Positions 1-64,000 of a DNA stretch of 64,000 nucleotides are shown piece after piece. The stretch's first letter is position 1; every line of letters begins with the position of its first letter. Source of the stretch: Dehalococcoidia bacterium (GTDB lineage Bacteria > Chloroflexota > Dehalococcoidia > UBA2979); assembly GCA_963667465.2 (NCBI GenBank), contig CAXXDN010000002.1, positions 736,001 through 800,000 on the forward strand. The letters run 5' to 3'. The translations under genes were made by a program, and so were the position numbers. The notes beneath the pieces were generated by a model. That model did not search any database, was not told the origin of the DNA, and saw only the letters and a list, made by a program, of their open reading frames with translations.

Positions 1-1
1 C

Positions 2-1060
2 GACGAGTACCCCGCCGAGCTGGTGCAGGACCTGCGCGACCTCGGCCTGTTCGGCGCGGTACTCGATCCCGCCAACGGCGGAGCCGGCCTGAGCTACGAG
101 ACGTACGTCGCGGCGGTCGAGGAGGTCTCGCGCGGCTGGATGACGCTGGCCGGGGTCTTCAACTCGCACCTCATCCTCTCGCACATCATCGAGCGCTTCG
201 GCAGCGATGAGCAGCGGGCGCGCTTCCTGCCCGGCCTCGCCTCGGGCGAGGCGCAGGGCGCACTCGCGCTGACCGAGCCGGGCGCGGGCAGCGACGTGCA
301 GGCGATCGCCACGACGGCGCGCCGTGACGGGGACGTGTACGTGCTGAACGGCCAGAAGCAGTTCATCACCAACGGCAGGCGCGCCCGCTACGTCGCCGTC
401 CTCGCAAAGACGGATCCGGCGGCGCAGCCGCCGCATCGCGGAATGGCCGTCCTCGTCGTCGAGCGCGGCACGCCGGGCTTCAGCGTCGGGCGCGACTTCG
501 AGAAGCTCGGCTACCGCGGGATCGAGACCTCCGAGCTGTTTTTCGAGGACTGCGCCGTGCCCGCGGACAACCTCGTCGGCGGCGAGGGGCGCGGCTTCCA
601 GCAGGTCATGGCGGGGCTGGAGCTTGGCCGCCTCAACGTCGCCGCGCGCGGGGTCGGCCTGGCGCGCGCGGCTTACGAGGACGCGCTCGCCTACGCGCAG
701 GAGCGCCACACCTTCGGCGTCCCGATCGCCGAGCACCAGGCGATCCAGATGAAGCTCGCCGACATGTCCGTGGCGATCGAGGCCGCTCGATTGCTCACCC
801 AGCGTGCCGCCCGGCTCAAGGACGCCGGGCAGCGCGTGGACCTCGAGGCCGGGCAGGCCAAGCTCTTCGCCACGGAGACGGCGCAGCTGTGCGCCCTTGA
901 GGGGTTGCGCATCCACGGCGGCGCCGGATACATGCAGGATCTGCCGGTGGAGCGTTATCTCCGCGACGCGCCCTTGCTGATCGTCGGCGAGGGGACCAAT
1001 GAGGTGCAGCGCCTGGTTATCGCACGCCGCCTGCTGGAGCAGGCGCGGGGCGAGGGCTAG
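2..1060 (+). CDS. Acyl-CoA dehydrogenase family protein (5' end lies before the window)
   Basis: Motifs ALTEPGAGSD, LNGQKQFITNG, KLGYRG, RIHGGAGY, GEGTNEVQR. The frame is open from base 2 (DEYPAELVQD...), so the real start is upstream. Confidence 0.95.
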   Translation, partial: DEYPAELVQDLRDLGLFGAVLDPANGGAGLSYETYVAAVEEVSRGWMTLAGVFNSHLILSHIIERFGSDEQRARFLPGLASGEAQGALALTEPGAGSDVQAIATTARRDGDVYVLNGQKQFITNGRRARYVAVLAKTDPAAQPPHRGMAVLVVERGTPGFSVGRDFEKLGYRGIETSELFFEDCAVPADNLVGGEGRGFQQVMAGLELGRLNVAARGVGLARAAYEDALAYAQERHTFGVPIAEHQAIQMKLADMSVAIEAARLLTQRAARLKDAGQRVDLEAGQAKLFATETAQLCALEGLRIHGGAGYMQDLPVERYLRDAPLLIVGEGTNEVQRLVIARRLLEQARGEG

Positions 1061-1087
1061 CGCCGCGATGACGGACGGGAGCCGCGC

Positions 1088-2623
1088 GTGAGCCCGGCCA
1101 GCAACTACGCACGGTTCAGCTATGGGCTGAAGCGCTACACCGACTCGCTGCGGCGCTATATCGACCGCCGCGTGCGCGAGGACTGGTGGGACGAATACGT
1201 CCTTACGAGCCTCCCCGCCGACCAGATCGCGGCCCTCGACCGCGAACGCAAGCTGCACGCCGACGACCTCGACGAGGCGCGCGAGGGCGTGCTGCCCAAG
1301 TCCGGTACCGAGTTCCTCGATGCGCGCCACTTCGCTGCGATCTTCCGGGAGCGCTTCCGCGCCAACGAGCGCACGACGGAACTGATGCGCCAGGTCCAGG
1401 AGCTGCACGACCAGTGGTCCGATCCTCCCGAGGACGACTACGTCACGGAGGACGTCGACCAGGCCCTCAGCGCGATGCACGAGGCGCTGGCGTACTACCA
1501 GCTGCCGGCTGCCGCGGAACTGCTCGCACTGCGCGAGGGCGGCGATCCGCCGCGCAGCACCTACGTGGAACTGAGCGAGGAGATCAAGCGCCATGGCGAC
1601 GGGATGCGGCGTGTCTTCCTCGACTGGGCCGAACGCGAATCGCCCGGCGAGTGGTGGGAGCGGCGCGTCGGCGAGCAGCGACGGACGGCGATCGCACGAC
1701 ATCTCGAGGACACCACGCGGCTGACGTCCGAGGAGCTTGTGGGCCTGCTCGGCCCCGCCGACTTCACGGCGATCGCCCTCGACAACTGCGATCTTAGTGG
1801 CCCGGAGCGCTCGCTGCTGCGCACGGCGCTGCACGTGCGCCGCAGCTGGGCCCACCCTGCGAGCGGCGAGTATCCGGACGGCTACGTGGCAGAGGCCACG
1901 GAGTGGCTTCGCGAGGCCCTCGATACGGTCGCGGACGCCGTAGACGAGCTGTTGGAGCCGATCCCGGCGGACGAGGCCGAGCCGGAAGAGCCGGAGGCGG
2001 CGGAGCCCGAAGCGGCGGCAGAGGAAGCCCGCCGGGTCACCATCGGCGACTACTTCACGTGTGGGATCGTTGCCGCGTTCCTCGGCGCGTTCGCAGTGGC
2101 TCTGGTCCTCGTCGGGCTCGCGTTGCTTGGGACGCGGACCTGGCCGGTCGATCGCGCGCTCGACGTATCGAGCGCGGCCGCCGATGCAGTCGGCGATTTC
2201 GTGGATGGCGTCACCGGCACGGCGCCGCTGGAGGCCACGGCCACCCCAATTCCGACGCGGACGAGCACGCCGACGGCGGCTGCCACGCCGACGCCGACGC
2301 CTGGAGCTACCGCGACGGCCACGACAACGGCGACGCCCACCGCGACGGCGACGCCGACACGCACCGCGACGCCGACCGCAACGCCGCCACCCGCACCCTC
2401 GCTCGAGCGGGCGATCGGGAACACGGATGGCGACGGCGTCTCGCTCCGCGACGACTGCGCTGACGCCGCCCGCTTCTCCGCCCCCGGCGAGGGCTGGCCG
2501 GAGGGCCAGGCGGTCGAGGTGATCGAGGTGGGCAGCGATCGCTGCGAGGGTTGGCTGCTGACACAGGCGGACGGCGTCGCCTCGTGGGTTCGTGAGGAGT
2601 ACGTCGTCGATCGAGAGCAGTAA
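1088..2623 (+). CDS. Membrane protein: two tandem Swt1-like HEPN domains, single TM helix, Pro/Thr linker, C-terminal SH3b-like domain
   Basis: Two ~140-aa helical repeats, each with WW, an LD/LG-x3-F-x2-I segment and a W[SA][DH]P motif (HDQWSD 1406-1423; RRSWAH 1838-1855). Hydrophobic stretch ~2063-2131, (TPTA)n linker, then NTDGDGVSLR...GW...WVREEYV typical of SH3b. Confidence 0.7.
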   Translation: MSPASNYARFSYGLKRYTDSLRRYIDRRVREDWWDEYVLTSLPADQIAALDRERKLHADDLDEAREGVLPKSGTEFLDARHFAAIFRERFRANERTTELMRQVQELHDQWSDPPEDDYVTEDVDQALSAMHEALAYYQLPAAAELLALREGGDPPRSTYVELSEEIKRHGDGMRRVFLDWAERESPGEWWERRVGEQRRTAIARHLEDTTRLTSEELVGLLGPADFTAIALDNCDLSGPERSLLRTALHVRRSWAHPASGEYPDGYVAEATEWLREALDTVADAVDELLEPIPADEAEPEEPEAAEPEAAAEEARRVTIGDYFTCGIVAAFLGAFAVALVLVGLALLGTRTWPVDRALDVSSAAADAVGDFVDGVTGTAPLEATATPIPTRTSTPTAAATPTPTPGATATATTTATPTATATPTRTATPTATPPPAPSLERAIGNTDGDGVSLRDDCADAARFSAPGEGWPEGQAVEVIEVGSDRCEGWLLTQADGVASWVREEYVVDREQ

Positions 2624-2632
2624 CCCGCGCCG

Positions 2633-3427
2633 CTACTGCCGGGGCGGTGGCCGCAGGGCGTAGCTCTCCGGCTCGCGCAGCCACTCGCGGTCCGCGAAGT
2701 AGGCGCGCAACGCTTGCGCGGCCTCGGCGAGCACAGCCTCGCTCGTGGCCGGTGAGCGGGTGTCCAACCAGGGTGCGATGCGGCGTCCCAGCCCGGTCTG
2801 GCGCGCGGCGGCGTCCAGCCAGTCCAGCGTCGGATGCGCGCCCTCCTCCAGGATGCAGGCCAGCCGCGTGAGCGCACTCGCCGCCTCGCCACCCGCGATC
2901 GCCTCGCTCGGGTCGATCGAGGCCCCGTGCGCGCGCTCCAGTGCTTCGAGCGCGCGACCGGCCTGCAGGTAGAGCGGGCGCACCAGGCGCTCCAGTGCGG
3001 AGCCGGGCAGGCGCCGCGCGGTGGCCGCGAGGCGCTCCGCGCGCCCGCTGGGATCGTGCAGCGGGTCCGCGTGACGGAACTCCCAGCGGACCTCCAGCGA
3101 GCGGCGCGAGACGCCAGCGAGCAGCGCCTCGACCCCGCCCGTCGTCGCCACGGTGGTTTCGATGAGTTCGTCGCGGACGCGCCGCAGGCGATGGCGCAGC
3201 AGCGGCTCGCGCCACTCCGCGTCCAGATCGCGCACGTCGGCCGCGTCGACGACCAGCCAGAGGCGCTGCGGGCCCGCCGGAGCGCCCTCGGGCGGCTCCA
3301 CGACGAGCAGGGTGAGTACGTAGGGACGATCGTTCCAGGGCGGCGCCTCCAGCAACGCGCGGGCGCGCGCGGCCAGCGGCACCACGGCCTCGCCGCCGCC
3401 GCCCGGCTCGCTCGCGCGCGCGCTCAC
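2633..3427 (-). CDS. Hypothetical protein, possibly a degenerate nucleotidyltransferase fold plus helical domain
   Basis: Overlaps the stop of the upstream flavoprotein gene by 4 bp. PLHDPSG and HPxxxWL segments resemble Pol-beta/DUF4037-like proteins, but no GS/DxD motif is visible. Confidence 0.5.
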   Translation of the reverse strand: MSARASEPGGGGEAVVPLAARARALLEAPPWNDRPYVLTLLVVEPPEGAPAGPQRLWLVVDAADVRDLDAEWREPLLRHRLRRVRDELIETTVATTGGVEALLAGVSRRSLEVRWEFRHADPLHDPSGRAERLAATARRLPGSALERLVRPLYLQAGRALEALERAHGASIDPSEAIAGGEAASALTRLACILEEGAHPTLDWLDAAARQTGLGRRIAPWLDTRSPATSEAVLAEAAQALRAYFADREWLREPESYALRPPPRQ

Positions 3428-3933
3428 GAGGCACCCTCGAGGCGGACGGCCAGCCGGGCGACGCGCCGGCCGAGGGCGCGCGCCTGCTCGCGGTCGTCGT
3501 CCGTGACCGCGCCGGCTGCCGTCGCGCCGTAGTAGGAACCGGATCGCCGCATGCGCTCGCTCCAGGGCAGGCCGACGAAGATCATGCCGTGCCCGACCAG
3601 CAGGTGCATGAGCTGCTGCAAGGTCGCCTCCAGCCCTCCGTGCGGCGACCAGCCGGCGGCGAACGCGGCGCCCGGCTTGCCCGCCAGTTCGCCGGACTCC
3701 CAGAGGTCGCCCGACTGATCGAGCCAGATCTTCAATTCGCCCGTCACGCCGGTCCAGTTCGGCGAACCGAGGATCAGCGCGTCACAGTGCAGCAGTTCAG
3801 CCGGGTCGGCCTCGCCGATGCGAATGCTGCGCAACGCTGCGCCCTCGATGCTGCGCACGCCCTCGCCCACGGCGTCGGCGAGCTGCTGCACGAGGCCGGC
3901 GCGGCTGTCGTAGACGAGCAGGAGTCGGGTCAT
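3424..3933 (-). CDS. Flavodoxin-like NAD(P)H:quinone oxidoreductase (WrbA family)
   Basis: LLVYDSRAG, DALILGSPNW, LAGKPGAAF, GGLEATL, HGMIFVG, YGAT, ARALGRRVA. ATG at 3933 chosen; TTG at 3960 is the alternative. Confidence 0.88.
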   Translation of the reverse strand: MTRLLLVYDSRAGLVQQLADAVGEGVRSIEGAALRSIRIGEADPAELLHCDALILGSPNWTGVTGELKIWLDQSGDLWESGELAGKPGAAFAAGWSPHGGLEATLQQLMHLLVGHGMIFVGLPWSERMRRSGSYYGATAAGAVTDDDREQARALGRRVARLAVRLEGAS

Positions 3934-3956
3934 CGTCAGCGCCCGGGCCGCCGCGC

Positions 3957-4229
3957 TCAATCCTCGGTCGCTTGCTCGGTGACGACGCGGCGGATGCGGG
4001 TGACGCGCTCATCGATGAGCGCGTCCGGGCCGTCCTCGCCGGGCGGATCGAGGGCGTCGCGCAGCCAGGTGATCAGCACGGCGGCGCCGCCGTAGGCGAT
4101 GAACCACTCGCAGCCCTGGAGCAGCGCGAGCGCACCCGAGTGGCCGTTGCGGCGGTGACGGAACGAGCCCCAGGCCACGCCCGCGACGAACGCGGCCGCG
4201 GCGAGCCCGAACTGCTGCTTCTCGTTCAT
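3957..4229 (-). CDS. Small two-TM hypothetical membrane protein (~90 aa)
   Basis: ATG at 4229 gives MNEKQQFGLAAAAFVAGVAWG...WFIAYGGAAVLITWL. Lies directly upstream of the wrbA-like gene. Confidence 0.6.
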   Translation of the reverse strand: MNEKQQFGLAAAAFVAGVAWGSFRHRRNGHSGALALLQGCEWFIAYGGAAVLITWLRDALDPPGEDGPDALIDERVTRIRRVVTEQATED

Positions 4230-4406
4230 CAGTCCCCCGGCGTCGCCTGTGCGGGGATCATCGTACGGCCCGTACGGGGGCGGGTACAGCGCGCGTGGAT
4301 GAGCCTCGAGACGTGCGGTGCTGATCCGTACTGCGCAGTTCCGCGATCCTGCGGTATGCTGCGCGGCGGCGTGCGCTCGCTCGCCAACGGCAGGAGGGAT
4401 ACGCAT

Positions 4407-5300
4407 TTGCAGGCGTTGAAGGTGGTCCGGCCTACCACCATCGCGGAGGCCATCGAACAACTGAACGAAGGAGGCGACGGCGCCCGTCCGCTCGCGGGCG
4501 GGACCGACGTGATCGTCATCGCCCGGGCGCGAGTCCGGGACATCGACGTACTCGTGGACGTCAAGCGCATTCCGGAGCTGACCGCCATCGAGTGGAACCC
4601 GGACTCGGGGCTCACGATCGGCGCGGCGACGCCGTGCTACGAGCTCTACGGCAACGCCGACGTCGTCCAGAACTACCCGGCGATCATTGACTCCGCGACG
4701 CTGATCGGCGGCACGGGGATCCAGGGGCGCGCCAGCTTCGGCGGGAACCTCTGCAACTCCTCGCCGTCCGGCGACACGATCCCGACGCAGATCGTGCTCG
4801 AGGGCGTCGCGAACATCGCCGGCCCGAACGGCGAGCGCTCCGTGCCCGTCGAGGACTTCTGCACGGGTCCGGGCCGCAACGTGCTCGGGCAGGGCGAGTT
4901 CGTGGTTTCGATCTCGTTCCCCGCGCCCGACCCCAACGGGGGCGCACGCTTCCTGCGCTTCATCCCCCGCAACGAGATGGACATCGCGGTCTGCAACGCT
5001 GCCTCGGCGGTGAAGCTGGACGGCGACACCGTGAGCTGGGCGCGCGTCTCGATCGGTGCGGTGGCGCCGACGCCGCTGCTCGTCCAGAGCGCGGCGGACG
5101 CGCTCGTCGGGAACCCGCTCACGGACGCGACGATCGAGGCGGCCGCGGAAGCTTCACGGGACGCCGCGACGCCGATCGACGACATGCGGGGTTCGATCAA
5201 GCAGCGCAAGCACCTCGCAGCGGTGCTGACCCGGCGCACGCTGCAGCAGGCAGCGGCGCGGGCGCGCGGCGAGGATATCCCGTCGGTGGGAGGACACTAA
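4407..5300 (+). CDS. Xanthine dehydrogenase/CoxM-family FAD-binding (medium) subunit
   Basis: PLAGGTD, LTIGAA, IQGRASFGGNLCNSSPSGD, PIDDMRGS. TTG start at 4407 follows AGGAGG. Confidence 0.93.
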   Translation: MQALKVVRPTTIAEAIEQLNEGGDGARPLAGGTDVIVIARARVRDIDVLVDVKRIPELTAIEWNPDSGLTIGAATPCYELYGNADVVQNYPAIIDSATLIGGTGIQGRASFGGNLCNSSPSGDTIPTQIVLEGVANIAGPNGERSVPVEDFCTGPGRNVLGQGEFVVSISFPAPDPNGGARFLRFIPRNEMDIAVCNAASAVKLDGDTVSWARVSIGAVAPTPLLVQSAADALVGNPLTDATIEAAAEASRDAATPIDDMRGSIKQRKHLAAVLTRRTLQQAAARARGEDIPSVGGH

Positions 5301-5301
5301 C

Positions 5302-5769
5302 GTGACGGACCGCATGATCGTTTCGGCCACCATCAACGGCGAGCCGCTCGAGTTCCTCGCCGATCAGCGTGACAGCCTCCTCGAGGCGCTGCGCGAGCGC
5401 ATCGGCCTGACGGGCACGAAGGAGGGCTGCAACGACGGCAACTGCGGCGCCTGCTCCGTGCTCATGGACGGCCGCCTCGTCAACTCCTGCCTGGTCATGG
5501 CAGCCGAGGTCGAGGGCGCCGACATCACCACCGTCGAGGGCCTGGCGAGCGAGGACGGGCTGATCCCGTTGCAGCAGGCCTTCCTGGAGGAGGCGGCGCT
5601 GCAGTGCGGGATCTGCACCCCCGGCTTCCTCATTGCCTCGAAGGCGCTGCTGGATGCGAACCCGAACCCGACGGAGTACGAGGCCCGCTACTGGCTGGCC
5701 GGCAACCTCTGCCGCTGCACGGGCTACGACAAGATTATCCGCGCGGTGCTCAAGGCCGCCGAGGCATAG
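5302..5769 (+). CDS. CoxS-family (2Fe-2S)-binding small subunit
   Basis: GTKEGCNDGNCGAC, NSCL, QCGICTPG, GNLCRCTGY. Confidence 0.96.
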   Translation: MTDRMIVSATINGEPLEFLADQRDSLLEALRERIGLTGTKEGCNDGNCGACSVLMDGRLVNSCLVMAAEVEGADITTVEGLASEDGLIPLQQAFLEEAALQCGICTPGFLIASKALLDANPNPTEYEARYWLAGNLCRCTGYDKIIRAVLKAAEA

Positions 5770-5812
5770 CGCCTCCCGGGAGAGCCACGCGGAGAGCAGG
5801 CAGGAGAACCAC

Positions 5813-8116
5813 ATGGTCGCCACTGAGAAGCCCGGCAACTACCAGGTCGTCGGCACCCGCCCGATCCGCCATGACGGGACGGACAAGGTCACCGGTCGCG
5901 CCGGGTACGGCGGCGACTACCGGGCCGCGGGAATGCTGTTCGGTCGCGTGCTGCGCAGCCCCCACGCCCACGCCCGTATCAAGAGCATCGACACCTCGAA
6001 GGCAGAGGCTCTCGATGGCGTGCGCGGCGTCATCACCAACGCCGACTTCCCACAACCCGACGACTCGCAGGTGGACATCGGCGAGGGCGCGACGACGAGC
6101 GCCCGCTGGATGCTCGACAACGTGCTTGCCGGCGAGAAGGTGCTCTACACCGGACACGCCGTCGCCGCCGTTGCCGCCACCGACCCGCACATCGCCGAGG
6201 ACGCGCTCGACCTGATCGAGGTCGAGTACGAGGTCCTCGAGCCGGTGATGGACGTGCGCGAGGCGATGGACGAGAACGCGCCGGTGCTGCACGAGTTCCT
6301 GCGCACCGAGCAGATCGCCAGCGCCTTCATGCCCGGCGACATGGTCGGCACGAAGCCGAGCAACGTCGCCAAGCACCTCGAGTTCAGGGCGGGCGACGTG
6401 GATGCCGGCTTCGAGGAGGCCGATGTCGTGGTGGAGCGCGAGTTCACGACCACGATGGCGCACCAGGGCTACATCGAGCCGCACAACGGCAGCGCCTACT
6501 ACAACAAGGACGGGCACATCACGATCTGGAGCTCGACGCAGGGCGCCTTCGGCGTTCGCGACATGACGGCCGGCCTGCTCCAGGTCCCCGTCTCCCAGGT
6601 GACGTGCGAGCCGGTGGAGATCGGTGGCGGCTTCGGCGGCAAGATCGGCATCTACCTGGAGCCGCTGGCGGCGCTGCTCTCGAAGCAGACCGGCAAGCCC
6701 GTCAAGTTCACGATGACCCGCGAGGCGGTGCTGCAAGCGACCGGCCCGACCTCCGGGACGTACATGCGCGTCAAGATCGGCGCGAAGGACGACGGTACCT
6801 TCGTCGCCGCCCACGTCTACCTTGCGTTCGAGGCCGGGGCCTACCCGGGCTCGCCGATGGGGGCTGGCGCGATGTGCGCGCTCGCGCCGTACCAGATCGA
6901 GAACGGCCACATCGAGGGCTACGACGTCGTGCTCAACAAGCCGAAGGTCGCCGCCTACCGCGCCCCGGGCGCGCCGGCCGCCGAGTACGCCGTCGAGTGC
7001 GTGATCGACGAGATCGCACAGCAGCTCGAGATAGACCCGATGGACATCCGCCTCAAGAACGCCGCGGTCGACGGCTCGCGGCGCGTTGACGGCGCCGTCT
7101 TTGGCGTCATCGGCAACGAGCAGGTGATGGAGGTCGTGAAGAACAGCGAGCACTACCGCTCCGAGCTACAGGGCGAGAACCGCGGCCGCGGGGTCGCGAT
7201 GGGCTTCTGGTTCAACGTCGGCATGGAGTCCAGCGCCTACGCCAGCGTTCAGGCCGACGGCACGGTGAGCCTCTCGCTTGGCTCGACGGACATCGGCGGC
7301 ACGCGCGCCTCGATCGCGATGCAGCTCGCCGAGACGCTCGGCATCGCCGCCGAGGACGTGAAGCCGCAGGTGGTAGATACGGACTCCGTGGGCTACACGA
7401 TGGTCACCGGCGGCAGCCGGACGACCTTCGCAGGTGGCTGGGCCGCCTACGAGTCCGCGATGGACATCCGCCGCCAGCTGGAAGAGCGGGCCGCCGCGAT
7501 CTGGGACGTGGACCGCGATCAGGTCAGCTACAGCGAGGGCGGCGTCCATGGCCCCGCCGACGCTGACGGCAACGCACGCTCGATGACGTTCAAGGAGCTG
7601 GCGGGCCAGCTCGCCGGCAGTGGTGGAATGATCCAGGGCCGCGCGGACGTGAACAGCATGGAGGCGGGACCCGCTTTCGCCGGGCACATCGTCGATGTTG
7701 AGGTGGACCCGGAGACCGGCAAGGTCGACATCCTCCGCTACACCGCCGTGCAGGATGTCGGGACCGCGATCCACCCGTCGTACGTCGAGGGTCAGATCCA
7801 GGGCGGCGTCGCCCAGGGTGTCGGCATGGCGCTGACAGAGGAGTACTTCTACGCCGACGACGGCACGCTGCTGAACTCGAGTCTGCTCGACTACCGCATG
7901 CCCACCGCGCTCGACCTGCCGATGATCGAGACGGAGATCGTCGAGGTGCCCAACCCCGGGCACCCCTACGGCGTGCGCGGCGTCGGCGAGGTGCCGATCG
8001 TCCCGCCCGCGCCGGCGATTGCGAACGCCATCGCGGACGCGATCGGCCTGCGCATGAACGAGCTGCCGATGTCGCCGCGGGCGATGCTCGAGGAGCTGCT
8101 CCCCGACGAGGACTAG
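5813..8116 (+). CDS. Xanthine dehydrogenase-family molybdopterin-binding large subunit, paralog 1
   Basis: DKVTGRA, LRSPHAHARI, IGGGFGGK, AYRAPG, GQIQGG, GVRGVGE. ATG at 5813 follows AGGAG. Confidence 0.95.
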   Translation: MVATEKPGNYQVVGTRPIRHDGTDKVTGRAGYGGDYRAAGMLFGRVLRSPHAHARIKSIDTSKAEALDGVRGVITNADFPQPDDSQVDIGEGATTSARWMLDNVLAGEKVLYTGHAVAAVAATDPHIAEDALDLIEVEYEVLEPVMDVREAMDENAPVLHEFLRTEQIASAFMPGDMVGTKPSNVAKHLEFRAGDVDAGFEEADVVVEREFTTTMAHQGYIEPHNGSAYYNKDGHITIWSSTQGAFGVRDMTAGLLQVPVSQVTCEPVEIGGGFGGKIGIYLEPLAALLSKQTGKPVKFTMTREAVLQATGPTSGTYMRVKIGAKDDGTFVAAHVYLAFEAGAYPGSPMGAGAMCALAPYQIENGHIEGYDVVLNKPKVAAYRAPGAPAAEYAVECVIDEIAQQLEIDPMDIRLKNAAVDGSRRVDGAVFGVIGNEQVMEVVKNSEHYRSELQGENRGRGVAMGFWFNVGMESSAYASVQADGTVSLSLGSTDIGGTRASIAMQLAETLGIAAEDVKPQVVDTDSVGYTMVTGGSRTTFAGGWAAYESAMDIRRQLEERAAAIWDVDRDQVSYSEGGVHGPADADGNARSMTFKELAGQLAGSGGMIQGRADVNSMEAGPAFAGHIVDVEVDPETGKVDILRYTAVQDVGTAIHPSYVEGQIQGGVAQGVGMALTEEYFYADDGTLLNSSLLDYRMPTALDLPMIETEIVEVPNPGHPYGVRGVGEVPIVPPAPAIANAIADAIGLRMNELPMSPRAMLEELLPDED

Positions 8117-8153
8117 ACCGCCGCCCCGAGGGGCGACGGAGGCAAGTGACTAC

Positions 8154-8244
8154 CGGCGGCGCCCCTGAGGGTGCCGCCGCTGCGTTCGGCGCGCGGGCAA
8201 CACCCTCGATCCGCCACGGCAGCGGCCGCGGTCGCGTATACAAT
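8154..8244 (+). promoter_or_regulatory. GC-rich hairpin followed by a putative -10 element for the second large subunit
   Basis: CGGCGGCGCCC-CTGA-GGGTGCCGCCG (8154-8179); TACAAT at 8239-8244, ~35 nt before the RBS-preceded ATG at 8280. Confidence 0.4.
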
Positions 8245-8279
8245 CCGGGTACGAGGCCACGGTATGCGAGGAGGATGCG

Positions 8280-10568
8280 ATGGTTGCGACGGACAAGCCC
8301 GCGTACCGCGTGATCGGCAGCCGGCCGGTCCGCCCCGACGGCGCGGACAAGGTCACGGGCCGCGCCCGCTACGGCGCCGACGTGCTGCTTCCGGGGATGC
8401 TCTACGGCCGCGTGCTGCGCAGCCCGCACGCCCACGCCCGGATCGTGCGCATCGACACATCGGAGGCCGAGGCGCTCGCTGGCGTCCGCGGCGTCGCGAC
8501 CTGGGACGACCTGCCGCCGAAGAACTGGGACGAGCTCCCCAACCTCGGCGAGGGCGCGGCCGAGACGCGCTGGATGGCGCGCAACGTCTTCGCGCGCGAC
8601 AAGGCGCTTTATGCCGGCCACGCCATCGCCGCCGTCTGCGCCACCGATCCGCACATCGCCGAGGACGCCCTCGGCCTGATCGAGGTCGAGTACGAGGTGC
8701 TGCCGCCGCTGCTCGACGTGCGCGAGGCGATGAACCCGAACGCGCCACTGCTGCACGACGACCTCTACACCACAGACCTGACCGGTGGTGGCACAGGCGA
8801 TGAGCTGACGAACATCGGCAAGCACCTCGAGTTCCGCTCCGGCGACATCGAGGCCGGGTTCGCAGAGGCCGACGTGATCGTCGATCGCGAGTTCGAGACC
8901 GCGATGGCGCACCAGGGTTACCTCGAGCCGCACAACGGCACGGCGATGTGGAGCGAGGACGGCGAGCTGACCGTCTGGAACAGCTCGCAGGGCCCGTTCG
9001 TGGTGCGCGAGCAGCTGCACATGCTGCTCGATCTACCGCTCTCCAGGGTCAAGGTCGTGCCGATGGAGATCGGAGGAGGTTTCGGGGGAAAGATTCCGGT
9101 CTACATGGAGCCGATGGCCGCGATCCTCTCGAAGAAGAGCGGGCGGCCCGTCAAGATGATCATGACCCGCCAGGAAGTGCTCGAGGCGACCGGCCCGACC
9201 TCCGGCACGTGGGTGCGCGCGAAGATCGGCGCCAGGCGGGACGGGCGCATCGTAGCCGCCGAGATCGAGCTGGCCTTCGAAGCGGGCGCCTTCCCCGGAT
9301 CGCCGTTCTCCGCGGGCGCGCTTTGCGCGCTGGGCCCGTACGACATCGAGAACCAGCGCGTCGAGGGCTGGGACGTCTGCGTCAACAAGCCGAAGGTCGC
9401 TGCCTACCGGGCACCCGGTGCTCCGGCGACTGCATTCGCCGTCGAGTCCATCCTCGATGAGCTGGCGGATCTGCTGGAGCGCGACCCGATCGACCTGCGC
9501 CTGCAGAATGCCGCCCACGAGGGCACTCGCCTCTCGGACGGGACGCCGCTCGGTGTGATCGGCAACGTCGAGGTGATGGAGAGCGTCCAGGGCAGCGAGC
9601 ACTACCGCTCCGAGCTGCAAGGCGAGAATCGGGGCCGCGGCGTGGCGCTGGGCTACTGGCGCAACGCAGGCATGGAAACGAGCGCCCACGCCGTGATCAA
9701 CCAGGACGGGACCATCAATCTGGTCGTCGGCACGGTGGACATCGGTGGGCTGCGCGCGACGCACGCGATGCAGCTCGCCGAGGCCCTGGGCCTCGAGTAC
9801 GACGACATTCGCCCGCAGGTGGTCGATACTGCCGCGGTCGGGCGCAACTCGGTAACCGGCGGGAGCCGCAGTACCTTCGCAGGCGGCTGGGCGATGCACG
9901 AGCTGGCGCAGGATCTGCGCGCACAGCTCGAGGCCCGCGCCGCACAGATCTGGGGCGTCCAGCGCGACAATGTCTCCTACGGCGACGACGCGGTTGTCCG
10001 CGGCCCGGCGGCCGTGGACGGCTCGGAGCGCTCGTTCAGCTTCAAGGAGCTGGCGGGGCAGCTCTACGGCAGCGGCGGGATGGTCCAGGCGCGCGCGGAC
10101 GTCAGCCCCACCACCGTCGGTCCCGCCTACGCCGGACACGTCGTGGATGTCGAGGTGGACCCGGAAACCGGCAAGGTCGACATCCTGCGCTACACGGCGG
10201 TGCAGGACGTGGGCAAGGCGATCCACCCGTCCTACGTCGAGGGCCAGCTGCAGGGTGGGGCGCTGCAAGGCATCGGCATGGCACTGACCGAAGAGTACTT
10301 CTACGGCGACGATGGCGTGATGCGGAACTCGAGCCTGCTCGACTACCGGATGCCGACCGCCCTCGATACGCCGATGATCGACGCGGTGCTCGTGGAAGTG
10401 GCGAATCCGGGTCACCCCTACGGGGTGCGTGGCGTGGGCGAGGTACCGATCGTCCCGCCGCTGGCGGCGATCACGAACGCGATCCACGCTGCGACCGGCG
10501 TGCGCATGCAGAAGCTGCCGGCCTCGCCGCGCGCGGTCCTCGACGAGCTGCTCTCGGAAGAGGCATAA
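8280..10568 (+). CDS. Xanthine dehydrogenase-family molybdopterin-binding large subunit, paralog 2
   Basis: Same motif set as paralog 1 (IGGGFGGK, AYRAPG, GVRGVGE) and colinear with it. GAGGAGG RBS. Confidence 0.95.
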   Translation: MVATDKPAYRVIGSRPVRPDGADKVTGRARYGADVLLPGMLYGRVLRSPHAHARIVRIDTSEAEALAGVRGVATWDDLPPKNWDELPNLGEGAAETRWMARNVFARDKALYAGHAIAAVCATDPHIAEDALGLIEVEYEVLPPLLDVREAMNPNAPLLHDDLYTTDLTGGGTGDELTNIGKHLEFRSGDIEAGFAEADVIVDREFETAMAHQGYLEPHNGTAMWSEDGELTVWNSSQGPFVVREQLHMLLDLPLSRVKVVPMEIGGGFGGKIPVYMEPMAAILSKKSGRPVKMIMTRQEVLEATGPTSGTWVRAKIGARRDGRIVAAEIELAFEAGAFPGSPFSAGALCALGPYDIENQRVEGWDVCVNKPKVAAYRAPGAPATAFAVESILDELADLLERDPIDLRLQNAAHEGTRLSDGTPLGVIGNVEVMESVQGSEHYRSELQGENRGRGVALGYWRNAGMETSAHAVINQDGTINLVVGTVDIGGLRATHAMQLAEALGLEYDDIRPQVVDTAAVGRNSVTGGSRSTFAGGWAMHELAQDLRAQLEARAAQIWGVQRDNVSYGDDAVVRGPAAVDGSERSFSFKELAGQLYGSGGMVQARADVSPTTVGPAYAGHVVDVEVDPETGKVDILRYTAVQDVGKAIHPSYVEGQLQGGALQGIGMALTEEYFYGDDGVMRNSSLLDYRMPTALDTPMIDAVLVEVANPGHPYGVRGVGEVPIVPPLAAITNAIHAATGVRMQKLPASPRAVLDELLSEEA

Positions 10569-10573
10569 CAGTC

Positions 10574-10843
10574 ATGGCGACGGTGTTCATTCCCTCGCTG
10601 ATGCGGAAGATGACGGACGACCGCGAGACAGTCGAGGTGCCCGGCGCCACGCTGCGGCAGGTGGTCGACAACCTCGATGCGGAGTATCCGGGCATCAAGG
10701 AGTTGATCGTCGAGGACGGGCGGGTGCGGCCCGGGCTCCAACTGGCCGTGGACGGGGTGCTGTCCGCGACGGGGCTGATGGGCAAGGTGCCGGAGGGCTC
10801 GGAGGTCCACATCCTGCCGGCACTCGGAGGGGGACACCGCTAG
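10574..10843 (+). CDS. MoaD/ThiS-family sulfur carrier protein
   Basis: Beta-grasp pattern GATLRQVVDNLDAEYPGI...EVHILPALGGG, plus a 2-residue extension HR. Confidence 0.9.
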   Translation: MATVFIPSLMRKMTDDRETVEVPGATLRQVVDNLDAEYPGIKELIVEDGRVRPGLQLAVDGVLSATGLMGKVPEGSEVHILPALGGGHR

Positions 10844-10844
10844 G

Positions 10845-11880
10845 TATTCTTCCCACGAGCGTTGTTTACAGGCGTGAGGCGGGGACAGCCCCGCCGATGC
10901 CGCCGTGTGGCCGGCGAGCATTGTAGCGGTAGAGCCAGCGCGGGAGCTGGTGCAACCGCTCGGCGTTGGAGCGGTAGGGGCGGGCGTAGGCCCACTCGTT
11001 CTGCAGGATCTGGATGAAGCGCTCGGCCTTCCCGTTCGTTTGCGGGCGGTAGGGCCGGGTGTGACGCAGTTCCACTCCTGCGGCGGCGGCCACGCCGCGG
11101 AAGTCGCCGGAGACGGTGTACGCCTGCGCGTTGTCGGTGAGCACGCCGCGCACGCGCACGCCGCGGCGGCCGAACGCGGCGAGCGCCTGCTTGAGGAAGG
11201 CGGCGCAGCTCGCGCCGCGCTCGTCGGGCAGCACGGCGACGTAGGCGTAGCGGCTGTGGTCGTCGACGGCGACGTGGAGGTAGTCGAGGCCGCGCGTGCG
11301 CGGGGTCGCCGCGGAGCGGCCACGGACGCGGTGTCCGCCGCCCTCGGGGATGCGGCCCAGCTTTTTCACGTCGATGTGCAGCAGGTCGCCGGGGGCAGGG
11401 TGCTCGTAGCGCAGCTTCTGCCTGCTCACGCGGTGCAGGCGGTCGAGACGGTTGAGACCGAAGCGGCGGAGCACGGCGTAGGCGGTGGAGCGGGCGATCC
11501 CGAGCGCCCAGGCGATGCGGTGCGGCCCGAACCCCTGGCTGCGGCGCACCGCGCAGATGCGGGACTCCAGCTGCGGCGAGGTGCGGCGCGGATTCGAGCG
11601 CGGAGCGGAGGTGCGGTCCTCGAGTCCGGCCGCGCCCTCCTCGTGGTAGCGGCGCCACCACTTGCCGACCGTCGCACGAGAAACCCGGAAGCGCCGCGCA
11701 ACCTCCGCCTGCGACCAGCTGGCCTCGACCTCCAGAACCATCTCCAGCCGGGTGGCCGGAGTCAGACGCGCGTTAGGATGTGCCACGAGAGGCTCCTCTC
11801 CTGCTACTGGTGCGTTCTTCAGACACACACACAGCAGCAGGCGGGGCCCCTCACCTGCAACAACCTACGTGGGAACTACA
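10845..11880 (-). mobile_element. IS481-family insertion sequence, copy 1 (1036 bp)
   Basis: Imperfect terminal inverted repeats TATTCTTCCCACGAGCGTTGTT / TGTAGTTCCCACGTAGGTTGTT (reverse complement of the right end). Flanks are GCTAGG and CCTAGG. Near-identical to 25195-26230. Confidence 0.95.
10866..11786 (-). CDS. IS481-family DDE transposase
   Basis: HPNARLTP N-terminus, HTH, LLHIDVKKLGRI, AVDDHSR, LTDN, RPQTNGKAERF, YNARRPH. Probable GTG start at 11786. Confidence 0.95.
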   Translation of the reverse strand: MAHPNARLTPATRLEMVLEVEASWSQAEVARRFRVSRATVGKWWRRYHEEGAAGLEDRTSAPRSNPRRTSPQLESRICAVRRSQGFGPHRIAWALGIARSTAYAVLRRFGLNRLDRLHRVSRQKLRYEHPAPGDLLHIDVKKLGRIPEGGGHRVRGRSAATPRTRGLDYLHVAVDDHSRYAYVAVLPDERGASCAAFLKQALAAFGRRGVRVRGVLTDNAQAYTVSGDFRGVAAAAGVELRHTRPYRPQTNGKAERFIQILQNEWAYARPYRSNAERLHQLPRWLYRYNARRPHGGIGGAVPASRL

Positions 11881-11942
11881 CCTAGGCAGGCGCCCTCAGC
11901 GGATCGGTACTGGCGCACATTGCCGCGCCTTCGCAACACGAA

Positions 11943-11987
11943 CCGTCATGTGCCGCGGGGTGCATGACGGCAAGGGTGTGCTATACT
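11943..11987 (+). promoter_or_regulatory. Inverted repeat plus extended -10 promoter upstream of the TA pair
   Basis: CCGTCATG-N12-CATGACGG (11943-11970), then TG-C-TATACT (11979-11987). Confidence 0.5.
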
Positions 11988-12023
11988 CACTCCGGTCAGA
12001 CCGGGGGGTACCAGTGGGAGTAG

Positions 12024-12524
12024 GTGGTACCGATGGAGGAGTTCGAGGTCTACTACACGACCGGGGAAGTCAAGGACGAGGAGCCTGCTAACGCCGGACT
12101 GTCCGCAGCAGACCTGCCGCGCCTGGAACGGCAAGTCCGCGAGACGGGCGTGGCCTACCGTGTGGTGGAAGGGCTCACGCAACAGGAACGCGAGGAGGCA
12201 TACGTCAGCCGGGCCGTGCGGCCCTCGGTCAGCAAGCGTTACCGGGTCCGGCGCGTCTTTGGCACGAACAAGTACTCCGGGCAGTACTTCGGCGGGGCTG
12301 TTCCGGCGCTGGTGGTGCTGGAGAACGGACGCCCGGTCGATGTCTACCCGCACGAAGAACAGGACGGGACGATCGTGACCATTCGCGACTACTTGGATCG
12401 CATCGGCGGTAGCGACGGCGGCGACGGCGCGGACTTGGCCAGGCGCATGGACGCATTGCGCGCTCGCATCGGGCGCGTCGGTGTCAGCGCGCGCGAGTTG
12501 ATCGAGGACGGACGCCGCTTCTGA
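12024..12524 (+). CDS. Putative antitoxin: Cys-less thioredoxin-like domain fused to a VapB-like C-terminal tail
   Basis: VPALVVLENGRPV resembles the Trx cis-Pro/beta-hairpin. A Gly linker leads to LARRMDALRARIG...ARELIEDGRRF, typical of VapB/Phd antitoxin tails. Lies immediately upstream of the PIN gene. Confidence 0.55.
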   Translation: MVPMEEFEVYYTTGEVKDEEPANAGLSAADLPRLERQVRETGVAYRVVEGLTQQEREEAYVSRAVRPSVSKRYRVRRVFGTNKYSGQYFGGAVPALVVLENGRPVDVYPHEEQDGTIVTIRDYLDRIGGSDGGDGADLARRMDALRARIGRVGVSARELIEDGRRF

Positions 12525-12573
12525 TGGCGCCGAGCCTCAGCAGCGGCAGGAGTACGCGCAGGCAGCTACAGGC

Positions 12574-13026
12574 GTGACCTATGACCTCGGGCCGCGGCGC
12601 TGCGTCGTCGATGCCTCCGTCGTGCTGAAGTGGCAGTTCGGCGACGAGGACGACGTCGAGCAAGCGCTCGCGCTACGCGACGCCTTTCTCGTGGACCAGG
12701 CCGTGGAACTGCACGCGCCGATGCTACTGGCGTACGAGCTGACCAACGCAATGCGCACCGCGGAGCGCCGTGCGCGCGTGCTTCCCGAGGTGGCCAGCGA
12801 GGCGCTCGACAACATGCTCGCGGCGGGGATCGCGCTGCACGAGCCTGCGCCCTCCGAGACGTTCCGCCTCGCTCGTCAACTCGGGATCAGCGGCTACGAT
12901 GCCGCCTATGTCGCACTCGCAGCCGAGCTCGGGATCGTGTGCTGGTCGGCGGACGAGCGGCTGGTGCGGGCCGCCTCGCCGCACGTCTCGTTCGTGCGCG
13001 CGATCAGCGAGTACGCCTCGCGTTAG
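12574..13026 (+). CDS. vapC: PIN-domain VapC-family toxin
   Basis: VVDASVVLKW, YELTN, ISGYDAAYVALA, WSADERL: the acidic PIN active-site residues are present. Confidence 0.92.
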   Translation: MTYDLGPRRCVVDASVVLKWQFGDEDDVEQALALRDAFLVDQAVELHAPMLLAYELTNAMRTAERRARVLPEVASEALDNMLAAGIALHEPAPSETFRLARQLGISGYDAAYVALAAELGIVCWSADERLVRAASPHVSFVRAISEYASR

Positions 13027-13154
13027 GACGCTAGTCCGAATCCTCGAATGAGCAACTGCGGTCGGGGGAGGGGACAGCCTCCCGGAGCTGCTCCATGAGC
13101 GGCTCCACCAGCGGGACGGCGTCGTGCACGGCCACGCGGAGGGCCGCGCTCCAG

Positions 13155-13467
13155 TCGAAGGCGAGGCCGCTTTCGATCAGCGAGCGCGCGTCCTCCTCGC
13201 GGACCCGCCGGACCTCATCGGCAAGCACGTTCGCGGCCTCGTGAGCTTCGTGAGGCCTGACTCTTCCTCGTCGAGCCGCTCCTCGAAGTAGGTGAGCGCC
13301 TTGTCGCGGATCGAGCGCAGGCCGCTCGTGAGAATGAACAGGCAGTGCTCGTCCCCCTGGTGGACCGCGATCTTCCGCGCGACGGAGGTCTCCGTCCCGC
13401 TCGTGATGCGCGTGCCGGCGATCGCGAGCAGGCCCTCCTCGCACTTCATCCCGAGGCAGAACGTCAC
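13155..13467 (-). pseudogene. Anbu (proteasome-type Ntn protease) pseudogene
   Basis: GTG at 13467 gives (M)TFCLGMKCEEGLLAIAGTRITSG...ARK...TSGLRS. Gly occupies the Asp17 position. A 1-nt frameshift near 13243 (CTC AC GAG) is followed by EAANVLADEVRRVREEDARSL...GLAFD, and similarity stops at about half the expected length. Confidence 0.8.
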
Positions 13468-13508
13468 ATGCGGACCCTTCCCGTGCGGCCGGGTCACCCC
13501 GGCGAAGG

Positions 13509-14327
13509 TTACTGCTGCTGCTGATCCGGCTGGGATTCCGAGCGCACGCGCACCATCGTGCTCCAGTGCTCGGAGGCGGAGCCGGTGAACGCGCCGCGGA
13601 TCGGAGGCACGTCATCGTAGTCGCGGCCGATGGCCGTGACCACGTAGCGTCCGTCCTGGCGGGCGTCGTTGGCGGGGTCGAGGCCATGCCAGCCGTCGGG
13701 GGCCAGCAACTGGACCCAGGCGTGGCTGGCCGGGCTTGCCGCCTCGCCGACGTGGGGTGCGAGGTAGCCGCTCACGTAGCGGGCCGGAATGCCGCGCATG
13801 CGCAGGGCGGCGAGCATGAGGTGCGTGAAGTCCTGGCAGACGCCTTGCCCGGCATCCAGCAGATCGAGCGCGGTGGAGCCTACATCCGTGTCGCCGACGC
13901 GGAAGCCGAAGCGCTCGTGCATGAGCGAGGCGATCGCCGTGCCGGCGGCCACGGGCTCGAGGTCGAGCGGGACGCCCTCGCACAGCTCGGCGATCGCGGA
14001 GTCGAACGGCGAGCGGACCGTGGGGGCGAGGAAGAGGTGGCGCATCAGCGGGGTGGGCTCGTCCTGCTCGACGGGCTGCTCCGTCTCCACCTCCGCCTGG
14101 AGTGCGAGGTGGATCTGGTCGACCTCCTGGAGGAAGTCGACGTGGTGATACGCGTTCCCGAAGCCATCGTCGAGCTGGTGCAGCGCTGCTTCCGGGCTCA
14201 GCGTGAGCGAGGCGTCGATGCGGCGCTGCCCGAAGCCGTCCGCGGGAATCACGCGCAACTCCGTGTGCAGCAGCCGCACGCCCTGCGAGTAGAGATACGA
14301 GGATTCCCAGCGAACGGCGATACGCAT
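13509..14327 (-). CDS. Transglutaminase family protein
   Basis: GVCQDFTH, ARYVSGYL, SHAWV, DPAN, GRDYDDVPP; Gln-rich C-terminus. Confidence 0.93.
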   Translation of the reverse strand: MRIAVRWESSYLYSQGVRLLHTELRVIPADGFGQRRIDASLTLSPEAALHQLDDGFGNAYHHVDFLQEVDQIHLALQAEVETEQPVEQDEPTPLMRHLFLAPTVRSPFDSAIAELCEGVPLDLEPVAAGTAIASLMHERFGFRVGDTDVGSTALDLLDAGQGVCQDFTHLMLAALRMRGIPARYVSGYLAPHVGEAASPASHAWVQLLAPDGWHGLDPANDARQDGRYVVTAIGRDYDDVPPIRGAFTGSASEHWSTMVRVRSESQPDQQQQ

Positions 14328-14337
14328 CCCGGTTGTC

Positions 14338-15300
14338 CTAACCGACCGACGACGGGATGAGCCGGAAGATCTGCTCGTGCAGATGCTCGTCGATCCCGTT
14401 CAGTCGCGCCTGGAAGGTATCGAGGAAGTCGTGCAAGCGCTCCTCGGTGAGACGGCGCTCGTCCAGCGAGGAGAGGTCCAGGTCCAGCAGCGCGAGCTCC
14501 CGCGAGACGTGCACGGAGACGGCAGGCGGGGTGAGCGCGGTCGCCCCCTCGTAGTGGCGGCGGAAGGCGCGTATGCAGAAGCGGAGGCTGCGCGGGAAGC
14601 GCTCGCTCAGCACCAGCATGCTCGCGACCGCGGGGCCGCTGGGCGGCGCCCGGTGCGTCATCCGGAATGCCTGCCGGGCCCCGGCCGAACGCAGAACCGA
14701 GGTCCAGTGCACGCGGTCCACGGAGCCGCCAACTTCCTGGCCGGCGGGGAGCGCCACATACGACTTCGCGTCGATGATGCGGCTGGTCATGTCGGCGCGT
14801 TCGATGAAGATGCCGCAGCGGAACCAGTCCCGCCCCTCGTCCAGCTGCACGGTGTTGTCGAAGAGCCCGAAGATCGCGGCGATGCTGCGCCGCACGGAGT
14901 CGTAGAAGTCGGCCATGTTGGAGCCGCCCTCGGGATCGGTGCGCCGCACCTCCAGGTAGAGCCGGTTGATCTCCTCCCAGACGTCCCGGGAGAGGTGCTC
15001 GCGCAGCTGGCGCGCGAGGCTGCGGGAGTAGTTCAGGGTGGAGCGGAGCGAGTGCGGGTTCTCGGTCGACAGCAGCAGGAACTCGCTGGGGCTGATGCTG
15101 GGGTCCGCCTCGCGCGCCTCGTCGAAGCGGTCGTGGCCGCCGGTGGCGGTGATGACCGCGTCCCAGACCTCCGGGTCCGCGTCCAGGCCGCCCGCCTCCA
15201 CCGAGGCGAAGTACGAAACCTCCGCCATGCGCGAGATGTTCTCGACGCGCTCGAGGTTGCGGCCGAACCAGTAGAGGTTCTCGGCGACCCTGCTGAGCAT
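14338..15300 (-). CDS. Alpha-E domain protein
   Basis: MLSRVAENLYWFGRNLERVEN, IERADMTSRIID, FPRS; position within the ATP-grasp operon. Confidence 0.93.
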   Translation of the reverse strand: MLSRVAENLYWFGRNLERVENISRMAEVSYFASVEAGGLDADPEVWDAVITATGGHDRFDEAREADPSISPSEFLLLSTENPHSLRSTLNYSRSLARQLREHLSRDVWEEINRLYLEVRRTDPEGGSNMADFYDSVRRSIAAIFGLFDNTVQLDEGRDWFRCGIFIERADMTSRIIDAKSYVALPAGQEVGGSVDRVHWTSVLRSAGARQAFRMTHRAPPSGPAVASMLVLSERFPRSLRFCIRAFRRHYEGATALTPPAVSVHVSRELALLDLDLSSLDERRLTEERLHDFLDTFQARLNGIDEHLHEQIFRLIPSSVG

Positions 15301-15303
15301 GGC

Positions 15304-16767
<1,464 letters not shown>

Positions 16768-17136
16768 GGCTAATGTCACCCCGACAGGATAATGCGCGGG
16801 AGGCAATCGCTGGGCGGTAACGAGCGGCGAGGGCGGGCGAATCGTTGGGGATCGGACGTGTTGGCGGGGTACGCGCGGTCTGCCTAGCGCGCCTGGGGGG
16901 TGCGCGGGCCGCCGGCCCGCAGCTGCTGGCTCGGGCGGGAACCGGCGCGCATCTGGTCGCTGACCACGCGCAGCCTCTGCTGCCGGGCTGGCTGCCGCTT
17001 GCGGGTTCCTCGCGCTGACCGCATCTGCGTGTTCCCTCCTGGCTCAACCCCAGAATCGGCGTTTCGCGTGACAGCCGTGTTCCCGCGATGTTGAGTTCGC
17101 GTGAAATCCGAACTGGGCAGGGCGCAGGCGCCTGGG

Positions 17137-18147
17137 TCAGTGTTGGACCTGCGGGAGCACGCGCTCGGCGATCAGCTCGAGCGAGGCGAAGTCCGTGAGG
17201 GCGTGGTGCTGCAGCATGATGCCCGCGATCCCGGCCTCCTCGCAGCGCCCGATCTGCTCGACGATCGCGTCCGGTGTGCCAATCAGCCAGCCGCGAGAGG
17301 CGAGGACGGGCAGCAGCTCCTCGAGGGAGCGCCCGGGACGGGAAGCGTGCGATTCGCGGGCGTCAATCGCACGCCCGCCTGCTCGCACCAGGGCGGGCGC
17401 CTGCGCGGCGATGCGCTCGAGGTGCGCGCGCTGTTCTGCCTCGTCGCGCCCGATCACGAACCCCGCCATCTGCGAGTGACGGATCTCCGAGGCGTCGCGC
17501 CCGACGTCCTCGCAGTGCGCGGCGAGCACGCCGGCGAGCCGCCGGTATTCGTCGAGAGCGACGCCGGCGAAGTTCCACTCCTGCGCGTAGCGGGCCGTGA
17601 TGCGCAGCGTGCGGCGCTCGCCGCGGCCGCCCACCAGTAGCGGCAGCGGGCGCTGCACGGGCTTGGGGTAGGAGCTGGCCTCGTGGAGGCGGTAGTAGCG
17701 ACCCGCGAAGCTCGCGGGTCCATCGCCGAGCAGTGCGAGGACGACCTGGACGCCTTCCTCGAGGCGGTCCATGCGCTCGCGCAGGCTGGGGAAGGGGAGG
17801 CCGAACGCCTCGTGCTCCCCGACGTTCCAGCCCGCACCGACACCGAGGACGAAGCGCCCGCCGCTGAGCTGGTCGAGCTGCGCTGCCATCCGCGCGAGCA
17901 GCGAGGGGTGCCGGAACGTCATCGAGGCGACCAGCGGGCCAAAGCGGATGCGCTCGCTCTCCTCGGCGGCCACGACGAAGGAGATGAAGGTTTCGAGCGC
18001 GTCGCGGTCGCGTGGGCCCATCAGGGAGTGGAAGTGGTCGGAGCGCCAGAGCGACTCGAAGCCGGCCTCCTCGGTGGCTCGCACGATGCGCCGCCACAGC
18101 TCCCAGCCGAGCCCCTCCTGGCCTTCGATCATCACTCCCAGGTCCAT
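17137..18147 (-). CDS. LLM-class (probably F420-dependent) oxidoreductase
   Basis: MIEGQEG, GFESLWRSDHF, FRHPSLLA, SGGRFVLGVGAGW, PKPVQRP, LLVGGRG. ATG at 18147. Confidence 0.9.
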   Translation of the reverse strand: MDLGVMIEGQEGLGWELWRRIVRATEEAGFESLWRSDHFHSLMGPRDRDALETFISFVVAAEESERIRFGPLVASMTFRHPSLLARMAAQLDQLSGGRFVLGVGAGWNVGEHEAFGLPFPSLRERMDRLEEGVQVVLALLGDGPASFAGRYYRLHEASSYPKPVQRPLPLLVGGRGERRTLRITARYAQEWNFAGVALDEYRRLAGVLAAHCEDVGRDASEIRHSQMAGFVIGRDEAEQRAHLERIAAQAPALVRAGGRAIDARESHASRPGRSLEELLPVLASRGWLIGTPDAIVEQIGRCEEAGIAGIMLQHHALTDFASLELIAERVLPQVQH

Positions 18148-18190
18148 GGCAGTCCTCCGTTGTGATGCGGTCCGGGCGCTGAGCAGCGGC

Positions 18191-18483
18191 CTACGTGTTT
18201 GCGGCGAGTGCGTTGCGGGCGAGGACGAGCCGGTACTCCAACTCGAGCCCGAGCCAGATGTGGGCGGGCGTCGCGAGGACACGCTCCAACTGGAGCGCGG
18301 TCTCGGCGGTGATCGCCTTCTTGCCGCGGATGATCTCGTTGACGGCCTGCCGGGGCCGGCCGAGACGCCGGGCCAACTCGGCCTGACTCATCCCCGGCTC
18401 CTCCAGATGTTCACGCAGGAACTTTCCCGGCGGGATGGGCACGTCGAGTGCAGGGGTGGGGCAGCCGTGAAGGTGCTAGCCAT
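18191..18483 (-). pseudogene. higA: HigA antitoxin (XRE HTH), frameshifted near the 5' end
   Basis: IPPGxFL...MSQAELARRLGRP...NEIIRGKKAIT...WLGLE. The ATG at 18483, which overlaps the end of higB, is out of frame with the body (shift near 18446). A GTG at 18442 could give a shortened product. Confidence 0.75.
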
Positions 18484-18771
18484 GGTAGTCGACGACCTCC
18501 TCGATCATCGCGGTTCCGGGGTCGGGTAAGGTCACCACGAGGCGGACCTGTCCTGTGAGCCGGATCGCGTAGTGCCCGGAACGGTCTCCTGTCTGCGCAT
18601 GGAAGTACAGCGGAGGGGTGTTCGTCAGGTCAGCCAGCCCGCGCGCCTGCATGAGCATGTTGACGCGCTGAATGTAGCGCCTCCCGACGACGGGCCCCCA
18701 CTCCCGGACCGCCGGGCTTCCCTGCGTGAAGCAGCGATCGAGGCGCCGCGTCCCCGGAATCGGATCTCCAT
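18476..18771 (-). pseudogene. higB: HigB/RelE-like toxin, frameshifted after codon 6
   Basis: ATG at 18771 gives MEIRFR; after a shift in the CGGGG run (~18752-18756) it continues TRRLDRCF...GDRSGHYAIRLTGQVRLVV...IEEVVDYHG. Confidence 0.75.
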
Positions 18772-18842
18772 GCGGTCGCCCTTGAGGTGACAACACAGTC
18801 ATTCCAGAGGTGACAGTCAAGAAGCCGCTGTCCAACGCCAAG

Positions 18843-19994
18843 TTACTGGTTGCCGAGGATCAGCGTCGAGGTGCCTGAGAACATGCCGGCCGGCGCGTGG
18901 GTCATGCTCAGCTCGAGGTCGGGGAGCTGGCGCTCGCCGGCCTCGCCGCGCAGCTGTGTCACCGACTCCATGATCGCGAACATGCCGTACATGCCGGTGT
19001 GCGTGTAGGAGAGGCCGCCGCCGTTGGTGTTGACCGGCAGCTCGCCACCGGGTGCGGTGTGCAGCTCCGCGAAGTAGGGGGCGCCCTCGCCCGGCTGCAC
19101 GAAGCCGAGCGCCTCGAGGGCGTAGACCGGCACGTGCGTGAAGGCGTCGTAGAGCATCAGGTGGCGGATCGCCGAGTGGTCGAGGCCGGCCATCGCGAAG
19201 GCGCTCGCGCCGGTCTGCTTCGCGGGCGTCCACTCCGTCATGTCGTCCATGAAGGTGATGGCCTGCTGGGCTGTCGCTTCGCCGCGCCCGAGCAGCCACA
19301 CGGGCGGCTTCGGGAAGTCGTGCGCGCGCTCCTCGCTGACCAGGACCAGGGCGCCTCCGCCGTCGGTGACGAGGCAGCAGTTGAGCAGCCGCAGCGGCCA
19401 GGCGATCAGCCGCGAGTTGAGCACGTCCTCGACGCTGATCGGGTCGCGCATCATCGCCCGCGGGTTGAGCGTTGCCCAGCGTCGCGTCGCGACGGCCACG
19501 GCGGCGAACTGTTCCTCGGTGCTGCCGAAGTGGTGCATGTGCCGCACCTGCGGGATCGAGAACATGCTCGGTGGGCCCCAGCCGCCGAACGGCCGCTCGA
19601 ACTGCCCCTGGATGCTAGCGGGCCCGCCGTCATCCAGCGGCATGCCAACGCGCGAGCGGCCGGACTCGCCGTGCGTGATCAGTGCGGTGTCACAGTAGCC
19701 CGCCTCGATCGCCGCGGCGGCGTGGCCGACGTGCATCAGGAAGGAGCCGCCGCCCACGGCGGTACCGTCCACCCAGCGCGGCTGAATGTGCAGGTAGTCC
19801 GAGATGTGTGCCGGCGTCGCTCCCGCGGTGGCGATGCCGTCGACGTCGTCCTCGGTCAGCCCCGCGTCGGCGAGGGCGAGGCGGGCGGCCTCGGCGTGGA
19901 GCTGGATCATCGAGCGGTCCGGGAGGACGCCGAGCTCCGTCTCCGCGGCGCCGACGATCGCGACCTTGCGGCTGAGGCGGCTGGCGTCAGGCAT
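18843..19994 (-). CDS. Thiolase-like protein (SCP-x/lipid-transfer type)
   Basis: VAIVGAAET, NCCLVTDGGGA, LYDAFT, NTNGGGLSYTHTG. Adjacent to a DUF35 gene. Confidence 0.92.
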   Translation of the reverse strand: MPDASRLSRKVAIVGAAETELGVLPDRSMIQLHAEAARLALADAGLTEDDVDGIATAGATPAHISDYLHIQPRWVDGTAVGGGSFLMHVGHAAAAIEAGYCDTALITHGESGRSRVGMPLDDGGPASIQGQFERPFGGWGPPSMFSIPQVRHMHHFGSTEEQFAAVAVATRRWATLNPRAMMRDPISVEDVLNSRLIAWPLRLLNCCLVTDGGGALVLVSEERAHDFPKPPVWLLGRGEATAQQAITFMDDMTEWTPAKQTGASAFAMAGLDHSAIRHLMLYDAFTHVPVYALEALGFVQPGEGAPYFAELHTAPGGELPVNTNGGGLSYTHTGMYGMFAIMESVTQLRGEAGERQLPDLELSMTHAPAGMFSGTSTLILGNQ

Positions 19995-20007
19995 ACCCGG
20001 TTCCTCG

Positions 20008-20427
20008 CTAGCCTCGCGCCGGCCGGAACTTGGCCAGCGTCACCTCGTCGGTAACGTCGTCGTAGACGATCTCGAGCGGCATGTCGACGGGCAGCGCTTC
20101 GGGCACGGGCTCCACCTCGACGAGGTTGGTCATCATGCGTGGCCCCTCATCCAGCTCGACGACGGCGATCACGTAGGGCGTCTCGCCGGCGAAGCCCCCG
20201 AAGCCGCGATGCGAGATGACGTAGGTGTGGAGCTTCGCGCGGCCGGAGACGGTCTCCCACTGCACGTTGCCGGAGCGGCAGCCAGCGTGCGGACAGAAGG
20301 GGCGGGGAAAGAAGTAGAAGCGGTCGCAGTCGAGGCAGCGCTGGATGCGCAGCTCATGCCGCTTCAGGCCGTCCCAGAACTCCTGCGTCTCGGGCGTCGG
20401 CTCGGGGAGAGGCTTGTCGTACGCCAT
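20008..20427 (-). CDS. DUF35 Zn-ribbon/OB-fold protein (thiolase partner)
   Basis: FWDGL...IQRCLDC...FPRPFCP...C, VELDEGPRMMTN. Confidence 0.93.
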   Translation of the reverse strand: MAYDKPLPEPTPETQEFWDGLKRHELRIQRCLDCDRFYFFPRPFCPHAGCRSGNVQWETVSGRAKLHTYVISHRGFGGFAGETPYVIAVVELDEGPRMMTNLVEVEPVPEALPVDMPLEIVYDDVTDEVTLAKFRPARG

Positions 20428-20445
20428 CGGCTCCGCCGCGCCCGG

Positions 20446-20991
20446 TCAGTCCCCGAGGACCGTGTCGTAGCCGAGGGAGCGGATCTCCTCGACGTACTCG
20501 GCGCGCCAGCCGGCGGCCGGAATGCGGCGCTTCAGCTCGCGAAACTCGCGGTGGTAGCGCAGGTACTCCTCTTCGAGCCGCCGCCGCCACTCCGCTTCCT
20601 CGCGGTAGGCGTCCGGGTCGACCTCCTCGAGGCGGCGGTCGAAGCTCTCCTCGTCGAGGTCGAACTCGTCACGCCAGTACTCGGCGAGGTAGTCGAGCGT
20701 GTCTTCGAGGTCGCGGCGGCAGTCGAGCATGTACGTCTCGAGCAACTGGCCGGCGTCGGCGGTGGAGCCGCGCAGCCGCTCCGAGCGTGCGCAGTCCTGG
20801 CAGAGGGTGACGAGCTTGCGCGCCTCGCAGGCCTCGCCACGCGGGCAGTTGCGGTGGCGCGGCGCGTAGGGCGAGAGCTCGGGTTTGCGGGAGTAGCCGG
20901 CGACGAGTGCCTCGAAATCGGTCTGGCAGCGCGGGCAGGTCAGCCGCCGCGCGAAGATCTGGTTGATCGCCTCTTCCCAGTTGATGCGCAC
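20446..20991 (-). CDS. Hypothetical Cys-rich (putative Zn-binding) protein
   Basis: CPRC, HRNCPRGEAC, CQDC followed by acidic/charged helices; GGAGAGG RBS. Confidence 0.75.
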   Translation of the reverse strand: MRINWEEAINQIFARRLTCPRCQTDFEALVAGYSRKPELSPYAPRHRNCPRGEACEARKLVTLCQDCARSERLRGSTADAGQLLETYMLDCRRDLEDTLDYLAEYWRDEFDLDEESFDRRLEEVDPDAYREEAEWRRRLEEEYLRYHREFRELKRRIPAAGWRAEYVEEIRSLGYDTVLGD

Positions 20992-21078
20992 CGCTCACCT
21001 CTCCGCACGGCCGGGCTGCCTCGATGGTACGCACGGCCCGGGCACTGTCAACGCGGTGGCGTCACAGGATTGGTGACG

Positions 21079-21585
21079 TTACCGGGCCGCCAACTCGCGT
21101 TCGTAGCTGCCGGACTGGCCCGGCAGCTCCCCCACCTCGACGGCGATGCGGGTGAGGTTGTCCGGGCCCTCGGCGGCGAGGGCGGCGACGACGCGTTCGC
21201 AGAGCCACTGCGCCAGCAGTTCGGCGGTGCTGTTCTCGATCGGCAGCACGGCGACGTCGGTGGCGGGAAAGCGATACTCGCGCTCGCCGAAGCGGATGAC
21301 CCAGGCGTCCGCCTGCTCCTCGATGTCGAGCAGTTGCGAGTCGCGCTGGAGCAGGAAGCGGTGATCGAGGCGTTCGCAGGCCTCGCGCACGAGGCCCTTG
21401 AGCACGCTGAAGTCGATCACCCAGTGGTCAGCCGTGAGCGCGCCCTCGACACGGCAGCGCACGATGTAGTTGTGGCCGTGCAGCGGCTCCAGCTCGTCGC
21501 CGAGCGTTGCCATGTGCGCCGCGGCGAACCGCAGCCGCACGCCCTCGACGGTGACCGCGCGCCGCTCGGCGTCTGCTTCGCTCAT
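21079..21585 (-). CDS. 6-pyruvoyltetrahydropterin synthase family (COG0720), PTPS-III signature
   Basis: FAAAH, EPLHGHNY, DF..LK, LDHRFL, STAELLA; no Cys before HGH. Confidence 0.85.
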   Translation of the reverse strand: MSEADAERRAVTVEGVRLRFAAAHMATLGDELEPLHGHNYIVRCRVEGALTADHWVIDFSVLKGLVREACERLDHRFLLQRDSQLLDIEEQADAWVIRFGEREYRFPATDVAVLPIENSTAELLAQWLCERVVAALAAEGPDNLTRIAVEVGELPGQSGSYERELAAR

Positions 21586-21675
21586 CGCGCCCTACCGGCC
21601 GTCCGGGCAGTCCGCCCAACGAACGAGGGCAGCCGCGTGGCTGCCCTCGTCATGCTCATCACTCGCCGCGTCTGC

Positions 21676-22548
21676 TCAGACGGCGACCATGTCCAGCAAC
21701 TGGTCGACGCTGCGCGTCTTCACGCGCAAGCGCTCCTTCGCCTCCACCAGGCGCTCGTGCATCGGCACGCTCTCGCTCGCGCGGTGCAGTAGCCCGATCG
21801 GGATGCCGTCCTCCCGCACGAGGTCGAGCGCGGCTGCGAGGTTGCCCGGGTCGTGGCTCTCCGGGATCTCCCAGGCGCCGGGGTCGATGCCCTTGGCCGG
21901 GTTGCCCTTCAGTGCCTCGTACGTGTCGTTGTAGGTGGTGCAGGGCGACTGCACGTGGACAATCGAGAAGCCCGGGTAGTCCATCGCCTCGCCGATCTGC
22001 CGAGCCAGCACGCGCGGCTGCGTCGAGATCGCGGAGACGATGAACGGCACGCCGTACGAGAGGTACAGCAGCAGCGGGTTCACGGGGTTGTCGAGCTTGC
22101 CGTAGGGCGTGGTCGGCGTGATCTGGCCGAACTCCGTGGTCGGCGAGGCCTGGCCCTTGGTCAGCCCGTAGACGCCGTTGTCCATGATGATGCAGGTCAC
22201 ATCGAGGTTGCGCTTCGCCGCGGGGGCGATGTGCTCGCCGCCGATGCTGAGGAAGTCGCCGTCACCGGCGACGACCACGACGTTGAGGTCCGGCCGCGCC
22301 GACTTCACGCCGAGCGCGATCGGCAGCGTGCGGCCGTGAATGCCGTGGATGCCGAATGGCTGCGGGCCCTCCTGCAGGTGCACGAGGTTCCCCGAGCAGC
22401 CGATGCCGGCGACCATAACGGTCTCCTCGATCGGCCGGTTCGCCGTGTTGACCCACTCGGCGAGGGAGAGCTCGACGGCGCGCACCACCGCGAAGTCCCC
22501 GCAGCCCGGGCACCACTTGAAGTCGTAGTCGGGATTGCGCTTGGTCAT
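21676..22548 (-). CDS. 2-oxoacid:ferredoxin oxidoreductase beta subunit
   Basis: WCPGCGDF, GIGCSG, HGRTLP, GDGD, DNGVYGLTKGQASPT, SPCTTYN. The ATG at 22548 overlaps the alpha-subunit stop. Confidence 0.95.
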   Translation of the reverse strand: MTKRNPDYDFKWCPGCGDFAVVRAVELSLAEWVNTANRPIEETVMVAGIGCSGNLVHLQEGPQPFGIHGIHGRTLPIALGVKSARPDLNVVVVAGDGDFLSIGGEHIAPAAKRNLDVTCIIMDNGVYGLTKGQASPTTEFGQITPTTPYGKLDNPVNPLLLYLSYGVPFIVSAISTQPRVLARQIGEAMDYPGFSIVHVQSPCTTYNDTYEALKGNPAKGIDPGAWEIPESHDPGNLAAALDLVREDGIPIGLLHRASESVPMHERLVEAKERLRVKTRSVDQLLDMVAV

Positions 22549-24251
22549 ACCTGAGCCAGCCTTCCGGCGCCGCAGCGCTCCTGGACTCGTTCCACTAGGT
22601 CCTTCACCTTGAACGGCAACCCGGTGAACTGCGTGAGCGACTCCGCAGAGACGCCGAGCTGCCGCAAGATACTCGAGAACTGCCCGAGGTAGTTGAGCTC
22701 CGGCACCAGCACCAGCTCCTTGCTCCGCAGGTGCTCGAGCAGCGGCGGGGGCAGCGGGTTGAGGTACATCGTGTAGCTCCAGCCGATGTCCACGCCCGCC
22801 GCGCGCAGCTCCTCGTAGGCCGCGCGCGCCGCGCCCTTCGAGCCACCCCACGGCATCAGCACCACGGGGGCGTCCGTGTTCTCCGCCTCGTAGTCGCCGT
22901 CCTCGAGGACCTTGAGCTTGTTGAAGCGCCGCGCCGTCATCGTCGGGTGCGTGTCCGGCTGGTGGACGGTGTCGCCCTGCTCGTCGTGCTCCGAGGCGTT
23001 GGCGACGTAGGCGCCGGCCCCGCCGGGCACGGGGAAGGGCGTCACCCCGTCTCCCGCGTAGCGGCGGTTGCCCACCTCGCCCTGGGAGACGACGCGCTGC
23101 TCGACCATCGCGGTCGCGGGGTCGGGGCGCGGGATGTCCTGTGCGCGCTCGGCGAGTTGCATCTCGCTCAGCACGATCACCGGGCCCTGGTACCGCTCGG
23201 CCCAGTTGAGGCCCATGATGCCGGCCGTCCAGCACTCCTCGACGGTGCCGGGCGCGATCACCGGCAGCCGCAAGTCGCCGTGGCCGGGGTTGAGGCAGGC
23301 GAGCAGGTCGGACTGCTCCGTCTTCGTCGGCAAGCCGGTCGCCGGACCGCCACGCTGCACGTCGACCACCACACAGGGGATCTCCGCCATCCAGGCGAAG
23401 CCGAGGCCCTCGCCCATCAGGCTGAGACCCGGACCGGCCGTCGAGGTCATCGCCTTCCTGCCGGCGTAGCCCGCGCCGATGATCGTCGAGATCGACTCGA
23501 TCTCCGAACTCGCCTGGACGACCGCCTTGCCCTCGCCGGTGAGGTGGTCCTCCATGAAGACCAGGATCGTCGTCGCCGGTGAGATCGGGTAGCCGACGAA
23601 GATGTCGAGGCCCGAGGTGATCGCCCCGAGCGAGAGCAGGTCGTTGCCCTTGATCACCACGCGCGGGCCGCTCTCGGCCGGCGGGGTGTCGAGGTCGGAG
23701 ACCTTGAAGCCTGCCCGCTCGATCTCCTGCACGCCGAGCTTCAGCGCTTCGATGTTGGCGTCGATGATCTGTTGGTCGTTGTCGCGCCCTCGGGTGAAGC
23801 GCTCGCGGATGAAGTCCTCGAAATACTCGGCCGGCATCCCGCCAAGCGCGGCGACTGCGCCGATCACGACCATGTTGGCCGCGCGCGGGTTGCCAGTGGA
23901 GCGCGCCAGCTCGTCGACCGCGATGCCAACGGCGCTACCGTTGGACTCCAGCTCGAAGTCCTCGGCGTTGTAGACCAGCACGCCACCGTCGCGCAGCTCG
24001 GAGACGTGGCTCTCGTAGGCCTCGCGGTTGAGCACCACGAGGATGTCGAGGGCGTCGCCGTCGTGCTGGATCGGGTTCGTGGAGATGCGGGTCTGCGCCC
24101 AGGTGGGGCCGCCCTTGATCTGCGAGGGATAGGTGGAATAGGTCTGCACGTGGTAGCCGACGCGGCCGGCTGCCTGCGCGAGCCCCTCGGCGGCGGTCAC
24201 CTGACCCTGGCCACCTTCACCTGCGAACCGGACGATCAGGTCTGTACTCAT
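22545..24251 (-). CDS. 2-oxoacid:acceptor oxidoreductase alpha subunit (with fused gamma domain)
   Basis: FAGEGGQG, YPSQIKGG, GYPISPAT, TSTAGPGLSLM, QRGGPATGLPTKTEQSD, PELNYLGQ. ATG at 24251. Confidence 0.95.
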   Translation of the reverse strand: MSTDLIVRFAGEGGQGQVTAAEGLAQAAGRVGYHVQTYSTYPSQIKGGPTWAQTRISTNPIQHDGDALDILVVLNREAYESHVSELRDGGVLVYNAEDFELESNGSAVGIAVDELARSTGNPRAANMVVIGAVAALGGMPAEYFEDFIRERFTRGRDNDQQIIDANIEALKLGVQEIERAGFKVSDLDTPPAESGPRVVIKGNDLLSLGAITSGLDIFVGYPISPATTILVFMEDHLTGEGKAVVQASSEIESISTIIGAGYAGRKAMTSTAGPGLSLMGEGLGFAWMAEIPCVVVDVQRGGPATGLPTKTEQSDLLACLNPGHGDLRLPVIAPGTVEECWTAGIMGLNWAERYQGPVIVLSEMQLAERAQDIPRPDPATAMVEQRVVSQGEVGNRRYAGDGVTPFPVPGGAGAYVANASEHDEQGDTVHQPDTHPTMTARRFNKLKVLEDGDYEAENTDAPVVLMPWGGSKGAARAAYEELRAAGVDIGWSYTMYLNPLPPPLLEHLRSKELVLVPELNYLGQFSSILRQLGVSAESLTQFTGLPFKVKDLVERVQERCGAGRLAQV

Positions 24252-24604
24252 CTGTCCCTTACCCCGGAACCGCGCCTGCGAGGTCGCCGATCGAGCCGAA
24301 CGGGGAGCCATGGCCGCCAAGCGCGCGCGACCATACACGGATCGGTAACGCCGATCCGGCGACCACCTCGCGTGGAGATCTACGGCTTGTCATCGGGAGT
24401 GCCGTCATCGGAGCGCCCGGCCTCGCGACTGTCCTGGGGAGGTTCCCGCTGCATCGCAAGTGCGATGCCTCTTGGCAAGCAGTATCGGGCGCGGATACGG
24501 CTACGTTCAACTATCAACACCCACATTCGCCCGCCGCGCCAGCGGGACACGCCCCGGCAACAAAAGTAATGGCGTCCGCAGCCCCTCGAGCCGAGCGCGT
24601 TGCC

Positions 24605-24736
24605 TCAGGAGCGCGGCAGGCCGAGGCCGCTGTACCGCGTGTCATCGCGCAGCTTCGCCGGTACGTGTGCGTCGATCTACGCGGAGACCTCGCGCCGCCA
24701 GACCGCCTGTTCCGGGCTGCCCGCGAAGTTGACCAG
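24605..24736 (-). pseudogene. Remnant of an acyl-CoA dehydrogenase N-terminus
   Basis: After a GAGGAGG RBS the frame reads VNFAGSPEQAVWRREVSA*IDAHVPAKLR, with an in-frame TAG (24677-24679) where Trp is usual. Confidence 0.45.
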
Positions 24737-24941
24737 CGTGTCCTCCTCGGGGTGCGGACCGCCGTCCACGCATGCATAACGCTCGTAGGCGCGCCGCGCG
24801 GAGGGTAGACCGCGGTGCTGCTGCTCGCACAGGCCCCGCTGATGTTACATAACGCGTCCCGGGGAACCGCTGCCCTTATCGGGACGCCTTCGTATGATGG
24901 CCGTCGCGGGGTGCGTGGCGGACATCGGGAGAGGGGACAGC

Positions 24942-25193
24942 GTGGTCAAGGCGTATGTGCTGATCGTCACGGACCCCGGGAGCACGCGGCACGTCACGGC
25001 CACGCTCGCGGCGTTGCCTCGCATCCACTCCGTCAGCGAGGTGATGGGGCCGTACGACGTCGTCGCCGAGATCGTGACCGAGAGCCTGACGGACATCCCG
25101 CCGATCCTCTCCGGCGAGATCCGCACCATCGATGGCATCCAGTCCACGACCTCGCTCGTCGCCTTCCCAAGCGACAACCCACAGGGCGGCTAG
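24942..25193 (+). CDS. Stand-alone Lrp/AsnC ligand-binding domain protein
   Basis: KAYVLI...VMGPYDVVA...IRTIDGIQSTTS; no HTH. Confidence 0.88.
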   Translation: MVKAYVLIVTDPGSTRHVTATLAALPRIHSVSEVMGPYDVVAEIVTESLTDIPPILSGEIRTIDGIQSTTSLVAFPSDNPQGG

Positions 25194-25194
25194 C

Positions 25195-26230
25195 TGTTCT
25201 TCCCACGAACGTTGTTTACAGGCGTGAGGCGGGGACAGCCCCGCCGATGCCGCCGTGTGGCCGGCGAGCATTGTAGCGGTAGAGCCAGCGCGGGAGCTGG
25301 TGCAACCGCTCGGCGTTGGAGCGGTAGGGGCGGGCGTAGGCCCACTCGTTCTGCAGGATCTGGATGAAGCGCTCGGCCTTCCCGTTCGTTTGCGGGCGGT
25401 AGGGCCGGGTGTGACGCAGTTCCACTCCTGCGGCGGCGGCCACGCCGCGGAAGTCGCCGGAGACGGTGTACGCCTTCGCGTTGTCGGTGAGCACGCCGCG
25501 CACGCGCACGCCGCGGCGGCCGAACGCGGCGAGCGCCTGCTTGAGGAAGGCGGCGCAGCTCGCGCCGCGCTCGTCGGGCAGCACGGCGACGTAGGCGTAG
25601 CGGCTGTGGTCGTCGACGGCGACGTGGAGGTAGTCGAGGCCGCGCGTGCGCGGGGTCGCCGCGGAGCGGCCACGGACGCGGTGTCCGCCGCCCTCGGGGA
25701 TGCGGCCCAGCTTTTTCACGTCGATGTGCAGCAGGTCGCCGGGGGCAGGGTGCTCGTAGCGCAGCTTCTGCCTGCTCACGCGGTGCAGGCGGTCGAGACG
25801 GTTGAGACCGAAGCGGCGGAGCACGGCGTAGGCGGTGGAGCGGGCGATCCCGAGCGCCCAGGCGATGCGGTGCGGCCCGAACCCCTGGCTGCGGCGCACC
25901 GCGCAGATGCGGGACTCCAGCTGCGGCGAGGTGCGGCGCGGATTCGAGCGCGGAGCGGAGGTGCGGTCCTCGAGTCCGGCCGCGCCCTCCTCGTGGTAGC
26001 GGCGCCACCACTTGCCGACCGTCGCACGAGAAACCCGGAAGCGCCGCGCAACCTCCGCCTGCGACCAGCTGGCCTCGACCTCCAGAACCATCTCCAGCCG
26101 GGTGGCCGGAGTCAGACGCGCGTTAGGATGTGCCACGAGAGGCTCCTCTCCTGCTACTGGTGCGTTCTTCAGACACACACACAGCAGCAGGCGGGGCCCC
26201 TCACCTGCAACAACCTACGTGGGAACTACA
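25195..26230 (-). mobile_element. IS481-family insertion sequence, copy 2 (1036 bp)
   Basis: TGT...ACA ends and a perfect 6-bp target duplication GCTAGC (25189-25194 and 26231-26236). Confidence 0.96.
25216..26136 (-). CDS. IS481-family DDE transposase
   Basis: Identical to the copy 1 protein except DNAKAY versus DNAQAY. Confidence 0.95.
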   Translation of the reverse strand: MAHPNARLTPATRLEMVLEVEASWSQAEVARRFRVSRATVGKWWRRYHEEGAAGLEDRTSAPRSNPRRTSPQLESRICAVRRSQGFGPHRIAWALGIARSTAYAVLRRFGLNRLDRLHRVSRQKLRYEHPAPGDLLHIDVKKLGRIPEGGGHRVRGRSAATPRTRGLDYLHVAVDDHSRYAYVAVLPDERGASCAAFLKQALAAFGRRGVRVRGVLTDNAKAYTVSGDFRGVAAAAGVELRHTRPYRPQTNGKAERFIQILQNEWAYARPYRSNAERLHQLPRWLYRYNARRPHGGIGGAVPASRL

Positions 26231-26265
26231 GCTAGCGGGCGCGCTCTCCCGGAAGGAGGCGGGCG

Positions 26266-26748
26266 ATGGCGATCACCCTCGAGGCCGGCGACCGCGCGCC
26301 GGCGTTCACGCTGCCGGACCAGGACGGCGAGACGCACCGCCTGAAGGACTACCGCGGGCAGACAGTGGTGCTCTACTTCTACCCGCGGGACTTCACGCCG
26401 GGCTGCACGACGCAGGCCTGCTCCTTCCGCGACACGAACGACGCGATCGCCGCCGAGGGCGCCGTGATCCTCGGCGTCTCGACCGACGACGGAGAGACGC
26501 ATCAGCGCTTCCGCGAGGAGCACGGCCTACGCTTCCCGTTGCTCTCCGACGAGGGCGCGAAGGTATCGACGCGCTACGGCTCGTGGGGAGAGAAGACGCT
26601 CTACGGCCGCAAGAGCATCGGGATGACGCGATCGACCTTCATCGTTGGCCCCGACGGCAAGCTGGCGCGCGTCTGGAAGCGCGCGCGTGCCGCCGACCAC
26701 GGTCAGACGGTCCTCAAGGCGCTGCGCGACCTCGCCGCTCGTGCGTAG
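26266..26748 (+). CDS. bcp: Thioredoxin-dependent thiol peroxidase (BCP/PrxQ)
   Basis: VLYFYPRDFTPGCTTQAC, GVSTD, FPLLSD, RSTFIV; AAGGAGG RBS. Confidence 0.95.
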   Translation: MAITLEAGDRAPAFTLPDQDGETHRLKDYRGQTVVLYFYPRDFTPGCTTQACSFRDTNDAIAAEGAVILGVSTDDGETHQRFREEHGLRFPLLSDEGAKVSTRYGSWGEKTLYGRKSIGMTRSTFIVGPDGKLARVWKRARAADHGQTVLKALRDLAARA

Positions 26749-27002
26749 TCGCGCGGGGACTCCGTAAGTTACATAACTCTGGATCATGCCGATCTTTGCT
26801 GCACGTGGTCAGCCGGGACCCGCGGCGCGTCCAGTGCGCCTGGCCAGCGCAGCACCGGCGCAGACAGCCCCCGAGTCGGCCCGGCCTCCGTCGCCCCCTC
26901 GGATCGAGGAAGCTCCACGTCCGGCGCCGCGAGCCCGAGAAGCTGAAACAGCTTCCGCATGGTTCTCGAGTCGGGCGCGCGCGCACGACTCCTCGCTGCG
27001 TC

Positions 27003-27047
27003 GACGCGCCCATCTCGGATGCGCCCATCTCGGATGCGCCGGTCTCG
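27003..27047 (+). repeat. Three imperfect 15-bp tandem repeats
   Basis: GACGCGCCCATCTCG GATGCGCCCATCTCG GATGCGCCGGTCTCG. Confidence 0.8.
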
Positions 27048-27270
27048 CACGAGGGTCCGCGGGGTGAATCCCATGCAGGTGCGGTGATCGCCGCTGGGCC
27101 AGGCTACTTTACTTCGCCCTATCTTTCTTATGTTTGCGATTGCCTCTGGGCCAAGGGGTTCCGTGGTCGGTTCTCGCGGGCATCGAGGGCCGCGGTTTAG
27201 GTCGGCGATACACAGCACGGTGGTAGACTTGATTTGTCTGCCGAAGCTGGCATCAGCACAAGGAGCCGGC

Positions 27271-28584
27271 ATGAACTCGAACGCGGCTCGCAACACGCTC
27301 GTCGCGGTGCTCTCGGCCCTGATCGGCGTGCTGCTCCTCGCCGCCGGGTTCCTCGCCGCCGTCATCGTCCTCGACGATGCTGAGGAGGTCGCGGCCCCCG
27401 CGGCAGTCGCCGAGCTGACCGTCACGCCGGTGGCGGACCCGGCCGAGACGCCGGACTCAGCCGCCACTGGGGACGGCGTAACGATCCACGGCCGGATCTT
27501 CGAGGAGATTGTCGACATCCTCGAAGAGGACTTCGTCGAGCCGGAACGCATCGACCGCCAGTACCTGTTCGAGGGCGCGATCGGCGGCATCTTCACCGCC
27601 CTCAACGACCCCCACTCTACCTACATCGACCCGGGAACGTTCCAGGTCTCGCGAAGCGATTTTCGGGGCGCCTTCCAGGGCATCGGCGCGACCATCGCGC
27701 AGCAAGACGATTATGTCGTGATCGTCCGCCCGCTGCCCGGCACCCCGGCCGAGCGCGCCGGGATCCGCGCCGGCGACATCATCCTCGAGGTCGACGGCGA
27801 GTCAGCGGAGGGCTGGAATGTCCAGGAAGCGGTGCTGCGCATCCGCGGCCGCACCGGCACGACCGTCGAGCTGCTCGTCCGGCACAGCGACGGCAGCGAG
27901 GAACTGGTCCCGATTACCCGCGACGAGATCCTCGTGGCCTCGGTCGGCACGCTGCCCCCGGGCGGCGTGCTCAAGGACGGTGACGACAACGAGGTCACGG
28001 ACCTCGCCTACATCCGCATCAGCACATTCACCGCGCGTACGCCCACCGAGCTGCGGCAGGCGATCGAGGCTGCCGGAGACGTGAAGGGGCTGATCCTCGA
28101 CGTGCGCAGCAACCCGGGCGGCCTGCTCGTCGAGACCGCGCAAACCGCCGACCTGTTCCTCGACGGCGGCACCATCCTCGTGCAGGTCGATCGCGACGGG
28201 AACGAGCAGGTCTACGACGCGCAGCCGGGCATGTTCACGGACCTGCCGGTCGCGATCCTGCAGGACGAGTTCTCCGCCTCCGGCTCGGAGCTGCTCGCCG
28301 CCGCCCTGCAGGAGAACGACCGCGCGATCGTCGTCGGGACGAACTCCTTCGGCAAGGGCACCGTCAGCCACGCCCGCGACCTCAGTAACGGCGGCGCCGT
28401 CTACGTCTCGATCGCGCGCTGGCTGACCCCCGATCGCAACCTCATCGAGGGTCGCGGCGTTATTCCCGATATCGAGGTGGAACTGACCGTCGAGGACATC
28501 GAGGGGCGGCGCGACGTCGCGCTGTACCGGGCAATCGACGCACTGCGCGCGCAGGTCGAGGCGCAGAACTCAGCCAGCTCGTAG
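27271..28584 (+). CDS. ctpA: S41-family carboxy-terminal processing protease with PDZ domain
   Basis: N-terminal TM/signal, LNDPHSTY, FQGIG, LILDVRSNPGG, SASGSE, SFGKG, RWLTP. AAGGAG RBS; TG-G-TAGACT at 27221-27229. Confidence 0.92.
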   Translation: MNSNAARNTLVAVLSALIGVLLLAAGFLAAVIVLDDAEEVAAPAAVAELTVTPVADPAETPDSAATGDGVTIHGRIFEEIVDILEEDFVEPERIDRQYLFEGAIGGIFTALNDPHSTYIDPGTFQVSRSDFRGAFQGIGATIAQQDDYVVIVRPLPGTPAERAGIRAGDIILEVDGESAEGWNVQEAVLRIRGRTGTTVELLVRHSDGSEELVPITRDEILVASVGTLPPGGVLKDGDDNEVTDLAYIRISTFTARTPTELRQAIEAAGDVKGLILDVRSNPGGLLVETAQTADLFLDGGTILVQVDRDGNEQVYDAQPGMFTDLPVAILQDEFSASGSELLAAALQENDRAIVVGTNSFGKGTVSHARDLSNGGAVYVSIARWLTPDRNLIEGRGVIPDIEVELTVEDIEGRRDVALYRAIDALRAQVEAQNSASS

Positions 28585-28662
28585 GTTATGTAACCTCAGC
28601 CTCGCCCCTCCCCGACCCGGCGTAACGCCCGCGGGGTGCGGCGACGCCGGGAGCGCAACGCC

Positions 28663-29151
28663 ATGGCGAAGCGATCACGCGGGCAACGGAAGGCTCGCGA
28701 CGGGGGCGCCGTCGCGACGAACCGCCGCGCCCGTTACGACTACGAGCTTACCCAGCACGTCGAGGCGGGCCTCGTGCTCACCGGCTCCGAGATCAAGTCG
28801 ATCCGCGCCGGGCAGGCGAACATCGCCGAGGGCTTCGGGCGCTTCCAGGAGGGCGAGTTGTGGCTCTACAATGTACATATCGCTCCATACGCGGCGGCCC
28901 GTGAGAACCACGAGGCAATGCGTCCGCGAAAGCTGCTGCTGCATCGCGGCGAGCTGAACCGGCTGGAGCGTGCGCTGCGCGAGCAGCCCGGCATGACCCT
29001 GGTTCCGCTGCGGCTCTATCTGGCCCGCGGGCTGGCCAAGGTCGAGATCGGGCTCGGTCGCGGCCGGCGCCGCTACGACAAGCGGCAGGCGATCGCGACG
29101 CGCGAGGCCGAGCGGACAATGCAGCGGGCGCTGCGCAGGGAAATGCGCTGA
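28663..29151 (+). CDS. smpB: SsrA-binding protein SmpB
   Basis: NRRARYDY, EAGLVLTGSEIKSIR, RKLLLH, LVPLRLY, YDKR. Immediately upstream of tmRNA. Confidence 0.98.
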   Translation: MAKRSRGQRKARDGGAVATNRRARYDYELTQHVEAGLVLTGSEIKSIRAGQANIAEGFGRFQEGELWLYNVHIAPYAAARENHEAMRPRKLLLHRGELNRLERALREQPGMTLVPLRLYLARGLAKVEIGLGRGRRRYDKRQAIATREAERTMQRALRREMR

Positions 29152-29202
29152 GCCCGTCGCAGCGGAGGCACGGCCGGACGCCGGGTGGTGCGACAGCAAC
29201 GT

Positions 29203-29557
29203 GGGGACGACAGGAATCGACAGGAGTCTACGGACACGGATTGCGGGCCGAGGCGCCACCACCCTCGTTAAACAGGTGGCAAAACGTAACTGGCGAACGA
29301 GAACTCGCCCTCGCCGCCTAACCAGGCGGTGACGTCGCCCCCGGGCTCAGCCCGGCAGACCGGGAGGCGGCGACGTAACGCCGGGCTGCACCCGCGAAGG
29401 CGCGCCACAGGTCTCGCGGCCAAGATCACTGGGGCTGGCCGGCCCACCCCTCGTCGGTGAAGGCAGGCCGGTGAGATCTTCTCGCCGACTACGCCCGTAG
29501 TAGATTCGTGACGGACGCTCACTGGACGGGGAGTTCGATTCTCCCCCGTCTCCACCA
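29203..29557 (+). ncRNA. ssrA: tmRNA; tag peptide (A)GERELALAA*
   Basis: 5' GGGGACG pairs with 3' CGTCTCC-ACCA including the G3:U pair; T-arm GGGAGTTCGATTCTCCC; tag ORF 29292-29321. Confidence 0.97.
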
Positions 29558-29595
29558 ACTCGATACTCTCGGGGTCTCGACCTTGTCGGGCCGAT

Positions 29596-29623
29596 GAGGA
29601 CCGCCGGTTGCCCGGCGGTCCTC
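29596..29623 (+). terminator. 12-bp hairpin downstream of tmRNA
   Basis: GAGGACCGCCGG-TTGC-CCGGCGGTCCTC; no clear U-tract. Confidence 0.5.
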
Positions 29624-29632
29624 TCGATCGCG

Positions 29633-30016
29633 GACACCGCGCGCGCTCAGGCGGTGAAGGTCGCGCTCGTGCCACCAAACGTCTCTCGTACGGTCGCAGC
29701 GGTGACGTTGCTCGTTGTGCGCACGCCGGACCCCGGCTCGGGCCTCGCACACCGTTTGTGGTACTACATCTCGTCGGAACGCGGCCGCGCCGCGATCGCC
29801 TCGATGCTGACCGCTACGTCCCTGCCAACACTGTCCGCGAAGGCTCTCGGCGAGGTGCAGGTACCGAAGCCCCGCCCAACGAGTTGAGTCGCCTGGCCGA
29901 GCTCATCGAGGGCTGCCGAGGAGTCACGTACAGCAGGCCTTGAAGCGGTGCGGGTGCGGCATGATGTGCTGCGGGATGCGATCATCGCCGAGATCCTGGC
30001 GAGAGGGGACGAGTAG
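29633..30016 (+). pseudogene. Type I restriction-modification specificity (HsdS-like) fragment
   Basis: TARAQAVKVALVP...LLVVR...LWYYISSERG...TSLPTLSAKALGEVQVPKP, then via two frameshifts ELSRLAELIE / AEESR...LRDAIIAEIL*. This matches a TRD plus conserved-helix pattern; the 5' half is absent. Confidence 0.55.
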
Positions 30017-30033
30017 CGATGCCGCTCACGCCT

Positions 30034-30166
30034 GCCGCTGTGTCTTGATCTTCTTGTGCTCGTACTCGACGCTGCCGATCGAACGGTGTTGCACGGGGCG
30101 CCTCCCTCCGGTCGCACCCCCATGATCGCATCAACTCATCCCTCTGGTGAGTTGTTCAGACCATCC
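30034..30166 (-). mobile_element. Truncated IS5-family element (one end plus ~20 transposase codons)
   Basis: Minus strand begins GGATGGTCTGAACAACTC (IS5-type end), then GGAGG RBS and GTG at 30094 giving MQHRSIGSVEYEHKKIKTQR. Confidence 0.6.
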
Positions 30167-30195
30167 CTGGGCTCCCGCGATGCGCCCACGTGCTG

Positions 30196-33100
30196 CTACT
30201 GCCCGTTCCCAGCCTGACTTGATTCCGTCACATCCATGATGGTGACCGTGTGCTCGGAGTACTCCTGGGAGATGACGACACCGCTCCGGGACGGGTTAGC
30301 GATGACGAAGATGAGGGTCTCGGGCCCTTCCGCGATCTCGTCGCTCAGCACCTCCACGGGGATGACCGCTGTCTGGCTTCCCGCCGGGATCATCACCGCA
30401 TGGGGTAGCGGGGCGTAGTCGACGCCTGGCGTCGCCGTACCGCGCACGAAGCAGTCCATCGTGACGTCCTGCTGGTGGGGCTTGGTGAGTCGCAACCGGA
30501 TCTGCGCACTCTCGCCCTCGTTGGCCTGCGAACGCGTGGGGATCAACAGGACTGTCGCCAGATCGTCGTCGGTGAGCGTGAGGGTTGTGGATGGCCCTGG
30601 CGTCGCGTTCCCGGAGACCACGCTCAGCGATATGGTCACCACCGCATCCGGCTCAACGAGGTTGTTGTCCACGGGGAAGAGCTTGATGTACTGCTGCGTC
30701 TGACCGGGCGCGAAGATCAGTTGCTGATCGTATCGCCATTCCCCGGGCTCGCCTGCCAGGGACCACACATCGCCGGTGCGCCCGATCTCTGCCGTCGCCG
30801 AGACCATCGTGAAGGTGAGCTCCACCGTTTCGCTCGGGGCGCTGCTCAGGCGCACAGCGATCTCGACGGGCGAACCGTCCTCGTTCAGGGTGTACGAGGC
30901 ACTGCCGAAGCTGGCGACCGTCAGGCGCCTTCGCACCCGCGTCTGCCCGCTGTCGTCGTCGGTGATGGTCACCGTCGCATCGGAGACGGTGAGGCCGGTG
31001 GCGGCGCCGTGCAGGGTGAGCGTCTCCGCTCGCTCCTCCAGCGCGTCGTCCGTCGGCTCGAGCGTGAACGTCGCCTGCCCACTGCCCTGCCCCGCCGTGA
31101 TGGGCACGGTCACCGTGGAGGCAGCCGTGTAATCGGTGCCTGCGACCGCCGTATCACCCGACGTGCCGACGGTGACCGTCACCGAGGCATCCGTAGTGAG
31201 GGTTCCGGGCCCGACGAAGGCTGCGGTGAGGGTGAGCGTCGTGAGGCCCGCGTTCTCCGCCACGCGCGACGGGCTGACGCTCAGCGTCACGGCGGTGGGA
31301 GTGGAATCGTCGTCGGTGATGGTCACCGTCGCATCGGAGACGGTGAGGCCGGTGGCGGCGCCGTGCAGCGTGAGCGTCTCCGGACCCTCTGCCAGCGTGT
31401 CGTCTGTCGGCTCGATCGTGAACGTCGCCTGACCGCTGCGCTGCCCCGCCGTGATGGGCACGGTCACCGGGCCGGAAGCCCAGTAGTCGGTGCCTGAGAC
31501 GGCGGTGTCACCCGACTGGCCGACGGTGACCGTCACCGAGGCATCCGTAGTGAGGGTTCCGGGCCCGACGAAGGCTGCGGTGAGGGTGAGCGTCGTGAGG
31601 CCCGCGTCCTCCGCCACGCGCGACGGGCTGACGCTCAGCGTCACGGCGGTGGGAGTGGAATCGTCGTCGGTGATGGTCACCGTCGCATCGGAGACGGTGA
31701 GGCTGGTGGCGGCGCCGTGCAGCGTGAGCGTCTCCGGACCCTCTGCCAGCGTGTCGTCCGTCGGCTCGATCGTGAATGTCGCCTGACCGCTGCGCTGCCC
31801 CGCCGTGATGGGCACGGTCACCGGGCCGGAAGCCCAGTAGTCGGTGCCTGAGACGGCGGTGTCACCCGACTGGCCGACGGTGACCGTCACCGAGGCATCC
31901 GTAGTGAGGGTTCCGGGCCCGACGAAGGCTGCGGTGAGGGTGAGCGTCGTGAGGCCCGCGTTCTCCGCCACGCGCGACGGCCTGACGCTCAGCGTCACGG
32001 CGGTGGGAGTGGAATCGTCGTCGGTGATGGTCACCGTCGCATCGGAGACGGTGAGGCCGGTGGCGGCGCCGTGCAGCGTGAGCGTCTCCGGGCCCTCCGG
32101 CAGCGCGTCATTCGCGGGCGTCAGCGTGAAGGTTGCCTGACCGCTGCGCTGCCCCGCCGTGATGGGCACGGTCACCGGGCCGGCAGCCGTGTAATCGGTG
32201 CCTGAGACGGCAGTGTCACCCGACTGACCGACGGTGACCGTCACCGCGGCATCCGTGGCGAGGGTTCCGGGCCCGACGAAGGCCGCGGTGAGGGTGAGCG
32301 TCGTGGCGCCCGCGTTCTCCGCCACGCTCTCCGGGCTGACGCTCAGCATCACGGCGGTGGGAGGGCTGACCTCGCTCGTGTCGCGGATCAGGAGGGTGTG
32401 CTGCCCCGCGGACCGGTCGATGGTGACGTGCTGCCCCACGACGTTCGCCAGGCTGACCAGGAGGGTCTCGGTCCCTTCTGGTATCCCGTCGGCGACGGTC
32501 GGGATCGCGACCTCGGCAGTCTGGCCTCCTGCCGGGATGGTGAGGGTCGCGGGCAGGGCTGTGAAGTCCTCGCCTGCCCGAGCTGTTCCGCTGACGGCGA
32601 GGTCAACGGTCACGTCATCCTGGTGGGGCTTCTGCATGCGCAGGCGGAACAGGCTCTGCTCGCCCTCTTCCACCTCGGCGTACGTCGGCCGCAGGTACAG
32701 GACGCTGCGGTCATCATCGGTCAGGGTCACCACGGTGGGAGAGCCTGCCCGCACCCGCCCGCTCACCACAAGCAGCGATATGACGACCTCTTCGTCCGGC
32801 TCCACGACGTTGTTGTCGACGGGGAGGATGCGGATCAGTCGCCTCGTGTCGCCAGCTGCGAAGGTCAGTTCTCCCGTGCTGATCCACCCGTCCGGACCGT
32901 CAGACCGGGTGATGATGTCGCCGTCCATGCCGACCACCGAGTTGGGAGCGTGCAGCAGGTACCGCACCTCTGCCGTCGTCGCGAGGGCTGAGCTCAGGCG
33001 GACCCCGATGTCCAGCTGTCCGTCCTCGTTGAGGCTGTAGGCCGCGCGCTCGAAGGTGACGGTTGAGTCCGGCGGTCCTGTCAGGTCGTCATCGCCGATG

Positions 33101-36100
33101 GTCAGGTCTTCCGGATCCGGATCCTGGACCTGCGTGGTGCCCGTCACGGTCGCCGAGACCTCCACTGTCTTGCCCGGGCCGACCTCGTCGTCGTCGACGG
33201 CTGTGATGGTGACGAAGCCCCTGCTCTCGAGGGCTCCCGCCTTGACGGTCAACACCCGGTTCGTGCTGATCCTGAAGTCCGACGCAGTCGCGTTCGTTGA
33301 CGGAGCCACAGCGACGGTGAACGTGACGTCGGCGGTCACAGGCTCACTCAACCGGGCCGTGACGAAAGTCGCGCCCCTGTCCCCACCGCCCTCGGAGATG
33401 GTGGCGGGGCTCAGCACCAGCGACGACGGCACACCCGGCTGCCCGTCGTTGTCCTGAATGGTCCCGGATGCCTGCTGCGCAGGCGGCGGACTCTGGCGAG
33501 GGAGCCGCGATCGCACCCGCGGCGAGGAAGTGCTCAGGGTCACGGTAATGGTTTCGTCTCCTTCGACCACCGTGTCGCCGAGGATCGGAATGACGATGTT
33601 CCCTTGCTGGCTCCCGGCGGGAATGGTGATCGACAGCGGATCCGGAGCGGTGTAGTCGCTGCCCGCGGTTGCTGTCCCACCCAGCGTGTAGGAGACAGTG
33701 ACGCTCTTCCCGCTCACGTTGCTCAATCTGACCACAAAAGTCATGTCCGCGATCTCCTGGGGGCTATCCCCCTCCATCACGGCTATCGCATCGGCCACGG
33801 AGGCCGTCGGCGCGGCGTCGTCATCGTTGATGGTGACTTCGGCATCGGCGATCGTCAGGCCGCTCGCCGTGGCGTGCACCGTCAGCTTCTCGTCGTCCTC
33901 GTCGAGGGTGTCCTGCCTCGGCGCCAGGCTGAAGGTCCCCTGCCCGCTGCTCTGGCCCGCCGTGATCGTGATGTTGAAGCCGCTGACGCCGGTGTAGTCC
34001 GTGCCTGACTCCGCCGCGTCGCCGTCCTTGCCGACCTTCACCGTCACTGTCGTGTCGGCATCGAACGTCGTCGTGCCGCCGAGGGTCGCCGTGACCGTCA
34101 CCGTCGTCGCGCCGGCGCCCTCGGCCACGCTCGAGGGGCTCACCGACAGCGAGGCCGTCGTCGGGGCCGTGTCGTCATCGGTGATGGTGCCGGTGGCCGT
34201 CGACGAGGAGCCGAGCGTGGTGTTCGTCGGCGAGGCGAGCGTGACCGTGAAGGTCTCGTCGCTCTCGGCGATGGTGTCCTCTGTCGTCTGCACCTCGATG
34301 GTGCCGGTCCTGGAGCCGGCGGCGATGGTCAGCGTCTGGGCCGTCGTCTGGGCGGTGTAGTCCGTGTCCGCCGTCGCCTGGTTCGCGCCGTCCGCGCCGT
34401 CGTCGCCGGTCGTCCACTGCACGGTGACCTCGCGGCCTGAAACCGCGCCCAGCGTGACGGTGAACTCCGCCTTCCCGCCTTCCGCCACCGAGGCGTCAGC
34501 GATGGTCAGCTCGGGCAGCGCATCGTCGTCGGTGATCGTGACCTCGGCGTCGGCGATCGTCAGGCCGCTCGCCGTGGCGTGCACCGTCAGCTTCTCGTCG
34601 TCCTCGTCGAGGGTGTCCTGCTTCGGCGCCAGGCTGAAGGTCTGCTGACCGCTGGACTCGCCCGCTGTGATCGTGATGTTGAAGCCGCTGACGCCCGTGT
34701 AGTCCGTGTCCGAGACGGCGGTATCGCCGTCCTTGCCAACCTTCACCGCCACCGTCGTGTCGGCATCGAACGTGACGGAGCCCGCGAGGGTTGCCGTGAC
34801 CGTCACCGTCGTCGCGCCGGCGCCCTCGGCCACGCTCGAGGGGCTCACCGACAGCGAGGCCGTCGTCGGGGCGTCGTCGTCATCGGTAATCGTCAGCGTC
34901 ACCGCCTGCGGGTTCGCCACTCCGCCGCCCGAGGCTGCGCCGGATACCGTCACCGTCGCGTTGGGGGCGTCAACGTCGTTGTCCACCGCCGTCAGCGTCA
35001 CCGCGCCCGTGCTGGTCTTTGCGCCCGCCGCGATCGTCAGCGTCTTGTTGGTGGTGAGCGTCACCGGCGAGCCGTTCGGTACCGATACCTCGACCGTCAC
35101 CTGCTCACTCGACGCCACGGACAGCGTCGCCGTCACCGTGCTCGCGTTGTCGTCGCCGCTCTCGTCGATCGTCGCTGGGCCCAGCACCAGGCTCACGGTC
35201 GGCGTGCCCTCGTCGTCGGTGATGGTCAGCGTCACGTCCGATGGGTCCGCCACTCCGCCGCCCGAGGCTGCGCCCGACACCAACACCGTCGCGTTGGGGG
35301 CGTCGACGTCGTTGTCGACCGCCGTCAGCGTCACCGTGCCCGCGCTGGTCTTTGCGCCCGCCGCGATCGTCAGCGTCTTGTTGGCGCTGAGCGTCACCGG
35401 CGACTGAGCCGGGACCGACACCTCGAGCGTCACCTGCTCACTCGACGCCACGGACAGCGTCGCCGTCACCGTGCTCGCGTTGCCATTGCCGTTCTCATTG
35501 ATCGTCGTCGGACTCAGCGACAACGTCACAGTCGGCGTCGCCTCGTCATCGGTGATGGTGCCGGTGGCGGTCGACGTGCCGAGCGTGGCGTTCGTCGGCG
35601 AGGCGAGCGTGACCGCGAACGTCTCGGCGTCCTCGGCGATGCTGTCCTCTGTCGTCTGCACCTCGATCGTGCCGGTGGCGGAGCCGGCGGCGATGGTCAG
35701 CGTCTGGGCCGTCGTCTGGGCGGTGTAGTCCGTGTCCGCCGTCGCCTGGTTCGCGCCCTCCGCGCCGTCGTCCCCGGTCGTCCATTGCACGGTGACATCG
35801 CGGCCCGAGACCGCGCCCAGCGAGACGGTGAACTGCGCCTTCCCACCCTCCGCCACCGAGGCGTCGGCGATGCTGACCGTCGGCAGCGCGTCGTCGTCGG
35901 TGATGCTGACCTCGGCGTCGGCGATCGTCAGGCCCGTCGCGGTGGCGTGCACCGTCAGCTTCTCGTCGTCCTCGTCGAGGGTGTCCTGCTTCGGCGCCAG
36001 GCTGAAGGTCCCCTGCCCGCTCTTCTGGCCGGCCGTGATTGTCAGTGTCACATCGGACACTGCCGTGTAGTCCGTGCCCGACTCGGCCGCGTCGCCGTCC

Positions 36101-39100
36101 TTGCCGACCTTCACCGTCACTGTCGTGTCGGCATCGAACGTCGTCGTGCCGCCGAGGGTCGCCGTGACCGTCACCGTCGTCGCGGTGTCCTCTTCGCCCA
36201 CGCTCGACGGGCTCACCGACAGCGAGGCCGTCGTCGGGGCCGTGTCGTCGTCGGTGATGGTCAGCGTCACCGGCGACGGGTCGGAGACTCCGCCGCCCGA
36301 GGCTGCGCCCGACACCGACACCGTCGCGTTGGGGGCGTCGACATCGTTGTCGACCGCCGTCAGCGTCACCGTCCCCGTGCTGGTCGTCGCCTCAGCCGCG
36401 ATCGTCAGCGTCTTGTTGGCGCTGAGTGTCACCGGCGCGCCGTTCGGCACCGCTACCTCGATCGTGACGGCCCTGTCCGACTTGCCCGACAGCGTCGCCG
36501 TCACCGTGCTCGCGTTGTCGTCGCCGCTCTCATCGATCGTCGTCGGACTCAGCGACAGGGTCACGGTCGGCGTGCCCTCGTCGTCGGTGATGGTCAGCGT
36601 CACGTCCGATGGGTCCGCCACTCCGCCGCCCGAGGCTGCGCCGGACACCGACACCGTCGCGTTGGGGGCGTCGACGTCGTTGTCCACCGCCGTCAGCGTC
36701 ACCGTGCCCGTGCTGGTCTTTGCGCCCGCCGCGATCGTCAGCGTCTTGTTGGCGCTGAGCGTCACCGGCGAGCCGTCCGGCGCCGATACCTCGACCGTCA
36801 CCTGCTCACTCGACTCGCCCGACAACGTCGCCGTCACCGTGCTCGCGTTGTCGTCGCCGCTCTCGTCGATCGTTGAGGGAGTCAGCACCAGGGTCGCGGT
36901 CGGCGTGCCCTCGTCGTCGGTGATCGTCAGCGTCACGTCCGATGGGTTGGAGACGCCGCCGCCTGAGGCTGTGCCCGACACCGACACCGTCGCGTTGGGG
37001 GCGTCGACGTCGTTGTCGACCGCCGTCAGCGTCACCGTCCCCGCGCTGGTCGTTGTGCCCGCCGCGATCGTCAGCGTCTTGTTGGTGCTGAGCGTCACCG
37101 GCGAGCCGTTCGGCACCGACACCTCGATCGTGACGGCCCTGTCCGACTTGCCCGACAGCGTCGCCGTGACCGTGCTCGCGTTGCCATTGCCGCTCTCATT
37201 GATCGTCGCTGAGCTCAGCGCCAGGGTCGCGACCGGCGTGGCCTCGTCGTCGGTCACCGTCACCGCCACGCTGCCCACCGACTCGCCGTCGTAGTCGTTG
37301 CCACTCGAGCTCACCGTGTGCGTGATGCTCGTCTTGCGCTGGTCGCCCGTGTTGTCCAGGTCGTCGTCGACCGCCGTCACCGTCACCAGCTGCGCGTCCC
37401 ACTCAGACGGCGTGAACGTCAGCGTCTCCGCGCTCACCGTCGCCACTGTCGTGTCCGCGCTCGCAACCGTGATCGTCACCGTGCCCGTCGGCTTCGACGC
37501 CAACGACACCTCGTAGGTCGCCACGTCCTCCGCCACGTCCGCCGTCGCGTCCTTGTCCACCTCGTGGACCGTCAGCCCGCCGGCCGGCACCGCCACGCCC
37601 GCCGGGTTCGTCAGCGTCACGCCGCGCTCGTCGTCGTCGCTGATCGTGCCGCTCGCCGTCTTCGTCGTGCCGAGCGTTGCATTGGCGGGGCTCGTCAGCG
37701 TGACCGTGACGGTCTCGTTCGGCTCGTCCAGTTCGTCGCCCAGGACGGGGATGCTGATGGAGCCGGCCTCGTCGCCCGCATCGATAGTGATGGTCTTCGT
37801 CTCGGGGTCCGTGTAGTCCTCGTCCGCCGTGGCCGTGCCGCCGAGGGTGTAGTCGACACTGACGTCCCGCCCGCTGGCCGCCGACAGCGTGACCGCGAAC
37901 GTCATGTTCGTCGCCGTGCCCGGGTCGTCGCCCTCCGGCACTGCCGTCGCGTCCGCGATGGTGACCGTCGGCAGCGCGTCGTCGTCGGTGATCGTGACCT
38001 CGGCGTCGGAGATGGTCAGGTCGGTCGCCGTCGCGTGCACCGTCAGCTTCTCGTCGTCCTCGTCGAGGGTGTCCTGCTTCGGCGTCAGGCTGAAGGTCTG
38101 CTCACCGCTCTTCTGGCCCGCCGAGATCGTCAGCGTCACATCGGACACTGCCGTGTAGTCCGTGTCCGAGACGGCGGTATCGCCGTCCTTGCCGACCTTC
38201 ACCGCCACCGTCGTGTCGGTGGCGAAGGTGATGGCCTTCGTGATGGTGGTCTCTGTCGGCGGGTCGACCGTTGTGTCCCGTACGACCTCCGTGATCGCAT
38301 CGAGGGTCGCCGTGACCGTCACCGTCGTGGCGCCGGCGCCCTCCGCCACGCTCGAGGGGCTCACCGACAGCGAGGCCGTCGTCGGGGCCGTGTCGTCGTC
38401 GGTGATGGTGCCGGTGGCGGTCTTCGGCGTGCCGAGCGTCGCGTTCGTCGGCGAGGCGAGCGTGACCGCGAACGTCTCGGCGTCCTCGGCGATGCTGTCC
38501 TCGGTCGTCTGCACCTCGATGGTGCCGGTCCTGGAGCCGGCGGCGATGGTCAGCGTCTGGGCCGTCGTCTGGGCGGTGTAGTCCGTGTCCGCCGTCGCCT
38601 GCTTCGCGCCCTCCGCGCCGTCGTCGCCGGTCGTCCACTGCACCGTCACATCGCGGCCCGAAACCGCGCCCAGCGTGACGGTGAACTCCGCCTTCCCGCC
38701 TTCCGCCACCGAAGCGTCGGCGATCGTCAGCTCGGGCAACGCGTCGTCGTCGGTGATCGTGACCTCGGCGACGGCGATGGTCAGGTCCGTCGCCGTCGCG
38801 TGCACCGTCAGCTTCTCGTCGGCCTCGTCGAGGGTGTCCTGCAGCGGCGCCAGGCTGAAGGTCCCCTGCCCGCTGCTCTGGCCGGCCGTGATTGTCAGCG
38901 TCACATCGGACACTGCCGTGTAGTCCGTGTCCGAGACGGCGGTATCGCCGGCCTTGCCAACCTTCACCGTCACCGTCGTGTCGGCATTGAACGTGACGGA
39001 GCCAGCGAGGGTCGCCGTGACCGTCACCGTCGTCGCGCCGGCGCCCTCGGCCACACTTGTCGGGTTCACCGACAGCGAGGCCGTCGTCGGGGCCGTGTCG

Positions 39101-42100
39101 TCGTCGATGATGGTGCCGGTGGCGGTCGACGTGCCGAGCGTGGCGTTGGTCGGCGAGGCGAGCGTGACCGTGAAGGTCTCGGCGCCCTCGGCGACGGTGT
39201 CCTCCGTCGTCTGCACTTCGATCGTGCCGGTGGCGGAGCCGGCGGCAATGGTCAGCGTCGCGGCGCTGCTCTGGGCGGTGTAGTCCGTGTCCGCCGTCGC
39301 CTGCTTCGCGCCCTCCGCGCCGTCGTCGCCCGTCGTCCACTGCACCGTCACATCGCGGCCCGAAACCGCGCCCAGCGTGACGGTGAACTCCGCCTTCCCG
39401 CCCTCCGCCACCGAGGCGTCGGCGATGGTCAGCTCCGGCTCCGTGTCGTCGTCGGTGATCGTGACCTCGGCGTCGGCGATCGTCAGGCCCTCCGCCGTGG
39501 CGTGCACCGTCAGCTTCTCGTCGGCCTCGTCGAGGGTGTCCTGCAGCGGCGCCAGGCTGAACGTCTTCTCACCGCTGGACTCGCCCGCGGTGATCGTGAT
39601 GCTGAAGTCGCTCACGCCCGTGTAGTCCGTGTCCGAGACAGCCGTGTCACCGCCCTTGCCGACCTTCACTGTCACCGTCTTGTTGGCATTGAACGTGACC
39701 GAGCCCGCGAGGGTCGCCGTGACCGTCACCGTCGTCGCGCCGGCGCCCTCGGCCACGCTCGAGGGGTTCACCGACAGCGAGGCCGTCGTCGGGGCGGTGT
39801 CGTCGTCGGTGATGGTCAGCGTCACCGGCGACGGGTTCGCCACTCCGCCGCCCGAGGCTGCGCCGGACACCGACACCGTCGCGTTGGGGGCGTCGACGGC
39901 GTTGTCCACCGCCGTCAGCGTCACCGTGCCCGCGCTGGTCGTTGTGCCCGCCGCGATCGTCAGCGTCTTGTTGGTGCTGAGCGTCACCGGCGAGCCGTTC
40001 GGCACCGACACCTCGATCGTGACGGCCCTGTCCGACTTGCCCGACAGCGTCGCCGTGACCGTGCTCTCGTTGTCGTCGCCGCTCTCGTCGATCGTCGCTG
40101 GGCCCAGCACCAGGCTCACGGTCGGCGTGCCCTCGTCGTCGGTGATGGTCAGCGTCACCGGCGACGGGTTCGCCACTCCGCCGCCCGAGGCCACGCCCGA
40201 CACCGACACCGTCGCGTTGGGGGCGTCGACGGCGTTGTCGACCGCCGTCAGCGTCACCGTGCCTGTGCTGGTCTTTGCGCCCGCCGCGATCGTCAGCGTC
40301 TTGTTGGCGCCGAACGTCACCGGCGAGCCGTTCGGCACCGATACCTCGACCGTCACCTGCTCACTCGACGCCACGGACAGCGTCGCCGTCACCGTGCTCG
40401 CGTTGTCGTCGCCGCTCTCATCGATCGTCGCTGGGCTCACCGACAGGCTCACGGTCGGCGTGCCCTCGTCATCGGTGATGGTCAGCGTCACCGGCGACGG
40501 GTGCGCCACTCCGCCGCCCGAGGCCACGCCCGACACCGACACCGTCGCGTTGGGGGCGTCGACGTCGTTGTCGACCGCCGTCAGCGTCACCGTCCCCGTG
40601 CTGGTCGTCGCGCCCGCCGCGATCGTCAGCGTCGTGTTGGCGCTGAGCGTCACCGGCGAGCCGTTCGGCACCGACACCTCGATCGTGACGGCCCTGTCCG
40701 ACTTGCCCGACAGCGTCGCCGTCACCGTGCTCTCGTTCGTCGCTCCGCTCTCGCCGATGGTTGAGGGAGTCAGCGACAGGGTCGCGGTCGGCGTGGCCTC
40801 GTCGTCGGTCACCGTCACCGCCACGCTGCCCACCGATTCGTCTTCGTAGTCGTTGCCGCGCGAGGTCACGGTGTGCGTGATGCTCGTCTTGCGCTGGTCG
40901 CCCGTGTTGTCCACGTCGTCGTCGACCGCCGTCACGGTCACCGTCTGCGCGTCCCACTCAGACGGCGTGAACGTCAGCGTCTCCGCGCTCACCGTCGCCA
41001 CTGTCGTGTCCGCGCTCGCAACCGTGATCGTCACCGTGCCCGTCGGCTTCGACGCCAACGACACCTCGTAGGTCGCCACGTGCTCTGCCACGTCCTCGGT
41101 CGCGGTCTTGTCCACCTCGTGGACCGTCAGCCCGCCGGCCGGCACCGCAACGCCCGCCGTGTTTGTCAGCGTCACGCCGCGCTCGTCGTCGTCGGTGATG
41201 GTGCCGCTCGCCGTCTTCGTCGTGCCGAGCGTTGCGTTGGTCGGCGAGGCGAGCGTGACGGTGACCGTCTCGTTCGGCTCGTCCAGTTCGTCACCCAGGA
41301 CGGGGATCACGATGCTGCCCGTGGCCGAGCCTGCCGCGATGGTGATGGTCTTCGTCTCGGGGTCCGTGTAGTCCTCGTCCGCCGTGGCCGTGCCGCCGAG
41401 GGTGTAGTCGACACTGACGTCCCGCCCGCTGGCCGCCGACAGCGTGACCGCGAACGTCATGTTCGTCGCCGTGCTCGGGTCGTCGCCCTCCGGCACTGCC
41501 GTCGCGTCCGCGATGGTGACCGTCGGCAGCGCGTCGTCGTCGGTGATCGTGACCTCGGCGTCGGAGATCGTCAGGCCCGTCGCCGTCGCGTGCACCGTCA
41601 GCTTCTCGTCGTCCTCGTCGAGGGTGTCCTGCCTCGGCGCCAGGCTGAAGGTCCCCTGCCCGCTGCTCTGGCCCGCCGTGATCGTGATGTTGAAGCCGCT
41701 GACGCCGGTGTAGTCCGTGCCCGAGCTGGCGGTGTCGCCGTCCTTGCCGACCTTCACCGCCACGGTCGTGTCGGCATTGAACGTGACGGAGCCCGCGAGG
41801 GTCGCCGTGACCGTCACTGTCGTCGCGGCGGCGCCCTCCGCCACGCTCGACGGACTCACCGACAGCGACGCCGTCGTCGATGCCGTGTCGTCGTCGGTGA
41901 TGGTGCCGGTCGCCGTCGACGTGCCAATCGTGGCGTTCGTCGGCGAGGCGAGCGTGACCGTGAACGTCTCGTCGTCCTCGGCGATGCTGTCCTCGGTCGT
42001 CTGCACCTCGATCGTGCCGGTGGCGGAGCCCGCGGCGATGGTCAGCGTCGCGGCGCTGCTCTGGGCGGTGTAGTCCGTGTCCGCCGTCGCCTGGTTCGCG

Positions 42101-45100
42101 CCCTGCGCGCCGTCGTCGCCCGTCGTCCACTGCACGGTGACGTCGCGGCCCGAGACCGCGCCCAGCGTCACCCTGAACTGCGCCTTGCCACCCTCGGCCA
42201 CCGAGGCGTCAGCGATGGTCAGCTCCGGCAGCGCATCGTCGTCGGTGATCGTGACCTCGGCGTCGGCGATCGTCAGGCCGCTCGCCGTGGCGTGCACCGT
42301 CAGCTTCTCGTCGTCCTCGTCGAGGGTGTCCTGCCTCGGCGCCAGGCTGAACGTCTTCTGCCCGCTGGACTCGCCCGCTGTGATCGTGATGTTGAAGCCG
42401 CTGACGCCCGTGTAGTCCGTGTCCGAGACGGCGGTATCGCCGTCCTTGCCAACCTTCACCGCCACCGTCGTGTCGGCATCGAACGTGACGGAGCCCGCGA
42501 GGGTCGCCGTGACCGTCACCGTCGTCGCGCCGGCGCCCTCGGCCACGCTCGAGGGGCTCACCGACAGCGAGGCCGTCGTCGGGGCGTCGTCGTCATCGGT
42601 AATCGTCAGCGTCACCGGCGATGGGCTGGAGACTCCGCCGCCCGAGGCTGCGCCCGACACCGTCACCGTCGCGTTGGGGGCGGCGACGTCGTTATCCACC
42701 GCCGTCAGCGTCACCGCGCCCGTGCTGGTCGTCGCGCCCGCCGCGATCGTCAGCGTCTTGTTGGTGCTGAGCGTCACCGGCGAGCCGTTCGGCACCGACA
42801 CCTCGATCGTGACGGCCCTGTCCGACTTGCCCGACAGCGTCGCCGTGACCGTGCTCTCGTTGTCGTCGCCGCTCTCGTCGATCGTCGTCGGAGTCAGCGA
42901 CAGGCTCACGGTCGGCGTGCCCTCGTCGTCGGTGATGGTTAGCGTCACCGGCGACGGGTCGGAGACTCCGCCGCCCGACGCCGCGCCGGACACCGACACC
43001 GTCGCGTTGGGGGCGTCGACGTCGTTGTCCACCGCCGTCAGCGTCACCGTGCCCGTGCTGGTCTTTGCGCCCGCCGCGATCGTCAGCGTCTTGTTGGCGC
43101 TGAGCGTCACCGGCGAGCCGTCCGGCGCCGATACCTCGACCGTCACCTGCTCACTCGACTCGCCCGACAACGTCGCCGTCACCGTGCTCGCGTTGTCGTC
43201 GCCGCTCTCGTCGATCGTTGAGGGAGTCAGCACCAGGGTCGCGGTCGGCGTGCCCTCGTCGTCGGTGATCGTCAGCGTCACGTCCGATGGGTTGGAGACG
43301 CCGCCGCCTGAGGCTGTGCCCGACACCGACACCGTCGCGTTGGGGGCGTCGACGTCGTTGTCGACCGCCGTCAGCGTCACCGTGCCCGCGCTGGTCGTTG
43401 TGCCCGCCGCGATCGTCAGCGTCTTGTTGGTGCTGAGCGTCACCGGCGAGCCGTTCGGCACCGACACCTCGATCGTGACGGCCCTGTCCGACTTGCCCGA
43501 CAGCGTCGCCGTGACCGTGCTCGCGTTGCCATTGCCGCTCTCATTGATCGTCGCTGGGCTCAGCACCAGGGTCGCGGTCGGCGTGGCCTCGTCGTCGGTC
43601 ACCGTCACCGCCACGCTGCCCACCGACTCGCCGTCGTAGTCGTTGCCACTCGAGCTCACCGTGTGCGTGATGCTCGTCTTGCGCTGGTCGCCCGTGTTGT
43701 CCAGGTCGTCGTCGACCGCCGTCACCGTCACCAGCTGCGCGTCCCACTCAGACGGCGTGAACGTCAGCGTCTCCGCGCTCACCGTCGCCACTGTCGTGTC
43801 CGCGCTCGCAACCGTGATCGTCACCGTGCCCGTCGGCTTCGACGCCAACGACACCTCGTAGGTCGCCACGTCCTCCGCCACGTCCGCCGTCGCGTCCTTG
43901 TCCACCTCGTGGACCGTCAGCCCGCCGGCCGGCACCGCCACGCCCGCCGGGTTCGTCAGCGTCACGCCGCGCTCGTCGTCGTCGCTGATCGTGCCGCTCG
44001 CCGTCTTCGTCGTGCCGAGCGTTGCATTGGCGGGGCTCGTCAGCGTGACCGTGACGGTCTCGTTCGGCTCGTCCAGTTCGTCGCCCAGGACGGGGATGCT
44101 GATGGAGCCGGCCTCGTCGCCCGCATCGATAGTGATGGTCTTCGTCTCGGGGTCCGTGTAGTCCTCGTCCGCCGTGGCCGTGCCGCCGAGGGTGTAGTCG
44201 ACACTGACGTCCCGCCCGCTGGCCGCCGACAGCGTGACCGCGAACGTCATGTTCGTCGCCGTGCCCGGGTCGTCGCCCTCCGGCACTGCCGTCGCGTCCG
44301 CGATGGTGACCGTCGGCAGCGCGTCGTCGTCGGTGATCGTGACCTCGGCGTCGGAGATGGTCAGGTCGGTCGCCGTCGCGTGCACCGTCAGCTTCTCGTC
44401 GTCCTCGTCGAGGGTGTCCTGCTTCGGCGTCAGGCTGAAGGTCTGCTCACCGCTCTTCTGGCCCGCCGAGATCGTCAGCGTCACATCGGACACTGCCGTG
44501 TAGTCCGTGTCCGAGACGGCGGTATCGCCGTCCTTGCCGACCTTCACCGCCACCGTCGTGTCGGTGGCGAAGGTGATGGCCTTCGTGATGGTGGTCTCTG
44601 TCGGCGGGTCGACCGTTGTGTCCCGTACGACCTCCGTGATCGCATCGAGGGTCGCCGTGACCGTCACCGTCGTGGCGCCGGCGCCCTCCGCCACGCTCGA
44701 GGGGCTCACCGACAGCGAGGCCGTCGTCGGGGCCGTGTCGTCGTCGGTGATGGTGCCGGTGGCGGTCTTCGGCGTGCCGAGCGTCGCGTTCGTCGGCGAG
44801 GCGAGCGTGACCGCGAACGTCTCGGCGTCCTCGGCGATGCTGTCCTCGGTCGTCTGCACCTCGATGGTGCCGGTCCTGGAGCCGGCGGCGATGGTCAGCG
44901 TCTGGGCCGTCGTCTGGGCGGTGTAGTCCGTGTCCGCCGTCGCCTGCTTCGCGCCCTCCGCGCCGTCGTCGCCGGTCGTCCACTGCACCGTCACATCGCG
45001 GCCCGAAACCGCGCCCAGCGTGACGGTGAACTCCGCCTTCCCGCCTTCCGCCACCGAAGCGTCGGCGATCGTCAGCTCGGGCAACGCGTCGTCGTCGGTG

Positions 45101-48100
45101 ATCGTGACCTCGGCGACGGCGATGGTCAGGTCCGTCGCCGTCGCGTGCACCGTCAGCTTCTCGTCGGCCTCGTCGAGGGTGTCCTGCTTCGGCGCCAGGC
45201 TGAACGTCCCCTGCCCGCTCTTCTGGCCGGCCGTGATCGTGATGTTGAAGCCGCTGACGCCGGTGTAGTCCGTGCCTGACTCCGCCGCGTCGCCGTCCTT
45301 GCCTACCGTCACTGCCACCGTCGTGTCGGCAGCGAACGTCGTCGAGCCGCCGAGGGTTGCCGTGACCGTCACCGTCGTCGCGCTGTCCTCTTCGCCCACG
45401 CTCGTCGGGCTCACCGACAGCGAGGCCGTCGTCGGGGCGGTGTCGTCATCGGTGATGGTGCCCGTCGCCGTCGACGGGGAGCCGAGCGTGGTGTTCGTCG
45501 GCGAGGCGAGCGTGACCGCGAAGGTCTCGGCGTCCTCGGCGATGCTGTCCTCGGTCGTCTGCACTTCGATGGTGCCGGTCCTGGAGCCGGCGGCGATGGT
45601 CAGCGTCTGGGCCGTCGTCTGGGCGGTGTAGTCCGTGTCCGCCGTCGCCTGGTTCGCGCCCTCCGCGCCGTCGTCCCCGGTCGTCCATTGCACGGTGACG
45701 TCGCGGCCCGAGACCGCGTCCAGCGAGACGGTGAACTGCGCCTTCCCACCCTCCGCCACCGAGGCGTCAGCGATGGTCAGCTCCGGCAGCGCGTCGTCGT
45801 CGGTGATCGTCACCTCGGCATCGGCGATCGTCAGGCCGCTCGCCGTCGCGTGCACCGTCAGCTTCTCGCCGTCTTCGTCGAGGGTGTCCTGCCTCGGCGC
45901 CAGGCTGAACGTTCCCTGCCCGCTCTTCTGGCCCGCCGTGATTGTCAGCGTCACATCGGACACTGCCGTGTAGTCCGTACCCGACTCCGCCGTGTCGCCG
46001 TCCTTGCCGACCTTCACCGTCACCGTCGTGTCGGCAGCGAACGTGACCGAGCCCGCGAGGGTCGCCGTGACCGTCACCGTCGTCGCGGCGGCGCCCTCGG
46101 CCACGCTCGACGGGCTCACCGATAGCGAGGCCGTCGTCGGGGCGTCGTCGTCATCGGTGATCGTCAGCGTCACCGGCGACGGGTGCGCCACTCCGCCGCC
46201 CGAGGCTGCGCCCGACACCGACACCGTCGCGTTGGGGGCGTCGACGTCGTTGTCCACCGCCGTCAGCGTCACCGTGCCTGTGCTGGTCTTTGCGCCCGCC
46301 GCGATCGTCAGCGTCTTGTTGGCGCTGAGCGTCACCGGCGATTGAGCGGGGACCGACACCTCGACCGTCACCTGCTCACTCGACGCCACGGACAGCGTCG
46401 CCGTGACCGTGCTCGCGTTGTCGTCGCCGCTCTCATCGATCGTCGTCGGATTCAGCGACAGGCTCACGGTCGGCGTGCCCTCGTCGTCGGTAATCGTCAG
46501 CGTCACCGGCGATGGGCTGGAGACTCCGCCGCCCGAGGCTGCGCCCGACACCGTCACCGTCGCGTTGGGGGCGTCAACGTCGTTGTCGACCGCCGTCAGC
46601 GTCACCGTGCCCGCGCTGGTCTTTGCGCCCGCTGCGATCGTCAGCGTCTTGTTGGCGCTGAGCGTCACCGGCGACTGAGCCGGGACCGACACCTCGAGCG
46701 TCACCTGCTCACTCGACGCCACGGACAGCGTCGCCGTCACCGTGCTCGCGTTGCCATTGCCGTTCTCATTGATCGTCGTCGGGCTCAGCACCAGGGTCGC
46801 GGTCGGCGTGCCCTCGTCGTCGGTGATCGTCAGCGTCACGGCCGATGGGTCGGAGACTCCGCCGCCCGAGGCTGCGCCCGACACCGACACCGTCGCGTTG
46901 GGGGCGTCGCCGTCGTTGTCCACCGCCGTCAGCGTCACCGCCCCCGTGCTGGTCGTCGCCTCAGCCGCGATCGTCAGCGTCTTGTTGGCGCTGAGCGTCA
47001 CCGGCGAGCCGTTCGGCACCGACACCTCGATCGTGACGGCCCTGTCCGATTTGCCCGACAGCGTCGCCGTGACCGTGCTCTCGTTGTCGTCGCCGCTCTC
47101 GTTGATCGTCGCTGGGCTCAGCGACAGGGTCGCGGTCGGCGTGGCCTCGTCGTCGGTCACCGTCACCGCGACGCTGCCCACCGACTGGCTGTCGTAGTCG
47201 TTGCCGCGCGAGCTCACCGTGTGCGTGATGCTCGTCTTGCGCTGGTCGCCCGCGTTGTCCAGGTCGTCGTCGACCGCCGTGACCGTCACCAGCTGCGCGT
47301 CCCACTCAGACGGCGTGAACGTCAGCGTCTTCGGGCTCACCGTCGCCACCGTCGTGTCCGCGCTCGCAACCGTGATCGTCACCGTGCCCGTCGGCTTCGA
47401 CGCCAGCGACACCTCGTAGGTCGCCACGTGCTCTGCCACGTCCTCGGTCGCGGTCTTGTCCACCTCGTGGACCGTCAGCCCGCCGGCCGGCACCGCAACG
47501 CCCGCCGTGTTTGTCAGCGTCACGCCGCGCTCGTCGTCGTCGGTGATGGTGCCGCTCGCCGTCTTCGTCGTGCCGAGCGTTGCGTTGGTCGGCGAGGCGA
47601 GCGTGACGGTGACCGTCTCGTTCGGCTCGTCCAGTTCGTCGCCCAGGACGGGGATCACGATGCTGCCCGTGGCCGAGCCTGCCTTGATGGTGATGGTCTT
47701 TGTCTCGGGGTCGGTGTAGTCCTCGTCCGCCGTGGCCGTGCCGCCGAGGGTGTAGTCGACGCTGACGTCCCGCCCGCTGACCGCCGACAGCGTGACCGTG
47801 AACGTCATGTTCGTCGCCGTGCCCGGGTCGTCGCCCTCCGGCACTGCCGCAGCGTTCGCGATGCTGACCGTCGGCAGCGCGTCGTCGTCGGTGATGCTGA
47901 CCTCGGCGTCGGCGATCGTCAGGCCGCTCGCCGTCGCGTGCACCGTCAGCATCTCGTCGTCCTCGTCGAGGGTGTCCTGCTTCGGCGCCAGGCTGAAGGT
48001 CTGCTCACCGCTCTTCTGGCCCGCCGAGATCGTCAGCGTCACATCGGACACTGCCGTGTAGTCCGTGTCCGAGACGGCGGTATCGCCGTCCTTGCCGACC

Positions 48101-51100
48101 TTCACCGCCACCGTCGTGTCGGCAGTGAACGTGACGGAGCCCGCGAGGGTCGCCGTGACCGTCACCGTCGTCGCGCTGTCCTCTTCGCCCACGCTCGGCG
48201 GGTTTACCGACAGCGCCGCCGTCGTCGGGGCGGTGTCGTCGTCGGTGATGGTGCCGGTGGCGGTCGACGTGCCGAGCGTGGCGTTCGTCGGCGAGGCGAG
48301 CGTGACCGCGAACGTCTCGGCGTCCTCGGCGATGCTGTCCTCTGTCGTCTGCACCTCGATCGTGCCGGTGGCGGAGCCGGCGGCGATGGTCAGCGTCTGG
48401 GCCGTCGTCTGGGCGGTGTAGTCCGTGTCCGCCGTCGCCTGGTTCGCGCCCTCCGCGCCGTCGTCCCCGGTCGTCCATTGCACGGTGACATCGCGGCCCG
48501 AGACCGCGCCCAGCGAGACGGTGAACTGCGCCTTCCCACCCTCCGCCACCGAGGCGTCGGCGATGCTGACCGTCGGCAGCGCGTCGTCGTCGGTGATGCT
48601 GACCTCGGCGTCGGCGATCGTCAGGCCCGTCGCGGTGGCGTGCACCGTCAGCTTCTCGTCGTCCTCGTCGAGGGTGTCCTGCTTCGGCGCCAGGCTGAAG
48701 GTCCCCTGCCCGCTCTTCTGGCCGGCCGTGATTGTCAGTGTCACATCGGACACTGCCGTGTAGTCCGTGCCCGACTCGGCCGCGTCGCCGTCCTTGCCGA
48801 CCTTCACCGTCACTGTCGTGTCGGCATCGAACGTCGTCGTGCCGCCGAGGGTCGCCGTGACCGTCACCGTCGTCGCGCTGTCCTCTTCGCCCACGCTCGA
48901 CGGGCTCACCGACAGCGAGGCCGTCGTCGGGGCGGTGTCGTCGTCGGTGATGGTGCCCGTCGCCGTCGACGGGGAGCCGAGCGTGGTGTTCGTCGGCGAG
49001 GCGAGCGTGACCGTGAAGGTCTCGTCGCTCTCGGCGATGGTGTCCTCTGTCGTCTGCACCTCGATGGTGCCGGTCCTGGAGCCGGCGGCGATGGTCAGCG
49101 TCTGGGCCGTCGTCTGCGCGGTGTAGTCCGTGTCCGCCGTCGCCTGGTTCGCGCCCTGCGCGCCGTCGTCGCCGGTCGTCCACTGCACGGTGACCTCGCG
49201 GCCTGAAACCGCGCCCAGCGTGACGGTGAACTCCGCCTTCCCGCCTTCCGCCACCGAGGCGTCAGCGATGGTCAGCTCGGGCAGCGCGTCGTCGTCGGTG
49301 ATCGTGACCTCGGCGTCGGAGATCGTCAGGCCCGTCGCCGTCGCGTGCACCGTCAGCTTCTCGTTGTCTTCGTCGAGGGTGTCCTGCGTCGGCGCCAGGC
49401 TGAACGTCCCCTGCCCGCTCTTCTGGCCGGCCGTGATCGTGATGTTGAAGCCGCTGACGCCGGTGTAGTCCGTGTCCGAGACGGCGGTGTCACCGCCCTT
49501 GCCGACCTTCACCGCCACCGTTGTGTCGGCAGCGAACGTCGTCGAGCCGCCGAGGGTTGCCGTGACCGTCACCGTCGTCGCGCTGTCCTCTTCGCCCACG
49601 CTCGAGGGGCTCACCGCCAGCGAGGCCGTCGTCGGGGCGTCGTCGTCATCGGTAATCGTCAGCGTCACCGCCTGCGGGTTCGCCACTCCGCCGCCCGACG
49701 CCGCGCCGGACACCGACACCGTCGCGTTGGGGGCGTCGACGTCGTTGTCCACCGCCGTCAGCGTCACCGTGCCCGCGCTGGTCTTTGCGCCCGCTGCGAT
49801 CGTCAGCGTCTTGTTGGCGCTGAGCGTCACCGGCGCGCCGTTCGGCACCGATACCTCGACCGTCACCTGCTCACTCGACTCGCCCGACAACGTCGCCGTC
49901 ACCGTGCTCGCATTGCCATTGCCGCTCTCATCGATCGTCGTCGGAGTCAGCGAGAGGCTCACGGTCGGCGTGCCCTCGTCGTCCGTGATCGTCAGCGTCA
50001 CGGCCGATGGGTCTGAGACTCCGCCGCCTGAGGCTGTGCCCGACACCGACACCGTCGTGTTGGGGGCGTCGACGTCGTTGTCGACCGCCGTCAGCGTCAC
50101 CGCGCCCGTGCTGGTCGTCGCGCCCGCTGCGATTGTCAGCGTCGTGTTGGCGCCGAGCGTCACCGGCGAGCTGTTCGGCACCGCCACCTCGATCGTGACG
50201 GCCCTGTCCGACTTGCCCGACAGCGTCGCCGTGACCGTGCTCTCGTTCGTCGCCCCGCTCTCGTCAATCGTTGAGGGAGTCAGCGCCAGGGTCGCGACCG
50301 GCGTGGCCTCGTCGTCGGTCACCGTCACCGCGACGCTGCCCACCGACTCGTCGTCGTAGTCGTTGCCACTCGAGCTCACCGTGTGCGTGATGCTCGTCTT
50401 GCGCTGGTCGCCCGCGTTGTCCAGGTCGTCGTCGACCGCCGTGACCGTCACCAGCTGCGCGTCCCACTCAGACGGCGTGAACGTCAGCGTCTCCGCGCTC
50501 ACCGTCGCCACTGTCGTGTCCGCGCTCGCAACCGTGATCGTCACCGTGCCCGTCGGCTTCGACGCCAACGACACCTCGTAGGTCGCCACGTCCTCCGCCA
50601 CGTCCGCCGTCGCGTCCTTGTCCACCTCGTGGACCGTCAGCCCGCCGGCCGGCACCGCCACGCCCGCCGGGTTCGTCAGCGTCACGCCGCGCTCGTCGTC
50701 GTCGCTGATCGTACCGCTCGCCGCGTTCGGCTTGCCGAGCGTGGCGTTGGTGGGGTTCGTCAGCGTGACCATGACGGTCTCGTTCGGCTCGTCCAGTTCG
50801 TCGCCCAGGACGGGGATGCTGATGGAGCCGGCCTCGTCGCCCGCATCGATAGTGATGGTCTTCGTCTCGGGGTCCGTGTAGTCCTCGTCCGCCGTGGCCG
50901 TGCCGCCGAGGGTGTAGTCGACGCTGACGTCCCGCCCGCTGGCGGCCGACAGCGTGACCGCGAACGTCATGTTCGTCGCCGTGCCCGGGTCGTCGCCCTC
51001 CGCCACCGCCGCAGCGTTCGCGATGCTGACCGTCGGCAGCGCGTCGTCGTCGGTGATGCTGACCTCGGCGTCGGCGATCGTCAGGCCCGTCGCGGTGGCG

Positions 51101-54100
51101 TGCACCGTCAGCTTCTCGTCGTCCTCGTCGAGGGTGTCCTGCTTCGGCGCCAGGCTGAAGGTCTGCTCACCGCTCTTCTGGCCGGCTGAGATCGTTAGCG
51201 TCACATCGGACACTGCCGTGTAGTCCGTGCCTGACTCCGCCGCGTCGCCGTCCTCGCCGACCTTCACCGTCACTGTCGTGTCGGCATCGAACGTCGTCGT
51301 GCCGCCGAGGGTCGCCGTGACCGTCACCGTCGTCGCGCTGTCCTCTTCGCCCACGCTCGGCGGGTTTACCGACAGCGCCGCCGTCGTCGGGGCCGTGTCG
51401 TCGTCGGTGATGGTGCCGGTGGCCGTCGACGAGGAGCCGAGCGTGGCGTTCGTCGGCGAGGCGAGCGTGACCGTGAACGTCTCGGCGTCCTCGGCGATGC
51501 TGTCCTCGGTCGTCTGCACCTCGATCGTGCCGGTCCTGGAGCCAGACTTGATGGTCAGCGTCTGGGCCGTCGTCTGGGCGGTGTAGTCCGTGTCCGCCGT
51601 CGCCTGGTTCGCGCCGTCCGCGCCGTCGTCGCCGGTCGTCCACTGCACGGTGACGTCGCGGCCTGAAACCGCGCCCAGCGTGACGGTGAACTCCGCCTTC
51701 CCGCCTTCCGCCACCGAGGCGTCGGCGATGGTCAGCTCGGGCAGCGCGTCGTCGTCGGTGATCGTGACCTCGGCGTCGGAGATCGTCAGGTCCGTCGCCG
51801 TCGCGTGCACCGTCAGCTTCTCGTCGGCCTCGTCGAGGGTGTCCTGCATCGGCGCCAGGCTGAAGGTCCCTTGCCCGCTCTTCTGGCCGGCCGTGATTGT
51901 CAGCGTCACATCGGACACTGCCGTGTAGTCCGTGTCCGAGACGGCGGTATCGCCGGTCTTGCCGACCTTCACCGTCACCGTCGTGTTGGCATCGAACGTG
52001 ACCGAGCCCGCGAGGGTCGCCGTGACCGTCACCGTCGTCGCGCCGGCGCCCTCCGCCACGCTCGAGGGGCTCACCGACAGCGAAGCCGTCGTCGGGGCCG
52101 TGTCGTCGTCGGTGATGGTGCCGGTGGCGGTCGACGTGCCGAGCGTGGCGTTGGTCGGCGAGGCGAGCGTGACGGTGAAGGTCTCGTCGCCCTCGGCGAT
52201 GCTGTCCTCGGTCGTCTGCACCTCGATCGTGCCGGTCCTGGAGCCGGCGGCGATGGTCAGCGTCGCGGCGCTGCTCTGGGCGGTGTAGTCCGTGTCCGCC
52301 GTCGCTTGGCTCGCGCCCTGCGCGCCGTCGTCGCCGGTCGTCCACTGCACGGTGACATCGCGGCCCGAGACCTCGCCCAGCGAGACGGTGAACTGCGCCT
52401 TCCCGCCTTCGGCCACCGAGGCGTTGGCGATCGTCAGCTCGGGCAGCGCGTCGTCGTCGGTGATCGTGACCTCGGCGTCGGCGATGGTCAGGTCCGTCGC
52501 CGTGGCGTGCACCGTCAGCTTCTCGTCGGCCTCGTCGAGGGTGTCCTGCAGCGGCGCCAGGCTGAAGGTCCCCTGCCCGCTCTTCTGGCCGGCCGTGATC
52601 GTCAGCGTCACATCGGACACTGCCGTGTAGTCCGTGCCCGACTCGGCCGCGTCGCCGTCCTTGCCGACCTTCACCGTCACCGTCGTGTCGGCAGCGAACG
52701 TGACCGAGCCCGCGAGGGTCGCCGTGACCGTCACCGTCGTCGCGCCGGCGCCCTCCGCCACGCTCGAGGGGCTCACCGACAGCGCCGCCGTCGTCGGGGC
52801 GTCGTCGTCATCGGTAATCGTCAGCGTCACCGGCGATGGGCTGGAGACTCCGCCGCCCGAGGCTGCGCCCGACACCGTCACCGTCGCGTTGGGGGCGTCG
52901 ACGTCGTTGTCCACCGCCGTCAGCGTCACCGTGCCCGTGCTGCTCTTTGCGCCAGCCGCGATCGTCAGCGTCTTGTTGGCGCTGAGCGTCACCGGCGACT
53001 GAGCGGGGACCGATACCTCGACCGTCACCTGCTCACTCGACTCGCCCGACAACGTCGCCGTCACCGTGCTCGCATTGCCATTGCCGCTCTCATTGATCGT
53101 CGTCGGACTCAGCGACAGGGTCACGGTCGGCGTGTCCTCGTCATCGGTGATGGTCAGCGTCACCGGCGACGGGTTCGCGACTCCGCCGCCCGAGGCTGCG
53201 CCGGATACCGTCACCGTCGCGTTGGGGGCGTCGACGTCGTTGTCCACCGCCGTCAGCGTCACCGTGCCTGTGCTGGTCTTTGCGCCCGCCGCGATCGTCA
53301 GCGTCTTGTTGGTGGTGAGCGTCACCGGCGAGCCGTTCGGTACCGATACCTCGACCGTCACCTGCTCACTCGACGCCACGGACAGCGTCGCCGTCACCGT
53401 GCTCTCGTTGTCGTCGCCGCTCTCATCGATCGTTGAGGGAGTCAGCGCCAGGCTCACGGTCGGCGTGCCCTCGTCGTCCGTGATCGTCAGCGTCACGGCC
53501 GATGGGTCTGAGACTCCGCCGCCCGTGGCTGTGCCGGACACCGACACCGTCGCGTTGGGGGCGTCGACGTCGTTGTCCACCGCCGTCAGCGTCACCGTGC
53601 CCGCGCTGGTCGTTGTGCCCGCCGCGATCGTCAGCGTCTTGTTGGTGCTGAGCGTCACCGGCGAGCCGTTCGGCACCGACACCTCGATCGTGACGGCCCT
53701 GTCCGACTTGCCCGACAGCGTCGCCGTGACCGTGCTCGCGTTGCCATTGCCGCTCTCATTGATCGTCGCTGGGCTCAGCACCAGGGTCGCGGTCGGCGTG
53801 GCCTCGTCGTCGGTCACCGTCACCGCCACGCTGCCCACCGACTCGCCGTCGTAGTCGTTGCCACTCGAGCTCACCGTGTGCGTGATGCTCGTCTTGCGCT
53901 GGTCGCCTGCGTTGTCCACGTCGTCGTCGACCGCCGTCACGGTCACCGTCTGCGCGGCCCAGTTCGACGGCGTGAATGTCAGCGTCTTCGCGCTCACCGT
54001 CGCCACCGTCGGGTCCGCGCTCCCAACCGTGATCGTCACCGTGCCTGTCGGCTTCGACGCCAGCGACACCTCGTAGGTCGCCAAGTGCTCTGCCACGTCC

Positions 54101-57100
54101 TCGGTCGCGGTCTTGTCCACCTCGTGGACCGTCAGCCCGCCGGCCGGCACCGCCACGCCCGCCGGGTTCGTCAGCGTCACGCCGCGCTCGTCGTCGTCGC
54201 TGATCGTGCCGCTCGCCGTCTTCGTCGTGCCGAGCGTTGCATTGGCGGGGCTCGTCAGCGTGACCGTGACGGTCTCGTTCGGCTCGTCCAGTTCGTCACC
54301 CAGGACGGGGATCACGATGCTGCCCGTGGCCGAGCCTGCCTTGATGGTGATGGTCTTCGTCTCGGGGTCCGTGTAGTCCTCGTCCGCCGTGGCCGTGCCG
54401 CCGAGGGTGTAGTCGACACTGACGTCCCGCCCGCTGGCCGCCGACAGCGTGACCGCGAACGTCATGTTCGTCGCCGTGCCCGGGTCGTCGCCCTCCGGCA
54501 CTGCCGTCGCGTCCGCGATGGTGACCGTCGGCAGCGCGTCGTCGTCGGTGATCGTGACCTCGGCGTCGGAGATGGTCAGGCCCGTCGCTGTGGCGTGCAC
54601 CGTCAGCTTCTCGTCGTCCTCGTCGAGGGTGTCCTGCTTCGGCGCCAGGCTGAAGGTCTTCTCACCGCTCAACTCGCCGGCTGAGATCGTTAGCGTCACA
54701 TCGGACACTGCCGTGTAGTCCGTGCCCGACTCGGCCGCGTCGCCGGCTTTGCCGACCTTCACCGTCACCGTCGTGTCGGTGGCGAAGGTGATGGCCTTCG
54801 TGATGGTGGTCTCTGTCGGCGGGTCGACCGTTGTGTCCCGTACGACCTCCGTGATCGCATCGAGGGTCGCCGTGACCGTCACCGTCGTGGCGCCGGCGCC
54901 CTCCGCCACGCTCGAGGGGCTCACCGACAGCGAGGCCGTCGTCGGGGCCGTGTCGTCGTCGGTGATGGTGCCGGTGGCGGTCTTCGGCGTGCCGAGCGTC
55001 GCGTTCGTCGGCGAGGCGAGCGTGACGATGATCGTCTCACCGGGGTCGTGCACGAGGTCGCCGAGGACGGGGACCACGATCTTGCCCTCCGTCTCGCCCG
55101 CCGCGATGGTGACGGTCTTCGGGGCGGGGTCGATGTAGTCCTCGCCTGCCGTGGCCGCACCGCCGAGGGTGTAGCTCACCGACGTGGCCCGCTGGCTCGC
55201 CGCCGACAGCGTCACCGTGAAGGTCATGTCCGTCGCCGTGCTGGGGTCGTCGCCCTCCAGCACGGCCGACGCGTTCGCGATGGTGACCGCCGGCGAGGCG
55301 TCGTCGTCGGTGATCGTGCCCGTGGCCTCCGTCTCGCCCGCGGTGCTGGAGAGCGTGGCGTTCGTGGGGTTGGTCAGCGTGAGGATGATGGTCTCGTCGT
55401 CCTCGTCCACCACGTCGCCGAGCACGGGGACGACGATGCTGCCCGTCGCCTCGCCCGCGGCGATGGTGATGGTCTTCGTCGCGGGGTCGGTGTAGTCCTC
55501 GCCTGCCGTGGCCGTGCCGCCGAGGGTGTACTCGATGGTGGCGGCCTGCCCGCTGGCCGCCGCGAGCGTGACGGTGAAGGTCATGTCCGTCGCCGTGTTG
55601 GGGTCGTTGCCCTCCAGCACCGCCGAGGCGTTACTCACCGAGACCGCCGGCGCGTCGTCGTCGTCCGTGATCGTGCCCGTGGCCTCGGCCGGCGATCCGA
55701 GCGTGGCGTTGGTGGGCGAGGTGAGCGTGACGACGATGGTCTCCGCGACCTCGTCCACCACGTCGCCGAGGACGGCGATGACGATGCTGCCCTCCGTCTT
55801 GCCCGCCTCGATGGTGATGCTCTTCGTCGCGGGGTCGGTGTAGTCCTCGCCCGCCGTGGCCGTGCCGCCGAGGGTGTACTCGATGGTGGCGTCCTGCTCG
55901 CTCGCGGCCGCGAGCGTGACGGTGAAGGTCATGTCCGTCGCCGTGTTGGGGTCGTTGCCCTCCAGCACCGCCGAGGCGTCGGCGATGGTCACCGCCGGCC
56001 CGTCGTCGTCGTCGGTGATCGTGCCCATGGCCTCGGTGTCGCCGGCGGTGGTGGAGAGCGTGGCGTTGGTGGGGTTGCTCAGCGTGACCGTGATGGTTTC
56101 GTTGGGCTCGTCCACGACGTCGCCGAGCACGGGGACGACGATGCTGCCCGTCGCCTCGCCCGCGGCGATGGTGACGGTCTTCGTCGCGGGGTCGGTGTAG
56201 TCGCTGCCCGCCGTGGCCGTGCCGCCGAGGGTGTAGTCGACCGTGATCTCCCGCGAACTGGCCGCCGAGAGCGTGACGGTGAACGTCATGTCCGTCGCCG
56301 TCTTGGGGTCGTTGCCCTCAGCCACGGCCGTCGCATCGCCCACCGACACCGTCGGCGCCTCGTCGTCGTCCTTGATGGTGCCCTTGACGCTCCCAACCCC
56401 AGGAGTGACGAGGTTGTCGGGGCCGTCGAACGTGATGATAAACGTCTCGTCCTCCTCGTCGATGAGATCCTGCGTCGTCTGCACTGTGAGCACGATCTCA
56501 TCTCCTATAGCGCCTTCTCCCTTCTCGATGGTGAGGACCTGATCCGTGACTTGCGTGTAGTCGACGCCCGCCACGGCCTGGTTGGCGCCGTCCTTCGGGC
56601 CATCCGCGGTGGACCACGTCAGTTCATAGTCCCTCGGCGCACCGCCGAGGATGAAGAACATAAACTCGACGTCGTCCCCCTCTGTTGGTTTATTCGGACC
56701 GCCAAAGTTCAGCGTCGCATCGATGTTGAGCACCTTGACGGCGACGTCGTCCGCCTCCACGGAGCCGTAGTCAGCGCCCGTGACCTCGTGCTTGATGGTG
56801 ATGGTTCGGTCGCGTTCGGCAGTCCTGATGTGCTTCTTGTGGAGCACAACGGTCTGGGGCTTGTTCCAGTTCTTCGTGGTGAACGTGAGCGTGTTGTTCG
56901 GCAGGAGAACCAAGTCCCCATCCGAGTCTCGCCCGCTGCCGACGAGAAGGTTGTCACTGTTTTGGATGCCCGTCAGCTTGACGGAGACGGGGCCGGTGGG
57001 CTCGGAGGTGAGGACGACGGTGTACTCGACGTCCACCGGATCGGTGGGCAGCGACTCGACGAGCGTCAGCTCGGTCGGGGTGATGAGGATGCCCTTCTGG

Positions 57101-60100
57101 TCGTCGTCGGTGACGGAGACGGGCACCTCGAACTGCTGCGTCTCGAGGTAGCCGCCGCCCTTCACGGTGATCACGATCACGCCCTCGCGCTTCGGCGGGT
57201 CGTTCGCGATCTCGTCGTCCACGGCGGTCACGGTGACCTCGTGCCTCGCGTTGCGGTTGGCGAAGGTGTAGGTCAGCTCGGTGGTGGCGTCGGCGCCGTC
57301 GTCCTGCGGGTCGTCCGGGTTGCCCTTCGTGCGCTGGAGCGTGTAGGCGGGGGCGACCTCCTTCGCGCTGAGGGTGATGACGACCTCCTCGCCCTCGCGG
57401 ATGCTGCCCGCCGCCGGGTAGACGGTCAGGACGGCCGACCCGGGCGCCTCGGTCGTGGTGTCGCCATCCGTGGTGACGACCTTCTCGGCGATGGCGATGG
57501 TCGCCGGCTCGATGTGGAGCGGGCGCTCCTCGACGGTCACGGAGATGGAGGCGGTGGCCCGGTTGCCGTCCTCGTCGGTGACGTGCAGCAGCAGGTCGTA
57601 CTTGTTGTCCGTGCCGGCGTCCTTCGGGGCGGCGCGGTGGAGCGCCGGCACGCTGATGACGCCGGTGATCGGGTGGATCTTGAAGTGGCTGGCGTCCGCG
57701 CCGGCGAGGGAGAAGAAGACCGGCTTGTCCGGCGGCTGAACGCTGACCTTCGGCCGGGAGAGGTCGTACGCAAACCCCTCGGGCTTGCTCACGTCGCCCG
57801 GCGTCTCGCTGAACGCGACGGAGCGCGTGCCTGTGTCGCGGATGGTCACGAGCGAGACGTGGAGTTCATAGCCCGGGTGAGAGTACTGGGTGTCCAGCTT
57901 GCCCAGGCCGTCGGCCCGGGCGACGAGGCCGAAGACCCAGTCACCATCGGCCTTCCCGTTGTCGAGGGTGCTGATGGTGATCGACTTGCTGATCTCGCCT
58001 TCCGGGATGGTTACGTTGTTGCCGCCGGGGTGGACGTAGTGGACGCCGGCAGTTGCCTGGTTGGGGACGCCGAGGCTCACAAGAAACCAGGACACGATAG
58101 TGTCCGTCCGCAGCGGCTGATCGAAGCGGAAGGTCAGCGTCGCCGCGTCCCCCTCGTCCACGGTCACATCGGGCACGACGTAGAGCGTGGGGCGGTCCTC
58201 GGGGATCTTGACCCGCACCGCGTCCTGCGGCGTGTGAATGGCGATGCCGTTGCTCTCGTTCACGAGCTCGAGGACGAAGCTCTCCGCCTCCTCGTACACG
58301 ATGTCGTCGAGGACCGAGATCGGCACATCCACGTGGGACTGGCCGGCGGGGATGATGACCTGACTGGCGCCCGCATACGCGAAGTCCACGCCCGGTTCGG
58401 CGGTCTCGGTGCGGGTGATGATGGACACCGTCTGCAGGGTCGCCACGGGCTCGCTGGTGGAGACGCGGAGCATGGCGCCCGCGCCCTCCTGCACGCTCTT
58501 GTACTTGAGGCCGTCGTCGTCGGTCCCGCCGGCCGGGCTGTCCGGGGCGAAGTCGAGCGACACCTTGTTGCTGTCGTCATCGACGATGGTGAAGGTGAGC
58601 TCGAAGTTTATGAAGTCCGGGAGAGCGGTGCGCCGCAGCGTCGTCGGCGCGCTGATGAACTCGACCTGGACGGTGAAGGACTCGTCCTTCTCCTTCCGCG
58701 TGTCCTGGGGGATGGCGAGGGGAATCGTCAGCTCCCACACGCCGGACTCCCAGTCCTGATAGAGCGGCCACAGCACCTCTTGCCGCGTCTGGCACTGGAG
58801 GGAACGGTTGGCTTCGAAGCGCCGTGCCTGGAACAGCACGTCGGCCGCATTGCTACTGGCGATGTCGAACGCGCCCGCGTTGACGGCTACGGTGCTCTCC
58901 GGGTGCACGGTCGCGGAGCGGCCGCCGGTTGCCATCTCGCGGAAGCACGAGAGCGTCCGTAGCCCCTCGTGGTAGGCGACTTCGTCCTGCGGGATTGGCG
59001 TGCGGCGCAGCGTGAGCGTGACGGGCGTGTCGACGGTCGTTGAGTAGTGGCTCCCCGTCTTGCCGCCGCTGCCCTCCGGGATGCCGTCCTGGATGTAGCG
59101 CAGCGTCTCGTCGCTCAACCAGATGCGCAATGCGTTCGGGTCCTCGATGTACCCGCGGGCGGTGTCCCGCTCGAACCGCACCTTCGCCGGGTCTCCGCTG
59201 AGCTTCACCAGGAAGTACTCGGTCCCCTCGCCGCGGGTGTCTTCCTTGATGCCCACCGAGATGGTCTTCGCCGTTTCACCGGGCGCGAAGGTGAGGCTGG
59301 CGTTGCTGACCGGCGTGAAGTCGTCCCGGCCCCACGTCGACTCTCCCCCCGCCTGCGCCGCCTCGAAGCCGCTGCCCACCGCCTCGACGGTCGACCACTG
59401 GACGGTGACGGGTACCGACTGCGCCCGCCTCAGCCGCACCGTGAACTGCGCCGCCGCGCCGCTCGCCTCCGCCACGGGCGCCGCGTCCTCGATGGTCACG
59501 CTCGCCTGATCGTCATCGTCGAGGATCTGCCCCGTGGCGCTGAGCGTCCCGCTCTTCGCCTCCGGCGCCTGCGAGAGCACGACGCGAAGGGTTTCCGTGC
59601 CCTCCTTCGCCTCGTCGTTGAGCGTCTTGACGGTGATCCGGGCGGGCACCTTGCCTCCGCTCCAGGTGTCGAAGGTGTTGGCGTATCTCGGGAACGTGAG
59701 CGTCTGCGGCAGGGCTGCCTCGTAGTCCCCCTCGGCGGCGATGGCGCTGCCGTCCTCGGTGTGCCACTGCACGGTCACGTTCTTCTGCGAGGGGGCGGAG
59801 AGCGTCGCGGTGAAGGTCAGGTCGCCGCCCTCGGTCACGGCGGTGGCGTCGCTGATGCTGAGCGTCGGGCGCGCGTCGTTGTCGCGGATGATGCCGACGG
59901 CCAAATTCTCATCGATCTGCATGCCCGATGAATCGGTGATGTAGACGATGAACCGTTCGGCCCACTCGTCGATGCCGTCGTCCACTGTCGCCAGCGAGAA
60001 CCGGGGAGCGGATGTTTCGCCCGCCGGGATGGTCATGGACTTCCCGGCCTCCGGCAGGGCCGTGTAATCCCTGTCCGATTGCAGGCTGGAGGCGGCAAAC

Positions 60101-63100
60101 TCGTTGGTGAGCTTGCGATACCCCAACCCCGGCTGGAAGTCATCCGATGGATCGAAGAGCGGATCCTTGCTCTTGATGGTGACGGTGATGTCCCTGCCCA
60201 CCGGCTCGCTGAGGCGCGCCTCGAAGAGCTGCGGCATGCCCTCCACCTGCCCCTCGGGGTAGACGGGCACGATGGACACCGAGGGGCCATCGAGGACCTC
60301 AACCGACGGCGCCTTGATGCTCGCCGTGAAGGCGTGCAGGGTGAAGTCGCTCCCGAAGAGCTCCCGTTCCTCCTTCGCGCCGGCGCCGCCCCCCAGGATG
60401 ATGTTGGCGACGCTGACCGAGAACTTCTCGGTACCCTCGCCGCTCACGCCGTCCTCGATGGTCGGGATGGCGATGGTCGCCTCCGTCGCGCCGGGCGGCA
60501 CGATGAACCTCCACCCGCCAGAGGCATAGTCCGACCCGGCCTTCGCGCTCTCGTCCCTGGCTAAGACCTGCACAACGAGCGAGCGCGAGATGGGGCGCGA
60601 GATGGGGCGCGAGAGGTGCAGCCGGTAGACGACGTTCTCGCCCTCCTGCACGCGCGGGTCGTCCAGCGTGATGCTCAGCTCCAGTTCATCGTCGTCGTCG
60701 CGGATGAAGCCTGTCCTGACGAGTTCGGAGCCGCCGTCGAACGTCACGGCGGCCTCGCCCATCACGGCGAACTTCAGCCGGAGCCACTCGTTCTCCTCCT
60801 CCGTGTAGTCGCCCGTGACCTGCACCTCGACGTACTTGCGCACCTCGCCCGGCTTGAACGTGACGGTGCCGGCCGCCGTGCTCGAGACGAAGTCGACGCC
60901 CGCCGTCGCGGCGTCGGGGTACTCATTGTTGGGCGCGGTCGTGTTGGACGTGTCCAGCGCGTAGGAGACCTGCACCTCCTTGTTGGTGGGGGTGTTCAGC
61001 CCGATCTCGAACCGCAGGTCTGGCGTCTCGCCCTCGTCCGCCTCGACGACGTACGCGTCCTTCGCGTAGAGCGCCGGCGGGTCGTCGTCGTCCGCGATCG
61101 TCACGTCCGTGTAGTAGAGGGTGACCGTGCCTGGCCTGGTGCTGGAGCCCTTCACCTTGAGCCCGCCGGCCCCTGCCTCCCAGACGATCTGGAAGCACTT
61201 GTCGGCGTTGTCGAGGGCGTCACCGATGGTGGTGATGGCGATCCGCTTCGTCTGCTCTCCGCTCCTCCACGTCAACGTCCGGGACGGGACAGGCACGTAG
61301 TCCAGATCGTGCTGAGCCATCTCGGCGCCACAGCTCCCGCCGACGCCTCCGCGCATGGCGTTGAAGGTGAGGGTCGCCGACTCCCCAACCTTGAGCTGGC
61401 GAGCAAGGCTCATCTCGACGACCACGTCTTCGCCCTCGATGACCGACAGCGCACTGGGCACGTTTACGTCGACCTGCTCCTTCGAGTGCAATTCAGCCGA
61501 GGCGAGGAGCTCAGAGCGTTCGCCAGCGTCTGCTTCAGGGAACATCAGGTCGCCGATGTCGGCGTCATCCAGCCAGAACCGCACCGTGAAGCGTTCCGCC
61601 TGCTCAACCAGGCCGTCGACGTGGGTGGCGAACTTGATCTCGTGCGTCTCCACGATGTCACCCGCCGGCATGACGAGTTCCATCTTCCCGGTCAGACGGC
61701 CGTTGGAGAGCGTCGTGGTGTAGGTGGGTTGATCATTCGCCGGGCGACCGCTGTCCTGGTCCGCCGTCTCCGAGGAGATGGACTTGAACTTGAAGTCCTC
61801 CCCTGTCTTGTATCCGGCGGCCTCGTTCGTGGGGCTGAAGGCGGCCGTCTCGGGTATCAGCTCCCAGCGCAGGACGCCCGACGATCGAGGGTTTGTGTAA
61901 GCCCCCTCTTCTCCCATGGGCTGCTTGGTGGTCGTCACAGTGAAGGTGATGTCGTCGCCCTCGCCGTTGTACGTGCTGGGCTTGATGGTGACGGTCGTCG
62001 TGCCCTCTTCGTTGTCCACGATCCGGCCCAGCACGATCAGTTCCCGGTCGGGGTAGCCGTCGCCGTCGGCGTCGGGGAAGTGGAAGCCGTCGTTGCCCTT
62101 CCGCAACCGCACCGCCACCGTCTCGTTCCCCTCCGGGATCTCGTCGTCAGTCACCGTCATGCTGAACGTTCTGCCAGGGGTCCTGTTGGCGTTGTTGTTG
62201 GGGAAGGACAGGTTCACGCTGCCCGACGTCGCCGAGGTGGTGAAGTCCGTGCCGCGCGTCGCGGTGCTCGTGTCGTCGAGGATTTCCCACGTCACCGTGC
62301 CGACGTCCAGCCGGCGTTCGGTGGTGATCCCGCGGGTGCCGCGCACACGGAAGGTCAGCGGGTCGCCCGAATCCTCCTCGACCTCCGGCGCCGTGACCTC
62401 GATCGTCCCGGTCGACTCGTCATCGTCCACGATGGTGACCTCGACGGTCAGCGCCTTCTTGCCGTTGACGAACCGGAAGTTGTCGTCGCCTCGTGGCGTC
62501 CGCAGCCTGATGACGAGCTTCTCGTCCGGCTCAAAGGCGAAATCGGGAATAGTCGTGAGATCGAGGGCCGTTTCCCGGGACCGAATGAGACCCGGTCCGA
62601 ACGTTACGGGCAGTGTTCCCGAAGCAGCCAGGGCATGGTCTTTCAGGCCCCCACCAGTGGTTGCCGTGCTCTCTGCTGAGACCACCTCCCATCTGAAACT
62701 ATAGGAACGCCCAACAGCGGATTCGGCCTGGCTCCGGTATGCGGTCAACATGATTTGCGCGGTGTTGCCGTCCGACGCCCCCGTGCCCGTGCCCTCACTC
62801 ACCGTCCCGGGAGCGGTGGCTGTCACCTGCCAATCGAGCAAGTCGTCGTCCTCGATGTGGTAGGTGAAGGTGACGGTCTTGTCCGGATCGCTGTCGGCGT
62901 CGTCCCCGTCCGGGAAGCTGCCGTCGAGCGCATTCAGCTTCAGCACGATCGACTCGCGCGACTCATGGATCTGGTCCGGACTGATGGCGATGACGAGGTC
63001 TTGCTCCACACTCGTCTTGCCCCGTTGGAAGTTGAAGGTGATATCGCCGGTCGCACCGGTGCGTCCGCCCACGGTGAAGTCGGTACCCGCTGTCGCTGTG

Positions 63101-63999
63101 CTTGTCGAGTCGATGGTGTAGCGGAACTTGCGGATCGTCTGCCTGGCCTGCGCGGCCTCCGCGAGGGAGCGGTGCGCGGTGAGCGTGAGCCGGATCTCAC
63201 CGGCATCCGCGGCCTTGCTCCCCTCCGTCACGACCGTCCCTTCAGCCGGCGCCTCCACGAAGATCCGGCCGGCGGGCACATCATCGTTCGCGATGGTGTA
63301 GGAGAAGTCCGCGTGGGCGGCGCCACCGGGCAGCGAGAGGCTCTTGCCGCCGATGAGGCCGGGCCCGGGTGAGAACCGGAGCGTCGCCGTCTCGGCCCCC
63401 TCCACCATGTCGTCCGGGTTGACTTCCATCGTGAGGGTTCGCTCAGCCTTCCCCGCGTTGAGGGGGAAGCCGAGCGCCAGGGTCATCTTGTTGAACTGGC
63501 GGATCGGGGGGCGCGTGACCTGGGGCTCGCGCGCCCAGATATCGCGCGTCTCCTCGGCGATCGGAACGCTGTTGTGTTCGCTATGGCCCTTCAGGTCGAC
63601 ATCCGGGTTCTGGGCGAGCGGGAACCACCAGCCCACCGTCCAGCTGGTGTTGACCGCGGTCTCCTCGGCGGCCGGGGGCGGGCGGTGCACCGTGACGGTG
63701 AAGTCGACCTGCCCCCCGGAGGTCTTGTCGAGCGCGGTGCCCTCCACCAGCGCTGACCCCTTCGGGACGCTGGGTGTGATGGTCACCACCCCGGCCTCCG
63801 GTTCGTCGTCGGCGATGTACGGCTTGACGATGACATTCCTGCGGGGGGCATCGCCGGGGGTCTGGGGGACAATTGTGGTTTGCAGCAGCGCCCCGGGGAA
63901 GGAATCGCGAACCGAGAACGACAGCGTGACCACCTCGTTGCCCTCGGCCCACAGGTCCGGCACGGTCTCCAGCACGATGCGTTTCGACTGCGCACACAG
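30196..63999 (-). CDS. Giant Calx-beta/Ig-like repeat surface protein (>11,259 aa; start lies beyond the window)
   Basis: Uninterrupted ORF open to the last base. About 95 (by-eye count) beta-sandwich domains of ~110-130 aa with the pattern V.EG...TAT.G.DY...LTI.AG...D...E..E...ITDDD. Confidence 0.93.
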   Translation of the reverse strand: MCAQSKRIVLETVPDLWAEGNEVVTLSFSVRDSFPGALLQTTIVPQTPGDAPRRNVIVKPYIADDEPEAGVVTITPSVPKGSALVEGTALDKTSGGQVDFTVTVHRPPPAAEETAVNTSWTVGWWFPLAQNPDVDLKGHSEHNSVPIAEETRDIWAREPQVTRPPIRQFNKMTLALGFPLNAGKAERTLTMEVNPDDMVEGAETATLRFSPGPGLIGGKSLSLPGGAAHADFSYTIANDDVPAGRIFVEAPAEGTVVTEGSKAADAGEIRLTLTAHRSLAEAAQARQTIRKFRYTIDSTSTATAGTDFTVGGRTGATGDITFNFQRGKTSVEQDLVIAISPDQIHESRESIVLKLNALDGSFPDGDDADSDPDKTVTFTYHIEDDDLLDWQVTATAPGTVSEGTGTGASDGNTAQIMLTAYRSQAESAVGRSYSFRWEVVSAESTATTGGGLKDHALAASGTLPVTFGPGLIRSRETALDLTTIPDFAFEPDEKLVIRLRTPRGDDNFRFVNGKKALTVEVTIVDDDESTGTIEVTAPEVEEDSGDPLTFRVRGTRGITTERRLDVGTVTWEILDDTSTATRGTDFTTSATSGSVNLSFPNNNANRTPGRTFSMTVTDDEIPEGNETVAVRLRKGNDGFHFPDADGDGYPDRELIVLGRIVDNEEGTTTVTIKPSTYNGEGDDITFTVTTTKQPMGEEGAYTNPRSSGVLRWELIPETAAFSPTNEAAGYKTGEDFKFKSISSETADQDSGRPANDQPTYTTTLSNGRLTGKMELVMPAGDIVETHEIKFATHVDGLVEQAERFTVRFWLDDADIGDLMFPEADAGERSELLASAELHSKEQVDVNVPSALSVIEGEDVVVEMSLARQLKVGESATLTFNAMRGGVGGSCGAEMAQHDLDYVPVPSRTLTWRSGEQTKRIAITTIGDALDNADKCFQIVWEAGAGGLKVKGSSTRPGTVTLYYTDVTIADDDDPPALYAKDAYVVEADEGETPDLRFEIGLNTPTNKEVQVSYALDTSNTTAPNNEYPDAATAGVDFVSSTAAGTVTFKPGEVRKYVEVQVTGDYTEEENEWLRLKFAVMGEAAVTFDGGSELVRTGFIRDDDDELELSITLDDPRVQEGENVVYRLHLSRPISRPISRSLVVQVLARDESAKAGSDYASGGWRFIVPPGATEATIAIPTIEDGVSGEGTEKFSVSVANIILGGGAGAKEERELFGSDFTLHAFTASIKAPSVEVLDGPSVSIVPVYPEGQVEGMPQLFEARLSEPVGRDITVTIKSKDPLFDPSDDFQPGLGYRKLTNEFAASSLQSDRDYTALPEAGKSMTIPAGETSAPRFSLATVDDGIDEWAERFIVYITDSSGMQIDENLAVGIIRDNDARPTLSISDATAVTEGGDLTFTATLSAPSQKNVTVQWHTEDGSAIAAEGDYEAALPQTLTFPRYANTFDTWSGGKVPARITVKTLNDEAKEGTETLRVVLSQAPEAKSGTLSATGQILDDDDQASVTIEDAAPVAEASGAAAQFTVRLRRAQSVPVTVQWSTVEAVGSGFEAAQAGGESTWGRDDFTPVSNASLTFAPGETAKTISVGIKEDTRGEGTEYFLVKLSGDPAKVRFERDTARGYIEDPNALRIWLSDETLRYIQDGIPEGSGGKTGSHYSTTVDTPVTLTLRRTPIPQDEVAYHEGLRTLSCFREMATGGRSATVHPESTVAVNAGAFDIASSNAADVLFQARRFEANRSLQCQTRQEVLWPLYQDWESGVWELTIPLAIPQDTRKEKDESFTVQVEFISAPTTLRRTALPDFINFELTFTIVDDDSNKVSLDFAPDSPAGGTDDDGLKYKSVQEGAGAMLRVSTSEPVATLQTVSIITRTETAEPGVDFAYAGASQVIIPAGQSHVDVPISVLDDIVYEEAESFVLELVNESNGIAIHTPQDAVRVKIPEDRPTLYVVPDVTVDEGDAATLTFRFDQPLRTDTIVSWFLVSLGVPNQATAGVHYVHPGGNNVTIPEGEISKSITISTLDNGKADGDWVFGLVARADGLGKLDTQYSHPGYELHVSLVTIRDTGTRSVAFSETPGDVSKPEGFAYDLSRPKVSVQPPDKPVFFSLAGADASHFKIHPITGVISVPALHRAAPKDAGTDNKYDLLLHVTDEDGNRATASISVTVEERPLHIEPATIAIAEKVVTTDGDTTTEAPGSAVLTVYPAAGSIREGEEVVITLSAKEVAPAYTLQRTKGNPDDPQDDGADATTELTYTFANRNARHEVTVTAVDDEIANDPPKREGVIVITVKGGGYLETQQFEVPVSVTDDDQKGILITPTELTLVESLPTDPVDVEYTVVLTSEPTGPVSVKLTGIQNSDNLLVGSGRDSDGDLVLLPNNTLTFTTKNWNKPQTVVLHKKHIRTAERDRTITIKHEVTGADYGSVEADDVAVKVLNIDATLNFGGPNKPTEGDDVEFMFFILGGAPRDYELTWSTADGPKDGANQAVAGVDYTQVTDQVLTIEKGEGAIGDEIVLTVQTTQDLIDEEDETFIITFDGPDNLVTPGVGSVKGTIKDDDEAPTVSVGDATAVAEGNDPKTATDMTFTVTLSAASSREITVDYTLGGTATAGSDYTDPATKTVTIAAGEATGSIVVPVLGDVVDEPNETITVTLSNPTNATLSTTAGDTEAMGTITDDDDGPAVTIADASAVLEGNDPNTATDMTFTVTLAAASEQDATIEYTLGGTATAGEDYTDPATKSITIEAGKTEGSIVIAVLGDVVDEVAETIVVTLTSPTNATLGSPAEATGTITDDDDAPAVSVSNASAVLEGNDPNTATDMTFTVTLAAASGQAATIEYTLGGTATAGEDYTDPATKTITIAAGEATGSIVVPVLGDVVDEDDETIILTLTNPTNATLSSTAGETEATGTITDDDASPAVTIANASAVLEGDDPSTATDMTFTVTLSAASQRATSVSYTLGGAATAGEDYIDPAPKTVTIAAGETEGKIVVPVLGDLVHDPGETIIVTLASPTNATLGTPKTATGTITDDDTAPTTASLSVSPSSVAEGAGATTVTVTATLDAITEVVRDTTVDPPTETTITKAITFATDTTVTVKVGKAGDAAESGTDYTAVSDVTLTISAGELSGEKTFSLAPKQDTLDEDDEKLTVHATATGLTISDAEVTITDDDALPTVTIADATAVPEGDDPGTATNMTFAVTLSAASGRDVSVDYTLGGTATADEDYTDPETKTITIKAGSATGSIVIPVLGDELDEPNETVTVTLTSPANATLGTTKTASGTISDDDERGVTLTNPAGVAVPAGGLTVHEVDKTATEDVAEHLATYEVSLASKPTGTVTITVGSADPTVATVSAKTLTFTPSNWAAQTVTVTAVDDDVDNAGDQRKTSITHTVSSSGNDYDGESVGSVAVTVTDDEATPTATLVLSPATINESGNGNASTVTATLSGKSDRAVTIEVSVPNGSPVTLSTNKTLTIAAGTTTSAGTVTLTAVDNDVDAPNATVSVSGTATGGGVSDPSAVTLTITDDEGTPTVSLALTPSTIDESGDDNESTVTATLSVASSEQVTVEVSVPNGSPVTLTTNKTLTIAAGAKTSTGTVTLTAVDNDVDAPNATVTVSGAASGGGVANPSPVTLTITDDEDTPTVTLSLSPTTINESGNGNASTVTATLSGESSEQVTVEVSVPAQSPVTLSANKTLTIAAGAKSSTGTVTLTAVDNDVDAPNATVTVSGAASGGGVSSPSPVTLTITDDDDAPTTAALSVSPSSVAEGAGATTVTVTATLAGSVTFAADTTVTVKVGKDGDAAESGTDYTAVSDVTLTITAGQKSGQGTFSLAPLQDTLDEADEKLTVHATATDLTIADAEVTITDDDALPELTIANASVAEGGKAQFTVSLGEVSGRDVTVQWTTGDDGAQGASQATADTDYTAQSSAATLTIAAGSRTGTIEVQTTEDSIAEGDETFTVTLASPTNATLGTSTATGTITDDDTAPTTASLSVSPSSVAEGAGATTVTVTATLAGSVTFDANTTVTVKVGKTGDTAVSDTDYTAVSDVTLTITAGQKSGQGTFSLAPMQDTLDEADEKLTVHATATDLTISDAEVTITDDDALPELTIADASVAEGGKAEFTVTLGAVSGRDVTVQWTTGDDGADGANQATADTDYTAQTTAQTLTIKSGSRTGTIEVQTTEDSIAEDAETFTVTLASPTNATLGSSSTATGTITDDDTAPTTAALSVNPPSVGEEDSATTVTVTATLGGTTTFDADTTVTVKVGEDGDAAESGTDYTAVSDVTLTISAGQKSGEQTFSLAPKQDTLDEDDEKLTVHATATGLTIADAEVSITDDDALPTVSIANAAAVAEGDDPGTATNMTFAVTLSAASGRDVSVDYTLGGTATADEDYTDPETKTITIDAGDEAGSISIPVLGDELDEPNETVMVTLTNPTNATLGKPNAASGTISDDDERGVTLTNPAGVAVPAGGLTVHEVDKDATADVAEDVATYEVSLASKPTGTVTITVASADTTVATVSAETLTFTPSEWDAQLVTVTAVDDDLDNAGDQRKTSITHTVSSSGNDYDDESVGSVAVTVTDDEATPVATLALTPSTIDESGATNESTVTATLSGKSDRAVTIEVAVPNSSPVTLGANTTLTIAAGATTSTGAVTLTAVDNDVDAPNTTVSVSGTASGGGVSDPSAVTLTITDDEGTPTVSLSLTPTTIDESGNGNASTVTATLSGESSEQVTVEVSVPNGAPVTLSANKTLTIAAGAKTSAGTVTLTAVDNDVDAPNATVSVSGAASGGGVANPQAVTLTITDDDDAPTTASLAVSPSSVGEEDSATTVTVTATLGGSTTFAADTTVAVKVGKGGDTAVSDTDYTGVSGFNITITAGQKSGQGTFSLAPTQDTLDEDNEKLTVHATATGLTISDAEVTITDDDALPELTIADASVAEGGKAEFTVTLGAVSGREVTVQWTTGDDGAQGANQATADTDYTAQTTAQTLTIAAGSRTGTIEVQTTEDTIAESDETFTVTLASPTNTTLGSPSTATGTITDDDTAPTTASLSVSPSSVGEEDSATTVTVTATLGGTTTFDADTTVTVKVGKDGDAAESGTDYTAVSDVTLTITAGQKSGQGTFSLAPKQDTLDEDDEKLTVHATATGLTIADAEVSITDDDALPTVSIADASVAEGGKAQFTVSLGAVSGRDVTVQWTTGDDGAEGANQATADTDYTAQTTAQTLTIAAGSATGTIEVQTTEDSIAEDAETFAVTLASPTNATLGTSTATGTITDDDTAPTTAALSVNPPSVGEEDSATTVTVTATLAGSVTFTADTTVAVKVGKDGDTAVSDTDYTAVSDVTLTISAGQKSGEQTFSLAPKQDTLDEDDEMLTVHATASGLTIADAEVSITDDDALPTVSIANAAAVPEGDDPGTATNMTFTVTLSAVSGRDVSVDYTLGGTATADEDYTDPETKTITIKAGSATGSIVIPVLGDELDEPNETVTVTLASPTNATLGTTKTASGTITDDDERGVTLTNTAGVAVPAGGLTVHEVDKTATEDVAEHVATYEVSLASKPTGTVTITVASADTTVATVSPKTLTFTPSEWDAQLVTVTAVDDDLDNAGDQRKTSITHTVSSRGNDYDSQSVGSVAVTVTDDEATPTATLSLSPATINESGDDNESTVTATLSGKSDRAVTIEVSVPNGSPVTLSANKTLTIAAEATTSTGAVTLTAVDNDGDAPNATVSVSGAASGGGVSDPSAVTLTITDDEGTPTATLVLSPTTINENGNGNASTVTATLSVASSEQVTLEVSVPAQSPVTLSANKTLTIAAGAKTSAGTVTLTAVDNDVDAPNATVTVSGAASGGGVSSPSPVTLTITDDEGTPTVSLSLNPTTIDESGDDNASTVTATLSVASSEQVTVEVSVPAQSPVTLSANKTLTIAAGAKTSTGTVTLTAVDNDVDAPNATVSVSGAASGGGVAHPSPVTLTITDDDDAPTTASLSVSPSSVAEGAAATTVTVTATLAGSVTFAADTTVTVKVGKDGDTAESGTDYTAVSDVTLTITAGQKSGQGTFSLAPRQDTLDEDGEKLTVHATASGLTIADAEVTITDDDALPELTIADASVAEGGKAQFTVSLDAVSGRDVTVQWTTGDDGAEGANQATADTDYTAQTTAQTLTIAAGSRTGTIEVQTTEDSIAEDAETFAVTLASPTNTTLGSPSTATGTITDDDTAPTTASLSVSPTSVGEEDSATTVTVTATLGGSTTFAADTTVAVTVGKDGDAAESGTDYTGVSGFNITITAGQKSGQGTFSLAPKQDTLDEADEKLTVHATATDLTIAVAEVTITDDDALPELTIADASVAEGGKAEFTVTLGAVSGRDVTVQWTTGDDGAEGAKQATADTDYTAQTTAQTLTIAAGSRTGTIEVQTTEDSIAEDAETFAVTLASPTNATLGTPKTATGTITDDDTAPTTASLSVSPSSVAEGAGATTVTVTATLDAITEVVRDTTVDPPTETTITKAITFATDTTVAVKVGKDGDTAVSDTDYTAVSDVTLTISAGQKSGEQTFSLTPKQDTLDEDDEKLTVHATATDLTISDAEVTITDDDALPTVTIADATAVPEGDDPGTATNMTFAVTLSAASGRDVSVDYTLGGTATADEDYTDPETKTITIDAGDEAGSISIPVLGDELDEPNETVTVTLTSPANATLGTTKTASGTISDDDERGVTLTNPAGVAVPAGGLTVHEVDKDATADVAEDVATYEVSLASKPTGTVTITVASADTTVATVSAETLTFTPSEWDAQLVTVTAVDDDLDNTGDQRKTSITHTVSSSGNDYDGESVGSVAVTVTDDEATPTATLVLSPATINESGNGNASTVTATLSGKSDRAVTIEVSVPNGSPVTLSTNKTLTIAAGTTTSAGTVTLTAVDNDVDAPNATVSVSGTASGGGVSNPSDVTLTITDDEGTPTATLVLTPSTIDESGDDNASTVTATLSGESSEQVTVEVSAPDGSPVTLSANKTLTIAAGAKTSTGTVTLTAVDNDVDAPNATVSVSGAASGGGVSDPSPVTLTITDDEGTPTVSLSLTPTTIDESGDDNESTVTATLSGKSDRAVTIEVSVPNGSPVTLSTNKTLTIAAGATTSTGAVTLTAVDNDVAAPNATVTVSGAASGGGVSSPSPVTLTITDDDDAPTTASLSVSPSSVAEGAGATTVTVTATLAGSVTFDADTTVAVKVGKDGDTAVSDTDYTGVSGFNITITAGESSGQKTFSLAPRQDTLDEDDEKLTVHATASGLTIADAEVTITDDDALPELTIADASVAEGGKAQFRVTLGAVSGRDVTVQWTTGDDGAQGANQATADTDYTAQSSAATLTIAAGSATGTIEVQTTEDSIAEDDETFTVTLASPTNATIGTSTATGTITDDDTASTTASLSVSPSSVAEGAAATTVTVTATLAGSVTFNADTTVAVKVGKDGDTASSGTDYTGVSGFNITITAGQSSGQGTFSLAPRQDTLDEDDEKLTVHATATGLTISDAEVTITDDDALPTVTIADATAVPEGDDPSTATNMTFAVTLSAASGRDVSVDYTLGGTATADEDYTDPETKTITIAAGSATGSIVIPVLGDELDEPNETVTVTLASPTNATLGTTKTASGTITDDDERGVTLTNTAGVAVPAGGLTVHEVDKTATEDVAEHVATYEVSLASKPTGTVTITVASADTTVATVSAETLTFTPSEWDAQTVTVTAVDDDVDNTGDQRKTSITHTVTSRGNDYEDESVGSVAVTVTDDEATPTATLSLTPSTIGESGATNESTVTATLSGKSDRAVTIEVSVPNGSPVTLSANTTLTIAAGATTSTGTVTLTAVDNDVDAPNATVSVSGVASGGGVAHPSPVTLTITDDEGTPTVSLSVSPATIDESGDDNASTVTATLSVASSEQVTVEVSVPNGSPVTFGANKTLTIAAGAKTSTGTVTLTAVDNAVDAPNATVSVSGVASGGGVANPSPVTLTITDDEGTPTVSLVLGPATIDESGDDNESTVTATLSGKSDRAVTIEVSVPNGSPVTLSTNKTLTIAAGTTTSAGTVTLTAVDNAVDAPNATVSVSGAASGGGVANPSPVTLTITDDDTAPTTASLSVNPSSVAEGAGATTVTVTATLAGSVTFNANKTVTVKVGKGGDTAVSDTDYTGVSDFSITITAGESSGEKTFSLAPLQDTLDEADEKLTVHATAEGLTIADAEVTITDDDTEPELTIADASVAEGGKAEFTVTLGAVSGRDVTVQWTTGDDGAEGAKQATADTDYTAQSSAATLTIAAGSATGTIEVQTTEDTVAEGAETFTVTLASPTNATLGTSTATGTIIDDDTAPTTASLSVNPTSVAEGAGATTVTVTATLAGSVTFNADTTVTVKVGKAGDTAVSDTDYTAVSDVTLTITAGQSSGQGTFSLAPLQDTLDEADEKLTVHATATDLTIAVAEVTITDDDALPELTIADASVAEGGKAEFTVTLGAVSGRDVTVQWTTGDDGAEGAKQATADTDYTAQTTAQTLTIAAGSRTGTIEVQTTEDSIAEDAETFAVTLASPTNATLGTPKTATGTITDDDTAPTTASLSVSPSSVAEGAGATTVTVTATLDAITEVVRDTTVDPPTETTITKAITFATDTTVAVKVGKDGDTAVSDTDYTAVSDVTLTISAGQKSGEQTFSLTPKQDTLDEDDEKLTVHATATDLTISDAEVTITDDDALPTVTIADATAVPEGDDPGTATNMTFAVTLSAASGRDVSVDYTLGGTATADEDYTDPETKTITIDAGDEAGSISIPVLGDELDEPNETVTVTLTSPANATLGTTKTASGTISDDDERGVTLTNPAGVAVPAGGLTVHEVDKDATADVAEDVATYEVSLASKPTGTVTITVASADTTVATVSAETLTFTPSEWDAQLVTVTAVDDDLDNTGDQRKTSITHTVSSSGNDYDGESVGSVAVTVTDDEATPVATLALSSATINESGNGNASTVTATLSGKSDRAVTIEVSVPNGSPVTLSTNKTLTIAAGTTTSAGTVTLTAVDNDVDAPNATVSVSGTASGGGVSNPSDVTLTITDDEGTPTATLVLTPSTIDESGDDNASTVTATLSGESSEQVTVEVSAPDGSPVTLSANKTLTIAAGAKTSTGTVTLTAVDNDVDAPNATVSVSGAASGGGVADPSDVTLTITDDEGTPTVTLSLSPTTIDESGDDNASTVTATLSGKSDRAVTIEVAVPNGAPVTLSANKTLTIAAEATTSTGTVTLTAVDNDVDAPNATVSVSGAASGGGVSDPSPVTLTITDDDTAPTTASLSVSPSSVGEEDTATTVTVTATLGGTTTFDADTTVTVKVGKDGDAAESGTDYTAVSDVTLTITAGQKSGQGTFSLAPKQDTLDEDDEKLTVHATATGLTIADAEVSITDDDALPTVSIADASVAEGGKAQFTVSLGAVSGRDVTVQWTTGDDGAEGANQATADTDYTAQTTAQTLTIAAGSATGTIEVQTTEDSIAEDAETFAVTLASPTNATLGTSTATGTITDDEATPTVTLSLSPTTINENGNGNASTVTATLSVASSEQVTLEVSVPAQSPVTLSANKTLTIAAGAKTSAGTVTLTAVDNDVDAPNATVLVSGAASGGGVADPSDVTLTITDDEGTPTVSLVLGPATIDESGDDNASTVTATLSVASSEQVTVEVSVPNGSPVTLTTNKTLTIAAGAKTSTGAVTLTAVDNDVDAPNATVTVSGAASGGGVANPQAVTLTITDDDDAPTTASLSVSPSSVAEGAGATTVTVTATLAGSVTFDADTTVAVKVGKDGDTAVSDTDYTGVSGFNITITAGESSGQQTFSLAPKQDTLDEDDEKLTVHATASGLTIADAEVTITDDDALPELTIADASVAEGGKAEFTVTLGAVSGREVTVQWTTGDDGADGANQATADTDYTAQTTAQTLTIAAGSRTGTIEVQTTEDTIAESDETFTVTLASPTNTTLGSSSTATGTITDDDTAPTTASLSVSPSSVAEGAGATTVTVTATLGGTTTFDADTTVTVKVGKDGDAAESGTDYTGVSGFNITITAGQSSGQGTFSLAPRQDTLDEDDEKLTVHATASGLTIADAEVTINDDDAAPTASVADAIAVMEGDSPQEIADMTFVVRLSNVSGKSVTVSYTLGGTATAGSDYTAPDPLSITIPAGSQQGNIVIPILGDTVVEGDETITVTLSTSSPRVRSRLPRQSPPPAQQASGTIQDNDGQPGVPSSLVLSPATISEGGGDRGATFVTARLSEPVTADVTFTVAVAPSTNATASDFRISTNRVLTVKAGALESRGFVTITAVDDDEVGPGKTVEVSATVTGTTQVQDPDPEDLTIGDDDLTGPPDSTVTFERAAYSLNEDGQLDIGVRLSSALATTAEVRYLLHAPNSVVGMDGDIITRSDGPDGWISTGELTFAAGDTRRLIRILPVDNNVVEPDEEVVISLLVVSGRVRAGSPTVVTLTDDDRSVLYLRPTYAEVEEGEQSLFRLRMQKPHQDDVTVDLAVSGTARAGEDFTALPATLTIPAGGQTAEVAIPTVADGIPEGTETLLVSLANVVGQHVTIDRSAGQHTLLIRDTSEVSPPTAVMLSVSPESVAENAGATTLTLTAAFVGPGTLATDAAVTVTVGQSGDTAVSGTDYTAAGPVTVPITAGQRSGQATFTLTPANDALPEGPETLTLHGAATGLTVSDATVTITDDDSTPTAVTLSVRPSRVAENAGLTTLTLTAAFVGPGTLTTDASVTVTVGQSGDTAVSGTDYWASGPVTVPITAGQRSGQATFTIEPTDDTLAEGPETLTLHGAATSLTVSDATVTITDDDSTPTAVTLSVSPSRVAEDAGLTTLTLTAAFVGPGTLTTDASVTVTVGQSGDTAVSGTDYWASGPVTVPITAGQRSGQATFTIEPTDDTLAEGPETLTLHGAATGLTVSDATVTITDDDSTPTAVTLSVSPSRVAENAGLTTLTLTAAFVGPGTLTTDASVTVTVGTSGDTAVAGTDYTAASTVTVPITAGQGSGQATFTLEPTDDALEERAETLTLHGAATGLTVSDATVTITDDDSGQTRVRRRLTVASFGSASYTLNEDGSPVEIAVRLSSAPSETVELTFTMVSATAEIGRTGDVWSLAGEPGEWRYDQQLIFAPGQTQQYIKLFPVDNNLVEPDAVVTISLSVVSGNATPGPSTTLTLTDDDLATVLLIPTRSQANEGESAQIRLRLTKPHQQDVTMDCFVRGTATPGVDYAPLPHAVMIPAGSQTAVIPVEVLSDEIAEGPETLIFVIANPSRSGVVISQEYSEHTVTIMDVTESSQAGNGQ
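30955..32370 (-). repeat. Four tandem 354-bp (118-aa) coding repeats near the C-terminus
   Basis: PTAVTLSVSPSRVAENAG...TVTITDDDS unit repeated four times; shadow ORFs recur at 354-bp offsets (31136, 31490, 31844). Confidence 0.9.
33820..54960 (-). repeat. Higher-order repeat array of five module types (six super-units)
   Basis: Module B (ERGVTLTN...SVAVTVTDDE) occurs six times, near 37300, 40855, 43645, 47200, 50365 and 53860. A near-exact duplication has a 6345-bp offset. Confidence 0.9.
54960..56370 (-). repeat. Four tandem ~345-bp Calx-beta repeats (A-type module)
   Basis: AV.EG[ND]DP.TATDMTFTVTL.AAS...YTLGG.ATAG.DY.DPA.K repeated four times. Confidence 0.88.
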
Positions 64000-64000
64000 G

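Follow-up and report, generated by a model that had tools for sequence, protein, structure and literature searches.

A tandem-HEPN membrane protein with a partly degenerate Rx4H motif and an SH3b-like ectodomain in sponge-associated Dehalococcoidia

Whether a bacterial protein that combines two HEPN-like repeats, one membrane-spanning helix and an SH3b-like ectodomain is a receptor RNase, or whether its repeats serve mainly for binding, is the question raised by one coding sequence in the window, the whole 64,000-nt stretch of DNA that was analysed. The CDS (1088..2623, + strand, GTG start, stop included) encodes a membrane protein of 511 aa, and a Shine-Dalgarno-like GGGAG, read directly at 1077..1081 (+), lies 6 nt 5' of the start codon. 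Seventeen full-length homologues with 61–95% identity were found, all starting at the same MSPA... N-terminus. Over the whole CDS dN/dS was 0.19–0.31, indicating purifying selection, and it was well below 1 in each folded part; because of these values and the full-length homologues, the protein is regarded as real. Its layout holds as follows: tandem HEPN repeats, an acidic linker, one transmembrane (TM) helix, a Pro/Thr stalk and a two-Cys SH3b-like module.

The linker (aa 297–318; 1976..2041, +) has a net charge of −6 and is poorly conserved (mean identity 43%). The single TM helix was placed by hydropathy at aa ~322–349 (2051..2134, +); windows of 19 aa with a Kyte-Doolittle mean above 1.6 were confined to aa 319–354, with a peak of 2.74, and R314-R315 precede the helix. 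It is followed by a conserved juxtamembrane segment (aa 350–385; 2135..2242, +; mean identity 82%), in which R350, T351, W352, P353 and V354 occupy invariant alignment columns (R-T-W-P-V). The stalk (aa 386–438; 2243..2401, +) was delimited by composition, its 53 residues including 22 T, 13 P and 12 A, and selection on it is relaxed (dN/dS 0.29–1.02). Charge, hydropathy and composition therefore confirmed the acidic linker, the one helix behind two arginines and the long Pro/Thr stalk of the preliminary description. The cytoplasmic N-terminus that it also claimed received indirect support: the first 60 aa hold no hydrophobic segment (Kyte-Doolittle maximum 0.09), and since a signal peptide is absent and the same ectodomain is present in lipoproteins with a lipobox, a single-pass N-in/C-out orientation is indicated. 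Searches with the complete protein added only compositional matches, namely linker and stalk to GltJ in NCBIfam (26.7 bits, where 450 are required) and linker-like low-complexity regions in the PDB with the full-length profile (chitinase, E 0.0032, profile positions 383–459).

The ectodomain module (aa 439–511, ~73 aa; 2402..2620, +) is under purifying selection (dN/dS 0.06–0.21). Both of its cysteines are invariant in the 11 rows of the module alignment (A4), and exactly two cysteines are present in 52 of 53 module copies; the conserved pair, Cys457 and Cys486, probably forms a disulphide. Pfam SH3_3 (PF08239; cut-off 27 bits) was blind to the module directly, yielding no match at E<=10 for aa 425–511 and none at E<=5 in any of the 18 family members, and a PDB profile search with the module gave 0 matches at E<=10. 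A three-copy paralogue (P0033), however, reached 22.9 bits (E 1e-4) with the same model. When the 53 module copies were compared by hhalign with 25 SH3_3 domains, the probability was 88.5% (E 2.7e-6, 63 columns). The SH3_3 set consisted of domains passing the cut-off in related genomes, 5 of the 30 fetched having been removed because of a stop codon in the flanking sequence. All 22 controls (2 reversed and 20 column-shuffled alignments) stayed at a probability of at most 1.8% with E>=0.027, and the HEPN repeats compared with SH3_3 gave 0.3–0.4%. In Atlas language-model features the module scored 0.96 to SH3_3 clusters. The AF2 model of aa 433–511, with a mean pLDDT of 42 and beta strands only near the C-terminus, was too poor for a fold search. 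The module is thus linked by profile comparison to bacterial SH3 (SH3_3) domains, of which it would be a divergent form, in keeping with the SH3b-like domain with two cysteines that had been proposed. It shares with the cell-wall-binding SH3_3 domains (PF08239) the profile similarity, the extracytoplasmic location and tandem copies in paralogues, but differs in lying under the Pfam cut-off and in carrying the invariant Cys pair and a G-N-T-x-G-x-G-V-x-L-R-D-D-C signature. Genes for Mur ligases and PBPs are present in the genome, so that murein synthesis is plausible.

The same ectodomain was found behind Zn-ribbon-like heads (P0038, P0039, P0044, P0049, P0054), behind a ComEA-like HHH head (P0064, PF12836) and in the lipobox lipoproteins P0040 and P0057. 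The window's genome holds five module copies in three proteins; a scan of this whole genome (G000) with SH3_3 pointed to three other places, none of them at the HEPN gene. The ectodomain is therefore not specific to the tandem-HEPN protein, being common to several unrelated cytoplasmic heads of the clade. In the searches made, the two-Cys module was confined to one Chloroflexi group, where it may be a common link from cytoplasm to wall among sponge-associated members.

On the cytoplasmic side, two related helical repeats had been described, and the relation was evident from hhalign: repeat 1 (aa 1–152; 1088..1543, +) and repeat 2 (aa 153–296; 1544..1975, +) matched with a probability of 97.2% (E 4.1e-11, 123 columns). 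In the window protein itself, PF18731 matched repeat 1 at aa 15–132 with 18.1 bits (E 0.0034), below the Pfam cut-off of 27.5 bits. Matches at E<=5 were obtained in 12 of the 18 family members (best 2.7e-6), and one member, P0016, passed the cut-off on repeat 2 (28.1 bits, aa 166–275). A phmmer search with aa 1–300 returned 12 distant proteins (E 5e-12 to 5.4e-4, 27–35% identity), all aligned to repeat 1, and every one of them passed the PF18731 cut-off (30.8–52.9 bits). Repeat 1 is assigned to the Swt1-like HEPN domains because all of these relatives pass the model, and repeat 2 is linked to it through hhalign. Judged from these profiles, both repeats are Swt1/Abi2-type HEPN domains that form an internally duplicated pair, and the Swt1-like HEPN call of the preliminary description stood, HEPN structures also being enriched among the best fold matches.

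In the VIA structure comparison, repeat 1 matched sacsin HEPN, SO_3166 and AbiF, and repeat 2 matched 2hsb, 1wwp, 7ae2 and 4nqf. In the VIA-wide comparison, HEPN proteins occupied 12 of the 50 rows listed, covering both repeats; five are HEPN by title, and the remaining seven are counted as HEPN on other grounds, Table 1 of PMC3710099 among them. With Z of only 5.2–7.3, the HEPN rows stay under the tool's level of confidence for helical bundles. AF2 modelled the N-terminal part as all-helical, and the five models disagree on the packing of the two repeats (mean pLDDT 73.7, 63.0, 46.9, 44.9 and 35.7). When the N-terminal model was compared with the PDB by Foldseek, nothing reached E<=0.001, and designed helical proteins headed the list. 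A homodimer prediction with two copies of aa 1–300 scored 0.00 in a run made without controls, and so weighs neither for nor against dimerisation.

The motifs were located as previously described. Repeat 2 carries the Rx4H motif R251-R-S-W-A-H256 (1838..1855, +), while repeat 1 carries H107-D-Q-W-S-D112 (1406..1423, +) at the site aligned with RNxWAH of its relatives. The Rx4-6H feature of catalytic-type HEPN domains is thus satisfied by repeat 2 of the window protein and not by repeat 1, in which both residues are lost throughout the family (R at 107 and H at 112 in none of 18 members). In the best AF2 model (mean pLDDT 73.7), the repeat 2 motif spans the end of helix 238–255, where R251 lies, and the beginning of the loop behind it, a placement typical of HEPN motifs in the part of PMC3710099 covered here. 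Of the cytoplasmic parts, repeat 1 is nevertheless the most conserved (mean identity 79%, dN/dS 0.09–0.37), and this strong conservation indicates that the motif-less repeat is functional and not decaying.

The conservation of the repeat 2 motif across homologues was only partly as expected. R251 and W254 are present in all 18 members and, together with P257 and many arginines, are invariant; H256 is kept in only 14, being replaced by Y, Y, R and R in the others. These replacements need three changes on the tree, on approximately three independent branches, and the proteins concerned remain under purifying selection, with dN/dS of repeat 2 still at 0.27–0.39 in the genome with an H256R form (L002). 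The residue after the motif R is R in 17 of 18 members (R252 in the window protein) and H in one, whereas N follows it in 11 of the 12 distant relatives of repeat 1; the polar N/D/H at this position, a feature of catalytic-type HEPN domains, is consequently absent in the window protein and in 17 of 18 members. According to the covered part of PMC3710099, RNase L, RloC and PrrC all require the motif H, KEN draws on the polar residue that follows R, and HEPN domains lacking the motif are interpreted as nucleic-acid binders. The catalytic competence of repeat 2, as far as its residues indicate, is uncertain.

The reading put forward in the preliminary description is that of an Ire1-like receptor RNase, in which a ligand or clustering of the SH3b ectodomains would pair repeat-2 domains into a composite site that cleaves RNA, repeat 1 acting as cis-inhibitor or scaffold. 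HEPN enzymes build composite active sites from two domains. A site formed between repeats 1 and 2 of one molecule would hold one motif only, and by analogy with such enzymes activity would require a partner molecule. The retention of R..H in the window protein and most of its family is consistent with this account, as are the architecture of cytoplasmic HEPN, one TM helix and ectodomain, and the high identity of the juxtamembrane segment, as a signal-transmitting element would be likely to show; for TM-linked HEPN proteins, the covered part of PMC3710099 puts forward this logic too. The independent replacements of H256 under purifying selection argue against it, as does the helper N after the motif R, missing in all 18 members. 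The ectodomain is moreover a shared generic module and not a dedicated sensor, and no kinase, pseudokinase or KEN family came up when the protein was scanned with Pfam, whole or in parts, so that a kinase or nucleotide-binding switch as in Ire1 or RNase L was not seen. We consider this reading unlikely. A bolder form of it, which would be quite improbable, makes the protein a kinase-less bacterial counterpart of Ire1: clustering of the SH3b-like domains on the cell wall, or their release on wall damage or phage attack, would pair the motif-bearing second HEPN domains of two molecules into a composite active site; until then, the motif-less HEPN would cover the pairing face within the monomer as a built-in pseudo-substrate partner; and proteins with H256Y or H256R would serve as decoys or dominant-negative regulators.

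Comparison with known systems places the protein close to a class that has been predicted. The covered part of Anantharaman et al. 2013 (PMC3710099) records fusions of TM helices with HEPN domains of the Swt1/Abi2 family and proposes for them Ire1-like, stimulus-dependent RNA degradation at the membrane, without biochemical characterisation; in the literature searched, no TM-linked HEPN protein has been demonstrated to translate a stimulus at the surface into RNA degradation. The earlier statement that no known system has such a layout was accordingly only half sustained: a tandem HEPN-TM-SH3b protein was not matched by any paper in the literature searched, but TM-linked Swt1/Abi2 HEPN domains as such were catalogued in 2013. 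The STY4199-type TM-HEPN proteins resemble it in having a Swt1/Abi2-type HEPN inside, a single TM helix and a globular domain on the opposite side. As described in the covered part of that paper, they carry one motif-bearing HEPN C-terminal to the TM helix and an all-alpha domain before it, and the window protein is set apart from this description by two HEPN domains N-terminal to the helix, followed by the stalk and the SH3b-like module. With Ire1 and RNase L there is a working analogy only, of a sensor on one side and a pairing-dependent HEPN-type RNase on the other, Ire1 also being single-pass; the present protein is bacterial, has an SH3b-like module instead of a luminal chaperone-binding sensor, and is not a member of that group. 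The protein is an unusual variant of a class of membrane-bound RNA-cutting sensors that is so far only predicted.

The C-terminal dyad of eukaryotic Swt1 offers another comparison. It belongs to the same Pfam family (PF18731) and is likewise a tandem HEPN pair with degenerate motif; in the covered part of PMC3710099, this inactive dyad with its degenerate Rx4-6H is interpreted as RNA-sensing and not catalytic. Eukaryotic Swt1 is soluble, associated with the nuclear pore and cuts by its PIN nuclease, whereas the window protein has no PIN domain, is membrane-anchored and keeps R..H in one repeat.

The explanation we favour, though tentatively and as something short of probable, is that of a membrane-tethered HEPN pseudo-dimer with a generic wall-binding ectodomain, whose function in the family is likelier to be binding or sequestration than catalysis. 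Repeats 1 and 2 would pair as one HEPN pseudo-dimer at the inner face of the membrane, where it would handle RNA or another phosphate-rich ligand. Variants with R251 and H256, the window protein included, may cleave RNA weakly or conditionally, and the natural H256Y and H256R variants would only bind; if they do, a family-wide function in binding or sequestration is more likely than canonical HEPN catalysis. Since the window protein itself satisfies Rx4H, it may still be an active RNase. A non-catalytic role would run parallel to that proposed for the inactive dyad of eukaryotic Swt1, and would give the RNA-sensing dyad a bacterial counterpart. The ectodomain, as the generic envelope-binding module of the clade, would anchor or position the protein on the wall; it could also relay the state of the envelope, though not as a dedicated ligand sensor evolved for the HEPN protein. 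With a motif-less repeat, a motif-bearing repeat and sister lineages in which the catalytic His is swapped, the family forms a compact test case.

When considering the nature of the ligand, the charge of the protein has to be taken into account. The 296 cytoplasmic residues carry a strongly negative net charge of −25. The repeats range from −9 to −19, whereas the canonical relatives, 12 distant proteins, lie at −5 to +3, and this acidity is a poor fit with general RNA binding. Neighbouring proteins in the same genome are acidic too (CoxL, −6.8 per 100 aa). The acidic surface and the partly lost motif would suit a reading without RNA, in which the degenerate HEPN dyad is a platform for proteins or small nucleotides and the whole protein a structural or regulatory membrane-to-wall tether, one of a clade-specific set built as head-TM-stalk-SH3b. 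The TM-stalk-module chassis indeed carries unrelated small heads, and in the covered part of PMC3710099 the motif is lost in HEPN substrate-binding domains of nucleotidyltransferases. However, the invariant R251, W254 and P257 and the many invariant arginines suggest a conserved phosphate-binding site, and we give this reading a low probability.

One further point in its favour comes from the adjacent gene (2633..3427, − strand, 264 aa), which is convergent with the HEPN gene, tail-to-tail at 10 nt. It is nucleotidyltransferase/DUF4037-like by language-model (Atlas) features only, without a Pfam match, and is given here as context and not as a shown partner. This neighbour is not co-inherited with the HEPN gene, being present in all five genomes of the genus examined that lack it. 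A HEPN-MNT toxin-antitoxin pair was considered and discarded: the neighbour is convergent and not co-oriented, and its retention in the genomes without the HEPN gene speaks against a dedicated MNT partnership.

A role as an abortive-infection or defence effector, in which phage adsorption or envelope damage outside would release a toxic HEPN activity inside and arrest the cell, was weighed separately. The nearest relatives of repeat 1 are of conflict type, HEPN with a DUF499 AAA+ domain (P0029) and HEPN with DUF4268 (P0023), architectures that the covered part of PMC3710099 places with R-M and defence operons, and the covered part of a 2026 review (PMC12948488) counts 'HEPN-TM' among the anti-phage systems of PICIs. 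Against these stand the weak conservation of the motif, the lack of a gene-specific antitoxin-like partner, and the search of PADLOC-DB 2.0, which gave no model match, only PprDinG at E 0.048 (9.8 bits). A defence island was likewise rejected: the 15 kb upstream and the downstream genes examined are metabolic or housekeeping and include no defence, integrase or transposase genes. Upstream lie genes for phosphoglycerate mutase, TIM, MiaA, ACAD, GNAT, aminotransferase and dCTP deaminase, and further for a Gmad2-domain protein, an HflX-like GTPase, CoA-transferase and ACAD. This reading appears improbable, although the gene is patchy within its genus, fast-evolving and broken in one genome, as would suit it.

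The carriers are uncultured sponge-associated Chloroflexi, and the gene was confined to some members of a single Dehalococcoidia genus. The tandem form was absent from the 20 remaining genera of the family (80 genomes) and from the other 200 genomes of a 201-genome class sample. A PF18731 scan of G000 gave 0 matches at E<=0.001, being so insensitive that it missed even the gene at 1088..2623, and it has no bearing on paralogues. The flanking acyl-CoA dehydrogenase was not matched in five non-carrier genomes at E<=1e-100, a threshold that is probably too strict. Within the genus, 11 of 19 genomes hold the tandem form, one of them broken (G261/L006). In L002 the HEPN protein is 69% identical, compared with 95% for the flanking acyl-CoA dehydrogenase. 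The patchy distribution, the fast evolution and the defence-type nearest relatives suggest an accessory role in stress or conflict.

The coding sequence of the HEPN membrane protein (1088..2623, + strand) appeared in the ORF listing as a single long frame of 511 aa with a GTG start, preceded 6 nt upstream by GGGAG. A co-oriented acyl-CoA dehydrogenase gene lies upstream, its stop codon 27 nt before the start of this gene. In a word-indexed search, aa 1-300 matched 18 proteins, 17 of which were full-length (508-557 aa, 61-95% identical) and shared the MSPA... start; the remaining one was a 289-aa piece.

Pairwise dN/dS values, obtained from codon alignments with four syntenic loci, were 0.19-0.31 for the whole gene. 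By segment, they ranged over 0.09-0.37 for repeat 1 (aa 1-152), 0.21-0.39 for repeat 2 (aa 153-296), 0.18-0.26 for the TM and juxtamembrane part, 0.29-1.02 for the Pro/Thr stalk (aa 386-438) and 0.06-0.21 for the C-terminal module (aa 439-511). It was evident that this is a real gene under selection.

Comparison of the whole protein with Pfam returned no family other than HEPN_Swt1 (PF18731; E 0.0034, 18.1 bits, aa 15-132), below the 27.5-bit cut-off. With aa 1-300 as query, phmmer was run exhaustively against 1.84 billion representatives and yielded 14 proteins: two belonging to the family and 12 distant relatives with 27-35% identity (E 5e-12 to 5.4e-4), the alignment being limited to aa ~3-155 in all 12. 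The Swt1-like HEPN assignment made in the preliminary description was borne out by these relatives, each of which passed the PF18731 cut-off (30.8-52.9 bits), and by family member P0016, whose second repeat (aa 166-275) passed with 28.1 bits. Some of the distant relatives carry conflict-system partners, namely DUF499 AAA+ (P0029) and DUF4268 (P0023).

The kinship of the two N-terminal repeats, also proposed there, was recovered by hhalign, in which family alignments of aa 1-152 and aa 153-296 matched with a probability of 97.2% (E 4.1e-11, 123 columns). The two halves therefore arose by duplication of a single Swt1-like HEPN domain. The cytoplasmic part carries an acidic net charge of -25 across 296 aa; per repeat, the value was -9 to -19 across the family, and much less acidic (-5 to +3) in the 12 distant relatives, which have a single domain.

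The AF2 model of aa 1-300, built from a 15-row alignment, was all-helical (mean pLDDT 73.7, pTM 0.65), with strong disagreement among the five models (pLDDT 73.7 down to 35.7). In the model, the end of helix 238-255 carries R251 and the loop after it H256, matching the position given for the HEPN motif in the 2013 survey (Anantharaman et al., PMC3710099). Foldseek with the N-terminal model gave no match at E<=0.001. The VIA search, which does not depend on Foldseek, ranked Csm6 (6tug, Z 7.3) and the sacsin HEPN domain (3o10, Z 7.2) first, followed by a Cas nuclease RNP (9fcv, Z 7.1) and SO_3166 (5yep, Z 6.8), all values lying below the level rated safe by the tool for helical bundles. Among the 50 VIA matches listed were also 8xdj, 8vz6 (AbiF), 2hsb, 1wwp, 3c8g, 7ae2, 4nqf and 1jog, some structures matching repeat 1 and others repeat 2. 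These predicted-fold matches were regarded as supportive of HEPN identity, not decisive, the main evidence being the chain of sequence matches.

In the distant relatives the motif reads A-R-N-x-W/x-A-H, with Rx4H in 12 of 12 and N after R in 11 of 12. Repeat 1 carries H, Q or Y at position 107 (the R site) and D, G or R at position 112 (the H site), R and H respectively being found in none of the 18 family members. In repeat 2, R251, W254 and P257 were present in 18/18, while residue 252 was R in 17, H in one and N in none. The earlier reading of Rx4H in repeat 2 and its absence from repeat 1 held for the window protein. Across the family, H256 was kept in 14 of 18 proteins, with Y at this site in P0013 and P0018, and R in P0015 and P0017. 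A maximum-likelihood tree built from the 18 N-terminal regions requires three changes at this position, and its starred branches force at least two. At locus L002, of the H256R lineage, repeat 2 still had a dN/dS of 0.27-0.39.

A second family feature is the His of D-x-x-H-F, between helices 2 and 3, conserved in repeat 1 (H81, 18/18) and in 11/12 distant relatives and replaced by D225 in repeat 2. Each repeat is therefore without a different conserved feature, since repeat 1 lost Rx4H and repeat 2 lost this His. According to PMC3710099, the motif His is indispensable to RNase L, RloC and PrrC, the polar residue after the motif R contributes in KEN, HEPN domains without the motif are read as nucleic-acid binders, and eukaryotic Swt1 is listed as an inactive HEPN dyad.

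In 19-aa hydropathy windows, the only hydrophobic stretch was aa 319-354 (peak 2.74); no signal peptide was seen, the first 60 aa reaching 0.09 at most. An acidic linker of low conservation and RR lead up to the TM helix, directly after which stands the invariant R-T-W-P-V-D-R-A (window 2135-2160, aa 350-358) of a conserved segment; the T/P/A stalk and the ~73-aa module come next. The linker, RR, single TM helix and stalk accordingly stand as first described. Since the module also occurs in lipoproteins, it would lie outside the cell, which supports an N-in/C-out orientation.

Direct evidence for the nature of the module was sparse: it had no Pfam match in the window protein or family members, its AF2 model was of low confidence (pLDDT 42), and a profile search of the PDB gave 0 matches. 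By language-model features it adjoined SH3_3 clusters (score 0.96), 23 of 30 matches carrying SH3_3. As a reference, 30 SH3_3 domains above the Pfam cut-off were taken from related genomes, of which five with flanks running into a stop codon were dropped and 25 aligned. Against these, 53 module copies matched in hhalign with a probability of 88.5% (E 2.7e-6, 63 columns), and two Cys were present in 52 of the 53, in line with the two-Cys SH3b-like domain originally suggested. Because the controls (two reversed, 20 column-shuffled) were far weaker (probability <=1.8%, E>=0.027), the module is assigned, at profile level, as a divergent SH3b-like domain.

Elsewhere in the same organism group, 1-3 tandem copies follow a Zn-ribbon-like head, TM helix and Pro-rich stalk (P0038, P0039, P0044, P0049, P0054). 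The module also occurs behind a ComEA-like HHH head (P0064) and in lipobox lipoproteins (P0040, P0057); a three-copy fragment, P0033, matched SH3_3 with E 1e-4 and 22.9 bits, under the 27-bit Pfam cut-off. The window's own genome (G000) encodes five copies in three proteins, one with a Cys-rich head. Its two further module proteins, at G000:C1:~921700-922900 (L016-L018) and L019 937..1710, both have the layout small Cys-rich/Zn-ribbon head, TM, Pro/Thr stalk and SH3b-like module, with three tandem modules in one and a single module in the other. With P0064, P0040 and P0057 included, they look like a clade-specific family of wall-linked membrane proteins that have one ectodomain in common. As this genome encodes Mur ligases and PBP transpeptidases, murein is a plausible candidate ligand.

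The domain architecture is demonstrated; the function is a matter of inference. The strongest constraint fell on motif-less repeat 1 and on R251/W254/P257, not on the catalytic His. The family-wide function is therefore more likely to be ligand binding than canonical cleavage, the ligand being RNA or something else that bears phosphate, held at the membrane by the HEPN domains as a pseudo-dimer. The window protein, in which R..H is kept, may still have RNase activity, weak or conditional. Since the ectodomain appears to be a shared module of wall-binding type, anchoring or positioning is favoured over a dedicated sensor. Signalling via the conserved juxtamembrane segment is possible.

The primary report of 'HEPN-TM' is reportedly a 2022 paper on PICI-encoded immunity. 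A 2026 review (PMC12948488) counts 'HEPN-TM' among the anti-phage systems of PICIs. Three groups of TM-linked HEPN proteins appear in the 2013 survey, one being of Abi2/Swt1 type with the order alpha-domain, TM, HEPN; the role proposed there is an Ire1-like sensing at the surface that is linked to RNA stability (PMC3710099). TM-linked HEPN proteins are thus a known, though uncharacterised, kind, which qualifies the earlier claim of a layout without precedent. A protein joining tandem HEPN domains to a TM helix, a Pro/Thr stalk and an SH3b-like domain was not found in the literature searched and is apparently undescribed there.

In the species-level genome collection, six loci were found, all in Dehalococcoidia/Chloroflexi MAGs, and all six kept the order acyl-CoA dehydrogenase, HEPN gene, convergent 264-aa gene, flavodoxin-like gene, coxM-coxS-coxL. 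At L002, the neighbours were 79-97% identical (acyl-CoA dehydrogenase 95%), compared with 69% for the HEPN gene. At L006 (genome G261), a frame change near aa 180 divides the HEPN gene (L006 8001-9523, G261:C1:90130-91028) into two called proteins, P0020 (179 aa, with one TGA) and P0019 (289 aa); either a pseudogene or a fault in the assembly could account for this. Among 99 genomes of the taxonomic family, the tandem form was confined to one genus, where 11 of 19 genomes have it. A class-wide sample of 201 genomes contained it only in G000, eight others having distant single-HEPN matches. In sponge metagenome runs, 0.85 and 0.71 of the sequence's sampled words were present.

The 264-aa gene (2633-3427, - strand) and the HEPN gene converge tail-to-tail, their ORF ends separated by 9 nt. 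It had no Pfam match and grouped, by language-model features only, with NTP_transf_2/DUF4037/Ant-IIb-type nucleotidyltransferases (score 0.95-0.96). HEPN proteins and nucleotidyltransferases are classical partners; however, the 264-aa gene is retained (47-53% identity) in five of five genus genomes without the HEPN gene, which form a deeper branch.

The interval from an HflX-like GTPase gene to the 264-aa gene is a variable slot, as seen in L020 (G000:C2:722001-737100) versus L012 (G092). Carriers have CoA-transferase III, acyl-CoA dehydrogenase and the HEPN gene there, and G092 has Cu/Zn superoxide dismutase. In L020 and L012 this interval showed no integrase, transposase or tRNA, and among the genes of the 15 kb upstream of the HEPN gene none of mobile or defence type was seen. 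Further downstream, a flavodoxin/FMN-reductase-like gene (3424-3960, - strand) precedes, on the opposite strand, a coxM-coxS-coxL type molybdenum hydroxylase cluster (4440-10568, + strand). The latter includes tandem cox large-subunit paralogues (5813-8116 and 8280-10568, + strand), which are ~66% mutually identical in related loci.
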